A DNA stretch of 61,459 bases, filler included, from Sphacelaria rigidula (Eukaryota): the NCBI GenBank assembly GCA_964200075.2. It is 8 parts of 8 records of this genome, joined end to end, with 100 filler letters (N's around TTAATTAATTAA, not from the genome) between each part and the next. Parts side by side here need not be neighbours in the genome. Positions count along the whole stretch, not along the records: positions 7,697 to 15,292 come from CAXNAA020014176.1; 7 more parts are not named here. One strand, given 5' to 3'. Shown here piece after piece: positions 1 to 61,459 of the stretch (positions within the stretch are counted from its first letter, which is position 1; every line of letters begins with the position of its first letter). The notes beneath the pieces were generated by a model. The model searched no databases and was not told where the DNA came from. It worked only from the letters and a program-made list of their open reading frames with translations. The position numbers and the translations under genes are program-made.

Positions 1-233
1 AACGTCGATCCAGAAGTATTTCGAACTGCGACGCGGTCCTCTAAGCACGCGGTCCTCTCACGCATTATACCAGAACCACGTGAGGCGAAACTGCCGCGCT
101 TCATGTGTCGCTTTCAGTGAGAGTCTCGACCGCATCGACTACACCCCAACACCCTGCACAGAGTTGTTGATATCTTTGTTTACACAGCACCTTCAGAGTC
201 AACTGTACTTGCTATGGAGATGTGTGACGCAGG

Positions 234-461
234 TGTAATGCGTGAGAGGACCGCGTGCTCAGAGGACCGCATCGAAATAGAGCATCCCTGTGGGTCGGGT
301 TAGGGTTAGGGTTAGGGTTAGGGTTAGGGAAAGTGTTGGGGTTAGAGTCAGAGACGTGGTCCTTCTAGGGCCTGGCCTGATTGGGTTTAAAAAACGTCGA
401 TCCAGAAGTATTTCGAACTGCGACGCGGTCCTCTAAGCACGCGGTCCTCTCACGCATTATA
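234..461. mobile_element. MITE with ~40-bp TIRs (TGTAATGCGTGAGAGGACCGCGTGC...) and internal (TTAGGG)n; Ginger-like non-autonomous element, copy 1
   Basis: 234-274 is the near reverse complement of 421-461. (GGTTAG)5 lies at ~298-329. A 3' fragment of another copy occupies 1-69. Confidence 0.85.
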
Positions 462-625
462 CCAGAACCACGTGAGGCGAAACTGCCGCGCTTCATGTGT
501 CGCTTTCAGTGAGAGTCTCAACCGCATCGACTACGCCCCAACACCCTGCACAAAGTTGTTGATATCTTTGTTTACACAGCACCTTCAGAGTCAACTGTAC
601 TTGCTATGGAGATGTGTGACGCCGG

Positions 626-835
626 TGTAATGCGTGAGAGGACCGCGTGCTTAAAGGACCGCGTCTGAAGCTGAACCTCACTACGGTTGGGGTTAGGGGT
701 AGGGTAAGTGTTGCGGTCGGGGTCGGGGGCGTGGTCCATGCAGGGACTGACCCGATTAGATTTGTAAAATCTCGATCCTGAGGGGTGTAAAGTCCGATGC
801 GGTCCTCGAAGCACGCAGTCCTCCCACGCATCACA
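626..835. mobile_element. Same TIR MITE family, copy 2, flanked by a CCGG direct repeat
   Basis: TGTAATGCGTGAGAGGACC at 626 and GTCCTCCCACGCATCACA ending at 835. CCGG at 622-625 and 836-839. Degenerate GGTTAGGG repeats inside. Confidence 0.85.
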
Positions 836-1450
836 CCGGAGCGACTTTAGCGTACATGTGTGGTGACGCAGAGAACGACACACAACACAGCACGGGTCTA
901 AGATCGCAGGCGATTTCATCACAGAACAAGCAAGAAACAATGAAGATGGGATGACTTTTACCCCGTGGCCAAGGCGATTTTCGAAACTTTCATTCTCGAA
1001 CAAACTATGAATAGAAATTGATACACTAACGGGTCCACTTTCATACGTTGATCCAAATCGGTTGATGCGCGATCAGAGGGTCAACTCTCTGACTGACGGG
1101 GTAGGTTATTCGGGCCTTCCATCCATTTCTCAAGCGAACATGGCGAAACTTTAGCAGATTACCCCACCTGGCGTTCAATGAATGAAAGTGGATTGGTTAC
1201 ATTGGTATTTCCGACAAACCAGGTATGTAGGTCAATTACGTTCCCACTTGGCGGGGTCACCCAAGGGGGGAGGGTACGGCACGCGCGGTGTAGACAGGAG
1301 ATGGCGGGTTCCACAACCAACCGCGCACGGCAGGTGATTACTTCGATTAGTGGAGGTATATACTCGTGAAAAATAAATAATCCTATGTTCATGAAGCAAG
1401 TAAAAAAAGCGTCGCTATTATTGTGAATGAATGTTGCCAGTGGAATACCC

Positions 1451-1660
1451 TGTAATGCGTGAGAGGACCGTGTGCTCAGGGGACCGCATCGTAGGTCGAA
1501 ACACTTCGGGATCGACGTTTTTCAAAATCAACTCGGCCAGTCCCCCCAGGGCCCACGCCCCTGACCCTAACGCCAACACTTACCCTAACCCTAACCTTTA
1601 GCATAGGATTGTTTAACTCCGATACGATTCTCTAAGCACGCGATCCTCTCACACATTACA
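1451..1660. mobile_element. Same TIR MITE family, copy 3 (interior in opposite orientation), 5-bp TSD TACCC
   Basis: TGTAATGCGTGAGAGGACC...TCCTCTCACACATTACA termini. TACCC at 1446-1450 and 1661-1665. (CCCTAA)n inside. Confidence 0.85.
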
Positions 1661-3509
1661 TACCCCTTGCAGCTTGCTCATCGATCGTTCTCCGCCGCCA
1701 TTGTGAAGACACACACGTACGACCACGACACGTTGTCTACATCCGCAAACAGACCTTCATAGCGAGCATTGTCGCACAATGCTAGATGTATTATCGATCC
1801 AATACCTAACAAGAGTGAGACACGTTGTTCAAAGCGCCTCCGCTGAGTAGGTCAAAACCAGCATATCAGTCTTTACAACACGTCGCTCAACAGGGATGAC
1901 GCGTGCTCTCGGAGTGCTTCGTGGGATGCCCGAATCCAGCGAACGCAAGGGGTTCAGAGTCATGCTACGTGGGGGTTGCACATCTCGGCCCAGATCTTCC
2001 TGGCTCAGGGGTTCCGCATGTGTTGAGCTACACAAAAACATGCATCAGGGGTTTTCTCCTTTCCAAATTCATTCGGGATATCCCTTAGCCTACTAAATAT
2101 GCCAGTCATGACGTGCCCTCATATATTTCAGAGGCTATTTTTTGGATGAGATAGAGAGCTCCTGAATACCCGAACCTCGCATATTTTTGTGCACCCCTAC
2201 CGCAGCACCACTTTTCATCTTCTCCCTGACGTCGTCAATGCCGGAGGCGGGATTCTCAGTGTCCATCCTTATTTATCCACTTGCCAAGAAAAAACCTCCT
2301 GCGGGAATGAACCTCCGATTCGATCATTGACGTTTGATCGAGGTAATCCGCTTAAAAATTACGAGGACCCATAGCCCAGATAAAGGGCAAGATGAAGCCG
2401 AAGTGAGTAAAGAAGCGTAGCCCGTTCTAGTCGAATACACTCACACTCAAGGGTAGATCCATGTAAACGTGCCTGGATGCAAGGGAAGTGGATATTGTGA
2501 TTGAATCATGACCTATGGGGGAAGGCCAATTAAGAGATACAGTTCTGTTATTTAAAGTATACCCGATATGGTGGTTGCAGCAAGTATCTGCTGGGGGCCA
2601 CACGCCTCATCGCGTGGCCAAGGAATGAGGCTATGACGTGTTATCTTTGTATGAGCGATTTTTCCAGGATTGCACCCCCCCTTTCGGTAGTGAAAAATTG
2701 GGTTTTTACGTTTTACGTGGAGAGTATGATATACATTTTTCAACCGAGGAATCAATCCAACAACAGAGGTCCCACGACCTTTCTTAAACATAGACCCTTG
2801 CGCCGAGCAAGTAATTCAGCCTTCACGCCAGCGATCGGGCTACGCTTTGCGCGGGCGACCTCAGGGTTTATTCAGATATCAAAAATGGACCTGCCTGGAA
2901 AATAAAGTAGACGACCTCATCGCGAGAATGCCAGAAGCCGACCAAGACGCAGCAAGGGAAATCCTTTCAGGAATCATGCAGGAGCAAACGAAACAGCTAC
3001 AAGACCTTCGACAGCAGAGTCAAACACAGGACGAGAAGCCGAGCCTGGAAGCGCGCGCGTCAGCGACAAGAGCGACGGCCCGCCACCAGTTCATCCCACC
3101 TACGACTACTACAGCATTTCAAGAAGCACGTCAGCACACGCAGCATCAAGCCCAGATGATACAGTCTGGCATATTAAGGGTACGTTCACATAACAGTATA
3201 GCAGCGTGGGATGGTACGGCGAAGAGTGGTGAGGTGGTGAGACAGAAATTCAAGGTTTTCAAGCTGCAGATGACAGCGTATCTGAAGCAGGAGCTCTGCC
3301 AAGAGGCTCTTTACACAACTTTCCCCATTAGAGTACATTTTTATAGAGAGCAGGATTTGATCGAGAGATTTGGAAACGAGTTGGTGGAGCAGGCAATGAA
3401 AGCATGGAGCAATATAGTCGAAAACGTAACCTATGCTCCGCTCGTTCAGCAACTAGTAAGACTAGGTAACCCCAGCGAGGGATGTGAGGGATGGAGGTAC
3501 ATTGTAGAC

Positions 3510-3758
3510 GGACACTTTCTACGATAGCCCCCCCCCGAAAAGCGCATGGTTTTGGGAAACAAAATATTCACGTAAATCGAAATGGGAAAAGCCGAGCACA
3601 GCGAGGAGCTGGGGATTCCCACGCTGGGGTTCATTCTAGCCAATGTCGCTAATATGAGGCGCTTCATGCAGCCTGAGCCCGAACATCAGGCGTTGTATGG
3701 CCACGTTTTTCGTGACATTTTTCGCTGGTTGATTGGGGGGGCTATCGTAGAAAGTGTC
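3510..3758. mobile_element. ~250-bp MITE inserted in copia gag
   Basis: TIR GACACTTTCTACGATAGCCCCCCC (3511) / GGGGGGGCTATCGTAGAAAGTGTC (ends 3758), flanked by GAC...GAC. Removing it restores the frame WRYIVD-YYTVSP. A homologous copy lies at ~15457-15713. Confidence 0.85.
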
Positions 3759-6669
3759 GACTATTACACCGTTTCTCCAACCACTGAGAAGGCGTAGTTG
3801 GACCATGAATGGCAGAGTCTTGCTATGAACTTGGGGGAGGACCCCCGCATGCTTCTTGATAGAGCAAAATTGATCAGGTATAACCGTGCGAGGCTTGGAG
3901 ACATAATACCAGATTCAGATGCCAACCGGCACTACATACGCCGCCTGTCACCTGATTTCGAAATCTCGCGCGGCGTACTGCTTGCCATGAACGAAGTAAC
4001 CACAGAGACCCTTGAGCGCATGGTGATGACGGCGCATGGAGAGACGGAACTGGCCAGGAGCAGGGCAGGCAGGGTCCTCGCGCTTTCAGGGCCACGCGCT
4101 CGTCGCTGCCGCTGGGGGTTGCAGAGGCAGGGACGTACTGCAAAACGGGCGACAGCAAGGTGGTGAGAGGCATCGGCAACAGAGTGATATTGTTTGTCAT
4201 TTTCACAATACGACCCAGCATGACGACTCTGAATGCAACGTACAACGAAACATGCACGCAAAAGCCAGTCGTGGTGATCGTGGTGCGTGGAATAGTGTTC
4301 GCCGGCAGCAATACCGTAGTGCAGACAGTTTTGGAGGTCGTGGGGGTAGCGGATGCGGTAGAATGCACACTCAATCATCGCAGCAGCTCATCCAGCAACA
4401 ACAACAGCAGCAACAACGCCAGCAACCACAACAGCGGCAGCACCCCCAGCAGCAGCAGTAGCAAGCGGGACGCGGAGGACGGGGCGCAGGGCGTGGACTT
4501 AGTCCCAGGTACGGTGGTTCGGGGTGCGGTAGCGGGGATGCCCATCCAGGCAGCCAGCTGCAGCATTATGATCCGCCGCAAGGTAGATATGACTACTCAG
4601 GTTATCCTGATGGTTTATACCGCCGTGTAGGCAAAGAACCCCCAATCTACCACGCAGACCCCCGTAAACGATGCATCGCATGCGATGAATTAGGCTACAT
4701 GCATACCTTTTGCCCATGGCGTAGAGTAGTGCGCCCGCAAGTCAATTCGGGGGTACGTCATGTGTATCCTGCCCACAGTCAACCTCATCACGGAGGGCAT
4801 CAGCTCCCCCCTTGGACCCATTCCTATGGATCGGTCAACACCGTACAACTGTACGATGACCAAGGGGGGTACGAAGAAAGCAGTCACATCGAGGAACACG
4901 GAAACGGAACGGAAGAAGACGGGTTGGTGTTGGAAGATAGCAGCAACTTCAGCGGTGCAGGTTACGCGCACTGTATCCAGTTTCCCCGCAATCCCCCGCA
5001 ATCCTCGGCAGCCGCCACCAACAACTAGATCCAGTCACCACCGCAGCAAGGTAAACTTCAACTGCAACACCCTCATCAACTACACCAGCAGCAACCACCT
5101 CATCATGCTCAACCTGATTCCAATCTGCCTTCCTCCGGTTCAGCCGCATCCTCTGCGCCGCTTCACCTGTGCATGGCACATACTGTGTCACAAGGCGAGT
5201 CACGTTTTGAGTTGGATGATTTCAATTTGGGGGTTGCTTTGCTTAATCAGAGTTGATCGGGGGTTGATGTGGGTGATGGTACAGAGGAGTGGATAGCGGA
5301 TAATGGTGCTTCATACCATACGACTGGTTCAATGAGTAGTATGTTTGATCTACGCCCCCCTCCGAAAGGAACTGAACACGTGATCGTGGGGAATGGAACA
5401 ATTCTCCCTGTCCGAGCAGTAGGGAGTTTGAAGCTCAAATTTCACATGGCAAATTCCACCACCCCAATAGCTATCGATGCGTCCTCAGACCTTTGCGTGC
5501 AGCTAGCTGATGTTTACGTTCTTGAAGGTATACATTTCAACCTTTTTCCTCTGCACCAAGTGCAGAAAAAACAGGATGTACTTTTGACTGAAACAGGGGT
5601 ACATATGTTTGACGGTCAGCTTCGCTTCGATCGCAATGAGCGGTCTTCATTTTCTGAGTGAAGGAATGGGAGTTGTGACTGAAAACGGGACGGCCCTGGC
5701 TGTTCTTGCCCTCAGCTCTCGCCCATTTTCAGCTGGAAACCGTAACAAGAAGTCGACATTAATTTGTTTCACGTTTCCCTTCCTCACATCCATGAGACGT
5801 TATTCCAAGAAACTGTGAAACAACAGGGTATTACTTTGACGGGGGTACTGGCGCCATGTACGGGATGTTTGGAAGCGAAGGAACAGAGAGCATGTATTCC
5901 GCGAGGACTGGGGACGAGGGCAAAACCTGTACTTGGCACCGTGCATCTCGACCTCACAGGCCCACACCCTCGTACACCGGGTGCATCAACTCATATGCTG
6001 GGCTGCGTCGACAGCAAGCCGCGCTTCATGATGCTTTATGGCAACGCACGTGAGTCTGACACGCTGGCGAAGGTGAAACGTTTCATTGCCGACGTCAGCG
6101 CCATCGGTACCCCCATTTGTTTTCGCATGGACAACGGGGGCGAATTCACCTCCAACGATTTCGGTGCCTTCTGCGACGATGCAACGATTCATCGTGAGTA
6201 CACTGCCCCCGACACTCCGAAGCACAACGCTGTGGTCGAAAATGAAATTTGGAGGATCATGAAGGGGGGCCACGCAGCCCGTCTCGAAGCGTGACGTCTG
6301 TTACCGGAGTGCCGCTTCGACGACATACCTCACCTGGGGGAGAACATGGAGCGTCTATGGCTGAAGGACGCGGTGTGGGTAGCGGACGGGTTCAATCGTT
6401 CCGCCACCACGGCGAATCCGGGAAGGCTGTCGCCTTGTGAATTGTTCACCGGCAAGCCCGCCGCTACAGATTGTGCCGTTTCTGCAACCCGGCATGATGT
6501 GGGTCAACCGCCGAGGGAAGATGGGTGTCCAGTCCGTGGCCTGCTATTATCTCAATAATGGCAGTAACCATTCTTCATCGATGGTGAAGGTCCTGAAGGC
6601 TGCTACCGGTGTAGTCTGCTACACGAAAAACGTTATCTAGACGGTACCACGTGTGCCAATGTAATCGTC

Positions 6670-7020
6670 GGCAACGCCGCTCGTCGGGGGGGAGGAGGCC
6701 CATTCCAGTATCGTCGCCGCCGCCGCCGCGCCGTCAGCAGAGCAGCACCATGGGACGCCGCTCGTCGGGGGGGGGGGGGGGGGCCCCTTCCAGTCCCCCC
6801 GTCGCCGCCGCCGGCCCCCCACCGCGGCACCCCCCGCCGAAGCCACCCGTAGGAGGGAAGNNNNNNNNNNCAGTGCGCGGGGGCGCGGCGCGGGGCGCGG
6901 GGGGCCCCGGGGGCCGGCCGCGGCGGGGGGGGGGGGGGGGGGGGAGGTCCATTCCAGTACCACCGTCGCCGCCGCCGCGCCGCCAGTAGAGCAGCACCAC
7001 GGGACGCCGCTCGTCGGAGG
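6670..7020 (+). repeat. GC-rich ~90-bp tandem repeat downstream of the copia integrase
   Basis: Recurrent CGCCGCTCGTCGG...CCATTCCAGTA...CGCCGCCGCCGCGCC...AGAGCAGCACCA units, interrupted by a 10-N gap. Confidence 0.65.
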
Positions 7021-7596
7021 GAAGGATATTCATGGCAGCACCGCCGCCGCTGTCGTCACACCGCTGTTCTCGCCGACATATCAAACAGTGGAGTTCGAGT
7101 CACCGCCGCCGCCGCGCCAACGGACTCCGCCGACTCAGCCGATGCTGCCGCCGCCGCGACCGATCTTTCCGCCGATGTAGCACACGCCGCCGCGCCCGTC
7201 GACTCCGCCGATGCATCAAGCGCCGCAGACATCCCCGCCGATCTTCTCCGGCTCTGCGGCCCCGATTCCATCCCCGATACCATCAGCATCTTCCTCGACT
7301 GCGTGGCGCGATGCATCATCCGCCTCTGAAGTGATGGACCATTCTTTCTCGCCGCTCCCAATGAACGTAAGGAGTACGGTGATCTATGGAGGGACTCGTT
7401 GGGGCGGGAATGGCGGGGAATTTTGGAGGCGGGGACGATTGACTCAACGGAAAAGCAACTCGTGGGCAAGTATATCCATGCAAAGTGGGTTTATGACTGG
7501 AGGCTAATGCCGAGATAGCCCCCCCACAAAACGTGCACCGGCACCATTCAACGAACCGGCTGCGATCCCACTATTGGGCTCGTTTGCAGCAATTTC

Positions 7597-7696
7597 NNNN
7601 NNNNNNNNNNNNNNNNNNNNNNNNNNNNNNNNNNNNNNNNTTAATTAATTAANNNNNNNNNNNNNNNNNNNNNNNNNNNNNNNNNNNNNNNNNNNN
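7597..7696. other. Artificial contig spacer (44N-TTAATTAATTAA-44N); others at 15293-15392, 22988-23087, 30683-30782, 38378-38477, 46072-46171, 53766-53865
   Basis: Identical 100-bp structure with a six-frame stop linker, separating contigs of near-identical, non-increasing length. Confidence 0.98.
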
Positions 7697-8154
7697 CTAA
7701 ACTGCTGACCAGTCAGCGCTGACTGGTCAGTAGTCTAGTTGGTTGTCTCTTAAACCGTCACAAACACGAACAGCAGCCGTTGTGGCGGCAACTCACTAAT
7801 GTAACTGCAGGGAAGGGCGTGCCTGACATTGTGCTAGAACAAGAAAGTACAAAAAATTGGAGATCACGAGTAGCAGCGTCGCGCATGTGAAACCTACTGA
7901 GAACGATGTTGATGATGCTGACGATCAAGAGGTTTACGCTGCGCAGATTGGCTGCGCGCTGCATGTCCCACACACAGCTGTGACGGCGGGGTTGAAGAGT
8001 TATTTTTTATGAGCCCCATGGGGTCAGGGTCATAGCATGAAAGGAAGAAATCCCATCTCACCACTCGCTTGGACACGGTCGGGTTCATTCTGTCTAGATC
8101 AAGATTTTTTTTGGGGTTCTGCCTCGAAACAGTATGCCACAAACAACTGTACTT

Positions 8155-8965
8155 CGTCTGTGAACTCGTCCTCTACAAGTCAAGGGATGAAAGGGTATTC
8201 GCTCATGACACGTGAGGTTGTCCTTTGTGCACATCCCCACGGCACAGAGCAGCACATGGCGGACCGCCACCAAAGCAAATGTCATGGCATTGATTGGTGC
8301 CAAAAAATAGCACTTGGTCGAATATGCAAGTTGGTGTCAATCGCATGGTTTACATATTATTCCCAGTAGGTACAGGCAGTCACTTGAAACATCGTGGCTC
8401 TGCCGACCTGGTCATAAATGGTCAATGCGTAGTCTAAAATAATCGCTCTTGCGCCTTGACTTTTCCGCTGAAACCCTGAGACAAAACAGCCGAAGTTCAT
8501 GTGTGACCTCGCTCTCTGCAACTCGATACATGAAGGGTAATCGCTATTGAAAGGCGGATTTGCCCTTTGTGCCCAGCCGTACAGAACGAAGCAGCACCTG
8601 GTGGCACGCCACAGGGTGAAATGCCCTCACACACTGTACGCAGCTCAAAACGAAGCTTGTCGAACGTCGCGTAGTCACAGTTTGCATCTCGTTCGTATAG
8701 TATTATTAGTATATACATACAGTTACCAAATACACAACCGCAGTCTCCAGCACGTGTAAGGCAGTGCAGATACTAAAATCGCTCTCGACGCCTTGGTTCC
8801 TGGACTGAAGCCCTGACACGAAGCAGCTGCCAGCTGTGTCTTTCTTCTGTGAACTCTCCCTCTGTAACTCGACACTTGAAAGGATACTCGCCGTTGAAAG
8901 GCGAAGTTGCCCTTTTTGCACAGCCGCACAGAACAAAGCAGCGCCTGGGGGCACGCAATCAAAGT
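8155..8965. repeat. Diverged ~340-bp tandem triplication
   Basis: A block resembling GTGAACTC...TGAAGGGTA..CGC..TGA...CCTTTGTGC...CAGAACGAAGCAGCACCTGG recurs at ~8160, ~8502 and ~8849. Confidence 0.65.
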
Positions 8966-9577
8966 GCATGTCGTCACAACTTGCTTGCTGCAGGGTAGAA
9001 AGTATGCGCACCGTTTTTTTTCAATTCGCCATCTTCGACCTCGAAAGACGCTACTGATCCTGAACCAAAAAGTGCCGATCGCGCAACGCTTGCAACTCGG
9101 CAGCAAAGCGGGGGATTGGACTGCGGTTTCTTGCGTGCGCTTTCCACACACCCCAGCTACGTCGCCAAGTTTGGTTTTTGCGTTTGCGCGTGATGCTGAT
9201 TCCCAAATAACCCAAACATACTAAAATGAGTTGTTCTCTGCGCTGGGGGGAGATTTCCAGACCGCTGACGCGACGCGAGCAAGATATCAAACTAGGTCCC
9301 CTAGATCTCGTGTGTATGGGGGGGGCTGTGAAGTGCCGTGGACCGGCTTGCTTCCTGTGTCGAGAACCGAGCGAACTCCAGTGTACAGCTTCCACATACA
9401 AAACTAACCTAATTAGTGATGGCGCATATGTTTTGTTCGTGAGGGCTCCGGCACAGGTCCGACCACCTATTGACATGTTCATTATTCCTTCGCGTTATTT
9501 TGTATTTCAACTCTTGTGTCGAATTTTGGTCGTCAGGGTCCTCATTCCTACGCATAACTGTGCAATCTGTACGGCGG

Positions 9578-10320
9578 ACATTACACAACTGCAATACGAA
9601 ACCTTTTATTAATTGACATGGATCATAGGTAAATGATACCGTTCCCTTCATGCAGCATGAATCAAGCGTACATACTCCTCACCTTTCATTATTTTGAGGT
9701 GAATCAAGCGCGCATGTTCCCCGGTTTCCCCAATCACACCCTAGTGTTCTCCGCCTTTTGTTCATACCAGGTGCATCAAGCGTACATCTTCCCGAATTTC
9801 CTTTCAGACATGAAATCATGCGTACATGTTCCCCACCTCCGTTCATACAAGGTGAATTGGATGTATCTCTTTACGTGTGATTAATGCGAGATTAATCAAG
9901 TGTACATATTTTCCACAAGTGATTCATACATCAGTTTGTGACTGAGCACATTACACAACTGCAATACGAAACCTTTCATTAATTGACATGGATCATAGGT
10001 AAATGATACCGTTCCCTTCATGCAGCATGAATCAAGCGTACATGCTCCCCACCTTTCATTATTTTGAGGTGAATCAAGCGCGCATGTTCCCCGGTTTCCC
10101 TTTATGCAGCATAAATCACACCCTAGTGTCCTCCGCATTTTGTCCATACCAGGTGCATCAAGCGTACATCTTCCCGTATTTCCATTCAGACATGAATCAT
10201 GCGTACATGTTCCCCACCTCCGTTCATACAAGGTGAATTGGATGTATATCTTTACGTGTGATTAATGCGAGATTAATCAAGTGTACATGTTTCCCAAAAG
10301 TTATTCATATATCAGTTGTG
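9578..10320. repeat. 370-bp tandem duplication built from ~40-bp GAATCAAGCGTACAT sub-repeats
   Basis: ACATTACACAACTGCAATACGAAACC at 9578 and 9948, with near-identical continuation. Confidence 0.9.
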
Positions 10321-11494
10321 ATTCAGCAATATTTTTCACTCTTGATTCGTGTGGCGCTACTTGAAATGTACACATTCCCAGTTCGTGGTTCGTGCGGTAC
10401 GGTCTTGAGCGTACAACTTCACAACCCTGTGACTCACACGATATGACGCTTTGATACATCATTTGAATGAAATATTTATGAAGAGTCAACCCGTATGAAC
10501 TCTGATTCGTTCGAATCGGGAAATGGGGTAGACTGAGAGAAAGAGAAGAGAAAAGAGTATCTGAAACTTACCGGCCTCTGCAAGATGGCTTCGGCGGCAA
10601 AGATGTTGCTTGCGCAGAAGCACACAGCCATACCCAATCGTGAGAACAGGAGGCCGCGGGATCAGGTTGCGGCTTATTCATGTAGGCCTCACTATCCTGG
10701 GTATGAAGCTCTCATCTATGAACATAACGAGAGCAAGGCATCAAACTACTACTTCCATGCACCGGGAGGAAAGAGTACATGTATATACCTATAGAAAGAA
10801 ATGAGGAAAGAAAGAGAAGGCAAAGGAAGAGACTCTGAGGTAATGAAACCCGACAGATAGCATTCCAATTTTACTTAGTGAAGTTGGTTTCTGCTCAGAT
10901 TCCACTATCCGACTTCTTCCGACTCGATTTTTGCCACTCGTTTTTTGCCAGATTCTTTTACTCTACAAACCCTATTGATTTCGTTCTTTGGGGTGGACTT
11001 TGTCAAACAGAAACCAAACGCATGTTGCTCTAAGGGGCACCTGGACACAGCAGTTGCTGCTGCCTACCTAGTATCATCCTACGAATCGAAGTCTTGAGTG
11101 AGGGCGCCCAGCGTGTAGTTGCTTGACGCGACCACTGCGTTCTGCAACGGACCCTTGCCCATGTACCCGACAAGGGGGCAACATCCCCGTACAGACAGTA
11201 GTGCTAGCGGATCCTACGTCCACCCAGTCTGGCAGCCGGCAACGTGGTTTTTTGAGTGTCGTACTAGCGATATCAACTTACAGTGCACTCGAGCAGAGTT
11301 TCCAGGTGAAGATGATGGCGATCGCCTCACCCGCGATTCGCCCAGATGTGTAGATTTTTTTACGATTTCACTAAGTAACATTACATACATCTACAAATGT
11401 ACCAGGCTTTGCACTATACGTCAAAATGCACCAGACTGTGAACAAAGATTTCTACCGTCAATACGAACACGATGCTAAACGTGTACTGCGCACA

Positions 11495-11600
11495 GTGTTG
11501 TGTGTGTTGTCGTCCCATCTATCCTGGACGCCGTTCTTTACCTTTTGGTATATGTGGGCGAACCAGCAGGGGTCACAGAGGAGAAAGGCCAACGCAGGAG
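11495..11600 (-). mobile_element. 3' fragment of tRNA-derived SINE family A
   Basis: Matches 22558-22660 and the reverse complement of ~16170-16275. Confidence 0.7.
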
Positions 11601-12124
11601 GGTTTCTGGGAAGGCACCCATTACAGGGGCGAAGGCGGCCATTCACTCCTGCATGCGCCACCTGGGGCAAACGCACGCTGTAGCTGCAACACGGACAGCT
11701 TGACAACATGTGGTGTAGCGATATAGCGCGTAGCGAGGGGTGATATCCCACGTACACGTTGGCCGCAGGTACAAGCGGCTGCCATCATAATGTGGCGAAC
11801 TGCATAGGACAGCGCGAAACCAATGCAGGATAGGGATAGGCTAAGGATGTCACGTCCTGCGGTGTGCTTTGTTACCCTGCACCCTGCCGCTGTGCAGTAA
11901 GAATGTAGTACCGCCGATGGCGTCACGCTGCCGTTGGTTGGTACGCAGTGTACGCAGTGTCAAACACAGCAGCAAGCCATATTTTAAATACATGAACGCG
12001 CGTTCCAAGACCGATGCGCGCACACACAGCAACTACTATCGCCATCATAGATCGATCAGGGGGGTAACCCCCCTCCTCAGATAGGGTACCCGGGGTCCCT
12101 CCCCCTCCCTCTCCTTCCCCCTCA

Positions 12125-12175
12125 ATGGTCATACGACTAAGGCAAGCAACAAATGAGTACGCCCCCCCCCCCCGT
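12125..12175 (+). repeat. Dispersed high-copy repeat (ACGACTAAGGCAAGCAACAAATGAGTACG + poly-C); also ~53970-54130(-), ~60010-60250, degenerate at ~30800, ~38480, ~46000-46230
   Basis: Near-identical motif at several places, often at contig ends. Confidence 0.75.
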
Positions 12176-13835
12176 CCTACGGCACCAGAATGAGGTTTCG
12201 GCGACATGGGGAGGGGGTTGTGCCGTCATTTTCCGATATGGAGCCCCTCGGCTGAACGTGCAGCTGCCCGACGCTTGACGTTGCCTCCTGTCTGCTCGAC
12301 AGTTATTTGCAATGTATGGTGTATGGCATACCGGGAAGCAAGTCCTGTACATGTACTTGAAAACAGGCATGGAAGCGGCTGGGACTAGTGCCAGACGAAC
12401 CAGCGAGAATTTGCTGGGAAACGACTCGCGTCCCAGCGCTGGCTTGCTGTGGGCCCTTGCAAATGCAGGGCGGCGGCGATAACACGAACACGATTTATGC
12501 TTCAATACAACTTTACGCTTCCGTGCAAGGACACGTCACCATACCTCGGGTACGTGCGGCAGACCTTCATTTTCGAGCCACTTCTTAGGAGGGCCCAGCC
12601 GGTACCACTCCGGGTTTATCGCCGCAATTCAAAAGCGCAACGTTACAAACACCGAAGTGGAATGAAATTGGAAACGCCCTGAGCACAGGGCAATCCATAC
12701 AGTGAAACAAGTACAAAACCACACCAGGGAACACCGGAAAATCACCAACCGGAGACACAATCAACATTCGTTTGGAAAAGAAAGGAGTACATCGGTTTCC
12801 ATGCTTGGCCAATTTCTCGCATTCATCCCTGATCAGGCGCAAAGCGGGCAATTCTTTCGGTCTTTTTCATCTTGGATTTGTCGCAGCTGTTGCTCTTACT
12901 GTGCTAGCGAGGGAAGTTGTCCAATCGGCGGCCCATGACGCATCAGGCCCTCGTTTGTGGCGGTGCCTTTGCGTCGCTACGTGTCCTCGAACTCTTCCAC
13001 CCCTTTTCGACTCCAACATGCCGTTCGCCTTCGCGGCAGTGACCCAATCGTGCGCGTTTGCACCGCCACACCGTAAACGACCCATTTCCGTCGCGCTCCT
13101 AAGCGTGTGGTGGAGCTCCTAGTGCACGTGGGTATCTTCTGGAGGTTTTCCCCACAGTCTTTTGGGGCGGCGGCCAGCCTCCTTAGGCCCTTGTGCGGCT
13201 GACAGTCCGTGGTGATGCCTTTGGACAGGCGCGTTTCGTTCTACAGGACAAGCCTCCCCCGTGAACCATAGTTGACGCTGCGGTACATTTTCTGTTGGTT
13301 ATCTTGGGCACAGCTCTGTGCGGAAGAGTCTTGCAGGCCGTTCGATTTTCCTGCAGGATCCAACCACGTGTAGCAAAAGTTGGTGATGTGCAGTGTGCAG
13401 ACTGTCGATGTCCTCGGAACGTACGGTCCATGTGGCACATCGGTTCGAAAGAGCTTCCGCCACCTATGCTTTGAGCAGTCGAACCTCCAAAGATAGCTGG
13501 GCGTTGATATGGTTGTGGAGTGGGGAACGATACTTTCGGAGACGTGCCCACGGCACGCTGATGCGGCGGTTGATACAGAGGGAAACCTTCGTATCCACGC
13601 TGGCAGCACGAAGGTAGACAGAGTTGGTTGTCTGCTTATACCGTTGACTTGCCGCGCTGATATGCAGGGCGATCGCTGTGGAACTGATTACTAACCACAG
13701 GTGCATGTTACTTTCGTTTTTACACTGTCGTCAGGTGGAGCAGTGAAACAAATGACAAAGGAAGTGCACATAAGCAGCGTTACGTAGACCCGTCGTTGGA
13801 TACTGTACGAGACTGAAAACCTCACGTCTGCAGAG

Positions 13836-15292
13836 AGGTGGAGGTCTGCTCACAGCACGCCGAGAACGGTATAGTGGATATTCAACGAAAGGCGTCCTGC
13901 AGGGAGGGCCGCTTCAAGATAGCGTCGTTTGGGCTGGCGGGAAGCGGAAGAGAGAGTTCTGCTCACAGCATGCCGAGGACAGAATTGTGAATGTCAGGAA
14001 CAAGTTGTGGGCCGCAGAGAGGGCTGCTTTATAACCCCGTCGTTTGGGTTGGCGGGAAGCAAAAAGGCGGAGTTTTGCTCACAGCACGCCGAGGACGGAA
14101 TGGTGAATGTCAAGAACAAGACGTGCTGCAGAGAGGGCTGCTTCAAGCGGGCGTCGTTTGGGTTGGCCAGAAGCAAGAAGGCGGAGTTTTGCTCACGGCA
14201 TGCCGAGGGCGGGATGGTTAATGTCGTCAAAAAGACGTGCCGCAGAGAGGGCTGCTCCAAGATAGCGTCGTTTGGGTTGGCAGGAAGCAGAAAGGTGGAA
14301 TTATGCCCACAACACGCCGGAGATGGGATGGTGTATGTCAGGAGCGAGTCGTGCTTTAGAGAGGGCTGCTTGAAGATTCTGTCGTTTGGGTTGGCGGGAA
14401 GCAAGAAGGCGGAGTTCTGCTCACAGCACGCCGAGAACGGGATGGTAAATGTCGTCAAGAAGACCTGCTGCAGAGAGGGCTGCTTGAAAAAAGCGTACTG
14501 GGGGATGGCGGGAAGCAAGAAGGCGGAGTTCTGCCCACAGCACGCCGAGGACGGGATGGTGAACGTCGTCAAAAAGACCTGCTGCAGAGAGGGCTGCTTG
14601 AAGATACCGTCGTTTGGGTTGGCGGGAAGCAAGAAGGCGGAGTTCTGCTCACAGCACGCCAGGGACGGCATGGTGAATGTCCTCAACAAGTTGTGCTGCA
14701 GAGAGGGCTGCTCGAAGATACCGTCGTTTGGGTTGGCGGGAAGCAAGAAGGCGGAGTTCTGCTCACAGCACGCCGAGGACGGGATGGTAAATGTCGTCAA
14801 AAAGACCTGCTGCAGAGAGGGCTGCTTGAGGATGCCGTCGTTTGGGTTGGCGGGAAGCAGGAAGGCGGAGTTCTGTTCACAGCACGCCGAGGACGGAATG
14901 ATGAATGTCGTCAAGAAGACGTGCTGCAGGGAGGGCTGCTTCAAGATGGCGTCGTTTGGGCTGGCGGGAAGCAAGAAGGCGGAGTTCTGCCCACAGCACG
15001 CCGAGGACGGGATGGTGAATGTCGTCAACAAGACGTGCAGCAGAGGGGGCTGCCTCAAGCGACCGTCGTTTGGGTTGGTGGGAAGCAAGAAGGCGGAGTT
15101 CTGCTCACAGCACGCCGAGGACGGGATGGGGAATGTCGTCAACAAGACGTGCTACAAAGAGGTCTGCTTGAAAAGAGCGTATTGGGCGTTGGCGGGAAGC
15201 AGGGAGGCAGAGTTTTGCTCAAAGCATGCCGGAGACGGAATGGTCAATATCAAGAACAAGACGTGCTGCAGAGGGGGCTGCTTGAAAAGAGC
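13836..15292 (+). CDS. EsV-1-7 cysteine-rich repeat protein (partial; the 5' repeats are frameshifted, so possibly a pseudogene)
   Basis: 11 complete plus 1 partial in-frame 114-bp/38-aa units from 14010 (consensus CCREGCLKIPSFGLAGSKKAEFCSQHAEDGMVNVVKKT), matching the EsV-1-7 pattern C-X4-C-X16-C-X2-H-X12. About 1.5 frameshifted units lie at 13836-14009. Runs off the contig at 15292. Confidence 0.92.
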
Positions 15293-15456
15293 NNNNNNNN
15301 NNNNNNNNNNNNNNNNNNNNNNNNNNNNNNNNNNNNTTAATTAATTAANNNNNNNNNNNNNNNNNNNNNNNNNNNNNNNNNNNNNNNNNNNNCGGGGCGT
15401 CGTCTCGAAAGGGGACTGGATTGAATGCGCAAACCACTCCGGCCAGCAACGAATCA

Positions 15457-15713
15457 CAACCCCCCCCCCCCCCCCAGAAAAAAAAGCTGGTTTGGGGATC
15501 CAAAATTTACACGTAATAATTTGAAATCAACCAAGCCGAGCGCAACGAGCAGCTGGGAATTCTCACGCTTGTGTTCGTTCTCGCCAATGTCGCCCATATG
15601 AAGCTCTTCATGCAGCCTGAATTCAAATATCAGGCATGGCATGACCATTTTTTTCGTGACACTTTTGGGCTGTTTTTTTGGGGGGGGGGGCGGGGGCTAT
15701 CGTAGAAAGTGTC
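15457..15713. mobile_element. Second copy of the MITE found in copia gag
   Basis: Colinear with 3525-3758 and ends GGGGGCTATCGTAGAAAGTGTC. Left TIR degraded. Confidence 0.8.
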
Positions 15714-15929
15714 TACTGCAGTAATAGAAGCAGATTCGATACTTCGCGCAGCACGCTGTGTATGCCAACGGAATCTTTTGTTCAAGGTGTGGGATTTTGA
15801 GACCCCTCACGAATATGCAGATATGGGATTGAAAAAGGGCATGATCGGCGTAACTCGGGCCGGTACCACGCCCTGGCCTAGTGGAGGTACAAGGGTAGAA
15901 TCATGGCGTGTATATGAACCGGTCGCCCC

Positions 15930-16275
15930 GCCCCGGTGGCTCAGTTTGTGACCTCAAAACCTTCTGGCAGTTGGGTCATGGGTTCGAATCTCGGAGTTAA
16001 CTGGGATTATTTCTCACACAAACGCCCAAAAGCGGAGAGCGACTATGTCGTGGGGTACACAAAATTCGACTTGACGGTCGACGAGGGAAAGGGACAGCTG
16101 GACCCCTCTCGTGTTAAAATATAAATAAAGGCAGGCACCGCAGAAGGAAGGTGAAGGACTTGAAAACGAAAAAAACTGTGTTGGCCTTCCTCCTGTCTAA
16201 CCCCGGCTGACGCGCCCACATATACCGAAAGATGTAGACCGATGTCCAAAATAGATGGGATGACAATACACGCAC
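15930..16275 (+). mobile_element. tRNA-derived SINE family A
   Basis: A-box TGGCTCAGTTTG and B-box GGTTCGAATC in the head. The ~345-bp body is colinear with the reverse complement of 22558-22912. Confidence 0.8.
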
Positions 16276-16995
16276 ATATGGCTATGATTTGTCATCTTTG
16301 ACTCTCGAGTTTGTTTTGTGTTCCTACTTGGCTTCACGTGTCGAGCGGGAGCGTTGGGTTATATATCCGTGAGTCGGAATCGTCGCCTGCGGCACGTAAC
16401 TCACGAGGTTAGCAGCATAATATATATATATATATATATATCGCGTCTTTATGAGTTTTTCTAGGCCCTTTTCTTCTTCTTCTTCTTCTTCTTCGGTTTC
16501 TTTATACCGTGCTTTGGTTACTTAGTGGGCTAGCCAGTGACCACGGGAGGCGTCCGCATCAGATTCCCAGTACCGACGTACTGCCCCTCATTGTCCTCCA
16601 AACATGCACGTTCAATCAAGAACGATGTCTTGACGACCCACGTCCCATTTCAGTCACTAGCATTCGGCATGGTCCTCTTTTTGTAAAAAGTCAACGAGGT
16701 CGAAACACCATTTTTGTCGACTGCCAACGGCATCGAAAATACCGTATGAAGCAAACTCAACCCACCCACGATATATCCTGACCACCCAACCTACAGTTTC
16801 CATTTTTTTTTCGCCGGAGAAACAAGCCAAATATATCGAAACACAGTATGCACTTCACGCGGGTCTGGCAGAGCCCCCAAAAAGCGAACGCTAACATTTC
16901 TCGGGTTCTTATTTAGCACCTTCCCTTCCGCCCATGCCCTCCACGAAACTCAAGTGACCATTTCACTGCGAGTAGCACGAAGGAAACCCTTGGAT

Positions 16996-17276
16996 AAATG
17001 GTCGGATGATTTAACGATTCGTCTGGAAATGACTTGATTTTAGTGTGATTGATTCGTACCGTACGAATCAATTCTTAGGCTTTGTATGCAGCGTTGCAAC
17101 CCAGGTACTCGTACGCGCAGCCCAAGGCACGTGGAATACGGCGCAAAAATTGCGTGGAGACAAACCTTGTTGACCAGCGGTCAGTTTTTTTCTCTCTCTC
17201 TCTTTTTTGAGCAATCAGGCCTGAAAAATGTGGATTTGGTGATTCGAGCAACCGGCGATGATTCGTCCGAACCGTG
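16996..17276. mobile_element. hAT-type MITE family (~270 bp), copy 1
   Basis: Reverse complement of 21328-21602 and colinear with 58831-59089. Internal palindrome GATTGATTCGTACCGTACGAATCAAT. Confidence 0.8.
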
Positions 17277-17794
17277 GAAGGGATCAAACAAATGCGACGA
17301 GAACTGAAGCGAAACAGTGTATGCAAGTGGGGGGGGGGGGGGGGGGGGGGGGAGTGGGTGTGTGTTGGGTACGCAGCGTTGTACCCACGAGGCGCCTCGG
17401 GGTGGGTTGTGGGCTTCAACGCACAGATCNNNNNNNNNNAGAGAAAAAGACAAAGCGGAAAGAGAGTCGAATAGAATAGGGGTGGGGGGGGGGGGGGGGG
17501 GGGGGGGGGCGTGAGCTGGCCTTTGTTATTGTAGGCACTATAGTACACAAGCTGAACCTCGGCTGCATCTGTGAGCATACATACAGGCCGTAAGTAGTTT
17601 GTCAAGAAAGTCGTGAAATAAATTTGTTCGGCTCTTTTTTTCCTCCGACGAAATTCCATCTCCATTTCGACGAAGACTCACTCGGCGCACCTTCACCCGA
17701 TGAAGTTTCATCCAACGAAATTGCATGCGTGGTCCACATGTCCCCGCCCAGGTATCGTTACGCACTGCATCAAGGAAATAAAGCTCAAACCCCC

Positions 17795-17920
17795 CATCCC
17801 GTCCAATCGCATCCCGTCCCATCCCATCGCATCCCGTCCCGTCCCGTTCCGTCCCATCCCATCCCATCCCGTCCCGTTCCGTTCCGTCCCATCCCATCCC
17901 ATCCCGTCCCGTTCCGTCCC
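17795..17920. repeat. (CCCGT/CCCAT)n pentanucleotide microsatellite
   Basis: Directly visible; resembles the subterminal repeats at ~49660-49700 and ~50400-50465. Confidence 0.85.
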
Positions 17921-18494
17921 CCCGCCGCCTCACTCCTCCAACCTCCCCTCCGTTTACGCAATGTTGCCCCCTGTTGTTTGAAAAATCACATTAAACAAAA
18001 ACAACCCCCCACCCCCATCCAATCCCATCCCGTCCCGTTCCGTCACACCGCCGCCTCACTCCTCCAACCTTCCCTCCGTTCTCACGAAACGTTGCCCCCT
18101 GTTGTTGGAAAAATCCCCCCCCCCAAAAAAACGGAACACTACAGCTCAAAGAAGCCGCGGCAAAGGAAACGAAGAAGCGGCAGAAACGGGAGCGGGAAGA
18201 TCGTGCTCACCAACAACGCCTGCGATGCAAGCAGAAAACCCTCCTCCTGGACTTCGGGCGCTCGCCGTCATCCTCCACTACTGCCCGAGACGACGGGACA
18301 ACAACATCGGGGGCGTCGTCGCTGCGCGGGGGGGGCGGGAATGGTCGCTCGCGGGGCGGGGCGTTCGGTTTGGCGCATGCGTCGGCGCGAGGGGGTGAAA
18401 TGCTGGACGGGATGCCCGTGGAGGTGCTGTGGCAGGTGTGACTGGCTTGAGGTTGCTGAGTGTTTCGAGGTTTGGAAGATATATGTGGGGTTCA

Positions 18495-18700
18495 TTGATA
18501 GATTGATTGATTGGTTGGTTGGTTGAATGTCGCACTTTAACTTATCTCCGAGGTAGTAGTCATGATCCAGCCGGGGTCCTTTTCCGCATGATAGACATAC
18601 CCTGAGACAAGAACATGATGGAAACACACTCGCTGAAGTGAAGTGGAGACAAACAGAGAAGGTATTCAGCAACACACGAAAAGCAGAGTACACCGAGAAA
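18495..18700 (-). mobile_element. Probable 3' end of a non-LTR retroelement with a (CAAT)n tail; relatives at ~19300-19480(+) and ~53330-53490(+)
   Basis: Shared GTCTATCATGCG...AAAGTGCGACAATCAATCAATC end motif in three places. Confidence 0.55.
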
Positions 18701-20994
18701 AGAAAAGAACAGAGAAGAAAAAAAAGAAGAAAAAAAGGGAAAAGAAAATAGAAGAAAGCTACGAAGGGCCGGTCTTCTGCAGAAACCACCCACTTGTAGT
18801 AGTACCTAATCGGAGAAAACAAAAAGTCATGGGCGCAGATTGCGCCTCATCTAGCACGACCTCACTATCTTGAGTATATGAAACCTCTCATCCACGAAGC
18901 TTATGGAAGGGAGGCACCAAACTACTCCTCCACACACCGGTAGGAAATAGTGTATGTGGTTATGATGAGGCGTTGCAGGTGCTCAGGGAAGGGCACCGTA
19001 GTACCTCCGACATTATTGATTTCCAGAATATATCAGACCGCCGTCACAAGCGAGAGGCTGCTGCGTCGAGGGCCGCCAATCGAAGAATCCTGTCTGTTCA
19101 TGTCGGTCGATGATTATGTCCTCAGTCGGTGGCTCTGCGGTGCCAACTGGTGTGTGTCTGCATCTACTTTGCTGCCCTGAATCCATTGGGCTTCTTCCTT
19201 CTTGATTATTTTATTCCTTTTGGGGGGGGGGGGCGGGGAGTCGGCCATCTCTTCATGTGCTTTGCTTTTGTTGAATGTTTTCTTCTCTTTTTTTTTCACG
19301 TCTTAGTCTACCATGTCCTTCGTTATGTTCGACTTTTTTTTTCTGTTCCTTCGTTCTCTTGAGACGTCTCTATCAGTTCTGTTTTTTTTGGGTACGTCTC
19401 TATCATGCGACAACGGCCGGACCCATGGGTGGTCAGTTAAAATGCGACAATCAATCAGTCAATCGATCAATCAATCGATGCGGTATCCAGTGCCCCGGGG
19501 TGCATGGGTATGATCCGGTTTCATATGGTGAAACGATCCTAGGGCCGATGCTCATGAGAGTAGGGCGACGAGTGCACTGCACCAAGTTGATGGAGGGTCT
19601 TCGTTGGTTTGACCCCCCGCACTGCCTTGAGCAAAAAGCTTCCCGAACGCTCGAGGCAGGCGCCTACCCCCACACGACTTCCGCAAGGCTGGTCTAGCCG
19701 AGAGCCTTCGGGTAATCGGCACACGAAGCCGTTCGCGGGGTAGGTGTTGGGTGAGGTTTTCTCCCCCCTCAAGCAAAGGAAATAAAAAGAGAGAAAGGTG
19801 GTACGAGTATGGTATGTGACAAGGTAGTCTTGGACACCGGGTGTGTGTGAAGTATGATTATATACCATGAAGACGGACATCTATCATAGTGTGCTAGGGT
19901 CATTATTCATTTTTTTTTAACATAATTCTCACCCATTTTTTCCAAGAATTTCGGACTCATCGGGAAAAAAAAAATGCAGAAAATGAATCCACCGCCATAT
20001 ATTTCTGTAGTGAGAGTCTTCAATTGTTCTCTTGTTCCTTCACATGGTTGAGAAATCTGCTGTCACATATTTTATCCGAGATAATTTTTTTCGAAGAAGT
20101 CGGAAATATCTAAGAAAAAGACACGCCCCGTTAATGATGATGGCCCTCAGCAACAAGTGATACTGAGTATTTCCAGCGTACCCAGAGTTCGTACGGAGGG
20201 TGTTGCCTGGAACACGAACGCACCGATTAGAGTGTATGCCCGTATTCGTACCCCCTCAAATTTCATCTCTGTACGATCTGTATGTTCTGCTACGCGAACG
20301 CGGGTTCAGAATTTAACCGTTTTGGGACGGGAGCGGGCTAACCGGAGGTGCGGGCTCATGATGAATCGACATCGTCCCCACTTGAAACGACTGAAAATGA
20401 TGCTGACGCACAAATGGACCCTACGTGCAGACCGAGTCCTCACCTTTTGTTTGGTGGGACTCCGGTCCCCGAAGGGTTAATAGAGGTATCTCAAACTCTG
20501 CTCCCGGTATCCAGGTTTGTTTTGTTCTATTCTTTCAGGTGAAAGTGATGTCGATTCATCAGATGATGAGACCCTTTGACCGCCAGGTCAGGCCTTCCTG
20601 TGAATCGAGATCACTTTTCACTTGAAAAAATAGTACACAACTCAGAGCCAGCGAATAAACCAGGATACCGGGAGCCGAGTTTGAGATACAGTACCTCTAA
20701 TGAGAGCGAAAATTCTGATGGCGCCCAGGTGGGGGGGAAATAAGGATCGACCCAATACCTTTCCGCCGTATACAGCTCAACAGTCTACAAAATGGGGGTA
20801 GTAGTGCCGTGCAGCACTCGATTGCTTCGTGGGATAGGGAACACAGACAACAGTAGTGACTACGAAGACAGTACAGCACACAGACAATCTCAGACAGAAC
20901 AGACCTGTTATACTTGTATCGTGTTTTGCAACTATTAATCTGAGTCTATTCTGTTTTTTGTGGCCTTGTTTGATTTCCTCATACCTCATTGTAG

Positions 20995-21120
20995 GTAGCT
21001 AGCCTGTGACCACGGAAGGCGTCCGCATCAGATGCCCAGTACGAATGTACCGCGCCAGATATCGGAATGGTTTTTTAATGTCAAGACAACAACAACAAAC
21101 AACAACAACAACAACAACAG
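20995..21120 (+). mobile_element. Probable retroelement 3' end with a (CAA)n tail; partial copy at ~16528-16585
   Basis: Shared GCTAGCC.GTGACCACGG.AGGCGTCCGCATCAGAT.CCCAGTAC. (CAA)n at ~21087-21119. Confidence 0.5.
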
Positions 21121-21229
21121 ACGGTGTACGCAAACTGTTATTGTAGGATGAATACGGTACAGGTGCAGGCTGCTTGCTTACCCTGCCCGCCGAGCATCAG
21201 CGTGGTGCGTGCGGCTGTGTTCATCTGCG

Positions 21230-21680
21230 CGATGCTCCTGGCGTGCGCAGGATGCGTTTTTGTCTTAATCGCCTCCTGGGGCGCCGATTTGAGTCTGGCA
21301 ACGCACACTCTGCCTAGGGAACACTTTCACGGTTGGGACGAACCACTTTCCGGTTCGAATCACCAAATCCACGGAATCTCAGGCCTGATTGATCGAAAGC
21401 TAAAAAACAAAAAAGTTGACCGCTGGTCTAAAAGGTCTGTTTCCACGCAATTTTTGCGCCCTATTCCACGTGCCTGGGCTGCGCGTACAGTACCTGGGTT
21501 GCAACGCTGAAAACAAAGCATAATGGGTGATTCGTACCGTACGAATCAATCACACTAAAATCAAGTAATTTCCAGACGAATCATTAATTCGTTCGACCCT
21601 TGAACACTTTGCGCACCCCTTGCCCGAGGGTTCTTGGTATGCCTTCGTTAGGGCTAGGGTTAGGGCTAGGGTTAGGGTTT
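21230..21680 (+). repeat. Second dispersed family carrying (TTAGGG)n; relatives at ~52125-52270(+) and ~55100-55270(-)
   Basis: Shared GCACACT...CC.GGG...CCCGAGGGTTCT.GG.ATGCCT motif immediately followed by TTAGGG-like repeats. Confidence 0.65.
21328..21602. mobile_element. hAT-type MITE, copy 2, with perfect 8-bp TSD AACACTTT, nested in a telomeric-repeat-bearing element
   Basis: Imperfect TIRs CACGGTTGGGACGAA...TTCGTTCGACCCTTG. AACACTTT at 21320-21327 and 21603-21610. Confidence 0.88.
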
Positions 21681-22557
21681 GTTTGCTTCGCTGCTGCAAG
21701 GTCGCGGCGATTTTTGCTTTGCTTCCGAGCGACCCGTTCGTGCCGCCAATTGGAGTGTGCAGCCATTGCGTTCAGCATACTGGTCGGTTTTTTTTTCACT
21801 TGTACTCTTTCCGACGCGCCAGCTTACTAGATGGCTTTCATTTCTCCTTTCCGTCTGCCCATAGTTTCTACCAAGTGAGATGAGATACTAACGTACGCTA
21901 TCGATGGCGCGGTGATTGCACTCGGTGCAGGAGAACAAGCGCTACTCTTACGACCGACACGAACGAAGCACAGACAGCTTGGGGGTCGGTCGAAGGTTCA
22001 AATTCTACACCTGTCACACATTCCACACATCCGATGTATCAACCATCTGTTACTACGTTGCCACCGTCGTTTGTACCCGTATCAAGCAAAAATTCTAGTA
22101 CAAAACCTATTAAAGGTATTAGGTGGATCCTTATTTCCTCTCACCTGGGTGCAATTAACATTTTCGTAGCAAGAGGTGTCCTGTGCACGTGTGGTTTGAA
22201 AAGCGCTCGTACTTTTTTTTTTCAACGACTTCACGTGGTTGGTTCAACTGGCTTTTTCTTTTCTTTTTTCACGCGAGCATTCGGCTACGTACACAGGATG
22301 ATTTTCACACGAGATACCAGCCGTTGTATCTATATATTCATGCATGACTTCGGAAATACCGTTCGGTTACTGCCAAAGACAGCAGGAAAAGATTGCCAGA
22401 TTACCTGGAGCGATCCTACGACATGGCGCATGGGGGGGGGGGTGATGCCATGAATATCAGGGCTCATTGATGTGTCAGACGACGTTTTCGAAAAGTGTAC
22501 TGCTTACAGTATATAATCTATTGTCTATTGCAATGAACGCGATAGTCGATACTGTAC

Positions 22558-22912
22558 GTGCGTGTTGTCGCCCCATGTATTCTGGACGCCGGTCTACACC
22601 TTTCGGTATATGTGGGCGCACCAGCCGGGGTCACACAGGAGGAAGATCAACACAGGCGTTTTTCTTTTTCTTTTTTAACTTGTTTTAGTTCTTCACCTTC
22701 CTTCTGCGGTGCTTGCCTTTTATTTTTTATCGCGAGAGGGGTTCAGCAGTCCCTTTCCCTCGTCGACCATCAAATTGAATTTTGTGTACCCACGACGTCG
22801 TCGCTCTCCACTGTTGGGCATTGTGTGAGAAAAAATCCCAGATCGTTCCGAGATTCGAACCCACAGCCCAACCGTCAGAAGGTTTTGAGGATACCAACTG
22901 AGACACCGGGGC
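22558..22912 (-). mobile_element. tRNA-derived SINE family A
   Basis: Minus-strand head GCCCCGGTGTCTCAGTTGG...AACCTTCTGACGGTT...GGTTCGAATC; colinear with 15930-16275. Confidence 0.8.
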
Positions 22913-24009
22913 AACGGGCTTCCAAGTGGACACAGTACACTTTTTGACCAGTGATATATTGTCGTTATCCAGAGGGTGTGCTCGTTANNNNNNNNNNNNN
23001 NNNNNNNNNNNNNNNNNNNNNNNNNNNNNNNTTAATTAATTAANNNNNNNNNNNNNNNNNNNNNNNNNNNNNNNNNNNNNNNNNNNNGCGAAAGGTGTAC
23101 CCCAACCGTAGCATTGCTCGTGTCCTCGTGGTGAGCAACGCCCCCCCCCCCCCCCCCCCCTACCTCCTTGGTGTAGAATGCTAGTGGATAGAGTTCGCGC
23201 AAAGTTGTCGCGCAAACCTCGTCGTCGGGCGTGTGAGGATTGAGGAGAGGTAACGTTGCCCACCACGAGGCGCATAACCTGTTATGGATGTGTTGTTATA
23301 CACCCACAAGTGGCTGCATCAGGCTGACGCTGACACATGTTAAGCTACCGAGCTAGCTGTCGCTCAACTGTGCAAGAAAAAAGACGTGATGCTGAATGGA
23401 CGCTTCTGGCCATCAACGGCTTGCAACATACAATGGAACGCTAAGGTTCGGTTGAGAAGTTGGAGAAGTTGAGAGTGAGAGAGTGGGGCTTGCGATACGC
23501 TCGTGATTCCCCCTGTGTTCTTCTCCTCAAGAAATGGTATGTTACCCTCATCAAAGATTCCCCATCGTCCTGGACCGTTACTTAGATCGGTACATTCTAT
23601 TCCAGATTACAGCTGAAGATTCCCACATTTGATTTTTTCAACCGACAAGGGTCGCTCTGCATAGTCACCAAACGATATAATAGAATATTGAGTGTGAACG
23701 TTGTCAATACTAGTATGGTGTCCGAATATCGGTGCGTTTTAACCCATACTAAACAGTTCTATAAACTGAGGTTCTACACTAGAATCAGGTTTAAGCCCAA
23801 GACAGTGCTTTCCCCACACTTATAGCGATGGTGCCCAAGGACGTTCTTGTCGGCCTCATGTGCCTCGATCGCGTAGATACTTTTTCAGCGAATTCTACCG
23901 ACTCTGTGAGGTTACAGCTCTGACCGAAACCGTCACTTTCCCTGATTTTTAGGGGGGATGATATATAAAAACAACTTATTCTGTGCGGATGAACATGCTA
24001 TACCCTCAG

Positions 24010-27000
24010 GTGGATATACAATGGTCAAGGTCGCCTTGGCTTCTCGACCGTCGCGGCTAACTGCTTCTACAACTTTACTCACACTCACGAGTTTGGGCAC
24101 AACATGGGAGGGCACCACAATCGTGAGGACAGCAATTGGGATACGGAGTACTCGCATGGAAAACGATACTGCTCCGGCAGCGCACCGTGAGTGGTGCTAT
24201 ATAGTGTGTGCTGGGATGGTAGTGTTGTGTGATGTCAAACCAGCCTTAATATCGTATTCAAGATACTACTGACGCAATAGTCTGTTCAGGTCCAGCGCTA
24301 GATCTAATGTAAGCTGCAGTATGTAGCCTCTTACATGGGTGCAATACCGCACCGTAACAAACCATGCAAACACATCACACGGATCTACCGGCTGTGCCAT
24401 CTGCTTTATAAAAAAAAGGTTACGTCGAGGTACTGCGTTTATAGCGTTGGAGTAGTGGCCGCCGCGCCACGGTGGTGTAATGGTCCGACTGTCGCCATTT
24501 GGGTGGAGAGAGTGGGGGTTCGATTCCCGATGCGTTGGGTTTTTTATTTGTAGTGTTTGATTCTCACCGTTAGCAGNNNNNNNNNNGATTCCCACCGTGG
24601 AAAGCGTGAGAACGTGAGTAAACAAAACGTAGTCGACTGGGTTCGTGTGACGTGGGTTGACGCGGTGCGGGAGTGCTGATCCAATCCGCGAGATCAAAAT
24701 GAAAGGCACGTACCGGGGGAGAGATGGGTTGATCCCATGAGGCCACGGACTCATCCCGAGGAAGGGGAGGGGTTTAAAGTGTGAGGAAAAAACGAAAGTA
24801 GTGGTGATGGGAGGCAACCGTACACGCATGGCACCATTGCTCTGTATTGCGTTCGCACATGATTCATTTGGGTATATATATATGCCATTTCCGATCCGTA
24901 GAGGTTCCCACGCTTGAGCTGTGTTCAATTTGCGGCCGTTCCGTCGATCACCATGCGTTTTCGTTTTCGTCAGGCTGTTCCGGACGGTGATGACCTACCG
25001 GAACCAATGCTACGCAGCCCAGGTCATCAATTACTTCTCTAACCCGGAGATAGACTACCTCGGAAAGGCCACCGGATCTTCCACAGAAAACAACGCTAGG
25101 ACCGTCAGAGAAAATATGGTGAAAATCGCAGTGGTCGATACGTCATCATCCACGTCGTCGCGCCTCTGATGCGGATCCTGAAACAACTATGCGTCGTTTC
25201 TTTAGGTCTGGGATGCCCAGCACCATATAACTGTAGCTGTGCGAGATATTTAAATTGTCCTTATGTCGCATCGGATTTCCACAGGAAACAGTCTCGAACT
25301 GGAGGGCCCCTGTCGACACGCCTGCCCCCACGCCTTCTCCAACCCTGGCTCCACCCGAGAAATACTCATACGTGGGATGCTTCGCTGACTCGAAAGACGA
25401 CCGCGTGTTGAGTGGGACCTCCTTCAAGAACCAAGACGCATTGACCATCGAAGTAAGAGAATGATAACGTCGTGTGAATGCATACTTCATTGGTTCTCGA
25501 TGTACAGGTTCTGGACCATGATTTTAGAGTAGCCCAGCGACAAAGAGATAAAAAAATGTCACGACTCGAAGATAATCCAACCCCCGGGAAGGCGTATTTG
25601 TCATGTCCACAGGTTGGAGGAATACGAGACTATCTGCTCGCCAGGTGAAGAGTTCTTTGTAAGAGCATGACGTCGGCGCTGATTTCTTGGGTCCAGAGGG
25701 GCCAAACCGTCGCGTCTCCGGTTATCACGTGGCGTTGATCACATGAAGGTATACTAATGGACCAGGAACAATCCCCTTTGGACGACCCTTGAAGAACAAC
25801 ATCGACACCGTGTCCTTGCTTCGTCACCAACATCGCACTTTTTGATGGCCACGGTATCCCCGCTCGCTTTATCCGCCGTCCGCCCGCGTTGCTGCGCGTC
25901 CCACCTGTACCACCACGCTGCGAAGTCGTGCGCCACTTCGTGCGAAGGATCTGCGTACTTCGGCACTCAGTTTGGCGAAGAGTGCTACTGCAGCTCTGGA
26001 TCTGACGAGCTAGACAGCCTCGGGGAAGCCACTTGCAATATGGAGTGCTCTGGGGACGATAGTGAAACTTGCGGCGGCCGCCTCGCCATTAGCGTGTATG
26101 AGTACACGGGATATGCAGGGTGCTTCGTGGACAATGTAAGGGACCGTGTGCTCACCGCTGGTTCCTTCGTGGACGACGAAATGACCGCGGAGGTGAGGGA
26201 AGCCGGTGCAACCATACCTGGAATGATATAGATATGCGGCAACAGAAAGCTTAGGGGTATGCACCTCCTACCGTCTACTCGTTGTCCGCCATTTTGAGCC
26301 CCGGTGTTCAGGGGGGATTTTACATGTAGTAACATCAGACTGCATGGCGAACAGCTGCACCGACAAGTCATCATAGACCATACACCCGCTGCCTTGCAAC
26401 AAGCAAAGCGACCTTGACTCAAAACATGGTAGCTAAGTGCATATCATACCAATATTCGCCACCGATCTTGGGTACATCTCCAGCTAACCGCTCGTGGCAC
26501 GTATAGACTAACATGTTACCCAAACACTTGTTTGTCTCGCCGTGGACACACAGGTATGCGCGGCGTTATGTGAATATGCCCCTTTCTACGGAACCCAGTT
26601 TGGAAAAGAGGTGAGAAGCGACAGGCGACAATCATTCTCCCCCGCCCGCTGTGAGCCGTGGTTGCTCATACGCCAGCTGCCAGCTCATGCGAAGATCATC
26701 TCTGCTGATATGTAAAGGCCATCATATACAACAATCGTAGCCGATGTTGGCAGTTTATGCCACAGTCAACCAAGAGCCAGACTGACGAAGCGGGTGCTGA
26801 GCAGGGCGTGTATTATGGAAGGCAGTGTGGTCGATGGCGTGGTGTGGTGTACGTGGTGGAATTCGCCGTAGAAGCCCCCGAGGAGCGCAATGGCACCCGA
26901 AAAAATCACATCCTGATGCAAAAAGGACATCCAGATCGACGGGTTGCTAGGCGTGGCAACACCAGCGACATTTCCCGAGACTATCGAGTTGATAATGTGT

Positions 27001-30000
27001 GATCCGCTGTTTCGCACTGTGTCGTTGAATATTCGTCGCCCTTGTTCATACTACGTAACCCCCCCCCCCCCTTCAACAGTGCTTCTGCGGTGCCGGTGGG
27101 GATGACTTCGACCGCCTCGGCGAATCTACAGCCTGCACAATAGGCTGCTCCGGAGACGACAGCACGACGTGCGGTGGTCGCAACGCCATAAGCGTTTACT
27201 ACGGCGATTCAACCCCTGAGCCCACGCCAGCACCTACACCTGCGCCAGTCTCCGATCCGGGGGGGGAAGAATACACCTATCTGGGGTGCTTCGCCGACTC
27301 GGTCGTTGATCGTGTGCTGTCCGTATCAGCATCATTCAACGATGTTGAGTTGACCATTGATGTGAGGAAGAGTGAACCCTTTTACCGTTAGATCTCAAAC
27401 CTTTAGCACTAGTTGTTATCGTGCTCACTTCATGATTTGTTGCAGCACACCAACTCGCGCGACTCCATGATGAGTTATGGTGACATTGTCGCCTTCTGTC
27501 GTGAAGGATCAGATTCAAGGAAGATCGACAGCAGGGAAAACTGGGGCGAGACGCTACTACTGGCACTTCGGGTAGAATGTTGTGCTATTACACATGCTTG
27601 CCCATCGCTAACATGACGCGCTCCGTGCCCCTTGTGATTTTTACTGTAGGCGTGTGCCGATGCTTGCGAGGGATATGTGTTCTTCGGGACGGAGTTCGGC
27701 ACCGAGGTGAGCACAGCTGAGGCATCATTTGTCCTGCAGGATGTGCGTGTCATGGTTTGCCATATCCCGTTGCGACATTTTCCCAGATCCAGGTATTACG
27801 ACCGCTGTTCAGGATATGCGTGTACCATACAGCGGTGTCTTGTAGCAGCCGTTACGCCAGGAGGCCGACCTCGTAGACAGCTGGGGTCGGTGATTTGTTC
27901 AATCGGCACCAGGTACACTTGAAAAAGGATATCAAATTATGCATATGCAAGAGATCGACTACCCGGGCGGTAGATGGGTTAACATCTACGAACTTTGTCC
28001 AGCTCTGCGTGATACCATGTCGTCGTTCTTGGATATCGTCACCGTTCGAACCGAAAACTTAGTCGGGCTGCTCGTTTTCCGCACGTGCATCCGGTGCCGA
28101 TGGTGCAGATCCCATCCTCTTAGCACTAACGCAGCAGCCGCCTGCCACCTCTCTCAACAGTTTCTGCTCCTCCCGTATCTGTCTATACCTCACAGTGCTT
28201 CTGTGGAATGGCATCGGACGACCCCGACCGCCTCGGCGACGCCACGTGCAACATGGACTGCTCCGGCGACGCCAGCGAGACGTGCGGCGGGCGAAACGCG
28301 ATCAGCGTGTACGAGTTCACGGATTCCCCCTCGGGGTACGCGGGCTGCTTCGTGGACAGCGGTAGCGATCGTGTGCTCACCGGCCAATTCCTCAAGAATG
28401 AACCTACTATGAGCTTGACGGTACGAAAATGATCAATAGATGTGATGTGTGGTTCTACAGACAACATCTGTCTATGGTTTGTCCGTTTGGCTGCAGCTGT
28501 GATGACCAAGAGATCAACCCAGCGTTACATTCGGGAGTCTACATCCATCTGACTGGTGTTTGTCTTCAACGACAGAACGCAACATATATATATATATATA
28601 TATATCGACCACGTGTATTACCGCTAATATGAGTAACACGGTTCTAGATCTCGTAATTGCGTGTTGCATCATACTCGCGTACACACCACCTACGTGGAAA
28701 CACGTGCTCCGTCAGCTGATGTACTAACCTCCACTTCCGTGTGATTATTCAATACAGGTCTGCGCGACATTCTGTAGCGGTGCTCCCTTTTATGGGACAG
28801 AATTCGGAAAGGAGGTGAGTAACCTCATGTTTACCTATCATATGGCTGATCCAATTTTCTCGCACGTTTCTCGACTAGCCGACCGACCGTGGGAACGACA
28901 GAGTCTGTGGGTCAGTAGCCTCGGATACGCCCGTGTCGCGTATGTCGACCTTCTCTATCTTCCAGTCCTTGTCCAGCGAATTCCGTCCGGAACACTTTAC
29001 TTCCCCTCTGAGCCTGCTTTGATCACACCGATAGCCACCCTCTTTCCCTCCAACATGCAGACTTCTACATCACCATATGTGTCACACGCTGTTCATGTGT
29101 CACGATTCGTTATGACTCCCTACTCGCAGTGCTTCTGTGGTGTCAACGGAGATAACTTCGACCGTCTCGGCGAATCCAGCGCATGCACAATGAATTGTGC
29201 CGGCGACGACAGCAAGATCTGCGGTGGGCGCAGCGCGATTAGTGTATACTACGGCGACTCCATGCCCACCACTCCGACCTACCTCGGATGTTACGAGGAC
29301 GAGAGCAACAGCCGCATTTTCACTGAGAGGATCGCCGTGGACGCCGCGGCCATGACCACCGAGGTGAGCTGCAAACAGCAGGGGATACTCATGTAGTTCC
29401 TCACGCCAACCAATTCATGTGTACACTGTAGAAGAATGCTCAAGAACGAATGCCACGTCTTCCGTGTCTACTCTTGTCCCGGTTCCCACCAATTTCACTT
29501 CGCCATCTTGCCAACACAGAAGAGCATGGTGGCTGTTCTATTTATGATACCGGTTGATCCTCACAGAGGACGATGTGCTTGGTCACCACACTGACTGTGT
29601 TGTATCTGCGTGTTCGCGGAGAAATCCAACACCATACCTCAATTTCTGATGCCATTGACCAAGATCTGCCGCTCCTGTCGACCGTTCATTTCCGTTTGTC
29701 CTTAAAATTCTAGCTATGCGAGGATGCATGCAGGGGCTACGCCTTCTTCGGGACGCAGTATGGTCAAGAGGTAAGTGCACGATTTGTGCTAGCTGTTGTC
29801 CAACGGTGCAGCCAACCGATATACATTGCTATCAACGGAGCCGAGAAAAGTGGATAACGTGCTTTGTCTTCTTTCGTTGTCTGCCCTTCATCCATTCGTC
29901 TGTATTCTACGACACGTCACCTTCAAGTGCTGCGTACGTTGTAAATGTTTCCCGTAACTAACTTCCAGTGCTGGTGTGGTGATGCGTCTACGGACTACGA

Positions 30001-30097
30001 TAAGAACGGCGTCTCCGAAGGGTGTACCTTTGAGTGTCCCGGCAACTCTGCCGATATCTGCGGAGGTCGCTGGGCAGCGAGCGTCTACGAGTTATAA
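24010..30097 (+). CDS. Metzincin zinc metalloprotease (peptidyl-Asp M72 / reprolysin-like) with five C-terminal WSC domains; 5' exons not located. Exons 24010-24186, 24974-25118, 25285-25452, 25926-26192, 26554-26610, 27080-27361, 27650-27706, 28196-28420, 28758-28814, 29130-29363, 29714-29770, 29969-30097
   Basis: Spliced translation gives HEFGHNMGGHH (HEXXHXXGXXH), Met-turn RTVMTY, YFSNP and NNARTV, a Pro/Thr linker, then five Y.GCF.D...C...C....FGT.FG.EC.C...C...C.G.....CGG..A.SVY units. All junctions are GT-AG and frame-consistent. TAA at 30095-30097. Confidence 0.92.
24459..24796 (+). mobile_element. tRNA-derived SINE family B in an intron, with 8-bp TSD AGTAGTGG; 3' fragment at ~43780-43870
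   Basis: A-box TGGTGTAATGG, B-box GGTTCGATTCC, A-rich tail. AGTAGTGG at 24451-24458 and 24797-24804. Confidence 0.8.
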
Positions 30098-30587
30098 ATC
30101 AGCATAGCACAAACTCCACAACATCTTTCCGAGGCATCTTCACCGAGAAAGGGCAACCGTAGCGCGTCCTCTGACATCACGACAGCGACCCACCACTGTA
30201 GATCCATGAGGCAGTCAATGGTGCAGGTACCAGCTGATGATACCCTCAGACAGCGCGTCGTACGTGTCAGCACTTGATTACAAGTGTACCTCACGCATGC
30301 TTCCAGCGCCGGAGTGATGAACTGAAAAAAAAAGTACAAATCGTGGGGTGTTGGTTTTCAAACATGGGGGCTCGTGGTGAAATTTGATCAAGTGTAGTTA
30401 CTGTGTGCTTTCATTTCGACGGGGATTGATCCTACGATAGTGTGTGTGGGAGAGGGTTAATACACTTACGGTGCGTCTTTATTCGGGTAAAAACGTTGTC
30501 CAGTAGCATGTATGGATGAGTGTATTTATCGATAACATCCGAGTTGAGACAGCTATTGCTACTTTTGCGGAAGAAATGACCCGAGCT

Positions 30588-30628
<41 letters not shown>

Positions 30629-30640
30629 AAAAACGACAAG

Positions 30641-30682
<42 letters not shown>

Positions 30683-31685
30683 NNNNNNNNNNNNNNNNNN
30701 NNNNNNNNNNNNNNNNNNNNNNNNNNTTAATTAATTAANNNNNNNNNNNNNNNNNNNNNNNNNNNNNNNNNNNNNNNNNNNNGTTCAATGGTCGAACGAC
30801 TAAGTCAAGCAACCGATGAGTCCCCCAACCCCCCCCCCCCCTCCACTTCCTTCGACTACGGCATGCAAGATGATGAGTACAACCCCCTTCCTTCCTTGGG
30901 ACAACAAGCCGGTGCACAGCCTCGAACCATCTTTCCTTCGATGCCTTCTGTGTGCTTCATCATCGAGCCCTATACATCAACACTGCCACACCCAGTCCAT
31001 TTCCTGCTGTATCGAACGGTACAATTTTGTGTCGCACTCTAAAAAATAATCTCCTCATCAATTTTGCACAGCACATACTTGGCGTACATTGGAAATAAAT
31101 CTCGGCGCTCCCGGATCCCGTACGTACACAAGGTCACCCGGTGAATAAGATGTCATTACTCACCACCACCGCAGACAACTAAGACCGCCGCGACCATCAA
31201 GCATGTGCAAAGGCCAGCTCGCAAATCGTCTGAAGGTTTCAGGATGGCACAGTAACAAGACGGCGTACGGTACTGCACGGCACGTTATCAAATACGAAGT
31301 AACTGACCCCTTGAGGGCCGAGTCCTCCTCAGGTGGACCCTGGGTGGGCCGCCAGGGACACGGGGAAACTTTAGTTGAAAACAATGTGAACGGACCAGAG
31401 GGGTGGGAGTCACGGAATAAAATGCGTAATGCTGTCATCGTCAATGATTATGCAGAAGACAGAACCGAGCTCACTAGCTACGGCATCGAGGGATTGCCAC
31501 TGGTTTTAAGCATTAGATGGTGACGATAAAGGTTTAATATTTTTCGGGGGGAAAATAATGACTGCCCTTCTTACGTGGCACGTCGAATAGAGCTGTACAC
31601 TCTAAGCATTATTCTTTTGAGTGGAGTGTCCTGCCTGCGATGGCGTTCTCCTGCTGCTGCTGCTGCTGCTATGTCTGCACCACAG

Positions 31686-32626
31686 GGATCCCACCGGATC
31701 TAGGCATTCCAGAGGCTGAGTTGCTGGGGCGGGCTTTCGATCACATCCTGCATCTATCAAGCATTAAACGATCCTCGCCACACACGGACGGGTCAGGGTC
31801 GACCGACACTCCCGAGACAAGCGCAGGCAGCAGCAACAACAACGGCCGCAACGATGGCAATGCCGACACCGGTCGACGCGAGCACAGCATCCACAGCAGC
31901 ACCGAAGCAGGGCCGGCAATAACGTCATCATCAGCCGAAGAAAAAGTATCGTCATCACCATCATCATCGTCGTCGGAAGTCACGGCAACAGCATCGAAAC
32001 AAGGTTATGGGTACAGATCAATCGCACGACGACCATCTTCCGCACGAGGACACGGCAACGCATCTTCTTCAGGAAGCTCCCGCCTCAAAAGCAGCGACAG
32101 CAGTAGCGCCACCGACGACGTAACTCCCAAGACGAGCGTTTCTCCCGACGGCAACACTTGTCCACGAGTCCCCGCAAGAGAAATAATACGTCTGTTGTTG
32201 GGGGGCTTCATCGAAGACTTTCGGCGCGAGAGTCCGTCCCTGACCGCCGCTTGCATTTTCTCAGAATTCTCTCTGGGTTTGGAGTGCGCCGCGGGCGACG
32301 TCACATCATCACCAGCAGATATCGCCACCATCACTACCAACGCTCGTATCAGGCAGAGGGGTTCGGAAGGCGCCGTGAAAAGCCATCAAGAAGTGGAAGA
32401 CGAGAAGGTCGTAGCGAACGAAGAACAAGGGAGTGATTGTACGGCGGGACGCAGCGGCGGCAGCAAGGGAAATGCGGAAGTACTGGTGTCGAAGGCAGAG
32501 TTTCGCGAGTACTTTCAAGCCGTAACGGATTTGGTGGACCTTAACGGATTAAGTCTCGTGAGTCTTGGAGAATTTAGCAGTTGTTCCACCGTTACCAACA
32601 GCGACATCGACGGGGTGACGCATTAG
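31686..32626 (+). CDS. Probable terminal exon of an unknown Ser-rich protein with a possible degenerate EF-hand-like end
   Basis: Long ORF after a CACAG acceptor. Low-complexity Ser tracts lie between helical segments (ELLGRAFDHIL; VSKAEFREYFQAV). Confidence 0.5.
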
Positions 32627-34659
32627 GGTCATCAGCGAGTACTACTGCTTGTTCAGAACCTAACTACACCTGTCACGCTCATACCATTCGATTACCGTCT
32701 GAGACTAAAGAAAATCATGATTGCAAGGTAACTTGCGAGTATCGTCTATCTGGTATTACTCAAAAGTCGGCCCACCTAAGTCAAGTTGGTAGTGATGGTA
32801 CACATCACTGCTAAGGGTACAACGGTGCAAGGTCATCGCACGTTAGCGCTCTCACCGCCAGGGGAGGTAAATCATTTTGAAAATAAGCGGCACAGCCTTG
32901 ACTGGAAAAAATGAGTGGCCAGAGACCTAAATAGTAGTCCACCCTGGGGATCGAGGGGTTAACGGCCGTCTTCACGATTCACTGAAGAACGTTAGCTAAA
33001 TTGTGCTCTTTTGTTTTTAGAGTACTATCATCGTGAACAGCTCCAGTGCTCCCCTATAGGCCGTATGCACCCCCAAACCCCTATTGATGTAGAACGCGTG
33101 TGCTCTGTCAATCACGCGGAGAATCAATTGCGGTCCCTGGGCATTCCGCAATTTTCACAGAAAAGTGGGGTCGAAATTTGACGTCCGTGCCAATTGCTTC
33201 TACATGGAGGAAATCTCTGTGCTGATGGTCCGTTGTCCGTCGCGTCAACGGACGGCAACGGGTGTGTGTGCCAACAAATTGACGCAAGAGGTTTGCCCAG
33301 TAACCGCAAATACTTTTGCATGCGGTGTGCAGCAATTGACTGCTATCCGTTACGCGATCAATTCGCTACGTGAACAATGCGATACGTGAACAACCCAACT
33401 CAGACCACGCCGCGGTAGGGGAAATTTGGGATACATGGGAATACTATATACATGTATATATGTGAGGAACGCGTATCGCTGGGGTAGACAGACTAAGGAG
33501 GAGGCTGTCTTGGGAGATGTCATCCTGATGTCGAAGGCACTCCAAGGCTGGCGATGATTTCCGCTCGTATACTTCCTCCGTTCCATATATAAGGTCTGTT
33601 ATGGGGGATAGGCCGTACCTCGCCAACGGAGGTGCTCATGGTGTTATGGTTAGGTTCGTTGAAAATATATAGTTGTGGAGATGGCCACTGAAAAAAACAA
33701 AATCGAAATAATCGACCTACAACCTTAGAATCGTTGGGTCAAGCATAGCCGAATTTCGACCAAATTTCGCCAACCGGTACAGTGTCGGCCGAATTTCGAC
33801 GAATTTCGCTTGTTTTGACGTGATTGAAGGCTGCAATGTAAACGAGTGGTTTCGGACTAGGCGTGGCTATCGCATGCCAGCGATGAACCGGAGAAAAAGA
33901 GCCAGTTTTACTTATTTTCGCGATTTTTGCCGTTTTTCGGGTTTCCAGAGTTCTTCTCTGTGTTATGGGAAAGGGGCGAAATGTGGTCATTTATGGGCCA
34001 ACTGATCGTTTACCGGTCATTCGCGCACGCTGACTGCTACGCAACAAGGAAAAAAAAAGCCGCAGTTCAACTAAAAAAAACTGAACATTAAAAAAATATC
34101 GCCTACGGCATTGAACACGGCTAAGGGTCCGTGTGATCATATCGGACTTTACTTATGGGACAGAGGAAGTATGGAGGCAAGAAGTTGGGTCACACGAGAA
34201 GTGGTCGCCCGGGGGCGACCAGTACCTCGGGGGATGTTGGTCCGTCCAAATAACAGGCTCTTCCTGGCATCATCCCAAGTTGTGTAGTATCGTTGGATTT
34301 ACAGGGTCCTCGGTAATCTGGTCCTCTCGGACCGTTCCTACCTTGTACCTGCATGCTCTTGTTCTTCATACATGTGTGGCATCAGTCTCTGATATGTCAC
34401 TGCTTCCACATTTCCCCCCCTTTATGCGCCTCGAGCCCATCAGGACTGGGGTTGATGGGACGAGGCGATCATCAGCTTCGCTGATGGTATAATCGTGGAA
34501 GTGTCTTTGAGTCACAATCAGTGATTGAATCACGCCACCGCTAATCGCAAAGGTAGCCCTTCTCTATACTGTGGTATTGAGTACACACCCCCGGTAAATT
34601 TCAGCTACCTATGGTCAGTAATAGTGCGTGTATCGCAAACCTCTAATTTTGGTTTTCTC

Positions 34660-35515
34660 TGTCATGTAGCTGTGACATATGTGACATGTTTCCGTCAGAT
34701 GCATTTGCACTTTGGTGCTAGTTGCATCTGTTGGTATGCATGACTGGGCACTGGGACACTGATCGGTCCACGGGCGCATGGGTTATTCCTGCCCGGGTTC
34801 TGGGATGCCTTCGGTTCCACTGACACCGGAGTGGGACTAAGTTCTCGCGTTAGTAACAAGGCGGTGTGCAAGATGTTTATTTCTTAACCTGTGAGCATTG
34901 TGCTCTTTTGGCTGAACATCGTCAAAATGACCCTTGCTTCTTGTCATTTTGTGTCATGTAACTGCGTCATGTGTGACAAATTTGTGATGGGATGCATTTG
35001 CACTTTGGTGCTGGCTGCATCAGTTAGGTATACATGACTAGGCACTGGGACACTAACCGGTCCACGGGCGCTTGAGGTATTCATGCCTGGGTTTTGGGAT
35101 GCCTTCGGTTCCACTGGCACCGGAATAGGACAAAGTCCTCGCGTAAGTAATAAAGCGGTGGGTCTGATGCTTATCTTGCAAGCATTGCACTCTTTGGTGA
35201 AACATCGACACAATCTTTGCTCTCATCATTTTGTGGCATGTAGGTGTGTCATAGGTGACATTTTTCCATGAGATGCGTTTACCCTTTGGTGCTGGATGCA
35301 TCTGCTGTTTATACATGCCTGGGCACTGGGGCACTGATCGGTCCACGGGCGTCTGGGTTATTTATGTCCGGGTTCTGCGATGCCTTCGGTTCCGCTGACA
35401 CCGGTGTGGTACAAAGTCCTCGCGTTAGTAACAAAGCGGTGGGTATGATGTTTATCTTGCGAGCATTGTGCTCTTTGGTTAAACATCATCGAAATGATCT
35501 TTGCTTCTTGTCAAC
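34660..35515. repeat. ~290-bp tandem triplication at the 3' side of the gypsy element
   Basis: GGCACTGGGACACTGATCGGTCCACGGGCG...GATGCCTTCGGTTCC recurs at ~34747, ~35041 and ~35322. Confidence 0.9.
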
Positions 35516-35721
35516 AACTACCCCCATTGCTGAGAGGCTATATTCCTTGGGAAGTTGCACCCCCGTCACCGCTGACATGTCAGATATTCTTCCGTTCATG
35601 TCTGCATAGTTCTAACGTCGTTTTGTTTTTATTTACTGTCATTGACCTCCGCATTGTGACCCTAGGCTACTGCTCAACCCTTGAGCGTTTTGCTGGGACG
35701 CTCGAACAGTCTGTTGAACAA

Positions 35722-38086
35722 TCACATCCGTTTCCGTTTCCCGGTATTTTTGGATTTCGACTCCGGATGTGAGCACTCTGCTAACCCATTGTCATGACGG
35801 TATATATCCATGAGACGTTCTATTGTAGGAAGCGTTTCGTCTGGCTGGTCTCTCTCTAGTAAAGGTACCCGTTTGCCTAGGAACGACTCGCTCGTCTTAT
35901 CGAAATCTGATGCGGGTGACCTTTCTCGCGGACGATATTTCTTTAAGTGGGCAAGATGTACCGACATTTCTTTAGAGTCGTCGCTTATTTTGATTCTGTA
36001 TAGAGCCGGCGATCGTCTCTCGGTTATCATGAGATGTCCTCTCCATGGTCATTGGAGTTTCGGGTTCGGCCCTTCTGAATCCTGGTATGGTCGGGACAGG
36101 AGTACCTTTTGACCGTGTTTGAAAACTGCGAACGGTGTAAATTTCTTTTTGTTTTCTTGATCGTTCGCTCTTTCTCGTAGAGCTTGTCTCGCAATTTCAC
36201 ATTCTCACCGTATGTTTTCCCGTGTTTTCGGAAAAAGTTTCGGGTGTTGCAGCTTCGCATCCCTTAGGTATGCCGAGTATGATGTCGATTGGTAATCTGG
36301 GCTGTCTTCCGAACAATGAAAAATACGACATCTTCGGTACTGTATTGTGATCGGGTGTGTTGTACGCCATTTGGATGAACGGAAGCATGGATGCCCAATT
36401 TTTGTTTCCAATTGACATATGCATAGCTAACATCGCGTGCATAGTGGAGTGGATTCGTTCCGACCCTGAATTACCTTGCAGGCGTAACGGTGTCATGCGA
36501 GGTTTATTGAAACCTAGCTCCTGTTGCAGTGCGTATGTTAGGTTGATCTCAATTTTGGCTCTTTGATTCGGATGCAGCTTTCCCGGAATGCCAAATGTGG
36601 TGACTCTATCGATAAAAAAAATGGCTATCGACATGGCTTGTTTATTTGGTACCGGAATGAGCAAGGTCTACCCTGTGAGGTGGCCCATTACGGACAATAC
36701 GTATCTACCCAGTACTCCAGCTTTTGACATCGAAGGTGTTTTGTTTTCGACTAGGTTTGCCGACACTCTTTCTTATGGTCGTCCCACCGGAAAGTTTCCC
36801 ATCGGCAATTTTTGGCCGGTTGTGGACCGTTCTTTCGGTGTTGGCAACCCTGACATGGTGTGCGTACTCCTGTGTTTGCTCTTTCTTCAATTTTTTCGCG
36901 GTTGACTGACAGCTCTCGGCCACTCTGCTCCGGTTTCAAACGGTCGAGCTTCTCAGAAGATATTTGACATCGATGCTGAGGTTCAGCTATTTGCTGCGCA
37001 GGGTCTTCTCGCTCGATACAACATAGTCGTGTAAGCAACGGCTTGCTTTCTGCTTCTTGTCGCTCTTTACACACAATCAGTCGTGAGAGGGTGTCCGGAA
37101 TAACATGAAGTTTCTCCGGTTCTTGTCTCTTGTTATTAATTTTATTACTTCGTATGTGAAGTTTTTCCGGTTTTTCGTATCTTGTATTGAGGTGAGATAG
37201 CCTAAAATGGTATTGCGTTTCGGGTTCACATGTCGGCTCGACGGGTTAGCGATTGGTACCATTTCCGTCTTATTCGTTGCCGACCACGTGCATATTGTCC
37301 TTGCAACAATGATTTGCGTGAGTGCTTGAGGTACATTAGGCGATCGAGTGTCCTCCTCGGTTATTATGCGCAGCTCCACGACAGCAGCTGCTCTTGTTGT
37401 TGACGAGGTATTTTCCGTTCCAACTAGTAATGCAATTTTACTTTGTGATGGCACATTGGATTTTCTTTTTTTCAGAGAAAGACTGGAACGGGGTCGTCGA
37501 AGTATTTCACACCAACTACAGAACAATTTTTTGTTTCGGAGCGTGTTGTTTCTTGTCGAGCCTGTTATTATCGATGCGATGCTTTGATTTTCATACTGGA
37601 CTCACGGAATGTCAATTATTTCGCCTGCCAGTCGAGTATGGCTTTGAAAGCACTCATGATGGGATTGTCTAGTGATGGACAATCCGGCCCCGTATCAGGT
37701 AATATAAACGCTTCTACTTTTTTTCTGTCCCCAACGTAATCTCGAAACGAATGAACCCTAGGATTTTTTGGGGGGGGAACATCCGCGCTCCTGAGATCCA
37801 TGGGTCCTGGCGGTACTGGTTTTTTATCAGCTGCCATTATGGCCGGGTGTTCATCCATGAAGTTTTCGCTGAAACATGAGACATCTGCTGCGGAAACGAT
37901 TCCGATTATTTTCCGAGGAATATATTTCACTCTGGCTGCGACTCTACCACGTACTGATGCACAGGATAACGCTGAGAGCGAATCTGTATACCTGTAGTAG
38001 TGATGATGCGTTGTATGATTAAGAACAACAGTGATCGTCCAAGATGGGGTTGAAAAAGGAAGACTGGTGTTTCGATTTGGAATCAA
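35722..38086 (-). mobile_element. Decayed, internally deleted Ty3/gypsy retrotransposon
   Basis: Protease-like FILPDTG. Integrase IPVPNKQA...FGIPGKLH...QGNSGSERIHSTM...WASMLPFIQMAYN...LFGRQPRLPID and a GPY/F-type tail PALYRIK...VHLAHLKKY. RT not recognisable; frameshifted. Confidence 0.85.
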
Positions 38087-40506
38087 CAGCCCCTGCTTAT
38101 AACATCGTTGTTTTTTCTGGCTGCCGGTTAAACATGTGTCAACGCGGAATGTAACGTTACCGATTCATTGGGGGTACGGCGCAGAATGTAGCATGATGAG
38201 AGCCTCAACAAACTGAGCTCCACTTTCGACGATGATGGCCCTTTGTGCGGTGTATTCCTTTTTCTTCGACTGCTCTGAAGGCTGCTTAGGAACCAACTCT
38301 GATCGTGCTCTTTCCCAGCTTCTAACAGCCGATTTTATATTTTGGGGTTCATACAAAATATGGGGCTGAAGTGGCATNNNNNNNNNNNNNNNNNNNNNNN
38401 NNNNNNNNNNNNNNNNNNNNNTTAATTAATTAANNNNNNNNNNNNNNNNNNNNNNNNNNNNNNNNNNNNNNNNNNNNGGGATGCGAGGTCAATGGTCTTA
38501 TGACTATGGCATGCATGATAATGAGTACACCCTCCCCTCTGCCCTACGCCAGCCTGGTACTAGCCTGGTCCGGCGAAAACCCGGCGTGCTCTGTCCTGGC
38601 TTTGTAGGGATGGACCCCCAAGAGGTCGGCGTTGGTTGGCAATAGCGCTGTAAAACATGCCACTCACTGCGTAAGCTGGGCAACCAGATTACCATTTTTT
38701 CGCGCGCTTGCATTTTTTGCGGTAACCATGATGATGACCGGGGTCATACTGTACGGAGTGCGAGAACCTCGATTTCGCGCGAAGGCGATGATCATACTAC
38801 GTGGTGTTTAGATGGTGAGACACCCATGAGGCAGTGTGTAAGGCGTGGCTGTCTCTAGAAGTGGCGACACCAGAAAATGAAAAAAAAAATGGAGGCTGTC
38901 GTCCAAATGCAAGATAATCAGTACCCCTCGGGCCGAAGAATCGTAGCAGGATGCAGCTCACCCTTCATGCGACTCCCCGAACACATCATGGCGCTTGGCG
39001 CTTGGTGATTGATTGCGAGGAAGGCGTTGCAGTTGGGGCTTGCAGAGAGACAAGAGACAGAGATAGATACGGAGATACAAGAGACAAAGAAAGAGCACAA
39101 CACAACCGTTCGCGACTCGTTAAAATCGACACAAGGCCGCCGCGTGTCATACAAGAAAGTGTGCTTGGGGTGCTTTGCCTGCCTAGAATCGGTTGGGCGC
39201 TTGCTCACATGATCATTGCCACCATGCATCGTTGTGCGTAGTTCAGGACAGTACAGCACGGTTTCCAAGATGGCATGCCATGGTGGAAACGTGACTGTGC
39301 TGCTAGGTAGCGGGCGTGTTAAGAACTGACGGTTCGGACAATCGGAACCGGATTTCTGTACTGCCACTGATCATGTTTCTCCTTGAATGCAGTTGGACGC
39401 ACCTCACCCGGAGCGTGCGTCTATTTGTCGCATCTGACCACAGCGCAGCGGCGTGTCTACTTTGCATGCGAGCCTCAGATAGTTGTAGATATTTTCTGTC
39501 CTTCCGCAACAATGTGCGTGCGTGAAAAGCGAGGTGTCTGACCCAAGGATGGGAGAGGACCGAGGTTCTCAAGGTTCAACACTTGTCAAGTGAGCGGTGA
39601 CCCCGTCGCGGGGTCGGCGATAGCCGGGCCGGTGGCTACCTTCGATTTAAACACTACGTCCACATTTAGATCCCCTTCGATACTGTATCCATGGATTCTC
39701 GAGAGAGAGTTTAGGCTGGGTTGGATAGTGTCAGGTGTTGATGAGGCTGGTCCTAGGTATTGGTTGGTGGATGGGCGGGTGGCGAAACGCTCGTAAAAGA
39801 CATATTTATGTTTTAAACTGGTACATATATGAATTAGCTAGAAGACCAGTAATGCAACCCTCCTGAATGCGCAGCACTGGTGCTCATACAAGTCCATGCA
39901 TGCAGCTGCGAGCGTATTCGTACTGCAATCAGGGCACAAATGCGCTGGTAGGAACAACCCTACAATATTCGCAGTCCGCGAGTTGAGCACCTGTCGACCC
40001 TTCATGTCCCTTTTTTTTTTCAGTTTTGGAAGACACGGTACGCGTACTGCACTCACTGTATGTCTGATGTTTGCCAAGCGCAGCGAGAGTAGCGTTTTCC
40101 GGTGAAACACGAGGTAGGAACACAATGCGATGTTCCGGGGGTTGGGAAGCACGCGCGACTACGCTACTGTATCGTACTGTACTCTTACGGGGGGAATGAG
40201 GGCCGATCTTGGGCACTATATTTCGGGGAAGTATGCATCGACACATCGACTTTTGTCTACAGAAGAAATAAGCCTGGACGAGTCAATCTGCATCCACCAC
40301 AAGTACACGCGTCACCTCAAAATAACGACCTGGTCTATATCAAAGGAAATACGAAAATCTGAATCTCTACAGCAACCCTGTGACTGACGTTGCTGTACAT
40401 CTGTACACAGGGGCACAAGAGGATGGCAGAAGCTGCTGCTCCTGTTGTTGTGCCCCTCTTGTTGCACTAGTGTGCTGCAGCTTTTTGTCGCTGTAGCACT
40501 CGAGAA

Positions 40507-42648
40507 GTAGGCACTAGCTCCGTAAGCCCGTTAAAAAAAAACTAAGCTCCGTTTTGTTTTCAAGGCTTTCCCCCCCCCCCCGGTTTATCCTTCATTTTGA
40601 GACTTTTTCCAGCGAAAATATGCGTACTTCATGCGCCTCCGTCGCGTCCTTGTTGTGGCGTTGTGGCAGTATCCCCTCACTAGGCGCGCCTTCTAGCATG
40701 AGGGGAAAACGACAATTTGGGTATTCGAAGTTTTGGAATTTGTTTTTATTTTAAAAATAGGACTTTTCTCCGATCATTGAGTTTGAACGCCACCCCAAAC
40801 AACCTATCGGAACAACGTGTCCGAACTACGTACACTCATGATACATGGTGCAGCAGTGGGTCATTGCAGCCTCTGGACACAGGGTATTGAAGCGTTTGGC
40901 CTCTCGCCCGGCAAGCTTCAAGCTACAAGCTATCGCCCCCGCCCCCCCCATTATCTACCATCGATCGACATTCGAAATCGTGTCAAACTTCCGGCTCCGA
41001 TTGTATTTGAGCACAACCGCGGCTTCGATCCGGTCACCTAACGCCCTCTCCTGGCGGGAGTTCAAACACACCCTCAAAGTGGAAAACACTCGCTCCATGA
41101 ACGCGGACAATGGCTAAATAAGTACGACATCCATCGCCAAGAGATACCAAGTGGGAAGCGTTGTTTTGTCATCGTCCCAAAAAGACAGCAAACCGTAATT
41201 TGAGTGCGCGCTCGACGCCGCGACCAAAAGGTCATCCTTCTCGGACCAAAGGCCCACCACGACCTCGGGGGTCACGAAGGGGAAAACAGCAAGCTGGCGG
41301 ACCTCCTCCCCGGTGTAGCCTGTATGCTGCTTAATATACACGAAGTCGATGAGCTAACGCTGTAGGTTGTACGCCGTACAATGTACAATGCGCCCCATGA
41401 CACAACTTCTGTACAAAATATTATTTTCAGTTTTCAATTCAAAGTTGTGTCAAGTATATGAAGCACGAACGGAAACGTTTTTCGGATCAGATCCGCAACC
41501 ATGTCAGCTTGGAGTATTGATTATTAAAGCCTGTCTGGTGACGGGTAATGAGTGACGAGTCACGCCATAGGCCGTAGGGAGAACTTTCAAGCAGCTGATA
41601 CACTACTGGCTGCAGGAGGCGCATGGAAAAATATCACAATTTTATGCGCGTTCCGAGCACATGATGGTAGTCAGCATAATAAGTTTTCAGAATTCGTGGT
41701 TGTTCTATTTTTCTAGTTTTTATGGAGTACTATTCTTCGCTCCTACTTGAAAGTGCTAGCGCCGGTAGTTTTCGGGAGAAAGCGTTGGCCGCGCTCAACT
41801 GCAGTGCCCGGGTTGGTGTTTTCGGGGCAATACGGACTTGATACTCCGTTTATCAGGAGGGTGTCATTGATCGTTTTTGGTCCAACATAAGCAGTTTTCC
41901 CGCTCTTCAGCGATGAAACGGTCAATATTCATATAAATGAATACGTGTAAAATTCTTCACAATAACGATCGAGATCGCTTTTCCCTCCTATACTGCACAG
42001 ACCTCAGTCTATTTGGCCTATTTTCCATGAGCACTCGAAAGTGCTAGCGTCGATAGTTTTGGCAAAATAAGCACACCGTGCTTAAATCACAATCGCCCAA
42101 GTTGGTGTCGTGGGGGCGATACCGCGTAAAGACCCCGTTTATCAGGAGGGTGTTATTGACCGTAAATGGTCAAGAAAACATAATTTTCCTGCTTTAGCGC
42201 AGTGACTAGGTAGAATTTTGAAAAATTAATCTTTTTTGAGTCTTCATTCATATGATCCGAATCGAGTCGATCCACCGAAAATACCGAAAAGCGAGAGCCT
42301 GGGGTCGTATTTTTGCAGGACCCCCGAAGATCGGTCAAGCCTGTAAGTCACTCATATCTGATCGCAGATAATTTTTCTTTCAATCCTTGTCAAGAGGTAT
42401 GAAATATTTCCGCATGCCCATTTTTTGGCATCAAACCGTCACTGTGATGAGTGGTGGCAAGCGAAACAAATTCGAACAATCTCCGAGAAACGAAGAAATC
42501 ACGGATTCTGCATACTTCTGATGCTGACTACTGTATAAGCTTTTCAAACATCTTAAGCTCTCCTTAAGCTTCTCGAAAAAAAGCTCATTCAAGCCCGAGA
42601 ACCCCAAATTAAGCTAACCTTAGGCGCGCTTACGAAGCTAATGCCTAC
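40507..42648 (-). mobile_element. Internally deleted hAT DNA transposon with a transposase C-terminal remnant (~40954-41345, in-frame stop)
   Basis: 21-bp TIR GTAGGCACTAGCTCCGTAAGC / GCTTACGAAGCTAATGCCTAC. Minus-strand LLSFW...LPTWYLLAMDVVLI*PLSAFMERVFSTL...DRIEAAVVLKYN fits the hAT dimerisation motif. TSD not preserved. Confidence 0.8.
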
Positions 42649-44571
42649 AAAAAGAACACGCCCGCGAGTTAACACACGACGTTCACCGCTCTCTTTTGAC
42701 GATCAAAAGATGAAAATACGAGCAGTAGCAGTAGAAGTGGTCGCCCCACACCACAGCAGGAGCAGAAAGCGTTTCCTTGGCATAGTGCTAGTACCGCCAA
42801 TATGCTGCTGATCCCCAACCCAAAAGGGCCAATCTTTCACTGCGGATATATCAGCAACCAAGCAGAGGAACTGGACTGTGGTTTCTTGCGTAAGCTTGCC
42901 ACACACACAAACTAGAGAATCATACAATAAGTTTCCTTAACGCGTTCCAGAACGCTGCACCAAACTAATATGTACTCCAAAAGGCTGCTTTTTTTTGTTT
43001 CTGGGCGCTTTGGGTCTGCTGTGGCGATTTGAGCAACTTTAGCGAATGAACCCCTAGTTTTTGTATGTGTGCGTGGGGCTGTTGGGTGTCACAGGCCGAC
43101 GTTTTTCCTGTGTCGAGATAAACGCGATGGAAGTGCTGCACTGTTGTCGTAGACCTTAATATACTAGAACCAAGTTAATTAGGGATGAAGCGTGCGCCCT
43201 ACTCGGAACAGCTGATGACGTGTTCATTGTTCCTCCGCGTTTTTTTTTCTCGTTATGGCCTTCATTCTCCCTCGTAACTGCGCCAGACCGCTGTGTCGAT
43301 TGTATCTGCAGTCTGGCAGGGAGGGCTTACGTGGCATTATCAAGCAAACATGTGTGAACACAGACATTTGGTGTGAACTGGGGCTGAAGAACAAGAACTA
43401 ATGGCGTAAGATAGTGCGCTGTACCACACCATGCTGTGCCGTACTGCTGCAGGGTCTATTGTCTATGGTTCGGCAGAGATAGTTTGCTCAGTGTTCCCCG
43501 GTGAACAAGATAACAGGGCCACATCCGCCGCACCCCGGTGCTGTGAATTAAAATGGCACAACTGACACCATTACAGCGACAAAAGGCGGGCTTGATTTCC
43601 GTCAGATGCTTCTAGCTTGCCTTTATTCTCACAAGTATCTGACTTCCGCTATTGAAAACATGAGGACGTACGTGAAGACCAAAAATAGTCTGTTTGGTCG
43701 AGTTTGTCACACAACAGTCGACGCGTTGCTGGAGTCCTCATCCAATCCACGATACTGTACCAAAATGTGAGGGGTGTAGCCAGGGAGAGATGGGTTGATA
43801 GAGGAGAGATGGGTTAATCCCTCCAAAGCACGGACCCGTCCCGACGAGGGAAGAGGTTAGAAGTGAGGCCACACAAGAAGAACCCGGTGACCCCTTTCCA
43901 CGTCTGCTCTATACCGCACTTGTTGCGCGCTGCTGTGTCTCTCTCGACCATACCTCCAAACCGTCTTGACGTGGCAGAGGTCGCAGGCCCTTTTCACTCT
44001 TCCCGATGAAATAGATTATTGCTCCCTACAAAATAGACTACCGTGCTACCGTTCGTCAAACCTTCGACGGCGACGTGGTGATTTTCGGCCCATCCGTCTG
44101 TGCCAAGGCGAGCATTCGCGACTTTGAATTACAGCGTTCGAATAAAAAACCCGCAGTGCATATTCCACATGCTTGCACGGTCACGGGCTTTAACAGTTTC
44201 GGAACCGTTCATGGAAAAATGACGATCTACATGACATTTCTCGGACAAGATGTGCTTGTTTTTCTGCAGCTGTTGACGATGCAGCCCGCCAAAAAGGTGC
44301 ACCAGTCAAGTTCAAGTATAGTACTGAAGTGTGACATATTCGTGCACCGAACTCGAAGTGACGTTTTCCCCGGTGACGAAAGCTCGCATATGGGAGTTTG
44401 TACTGTTTTCGCGAGTTCCAAAAGAGTGAACCTATCGGTCTTGACAGTACCGCGCAACGAAGATACAGTGCTCACTGTTTTTACCTTGCACCCTTTGTTT
44501 TCCTGGTACACTTTTCCAACATGCTTGTCTTCACTGCGATACACTCCATATATGCGCACACATGTATACAG

Positions 44572-45570
44572 AGTAAAGATGGACGAGACCCCGCTTCCAG
44601 AGTATATTATCGACATGCTGAAAAAAGCCGGACACATAGATGAGGACGGCAAGCCCATCGACGATCCCTTCGACCCCTTCGACGAAGAAGAGGTGGAGGG
44701 TACCAAGAGCGAGAGATTGAGGCAAATGAAGGAGCAAGAGGTGGGTGGACAGGCTGCCTAAATGCGCCAATGTCCTGTATACGCTCAACCCCCTCGAGGG
44801 AAGAAGCAAACATCGCAGGTGCGTGTCAATTGCATCTATCTCAACGATGTTTGGTTCCACTGACGGCGGCATTGTACGTCATCGTTGGTGGCTGAACGGT
44901 CTCGGCAGTGGGACTTTACGGGAGTTCATCGTTTGATAATCCGTGGTTGACATACTCCGGAACCGCTGAACCGTACCCGGAACCGAAACTGTAACCTCGG
45001 GCAGACCGAGGATTCGGGATCAAGGGAGGGACGGAGAGATACGCTGGGCAACGCGAAGTGTGCGTTGTCAGAGCTCAAACCGATGCACCGTTGAGCTAGG
45101 CGGTGTGCTGCGCATGCTGCCGAGCATATGGGACAATGAGCCCGCTACTGATCTGAGATGTTTGAGGGTTCACACTTCAGTCTCGAGAGGAACAATAGCC
45201 ATGCGTTTTCAGACGCCAATTTTCGCGTTAATCGTACGGCTCGGCGCAAGCTTCTGCTGTCAAAATATCAACAACGCGTCATGTCGTCCGCAATCCATAC
45301 CACGTCCTGACCTCCTCCTCCATTGCCGGTCGTCTTCTGTATCTTCCCCCTCATCCTCCCTGTTTCAATCGCCCGGTCAATCGTCCCTTCGATGTGTGAA
45401 TGACAAAAAAAATCAACATAGCAAGAGTACTTCGACATACCGTATGGCGATATGCTTGAAGAAGGCCAGGTAAACTTGGACGACAAGGACGGCCTCATGG
45501 ATACCACAATCGCGGAGGCTTCCGAGCTGTTCAGCTTTCCTCTCGAGTTCTTCCACGATGTTCTCACGAG
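44572..45570 (+). CDS. Two internal exons (44572-44740, 45422-45570) of an unknown acidic protein
   Basis: AG/GT boundaries and a phase-0 join: VKMDETPLPEYIIDMLKKAGHIDEDG...MKEQE|QEYFDIPYGDMLEEGQVNLDDKDGLMDTTIAEASELFSFPLEFFHDVLT. Confidence 0.7.
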
Positions 45571-46327
45571 GTAAATGAACTAGAACAAAGTCGACGAGAA
45601 AAAATGAACAACGCGGCGGGAACGGAGGCCCCGACAGAGCAAGCAAGGAAAAACTCTCGCGTTGAACGACCAGTTCTTCCCGCGACAGAGATGTTCCCGC
45701 CCTATTTTACGCACATGTCCCTCATGTACGCGTTTGTTGGAAGTCTGGATTCTTTGTGGAGTTCTTTCACCACGCGGCCACGAGGTGAGGCCCATGCAAG
45801 AGGCCAGGCCCGATATACGAAACAGTTCCGATAATGTATCCGCTTGTGTAAAATGGGATGGGTCCTCTGTTGTACTCGATGCCTTCTACACGCTTCTTCC
45901 TGAGACAGAACCTCCTTGGGCTCAGGGGTGGTGGATTATCGTGTCACCAGATTTTGTTAAGGACGTTTTTTGCCGGCTCGGACCAACAATCGTGATGGGT
46001 GTACTCATGATCATGCATGCCATAATCATAAGCCCATTGACCTCGCATCCCTCCAACGCCGGGTCGGAGCANNNNNNNNNNNNNNNNNNNNNNNNNNNNN
46101 NNNNNNNNNNNNNNNTTAATTAATTAANNNNNNNNNNNNNNNNNNNNNNNNNNNNNNNNNNNNNNNNNNNNAGTTATTTGACCATTGACCACGCATCCCT
46201 TTCGAGACGGAGCACGACGAGGGGGGGGGGAAGAGGAGTGTTTGAAAACACAACGAAGAAATAGTAGTGATGGCTGCACCTTCTTGACCTGTTGATTGGC
46301 TGGGCTGTCTGTTCCGAACTACCGCAG

Positions 46328-49300
46328 GTGAAGGTGGTATCTTTTCAATCGAAGGACGAGGAGGTGTCGAGGTTGCTGCAGGGTTTGGACGGCAGTGCAA
46401 TCATCTACGTCATGACCAAGAAGGAGGCGGAGACGTTGGCTGATGTTGTGAGATCCAAAAACATAAAACTCTGACCCAAAAGTCTGGTGGCACCCGTAGG
46501 CGACGGTGAATACCATCAATCCGCACGAAACCACCTCCGTGACGAGTTTTGGTGAGACCTTCCGGGCGGTGACGTTTGGGGTGTTTCTGACAACATATTG
46601 GCATATGGGCTGCGCCGACCTGTCGATGTTCATCCTGCCCTTTAAATCCAAACGGCCCACGGTCCTTATGAAAAGCATGCGGAGTCGAGACTAGGGGATC
46701 TTCCTCCGACATTTACATATTTTTCTATCAATCGCGTTCCTCGTTCATGATTGGGATTGTTCTGTCGGGACTGTTTTCGGTTTTACCGTTCGTGTTGTCG
46801 CTATATCCTGTTTCGTCTGTTTGTCCTTGCGCTATCACTCGAGTTTCCTTAGTCAAAGTGGTATCATGCCTCCATTCATACATGTAGTCGGGTAGATACG
46901 CTTGTCTCGTGACGACTTTTGGATTCCGGTCGAATCATTTCGTTGGAGACAGTCAGTCTATCCACCGGCTAATCAACACAAGTAAAAAAAAAAAAAAATG
47001 CCAAGGAAGCAGTGCAAAAAGCCAGATATTCAAGTCAGTCAATCAAAATGAATCGAGTCAACGTATCGTGTGTATATCTCCACAGGTATCTCGCGTGGTC
47101 GGGAAGAAGGGAGCTAAAGCTTACCACGGAGGTATGTCGCACGGCCAACGGAGGGCGGTGCACCACGCTTTCATCAGAGACGAAATACAGGCAAGGACGC
47201 TTTTCCGCTTTTCCCTTTTCTCACAATGCAATAGCGGTGGTGTGGCGAGTACGTTGCGGACTACCCTAGGGTCCTGCACCTTCGGTCCCTCTAAAACAAT
47301 CCTGCTAGAGGTTGTTCCCCACTGCTGCGCGACTACTTGCTAGCTAACTGGATCCTCACAAGAGGCAGGCTCCCCACGGCATGTAAGCTGTGTCAACTCC
47401 TGTGTGCCCTACACCAGTGCAGCAGATCCACGATCTCGGACTCAAGAGCGGCAGAACAAGCACAGCACCCACGGTAGCCAGTCTCTCCGTGCGAGCGTCG
47501 ATGGTCTCGTTTAGATGAAAAGGAATAACAAATAATGAAAAGGAAAACCTCTCTGCGCCGAATCCATTATTTCCGTTGAAAAACGCTGGGTTGGTGTTTT
47601 TCTCTCCAGTCGCTTGTTTATTTAGGCAGCCGGTGAGTATACAGCACAGCAAGTACACTGCAGTATCTACTCGAACCATTTTATTTTGCTTTTGTTGTAC
47701 CCTTATGAGCTCAAATACATACCCCGCACGGCACCGTCAGCGCAAAAGTTGGCAAGAGACTACCGTAGCATGTGACGGTGGATGTTGCCCCTGCCTGACG
47801 GATCATCGGGGCTCGAGTACTCATTTCCTGAGAATAATATTGAAGGAGGCAAGCTGACATACAACGTACCCCCGGTAGAGTGCTGTGCGTGTGTGTATGG
47901 TATAGTGCCAAAAAATTCGACAACCTTCATCACTGGCTGACATCATTCTGTGCCGGAATGCAATCTCGTTGTTTGGAACGCGCAGGTGGTCGTGGCGACC
48001 CTAGCGTTCGGCATGGGCATAGGTGAGCTATATTGGAAGCCATGTATCGATAAGATTTGCCGGACGCTGATACATGGCGACATTATCGATGGTTGCGCAT
48101 TCGAGCGCCAGGCGAGAGTGCCTTTCCGATCGTACTTGAATCATTATCCACTGAACACAGTGGGTTATAATTCACGTGCGTATCGCACACCGTATAGATC
48201 TGTACATCATATATGAACATTGTCGGCATCAATACACGAGCCTATTCGTGGCGTACCTCAGGTTTTACTGGCTAAAGTGTAGATTTAATGCGACCAAAAA
48301 CCAGGCTGCGACCACGGGAGGACGGTATGTGCGACCAGGCGCCCTCTCGGGACAATGAAGCAAATCATTCCGAGGTGGTCGGTAGAATCCGCCAAGCCGT
48401 CGGCTTCGGCGGAAAACGTCCCAGAAGGGCCGAAAACAGGCAGTTTCCCCGGCATCCCTTGTACTTCTTGGACCGTAACATGCGACCTACCTGAGATCTC
48501 TTCTTCTGGGGGGGGGCGGTACTGTGTAGTATGTACACCTAGAGGTGTGTTGAGATTAAGTCCTGAGCAGACGACCCGCGTTTGGTGACGCTGCCCTTTT
48601 CGAGTCTCGGCCGCACTTGGCAAAAGTGCACTCGTTGGACGACTCATGAGCTACCCAAATGATTTCTTGTCATAAGTGTACCGATCCGGATCATGAGCCA
48701 GCTCGTTTGGCCCCCTTCTCCACCTTTGTCCCCTACAGCACTGGAAGCTGATCACGCGGAGTAGCACGAATGCAGCGCTTTGGCTGCTCGGACCCTGCTG
48801 CCGTGTTTTGTGCTCTCAGATAATTGGACAACGGATCTCAGAGTCCCCTTCGACTAGTTATTTTGGCGAGCTCAGGGGCTGTTTGACGTGGGCAAGGGTG
48901 TCTTCTTGACAACCACATCGCAGACCCGAAGACATTTCTTGCGCATAAGTTGTTTTGAGGACATCAGCAGTTCAGTTTGTGTGAAGGATTTCCGTTTGCG
49001 TTTCACAAGCAAGTGCATAGTATGCAAGTGTTTAAAGTGTGAATACAGTACGTGTCAAGAAAAAAGACGCGAAAAGGTGGGCCGCATGGAGTTTTTGACA
49101 ACTTCGGCTGTTCCAAAAGTGACTCGGGTACACACTAGACTACAGGATACCTACCCAGGGTATCGGGGACCTGAAACTCTCAGCATTCCAGGGTACAGTA
49201 CCTGGGTTATCAACCGAAAAGCACCCTGAGCACTTCGGGCACGTGCCTCCGGAATACTCGCACTCGTACCCTTGCAACTTGCCAATCATCTGTTTGCTCG

Positions 49301-51301
49301 GCCGTTGGATACGACCATGCAACTGGTTGTAAATACAGACAAGCCGGACGTCCGGCTGGTGATACACTCCGGTATACCCAAGACGGTGGAGTCGTACTAC
49401 CAGCAGACCGGGAGAGCGGGGAGAGATGGGCTTCCGGCAAAATGCGTACTGTTGTTTTCCCGAGCGGACGCCGTAAAACAGAAGAGGTGAGCGCAGCGCC
49501 AACACGAGGCGTCGAAGGTGGTACTGGGTAGGGTACCGTACCCCAGGTATTGTGAGGTTCCACGGTCTCCTTCAGTATCAAGTACCGCAGGGTACCTGGG
49601 GTATTAACCGATGAAAATATTCAGAGCTTGTCGCGGAATAACGGACGGGTAATAGCACGAAACGGGACGGGACGGGGCAGGACGGGACGGGACGGGAATG
49701 ATCGTCCCGTCTCGTCGTGGTTTTGGCGACAGAAACACGTTGCCGTCCCGTTTCATCGTTTTCTCGGCAATGGCAAACAAGTCCCTGTCCAGTTTCGCAT
49801 CTTTTTGGCGCGAGAAAACTTTCATGTCTTGCTCCAACGACACGAGGAAATTCCCGATGTTTTTTAGGGGAATTATTGTCAGATTAAACGGGGGCCTCCG
49901 TCAATTGCATGGGAGGTTTTGTCCAATCTGTTGGGAAATTGAGTATATATTTGAACGTGTTCGATGTGGGATCATATATTCAATTATTTTCGGCCTTCGA
50001 CTCTTCCCGCAGCCCGTCCTTACATATCACATGATGAGCGGACGACATGTCACGGAACTTCCAGATGGGACGGGACTTATCGTCCCCATATGCGTACTGC
50101 ACTGGACTGTACGAGACTGTTTTCCCGTCGCCATCATGAGTCGTTATCGGATGTCGCACCCCGAAACCGATGATTACTTCTTGGTGAATTTGTCCAGGCA
50201 TCGCTGCACTCAATTTTGGCGTCGTCTTGATTTTTTCGCGGGGATCACTCACATATTTTCCATGAAGATGAGACGAAACGGCGTAAAACCGGACAGAACG
50301 AATCAGGAAAATGCCACGGGAATGTTCTCGAAATTCCCGCCCCGTCTGTCCCCAAAATAATTAATCCCGTTCCGGTTCCCCGTTTTTCGCCACGGAAAAA
50401 TTGTTCCCATCCCGTCTTTTTTCCTGGCAACGGGAAATCGTTCCCATCCCGTCCTGTCCTGTCCCGACGTCCTATGACAAGTCCGTGAGAGATCGAAATT
50501 GTCCTGATGAAACGGGCAGGGGAGCGGGTGATAACATGTTCCTGTGATCGTAAGAATATCGCCAATGCTGCAGTCGTGAAGTTTGAATTCTTCAGAATGA
50601 TGTACAGTACGGCGCGCCGTCTATTAGTGCGATGGAGTTCGTTGCTCGAGGCTACTCCCCCGTCTGTTGAGCTTGAATGAATCCATCGGTGGGGCGGGTA
50701 TCTACTATGGAAGTCGCTTTTGACCATGAAGGCTGTAGTCCCATCACAATGATTTACTCTGAGATCACACCCCCAGTGCGATTGCTCATGATTCAGAGGA
50801 ACCCTCCGGGTACGGTGGGGTGCGATACTGGTGCGATTCAGCACCTCAGGTATAGTACCCTGACCTAGTACTCGACATTTTCGGTAGTGGATATGTGCCC
50901 TCGTGCAAAATCAGAGAAAGGTACATGACAGGCGTACCTTACCCTTATCACGTCAGGAACGATGTCGGGAATACCTGGCATGTTTGGTCAATTACACTGG
51001 AGAACCAGGGTACCCTCGGGGTACGGTACCCTACCCTCACTGCCTTCGCAAGCCAAAACGCCCCCCGCCCTTATTCTGATCGCATCAGCTGATGTCACCC
51101 TGAAATTTATGCGCGCGCGACTTGTACATAATTATGCGCGCGCGACGTGGTACAGCATCATTGCCATGTCTACCACGGGCGCCCCCACATCGCCTGCGGT
51201 CGTGGAGCGCGACCTGAAGCTCTTGGCTGCTATGGAGAAGTTCGCCACGGCACCCGATTGCCGGCGGAAAGCACTTCTGGGGTACTTTGGAGAGGACATG
51301 G
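46328..51301 (+). CDS. RecQ-family DNA helicase, internal exons 46328-46447, 47086-47190, 47986-48022, 49339-49486, 51156-51301
   Basis: Motifs [56 protein letters not shown] and the Zn-binding CRRKALLGYFGE. Frames join correctly. Confidence 0.95.
49526..51042. mobile_element. Nested TIR elements in the RecQ intron (outer TIR GGGTAGGGTACCGTACCCC; inner ~49622-50488 with GGGAC/GTCCC subterminal repeats)
   Basis: 49526-49544 is the reverse complement of 51018-51036. The right end reads CAGTG on the minus strand (hAT-like). Confidence 0.65.
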
Positions 51302-52763
51302 GTGAGACAGACACCGGCCTCGATTTTTTCGGAGAGGGGGGGAAGTGGCCGGGGAAAAGCTATTTCTACTCCAGTGTACATCGGTCAGGAAGGTTTTGAA
51401 TTTGTAAATAAGATGCTTCACCTTTTTTTGTCAAAAATATCGTATACTACTGGCCAAAAATTGGGTATGGCAGGTATCCGGCTGAACAACTTGAGGCTAA
51501 AAAATCGTGCTCGAGGAAAATATAGACTTGAAAATATACCTACCTGTTTGAGGCAAGGTACGGAGCTCTTTGGGGCACGGTAGAGGTACAAGAGGAATCT
51601 GCTGGATAATCTGCAATTTCGCGGCTATGCTAAGAAAACTTCATGTTTGTTTTCGATCTATTTTTCTTGCAGCGTGTGTGTAAAATGATGCCACACTGCG
51701 TGTTGTCGGTAAAAACGACTGCAACCCGGTCGAGTGCACGCTATATTTTCGCGTCGCCGAAACGTTTTCGTCGACCACCTGTACCCGAATGTAGCCCGAA
51801 ACAGCAAGATGTATCTTTTCCCGGCCACTGCCCTCTTTTCTTCGTGTTCATTACTGTAGTCTCAAACCTCATTCCACTCTCTTCCTCTCAGGATAAGTCC
51901 GTAGCTCCGAGGGATCCATTGACAAGGTATAGATACCTTTTCCTGTCCACTGCGCTCTTGCTTCGTGTTTCATGTGCTCGTCACATTCTCAGCTCTCCAT
52001 TTTCCGCTCGGGATAGTAGAGTTGACGCGAATCGATCGAGGAATCCCATGGTTGAAAGCAAACACTTGGTTTCCGTGTAGATGATCAAGTTCGGACCTTT
52101 TGGGGGATGACATTCCCAGGTGCCCGCTAGCGTTCGCAGGGTGCGTTTTTGCTTCGATTGGCGCCTCCAGCGCCGATTTCAGCTGTTCCTACGCACACTT
52201 CGCCCAGGACATGACATGCATCCCCCTTACCCGAGGGTTCTCGGAATGCTTGGGATTGGGGTTGGGGGGATAGCGTCATCGTCATGATTTGACAAAATCA
52301 AGGTACATTATGTTCAACGATGGAAATTGTTCAGCAGTTCGCGTAAGCGTCCCTCTCTCGAAACGAGTCCTAGTGCCAAAAAGTCGATTGGCCCATCTCT
52401 TGCATTACGGCGCCTGCCTTGCACGTTGTTTCCGATTGGGCGCTTGGATCAGCACTGTCAGTACGACCACAGTCCCGCCCACGTTTTACAGGATTTCATC
52501 GCTGTATGGATATACTTCGCACGTGTATCTTTGCCATCTCTTATTCTCACGTTTTCTGATGATGGAAAACGTAAACACAAAGTGAGATTAACACGGCTCT
52601 GGATGCTTTCGGGATTGTAACAAATCCAAAACCTTCGCCCGAACCAGTGCTGGATATACTGTGGCGGAAATCGCAACACTTTTTGAGGCAAGTGTTGGTT
52701 TGGTGCGCCAGTTTCATCAACGAGGAACGGCGGCACTCTTTTCTCCCCCGTGGTGCTGTGATA

Positions 52764-52804
<41 letters not shown>

Positions 52805-55800
52805 TCCCCCGCCGCCTCCCTCTTTCTTGCTCTTNNNNNNNNNNTTGGTTTGGGGCGCCAGTTTTCTCCACGAGGGCCGGGGGCCCTCTTTTCCCCCCCC
52901 TGGGGTTTTGAGAAGGCCCCCCCCCCCCCCCCCCCCCCCCATTGTATTTTCCCATCGGTTGTTCATTTTGTTCTCGATCGATGGCTTTGCGGTGCTCCCT
53001 GGTGTGTGTCTACCTGCTCCACGGTACCGTGTCCTCTGGGCTACATCACATGTGTAGCCTCCTTCTCGGGTCTCTATTCCTCTCCCCATATCTGCCTCTA
53101 AGAGTGCGTTATTTCGTCCCGGTGTATGCAAATATAATAGCAGGTTGGTGCCTCGCTTTCGTACGGTTCATAAATGAGATCTTCGTACCCCAAATAGTGA
53201 GGTCGAAATAGATTAGACGCAATTTCTCCCACGGCATTTTTGTTTTTGACGATTGGGTATAAGAGTGTGTGTTTTTTTGCGAAATATTGCCCTCCGACGC
53301 CATGGTGCAGAGGCTGGTCATTTTTTTATTTTTCGTCTCAGTCAACTCCGTATGCTCTACCTTCCTCTTGTTCTTCACTTCTCTTCAGCGAGTGCTCCCG
53401 CTTGATTTTTACGTCGAGTGCGTCTATCATGCGACCAGGGCTGGATTCCTGGGGGAAAACATAAAGTGCGACAATGAGTCAATCAAATCAGTCGGGGTGG
53501 TTCAAAATTCGTTGTGATGGGTAATAACACGGTTAGTACGCAGGGCGCACCACGATTTATTTTCGGGCCAAACAGTGTTTCGTGTTTCGTGGCCATGCTG
53601 CTGGAAATCGTACACAGGGCCACCTCTAGGGCGGTTTTTGGTTGGTTTGGTCGTACTACACGCAAGGAAATTGGTATGTCGCCTGTGTACAGTGCTGTGC
53701 CCGTGGCCATCTCGTGTGTCTCCCCCCCCCCCCCCCCCCCCCCCCCCCCGTGTGGGGGGGGGGCGNNNNNNNNNNNNNNNNNNNNNNNNNNNNNNNNNNN
53801 NNNNNNNNNTTAATTAATTAANNNNNNNNNNNNNNNNNNNNNNNNNNNNNNNNNNNNNNNNNNNNGCATACTTTTTTTCACTTGAAATTGATGCCGATTC
53901 AACAGAAGATTAACCTCGCGATCCAAGGGTTAAAGTTTCATACGCAAGTATGTGTGCCATCGTTGCACCCCAGGGGGGCGTACTCATTCGTTGCTTGCCT
54001 TGGTCGTGTGACAATTGACCACGCATCCCTTTCGAGACGGAGCAACCCCATGGGGGGGGGGGGGGGACTCATGATCATGCATGCCATAGTCATAAGACCA
54101 TTGATGTACAAAGCCGGGACGGAGCACGCCGGGTTTTCGCCGGACCCGACTGGCAATCAATCACCAATCGCGAATCGATGTGATGTGTTCGACGAGTCGC
54201 ATGAAGGATGAGCTGCATCATGCCGAGATTGTTCGGCCCGAAGCATACTGGTCATCTCGCATTCGGGTGGCAGTTTGCAAAGAGTTGCTTTACTTTCTGG
54301 TATCGCCATATCCAGGGACAGTCATGGCTTACCCACTGCCTCATTGTTTTTTCACCATTTAAACACTACGGAGTATGATCACCCCCTTTGCGCGGAAGAG
54401 AGGTTCTCCCACTCTGCACAATATGATCTAGCTTGACCGCCATCACGGCTACCGCAAAAACCCCACAAGCGCGCAGAAGAAATCGGCACTCTGGTTGCCT
54501 AGTTTACGCCGCAAGTAGCGTGTATTACAGCGTCATTGCCGACCGATGCCAACCCTGTAGGGGGTCCGGTCCGTCCCTGCAAAGCCAGGACGGAGCACGC
54601 CGAGTTATGGCCGGACCAGGTCCATACAAGGGAGGGGGGGGGGGATGCTAAGAGTTACTACAGACGGAGATCCTCACGCCATCAGCCATATCCTGCTCTT
54701 TCCGAAATTCTGGCCTGATTTTCTGATGAAACCAAGTGAGATTTCTCACGAGAAGGCGACGTTGAAAGTAAGTGGTGCGCAGAGGGGAAACTGTCGAACT
54801 TTGGTGAGGGTACCGTCCACGCACTGGTGAGCGGGAAATTTAAATCACCCACCGCAACAGCTTGCTCCCGTCACGGGGTGGACACCGGTACACGTTATTC
54901 GCACTTTGGAGCGTCCTTTGGTTATCGTCAAGTTGAACAGCAGGAGTACAGTATGAAACGGCATTGTACAACGGATGCCCCAGGAACTGGGCGGGTTTAC
55001 AACTGTCCCACGAGGCGACATAGCTTGCGATCGCAATCCGATTTGAGGTGTGTTCGCCACTTGGTCGATGAAGAACTTTCTCGAAAAGATACACTTAAAA
55101 ATAACCCTAACCCTAACCCTTACCCTAACCCCAGGCATACCCAGACCCCTCGGGCGACGGGGGTGTGAAGCGTTCCCCAGGCAAAGTGTGGCGTTAGCAG
55201 ACCTCAAAAACTGCGAAAAGCAGACCGCAGGCGCCGGTTTTGACGAAAACGCGTTGTGGGCACGCGAGGGGCAGTTGGGGCTGTCAGCCCCGCTAAAGAC
55301 CCGAATACCGGTGTTTGCACTCAAATCAAGGCTGGGAAGGTTCTAATCGACCAAGTTGCAAACACTACTGCCCGATTTACACTGTACGTACGTCGTTCAA
55401 CTTATCCATAGCGCTTGACAACCTAGAGATGCTCCAAAATGCGATCAACGTGTACCAGCGGCCACCCTTGCTGACGCTTGAAACATGTGATGAAGAAATG
55501 AGGCCGCTCTGTCGTACGCCCGTGTATCATGGGGCCAACGCGACTGCGGACGCGGCTCGCTACCAAGAATCACGTCACTAAGACACCGAGGACACTGAAT
55601 CTTGATTGCTACTTGGGGATACGCAATTCCGCTTCAAGAAACGGAGTCCCTTCAAAGGGCGCAAACTAGTTCCCAAGTACAGCGTAATACTGTATGAAGC
55701 TGTACAGTTCAGCACATCCATCACTGAAAAATCAATATTTGGCTCTGTTTCATGTTTGTCGAGAGTGGGGCGCTTCTGTATGTGGTGTGGACAGCATGTT

Positions 55801-55822
55801 TCCGGCAAACATACAGGATTGA

Positions 55823-56477
55823 GGCCGTGTCTTAACACATACACCATTTTTCGATCGAAAAAGTGCGGTGGAAAACAAATGCTCCGATCTGATAGGTCGT
55901 GATTTCAACCAACTTCAAAATAAACTACGATAGTTGAAATCACGACCGATCAGATCGGAGTTTTCCTTTTTCACCGCACATTTTCGATCGAAAAAAATAT
56001 ATGCTAAGACCACTTTGCATAGCAACCAATCCGTATTTGTACAAATGAGGCTTTCAGTCCGTTTAAACCTGATTGTCTCCCGCGGATTGATTTCTCGGAC
56101 CCTAGTCCGTGGGGCAATGTTTTTCGTCAAGCTCTGAGGAAATCCGTTCAATTCTCCGATTCTCTGGGCGCTAACCTTTGGTTCATCACCTCTCTGCTCA
56201 GATCGGGAGACACCCGTATCTCCCCCGAATCTGGGGCCCAAATCGGGGGGGATGCGAGAGTCTCCCAACCTGAGCAAAAAGGTGGTGGATAAAAAGTCAG
56301 CGTCCAGAGAATCGCAGAATTGATCTGCTTTCGTCAGAGCTAGGTGAAAAACATTGCCCAACGGACCGGGGTCCAAAAACTCAAGCCACGGGAGGAGATC
56401 GGATTTAAACTGGCTGAAATCCTCATATTTGTACAAATACGGATTGGTTGCCGTACAAAGTGGTCTAAGACACGCCC
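55823..56477. mobile_element. PIF/Harbinger-like MITE with an internal hairpin and a 460-bp palindrome
   Basis: TIR GGCCGTGTCTTA / TAAGACACGCCC, with a TGA direct repeat at 55820-55822 and 56478-56480. Confidence 0.7.
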
Positions 56478-56898
56478 TGACACAGACCTAGATTCCCTGA
56501 GCAACTCACGCGGAAGATTTCCCCTACTGTAGTGTAAGACAGCTTGCCCGCTGGCTGACTCGATAAACGCAAGAGAAAACCCCTCCAGGGCAAGCTCCGA
56601 CTCAAGAAAAGTGAGGGGCGGATACACATGCCCCCGCGATCGCCGGTCTTCCGGTGGAATGCGCACACAGGCAGTGTCCTCATTTGGCAACACCAGTGAA
56701 GCCAACGGGGTCAGGATGCTCCCAGAAATAGTGGGGGGCAGCGTGGCGGAGGAAGGGGGGGCATCCTTCGAAGGTCATGGACGATCCTGAGGGCTGTTGT
56801 TATTTTTCGGCTTCTGTTCTGCTCTCGACGTCCTTGCACATTAAGATAGATGTTGTTCGTGACCTCCACTTCGTGCACGTGGTTCCCCCTATATACAG

Positions 56899-59708
56899 GC
56901 CAACACTTTCGAGGCGACGCCTACTGTGGGTTTCCAGGTCGAAGAATTTTCCAAGAACAACGTGAACTTCACCATCTTCGATATGTCCGGGCAATCGCGG
57001 TATCGCACGTTGTGGGAGCACTATTTTAGGTAAGCACGTGAGTACCACCGTTTTTGAGTGGATTAGCGGGCACTCTATGTAATAGCATCATCTTGTTTTC
57101 CCTCGGACACGTTTCCTCCTTGTGTCCACTCGCGCTTGTCTTGATCCAACCGGATGAAGGGTCCTGCAATTTCTAGCGATCTGTCGCCACACCGTACCTC
57201 GTGGGAGCAGTGATTCTGATGAGGAGGAGGTACGTGGGTGAGAGGGCCGGGGACATGGCCACGACGTACCGCAGGGGCTATGGGACTTCAATACAACGGA
57301 TAATGCACTTTTTGACGTGCTTGATCGGGTTGGTCAATGTATTGATTGGTGATCGATTGATTGTTACCGTTACTGTTCCGCTACGAAGCCAACCGTGGTT
57401 ACACACACCACAGACGTCACGCATCCACGGCTTACTAGAGAGAAGTACACCCTGAAGGACACTCGAGACGGTAGGTAGGAATAAAGGAGAAACGAAAATG
57501 GTAGAACAAGACAAGAGGGGAACGGACATGGATGGGGAGGGAAAAAGAGACAACCGAACGGTGACTGCAACGAAACCGAGTACAGAGGCAAGCCGCTCGA
57601 GCATAAAATGTCTCAACCACTTTTCGGCATCTCAATCACGTTTTACGTACGTCCAGAGGTACAGTCGGGGTCTAAGATCAACGACATTCGATTACGTTGA
57701 TGGACGATGACAAGAACTACAACATCAACTCGAAAAAGGAGAAGGAGGAGACGAGGAATCAATCGCCCGCTCCAACTCGTAGCCCACGGCCCAGGGATAC
57801 AAAAGTCTCAAGGACAGGCAATACATGCTCACAGGAAGCAGGCGGTTACTCGTGCGATGTTTAACCGTCGACTATCTCTAGGCATCGAAATCTCGCGCGC
57901 GTTTTATTTGTACGAGTCAATGTACTCTACGATGCTTCATGGATTAGTAAGGACCGGTTCGTTCTTCGGCGACTGACTCTAAGAGGTTCATCGACAAAAA
58001 AGTGTGGAGGAGGGGGGGGGGGGGGGGGGGGGGGAAAAAGAAAAAAAAATTTGGGGGGCGCCTTCCCCCCCCCCCCAAAAAAAAACCCCCCGGTCCAAAA
58101 AATGGNNNNNNNNNNCGATCAAGTTCAGGATACGAGGCCAGAACAATGGAAGCTAATAAAGGAGGTGGGGGGGGGGGGGGCGGGGGGCGGGGGCGGGAGA
58201 AATGCAAGTAAATGTTAGGGCTGCCTTTCCCCGTCCCCTGAAGAACGAACTCTCGGTGCTAAGAATCGTGCTTGGTTCGCATCAATGTAGCTTCGCTTTC
58301 TTGGACGAGTATGAGATTCTAAGGAGGGACTTGCTTCACCGCTGCGCAAATTACGAGCGAGCAGGATTAAACAAGCGAGTGTCTGAAACTTGCGAGCTGC
58401 CCAGCAGCCCTGCTTTTTTTTTTCTTCTGAATGTCTCAGGTGGTAACTGACGTGGACGGTGTTATTTGTGATTCTTAAAAATCGTCCTCGTGAACCTGCT
58501 GTCGAGTGCTACGAACGTTTCCCCCAGCAGCAATTTTCAGCGCGTGGCGGGGGGGGTCACGGATTAAGAGAAACGGTCTATTCTCCGGTGTCCGTCGGGA
58601 GGCTAGCGTAAAGCTCGCATTCATGCACTCCGAGACAGCCGTTTCCCCGCTAAAAGAAGAGCTTTTACTTCTCTCAGCCATTTCACGCACGATAACGTTG
58701 TGCTTTTCATTTGCTGACGATTCCATCAGTGTTGAGAATTGAGCAATGTCGGCCGGAGATGGAACGGTATCCCGGCACAATTTCATCAATTTCGCTTCGA
58801 AAAACGGGAGCAGTGCTGTGCGAAATTGTACAAGGGTCGGACAAATCGATGATTCGTCTGAAAATTACTTGGTTTTAGAGTGATTGATTCGAATCGTACG
58901 AATCAATCCCAAGGCTTTGTTTTCAGCGTTGCAACCCAGGTACACGCAGCCCAGACACGTGGAATGGCGCACACGTTGCGTGGATTGATACCGTTTGGAC
59001 CAGCGGTCAACGTTTACTCGCGTTTAGGCAAGCAGGCCGAAGAAATCGTGGATTTGGTAATTCGAACCCGTAATGATCCCGTGACCGTAAAATTGTGCAA
59101 AAACGCATCGTTCGTTCACGTACTTTACTCCTAGAGGGTGCTGATTGGCGTATGTGGGCCTTATTGTCACTTTTTCATCCCGCCTCCACGACGTCATAAC
59201 TACCGTATCCTCGTTAATCCCTGTTGGAATAACGTACCCGTGCAATTGGGTCGTGCTTCTCACCATTATATTCTGACTGCTCTGGGGAGGTTGTTTTGGT
59301 CACACGCTTCAGCGATACAGTCAGTCCACTTCAAAATCTTCCCATGCTTCCTCCGATCACCCCTTTCCGTTCGTGCTCGTTTTCCTCTTTGGTTCTGAAA
59401 CGAATGCTCGTGTCGCTATTTCGTCATAATACACCCACGCACACCGTTCTTACATCTATTTTTGAGCGCAACTCTCTCCCTCTTCATATATACATACCTT
59501 TATCCATCTAAAGAATTCGAGCCCCGAAACCAACTACGCCGCTCGTGGGTCGGTGTTTTCGTTTTTTCTTTGTTCGCTTTCTTTGTTCGTTCATGGCACA
59601 CGCGCTTGCAGCGACGTGCACGCGGTTATCTTTGTGGTTGATAGCACCGATCGAATTCGATTGTGCGTCGCGAAGGCGGAGCTGGACGAGGTCTTGAAGC
59701 ACAAGGAG
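56899..59708 (+). CDS. ARL6: ADP-ribosylation factor-like GTPase 6 (BBS3), internal exons 56899-57029 and 59612-59708
   Basis: TPTVGFQVEEF...[51 protein letters not shown]. DMSGQ and LWEHY are ARL6-typical. Phase-2 GT-AG join. P-loop exon not found. Confidence 0.92.
58831..59089. mobile_element. hAT-type MITE, copy 3, in the ARL6 intron; TSD AAATTGTA/AAATTGTG
   Basis: Starts CAAGGGTCGGAC, is colinear with 16996-17276, and has a 7/8 matching flanking direct repeat. Confidence 0.85.
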
Positions 59709-60074
59709 GTGTGTGTATGTGTGTGTGCGTGTGTATGTGGAAATTGACAGCGCGGAAATACCACCCTGGGCCGATTTGCTTGACGAGGGGGCAGGGGATC
59801 CCAGTTCCACGTTCAATGTTTTCATAGGAGTCAGCAGAGGGGATGCACAACAGTGCTGTTAAACAAGTCTCGACATGCTTTTCGTTCCAACCAATCAGCT
59901 ACGCCGTCCCTAAAACGAAAGGATGGCATACAATCGGCACAAACCGGCTCGGAATCGACCCGACAAATCAAGGGCATGAGATCGTATCCTGGTCTTCACC
60001 CCCTGCTTTGCTCCGTCTCGAGAGGGATGCGTTGTCGATGATCACACGACTAAGGCAAGCAACAAATGAGTACG

Positions 60075-60120
<46 letters not shown>

Positions 60121-61459
60121 ACACCACCCTCACCCCGGCGGGAGTGGGAGNNNNNNNNNNCCCCCCCTTCTTTGCCCCCTCCCGAGGGGGATGCGTTGTC
60201 GATGATCCCACAACAAAGCCAAGCGACAAATGATTACGCCCCCCCCCCCCCCTCCTTTCAGATGCATCAGCACATTACCATGACCATCGTGGTGATGAGA
60301 GGTAACGATAGTGAAAAAGAAGTATTTCTCGGACAATGTTTTCGACATAACCTAAGAAATGCTATTGGTTTTGTCTCTCACTTGGTTTTCAAGTGTGAAC
60401 TCATGAAAGAGAGACATCATATATACACACGGCGATCTAGCGATCGGCGATGTAGAGGAAGGGAATTCCAGGAAGGAATGGAAAAGCCCCGAAGCGATCA
60501 GTCGAAACGGTCGCGGAACGAGAAAATAAAAAAGTGAACTCCCGTGCAACAGCAGCGGCAGCGGCGGCAGCAGCAACAACGGAGGAACTACGCATGCCGC
60601 ACACGTGAAGGCAAAGAGCTCTTACACTGGGGACAAGGAAGGAACGTCAAGAAGTTGATGTCCGATAGAAATATTCACCAGTTCACCTGCAAAAAGAGAC
60701 ATCCAACAGCAGGGGTGGGAGTGTAAACGATCGCTCGAAGCACCGGAGTTGGGTGCATGACAGTGGAGCGCAACGTTACAGTACTTCTTCACCTCCACTG
60801 TCGCGGGGTAGGTCGCAAGTGTCAGCAAACCGTTACCGACTTGCCGCTCAGTGTCGAGACCATTATTAGCAGGTACTCTGAGAACTACCTTTCCGTTTCA
60901 GGCACCGACACTTTGATCGCCCCCCCGCCTTTCCCTCCTTCCCTGTTCTCACCGGGGATCTGTGTGTATGTTCTATTTTCCTCGCTGAGAGACCTATGGC
61001 TTCATGACGTTTGTCATCTATCCGAGTATTCGCTTGCGGCTACAGTAAACAACTAAAAATAGCGCTAGTAGGGTCATTTCTGACGGCAGCAGGGCAGACG
61101 CAAAGTTCCGGGAATCCATTCGGTACTTCCTCGTCCTTCCGTTTTTCAGTGTATACTTGAGTATCCTGGAACTCAGCGGAAACGAGTTCGTCACTTGTCA
61201 CGATATCGGGGGAGATATGGAGGATATAATGAGTTATTCGTTGCTGCTGCGGGCTCGTGTAGAGGAAGGGGGAGGGTTCAAAGTCAGAAGTAATAAAACC
61301 CGGCCGAGGAACGAATCTTGCAGGTATAGCCAGAGCGAATTTTCGAGAACGTTTAGTTGACTACCAATTCATTGAAAATGAACGACGGATGCTCGGAACG
61401 TTCCGGTTAATCTCTGACAGCTACGCTAGCTGATGAGTCATGCTACGATAGGGGAGGGG

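Follow-up and report, generated by a model that had tools for sequence, protein, structure and literature searches.

The window analysed here is a stretch of 61,459 nucleotides from the brown alga Sphacelaria rigidula. Its main feature is an EsV-1-7 tandem array, which is listed in Table 1 together with its flanking features and four other features of the window.

Table 1. Features of the window (strand is left empty where none is given).
Feature	Position	Strand	Remarks
Short interstitial telomere-like hexamer repeats	297-345, 21647-21679, 55102-55131		
Retroelement integrase core fragment	5746-6291		under the Pfam cut-off
Upstream flank, probably intron	12790..13690	+	77-90% identity to nine contigs of close paralogs
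CTAAC branch-point-like motif, pyrimidine tract and AG acceptor	13691..13734	+	acceptor (13733-13734) invariant in 10/10 aligned copies
Start of large exon, about two decayed EsV-1-7 units	13735..14009	+	three-frame translation, tblastn, paralog alignment
Two shorter upstream ORFs	starts 13752 and 13970	+	out-of-frame ATGs
Upstream ORF, out of frame	13991..14221	+	76 codons; overlaps likely start codon 14100
Unit 1	14010..14123	+	Gly replaces C1; first in-frame ATG (14100) near its end
Units 2-11	14124..15263	+	38 codons each; all four ligands kept; net charge about +2.8 per unit
Start of unit 12	15264..15292	+	10 codons, then end of contig G000:C14176
Scaffold spacer	15293..15392	.	N44 + 12 bases + N44; DNA beyond it is not the array's continuation
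Two WSC-domain exons	25758-26228, 28728-29393		probably one gene
Exon with RecQ zinc-binding domain	50929-51396		

The array and its gene

Tandem Repeats Finder reported a 114-bp tandem array at 13836-15286 with 12.7 copies, 82% matches and a score of 1793. Pfam family PF19114 (EsV_1_7_cys) matched the array in 11 stretches (E 9e-169, 547 bits against a cut-off of 25), in agreement with the EsV-1-7 assignment made in the first-pass annotation. The same annotation counted at least 12 units of 114 bp in one frame. The tandem array stands, but the frame from 14010 contains 11 whole units followed by 10 codons.

We numbered the 38-residue unit from its first Cys, which places the ligands at C1, C6, C23 and H26. 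The pattern C-x4-C-x16-C-x2-H is complete in 10 of 10 units between 14124 and 15263, with a period of 38 residues. The ligands had been described as nearly fixed apart from the first Cys of unit 1, and units 2-11 indeed keep all four. The eleven words listed after the second Cys and the linker words were likewise all found in the sequence. The Pfam scan of the array returned no C2H2 family, and the ligands are Cys3-His, not Cys2-His2. Other Pfam rows on the array (DUF1490 and Rapsyn_N) had no passing stretch and are a product of the repetition; the NCBIfam search gave chance rows only. When units 2-11 were compared among themselves, pN was 0.146 and pS was 0.241. The locus is one copy of the known large EsV-1-7 gene family of brown algae.

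The variant AYW is present in both units 5 and 11, from which repeat shuffling had been proposed. Outside codons 7-14 these two units are 77% alike, compared with a mean of 83% over all pairs, and an origin of unit 11 as a full copy of unit 5 was rejected for this reason. Since AYW is carried on two such unlike backbones, patches move without whole units. The shuffling proposal thus holds for patches and unit order but not for copying of whole units.

The array probably continues on another contig, C14812 (L112). The final 20 bases of contig C14176 have a single occurrence in the window, and a comparison over 122 loci found them again only at the end of C14812. The first unit of C14812 is identical to unit 11 at 98 of 99 bases, and this near-identity is the likely cause of the assembly break. 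Read on the minus strand from the contig end, C14812 encodes 9 further units and a tail of 111 residues. The two closest paralogs, C18157 and C1629, are common to the 5′ flank in the window and the 3′ part of C14812. From these sequence matches, C14812 is probably the 3′ half of the window gene, and the whole protein would probably consist of 19 intact translated units and a short tail.

Upstream of the array, the flank that is probably an intron ends at a conserved acceptor (Table 1). We compared four sequencing runs over 11900-14590. The runs were available as contigs, and those used as RNA are RNA by guess only, as none is recorded as RNA. A 274-base contig of run X1 fits 13731-13933 without a difference, and its 71 preceding letters do not align. 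The DNA-like run X5 crosses the acceptor (13694-13940). An X2 contig matches 13918-14062 at a depth of 54 and an X7 contig matches 13918-14048 at a depth of 74, both without differences. Compared with the exon start at 13735..14009, the X1, X2 and X7 contigs have 0 differences. Cover of the upstream flank is patchy or absent in the probable RNA runs and full in the DNA-like run; over 12530-12889, the depth is 0-2.8 in X1, X2 and X7 and at least 56 in X5. The locus is likely transcribed and spliced, and the missing cover of the intron in the RNA runs is a weak hint in this direction. A short element of very high copy number at 12122-12177 is also deep in the probable RNA runs.

The decayed units, at about 13780-14009, pass through changing frames with an in-frame stop and indels (tblastn matches at 13832-14004), and 13735..14009 is probably 5′ untranslated. 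The earliest in-frame ATG is at 14100, preceded by three out-of-frame ATGs. Most of unit 1 lies ahead of 14100, and this unit is thus probably 5′ untranslated as well. Judged from the reading frame, translation would begin at 14100, leaving only 8 residues ahead of the first intact unit, the upstream exon not included. A donor candidate at 10662-10665 was rejected, as it is not kept in 4 of 4 aligned paralogs. A 370-bp tandem duplication at 9578-10328 lies within a block (9558-10788) common to four paralog loci, and it may contain a promoter or first exon.

Host origin is indicated by the conserved splice acceptor and by named homologs from brown algae, and no viral core family was found in 30 other ORFs of the window. 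A proviral origin was rejected on the acceptor and this negative result. The locus is a host gene of a brown alga and probably contains an intron.

The window copy could be a transcribed gene in decay that makes little or no protein, a reading compatible with any function of the family. Its upstream units contain a stop and indels, its upstream linker ATGs are lost, and the 76-codon ORF overlaps the ATG at 14100. Against this, units 2-11 and the 8 whole units of C14812 keep every ligand, the two halves are stop-free over 400 and 438 codons, and pN is lower than pS. Close paralogs have 5′ units in a similar state of decay before long open frames. We consider decay of this copy distinctly unlikely.

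Paralogs in the genome and relatives in giant viruses

The family search of the genome gave 4575 candidates, of which 150 were scored; many are in open frames of 500-1470 codons. We analysed 80 stretches on 79 different contigs, taken as best scorers or close paralogs, so the sample is biased to intact genes. Among the loci listed, the genes begin with a short start, continue with 7-29 units in one exon and end in a low-complexity tail, with no transposase domain after the arrays. Arrays are split over frames in 3 of 79 contigs. The array of L120 (G000:C923) extends over four frames, and this copy is a likely pseudogene. Between sister genes whose flanks are about 90% identical, the arrays differ both in the number of units and in their order. 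In the matches listed, shared flanks extend 1-2 kb or more beyond the stop without one common edge. This fits whole-gene duplication and argues against a transposon carrying the gene.

Tail statistics were based on 68 complete tails of at least 60 residues. The motif psi-K-x-E is present in 65 of them, with 121 motifs in total compared with a mean of 8.2 and a maximum of 17 in shuffled tails; the paralogs are related, so these counts are not independent. The last motif lies at most 35 residues from the end in 60 of the 65. A basic cluster is present in 56 of 68 tails, compared with 14.8 after shuffling. The first of these motifs corresponds to the SUMO consensus, and basic clusters serve as signals for import. 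For 16 paralog pairs, the tail has a pN of 0.142 and a pS of 0.174, with a flank divergence of 0.153; outside its motifs, the tail evolves fast. The nuclease motif described below is absent from 71 complete paralog tails, including that of C14812, and one viral query found no match to the nuclease in the contigs of this genome.

We examined the best 120 of 318 homologs, 119 of which have units. Among these matches, a C-terminal domain with the motif PD...ExDExQH is present in 40 of 119 and absent from 79 of 119. The motif is nearly invariant across 38 aligned proteins. When the domain of the viral homolog P0118 was compared with solved structures, the top matches were I-Bth0305I (Z 7.9, rmsd 3.5, 96 aligned) and Vsr (Z 7.8, rmsd 3.8, 113 aligned), both below the firm level of Z 8. 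Lower rows contained other PD-(D/E)XK nucleases, and the RAP-domain protein FASTKD4 tied with the top at Z 7.7. The top Foldseek rows were also PD-(D/E)XK nucleases, none with E ≤ 0.001. Pfam assigned no family to the domain, giving only DUF559 (E 0.1) and DUF2726 (E 0.016), each in 1 of 13 proteins, and Atlas leads for the domain were PvuRts1I-like and DUF559 at 0.85-0.88. No solved structure matched the viral alignment by sequence. UniProt already labels some of the viral relatives "Endonuclease".

Motif and model together suggest that in the giant-virus relatives the array is joined to a Vsr-like PD-(D/E)XK nuclease, in a layout like that of homing endonucleases. Like EDxHD homing endonucleases (I-Bth0305I) and Vsr, they would have N-terminal repeats and a C-terminal Vsr-like fold. 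They differ from I-Bth0305I in that their repeats are EsV-1-7 fingers and not NUMODs, the genes are free-standing and the motif is ExDExQH. The algal gene differs from homing endonucleases in having no nuclease.

The window array as a query gave no match in viral contigs, and at least 585 stretches of viral contigs encode relatives. In the viral loci kept (L123-L202), array and nuclease motif are in one frame in 80 of 80; as the nuclease motif served to find these loci, it is there by construction. The neighbour scan covered 78 of 107 proteins at 48 viral loci, near-duplicates and cut proteins having been dropped by hand. The gene for the giant-virus major capsid protein adjoins 18 of the 48 loci. 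Other neighbours include 8 core genes (polB, RNA polymerase subunits, TFIIS and VLTF3) and 9 nuclease-type genes. These neighbourhoods fit a mobile nuclease and also inherited linkage.

The psi-K-x-E motif was also counted in the homologs. After removal of 11 proteins whose tails match this genome, 61 homologs with a long tail and no nuclease were left, and 33 of them hold the motif (43 motifs compared with 5.0 after shuffling). The holders include proteins of Pylaiella, Ascophyllum and Laminaria. In contrast, it is present in 5 of 40 nuclease-bearing homologs, with 7 motifs compared with 10.9 after shuffling.

A second enzyme fusion is known from Ectocarpus, where the EsV-1-7 domain is N-terminal of a mariner transposase (Tc1/mariner, TcMar-2_Ec32; PMC12477816). 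This differs from the arrays of the loci listed here, which no transposase follows. Both known fusion partners, the Vsr-like nuclease and the mariner transposase, act on DNA, and in the reading that we favour the array lies along DNA. Among predicted viral structures, the array has additional matches to proteins labelled DNA primase and, weakly, to HNH endonuclease, and these suggest more fusions.

The array could instead read RNA in the manner of PPR or PUF repeats. A basic face suits any nucleic acid, and the Vsr fold is also found in RAP domains that act on RNA, such as the FASTKD4 match above. Yet the viral domain has the full PD...ExD..H motif and, in the manner of mobile DNA nucleases, is encoded next to core genes, and the transposase fusion again indicates DNA. 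RNA reading is very improbable in our view.

Variation along the unit and its predicted structure

The first-pass annotation proposed that variation is focused at a few positions, just after the second Cys (positions 7-12) and in the linker. In the window, position 9 has an entropy of 1.85 bits and position 2 one of 1.77; the values are 1.36-1.37 at positions 7, 10, 35 and 36 and 0.47-0.72 at positions 8, 11 and 12. Over 1212 strict units of 80 loci, position 36 has the highest entropy (3.31 bits), followed by 9 (3.23), 3 (3.00) and then 29, 35 and 38; within genes the rank is 36, 9, 35 and 38. Focused variation is certain, and it is located at position 9 and linker positions 35-38. The wider spread over 7-12 is not borne out, as 8, 11 and 12 have low entropy.

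Position 9 is unlike in 69% of adjacent units. Its residues in the 1212 units include Q (314), R (280), H (138), K (117), L (89) and I (63), with Asp or Glu in only 7. We compared acid counts with a neutral codon model matched to the rate of each site. Asp and Glu are depleted at position 9 (7 against 67-102 expected), at 35 (12 against 67-96) and at 38 (10 against 63-95). There is no clear depletion at position 36 (83 against 89-136), which tolerates acids and Gly. Extended strands are also expected to exclude Asp, Glu, Pro and Gly.

Per-position entropies correlate between the 318 viral units and the 1212 algal ones (Spearman 0.62). At position 9 the viral units have R, Q, I, H and K, as do the algal units. 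Position 11 is the most variable position in viral units (3.41 bits), whereas it is nearly fixed in algal units.

We then compared rates. In 589 disjoint pairs of adjacent units, pN/pS is 1.67 at position 9, 1.54 at 35 and 1.72 at 36, compared with 0.61 overall. In a colinear test of 170 matched units from 16 disjoint paralog pairs, pN relative to backbone pS is 2.1 (1.78-2.46) at position 9, 2.1 (1.72-2.49) at 36, 1.4 (1.01-1.85) at 35 and 1.1 at 7. pN at positions 8, 10, 11 and 37 is no higher than backbone pS. The backbone pS of 0.235 exceeds the flank divergence of 0.153, so this baseline is not depressed. When unit pairs were picked on half of the backbone, the ratio of pN at position 9 to pS on the remaining half was 1.8-2.5. 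Pairing of units by third-codon distance biases pS down and was left out.

Codon models with one synonymous rate gave an omega of 1.85-2.8 at position 9. When each codon had its own synonymous rate, omega was 0.87-1.65 (likelihood-ratio 1-10 over three models) and could not be separated from 1 in two of the three; at position 36 it was 0.60-1.47. The dN/dS check proposed earlier thus gives an excess at 9 and 36 against backbone pS but not in the site test with the codon's own rate, and values near 1 leave room for neutrality or patch conversion at both positions. Codons that changed by two or more bases make up 47-60% of changed codons at position 9, compared with 19-22% on the backbone. Diversifying selection at 9 and 36 is likely, although patch conversion can mimic such a signal.

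Several of these results would also be expected if the array bound DNA or chromatin with little sequence preference, as an affinity or spacer element, its variable sites being exposed and relaxed and old variants being moved by minisatellite conversion. The omega near 1 under codon-own rates, the tolerance of acids and Gly at position 36 and the frequent multi-base changes at position 9, which fit exchange of old patches, argue in this direction. So do the N-terminal repeats of I-Bth0305I, whose DNA contacts are largely non-specific (PMC3239194). However, the excess is limited to single codons, with pN at 8, 10, 11 and 37 not above backbone pS, and position 9 is restricted to long polar or basic residues in algae and viruses alike. 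We judge binding of such low specificity unlikely.

Four window units were modelled with 142 aligned rows (pLDDT 68, pTM 0.34), and the model of the viral homolog P0118 has a pLDDT of 86. In well-formed units of both models, beta-bridges are found at positions 38, 9 and 22; short strands span 12-14 and 31-33, and a 3-residue turn lies at the His. Neither model contains a recognition alpha-helix or a helical hairpin, only one 3-residue helical turn per unit. Likeness to C2H2-ZF, TALE and PPR arrays had been suggested earlier; it is confirmed for the layout and not for the fold. In the models, positions 38 and 9, each a single beta-bridge residue, probably pair across strands. If so, the two lists of variable residues in the first-pass annotation would form one patch.

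Predicted viral structures match the array well, the first being EsV-1-7 (E 5e-17). In contrast, matches of the unit to solved structures are weak. The top rows are RING and B-box (Z 2.2-3.1, with the pLDDT-68 model), at noise level on the scale of the tool, and THAP and WRKY folds are not among the matches listed. These top rows would suit a protein-binding scaffold of RING, B-box or LIM type, such as a variable receptor that recognises proteins of pathogens or viruses and whose patch reads peptides. Diversifying sites are also typical of immune receptors. We consider a peptide-reading scaffold quite improbable: the RING and B-box matches do not rise above noise, a nuclease and a transposase are the partners known from fusions, and the units have a net charge of about +2.8 and an acid-free face.

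A proposed DNA-reading array

The reading that we find best, and to which we give about an even chance, is a nuclear DNA-binding array whose target is tuned by the variable patch. Binding to DNA or nucleic acid is indicated indirectly, by analogy, from the fusions with nuclease and transposase and from the basic, acid-free positions. A code in which one unit reads one site, again by analogy, is a rather unlikely extension.

In the proposed mechanism, each 38-residue unit would bind one Zn through Cys3-His, as the spacing and invariance of the ligands suggest. A chain of units would lie along double-stranded DNA with its basic, acid-free face. Position 9 and linker residues 35-38, which lie just ahead of the first Cys, would form a patch that differs between units and tunes the bound sequence. 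Gain, loss and re-ordering of units and exchange of patches would allow rapid change of target. In giant viruses the array would guide the Vsr-like nuclease. In algae the nuclease would be replaced by a disordered tail with import-signal-like basic clusters and psi-K-x-E. With such a nuclease-free tail carrying basic clusters and SUMO-consensus motifs, the algal proteins would not cut but would attach to chromatin and bring in regulators, in a mode of action comparable to that of tandem C2H2 families in animals. Zn binding, nuclear location, DNA binding, specificity and SUMOylation are all read from sequence here.

The family and the idea of a zinc-finger transcription factor are already in print, and the DNA-reading idea is not new. 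Published passages propose EsV-1-7 proteins as zinc-finger transcription factors and suggest a possible new zinc-finger class. They also describe EsV-1-7 genes as the largest orthogroup of brown algae, one of them a developmental regulator, and define IMMEDIATE UPRIGHT orthologues by a unique N-terminal IMM domain. The gene described here has the same 38-residue Cys3-His repeat as Ectocarpus IMMEDIATE UPRIGHT and viral EsV-1-7 and belongs to the same large brown-algal family. It differs from IMMEDIATE UPRIGHT in that the loci listed have long single-exon arrays (7-29 units) and probably no long N-terminal domain, and from the published family in the psi-K-x-E tail, which those passages do not mention.

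What is added here is the viral nuclease fusion, the algal tail motifs, the site-focused rates and the turnover of arrays. The literature searched holds no published account of the array-nuclease fusion, the psi-K-x-E tail or the site rates; Macaisne et al. 2017 and preprint supplements, outside that search, may already note the fusion.

The likeness of the algal family to KRAB-ZNF, fish FiNZ-ZNF (PMC10547256) and PRDM9 lies in many lineage-specific paralogs, a single-exon finger minisatellite, turnover of unit number and order, few fast positions and a short accessory region. Unlike C2H2 families and PRDM9, the algal arrays have Cys3-His ligands, a 38-residue period, no recognition helix in the models and no KRAB or SET. 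A bolder proposal, doubtful at present, is that EsV-1-7 is an independently evolved programmable DNA-reading module, with its code at positions 9 and 35-38. Viruses would use it to aim nucleases. Algae would have dropped the nuclease and gained the SUMO-motif tail, giving a family that, like KRAB zinc fingers, silences transposons or inserted viruses.

The single locus is an ordinary member, and its value is in the family. The general zinc-finger guess is turned into named specifics: the residues to swap, the tail lysines, and the viral nuclease as a read-out. If the code were true, EsV-1-7 would be a new programmable DNA-binding scaffold and would provide a parallel, outside animals, to the conflict between zinc fingers and transposons.
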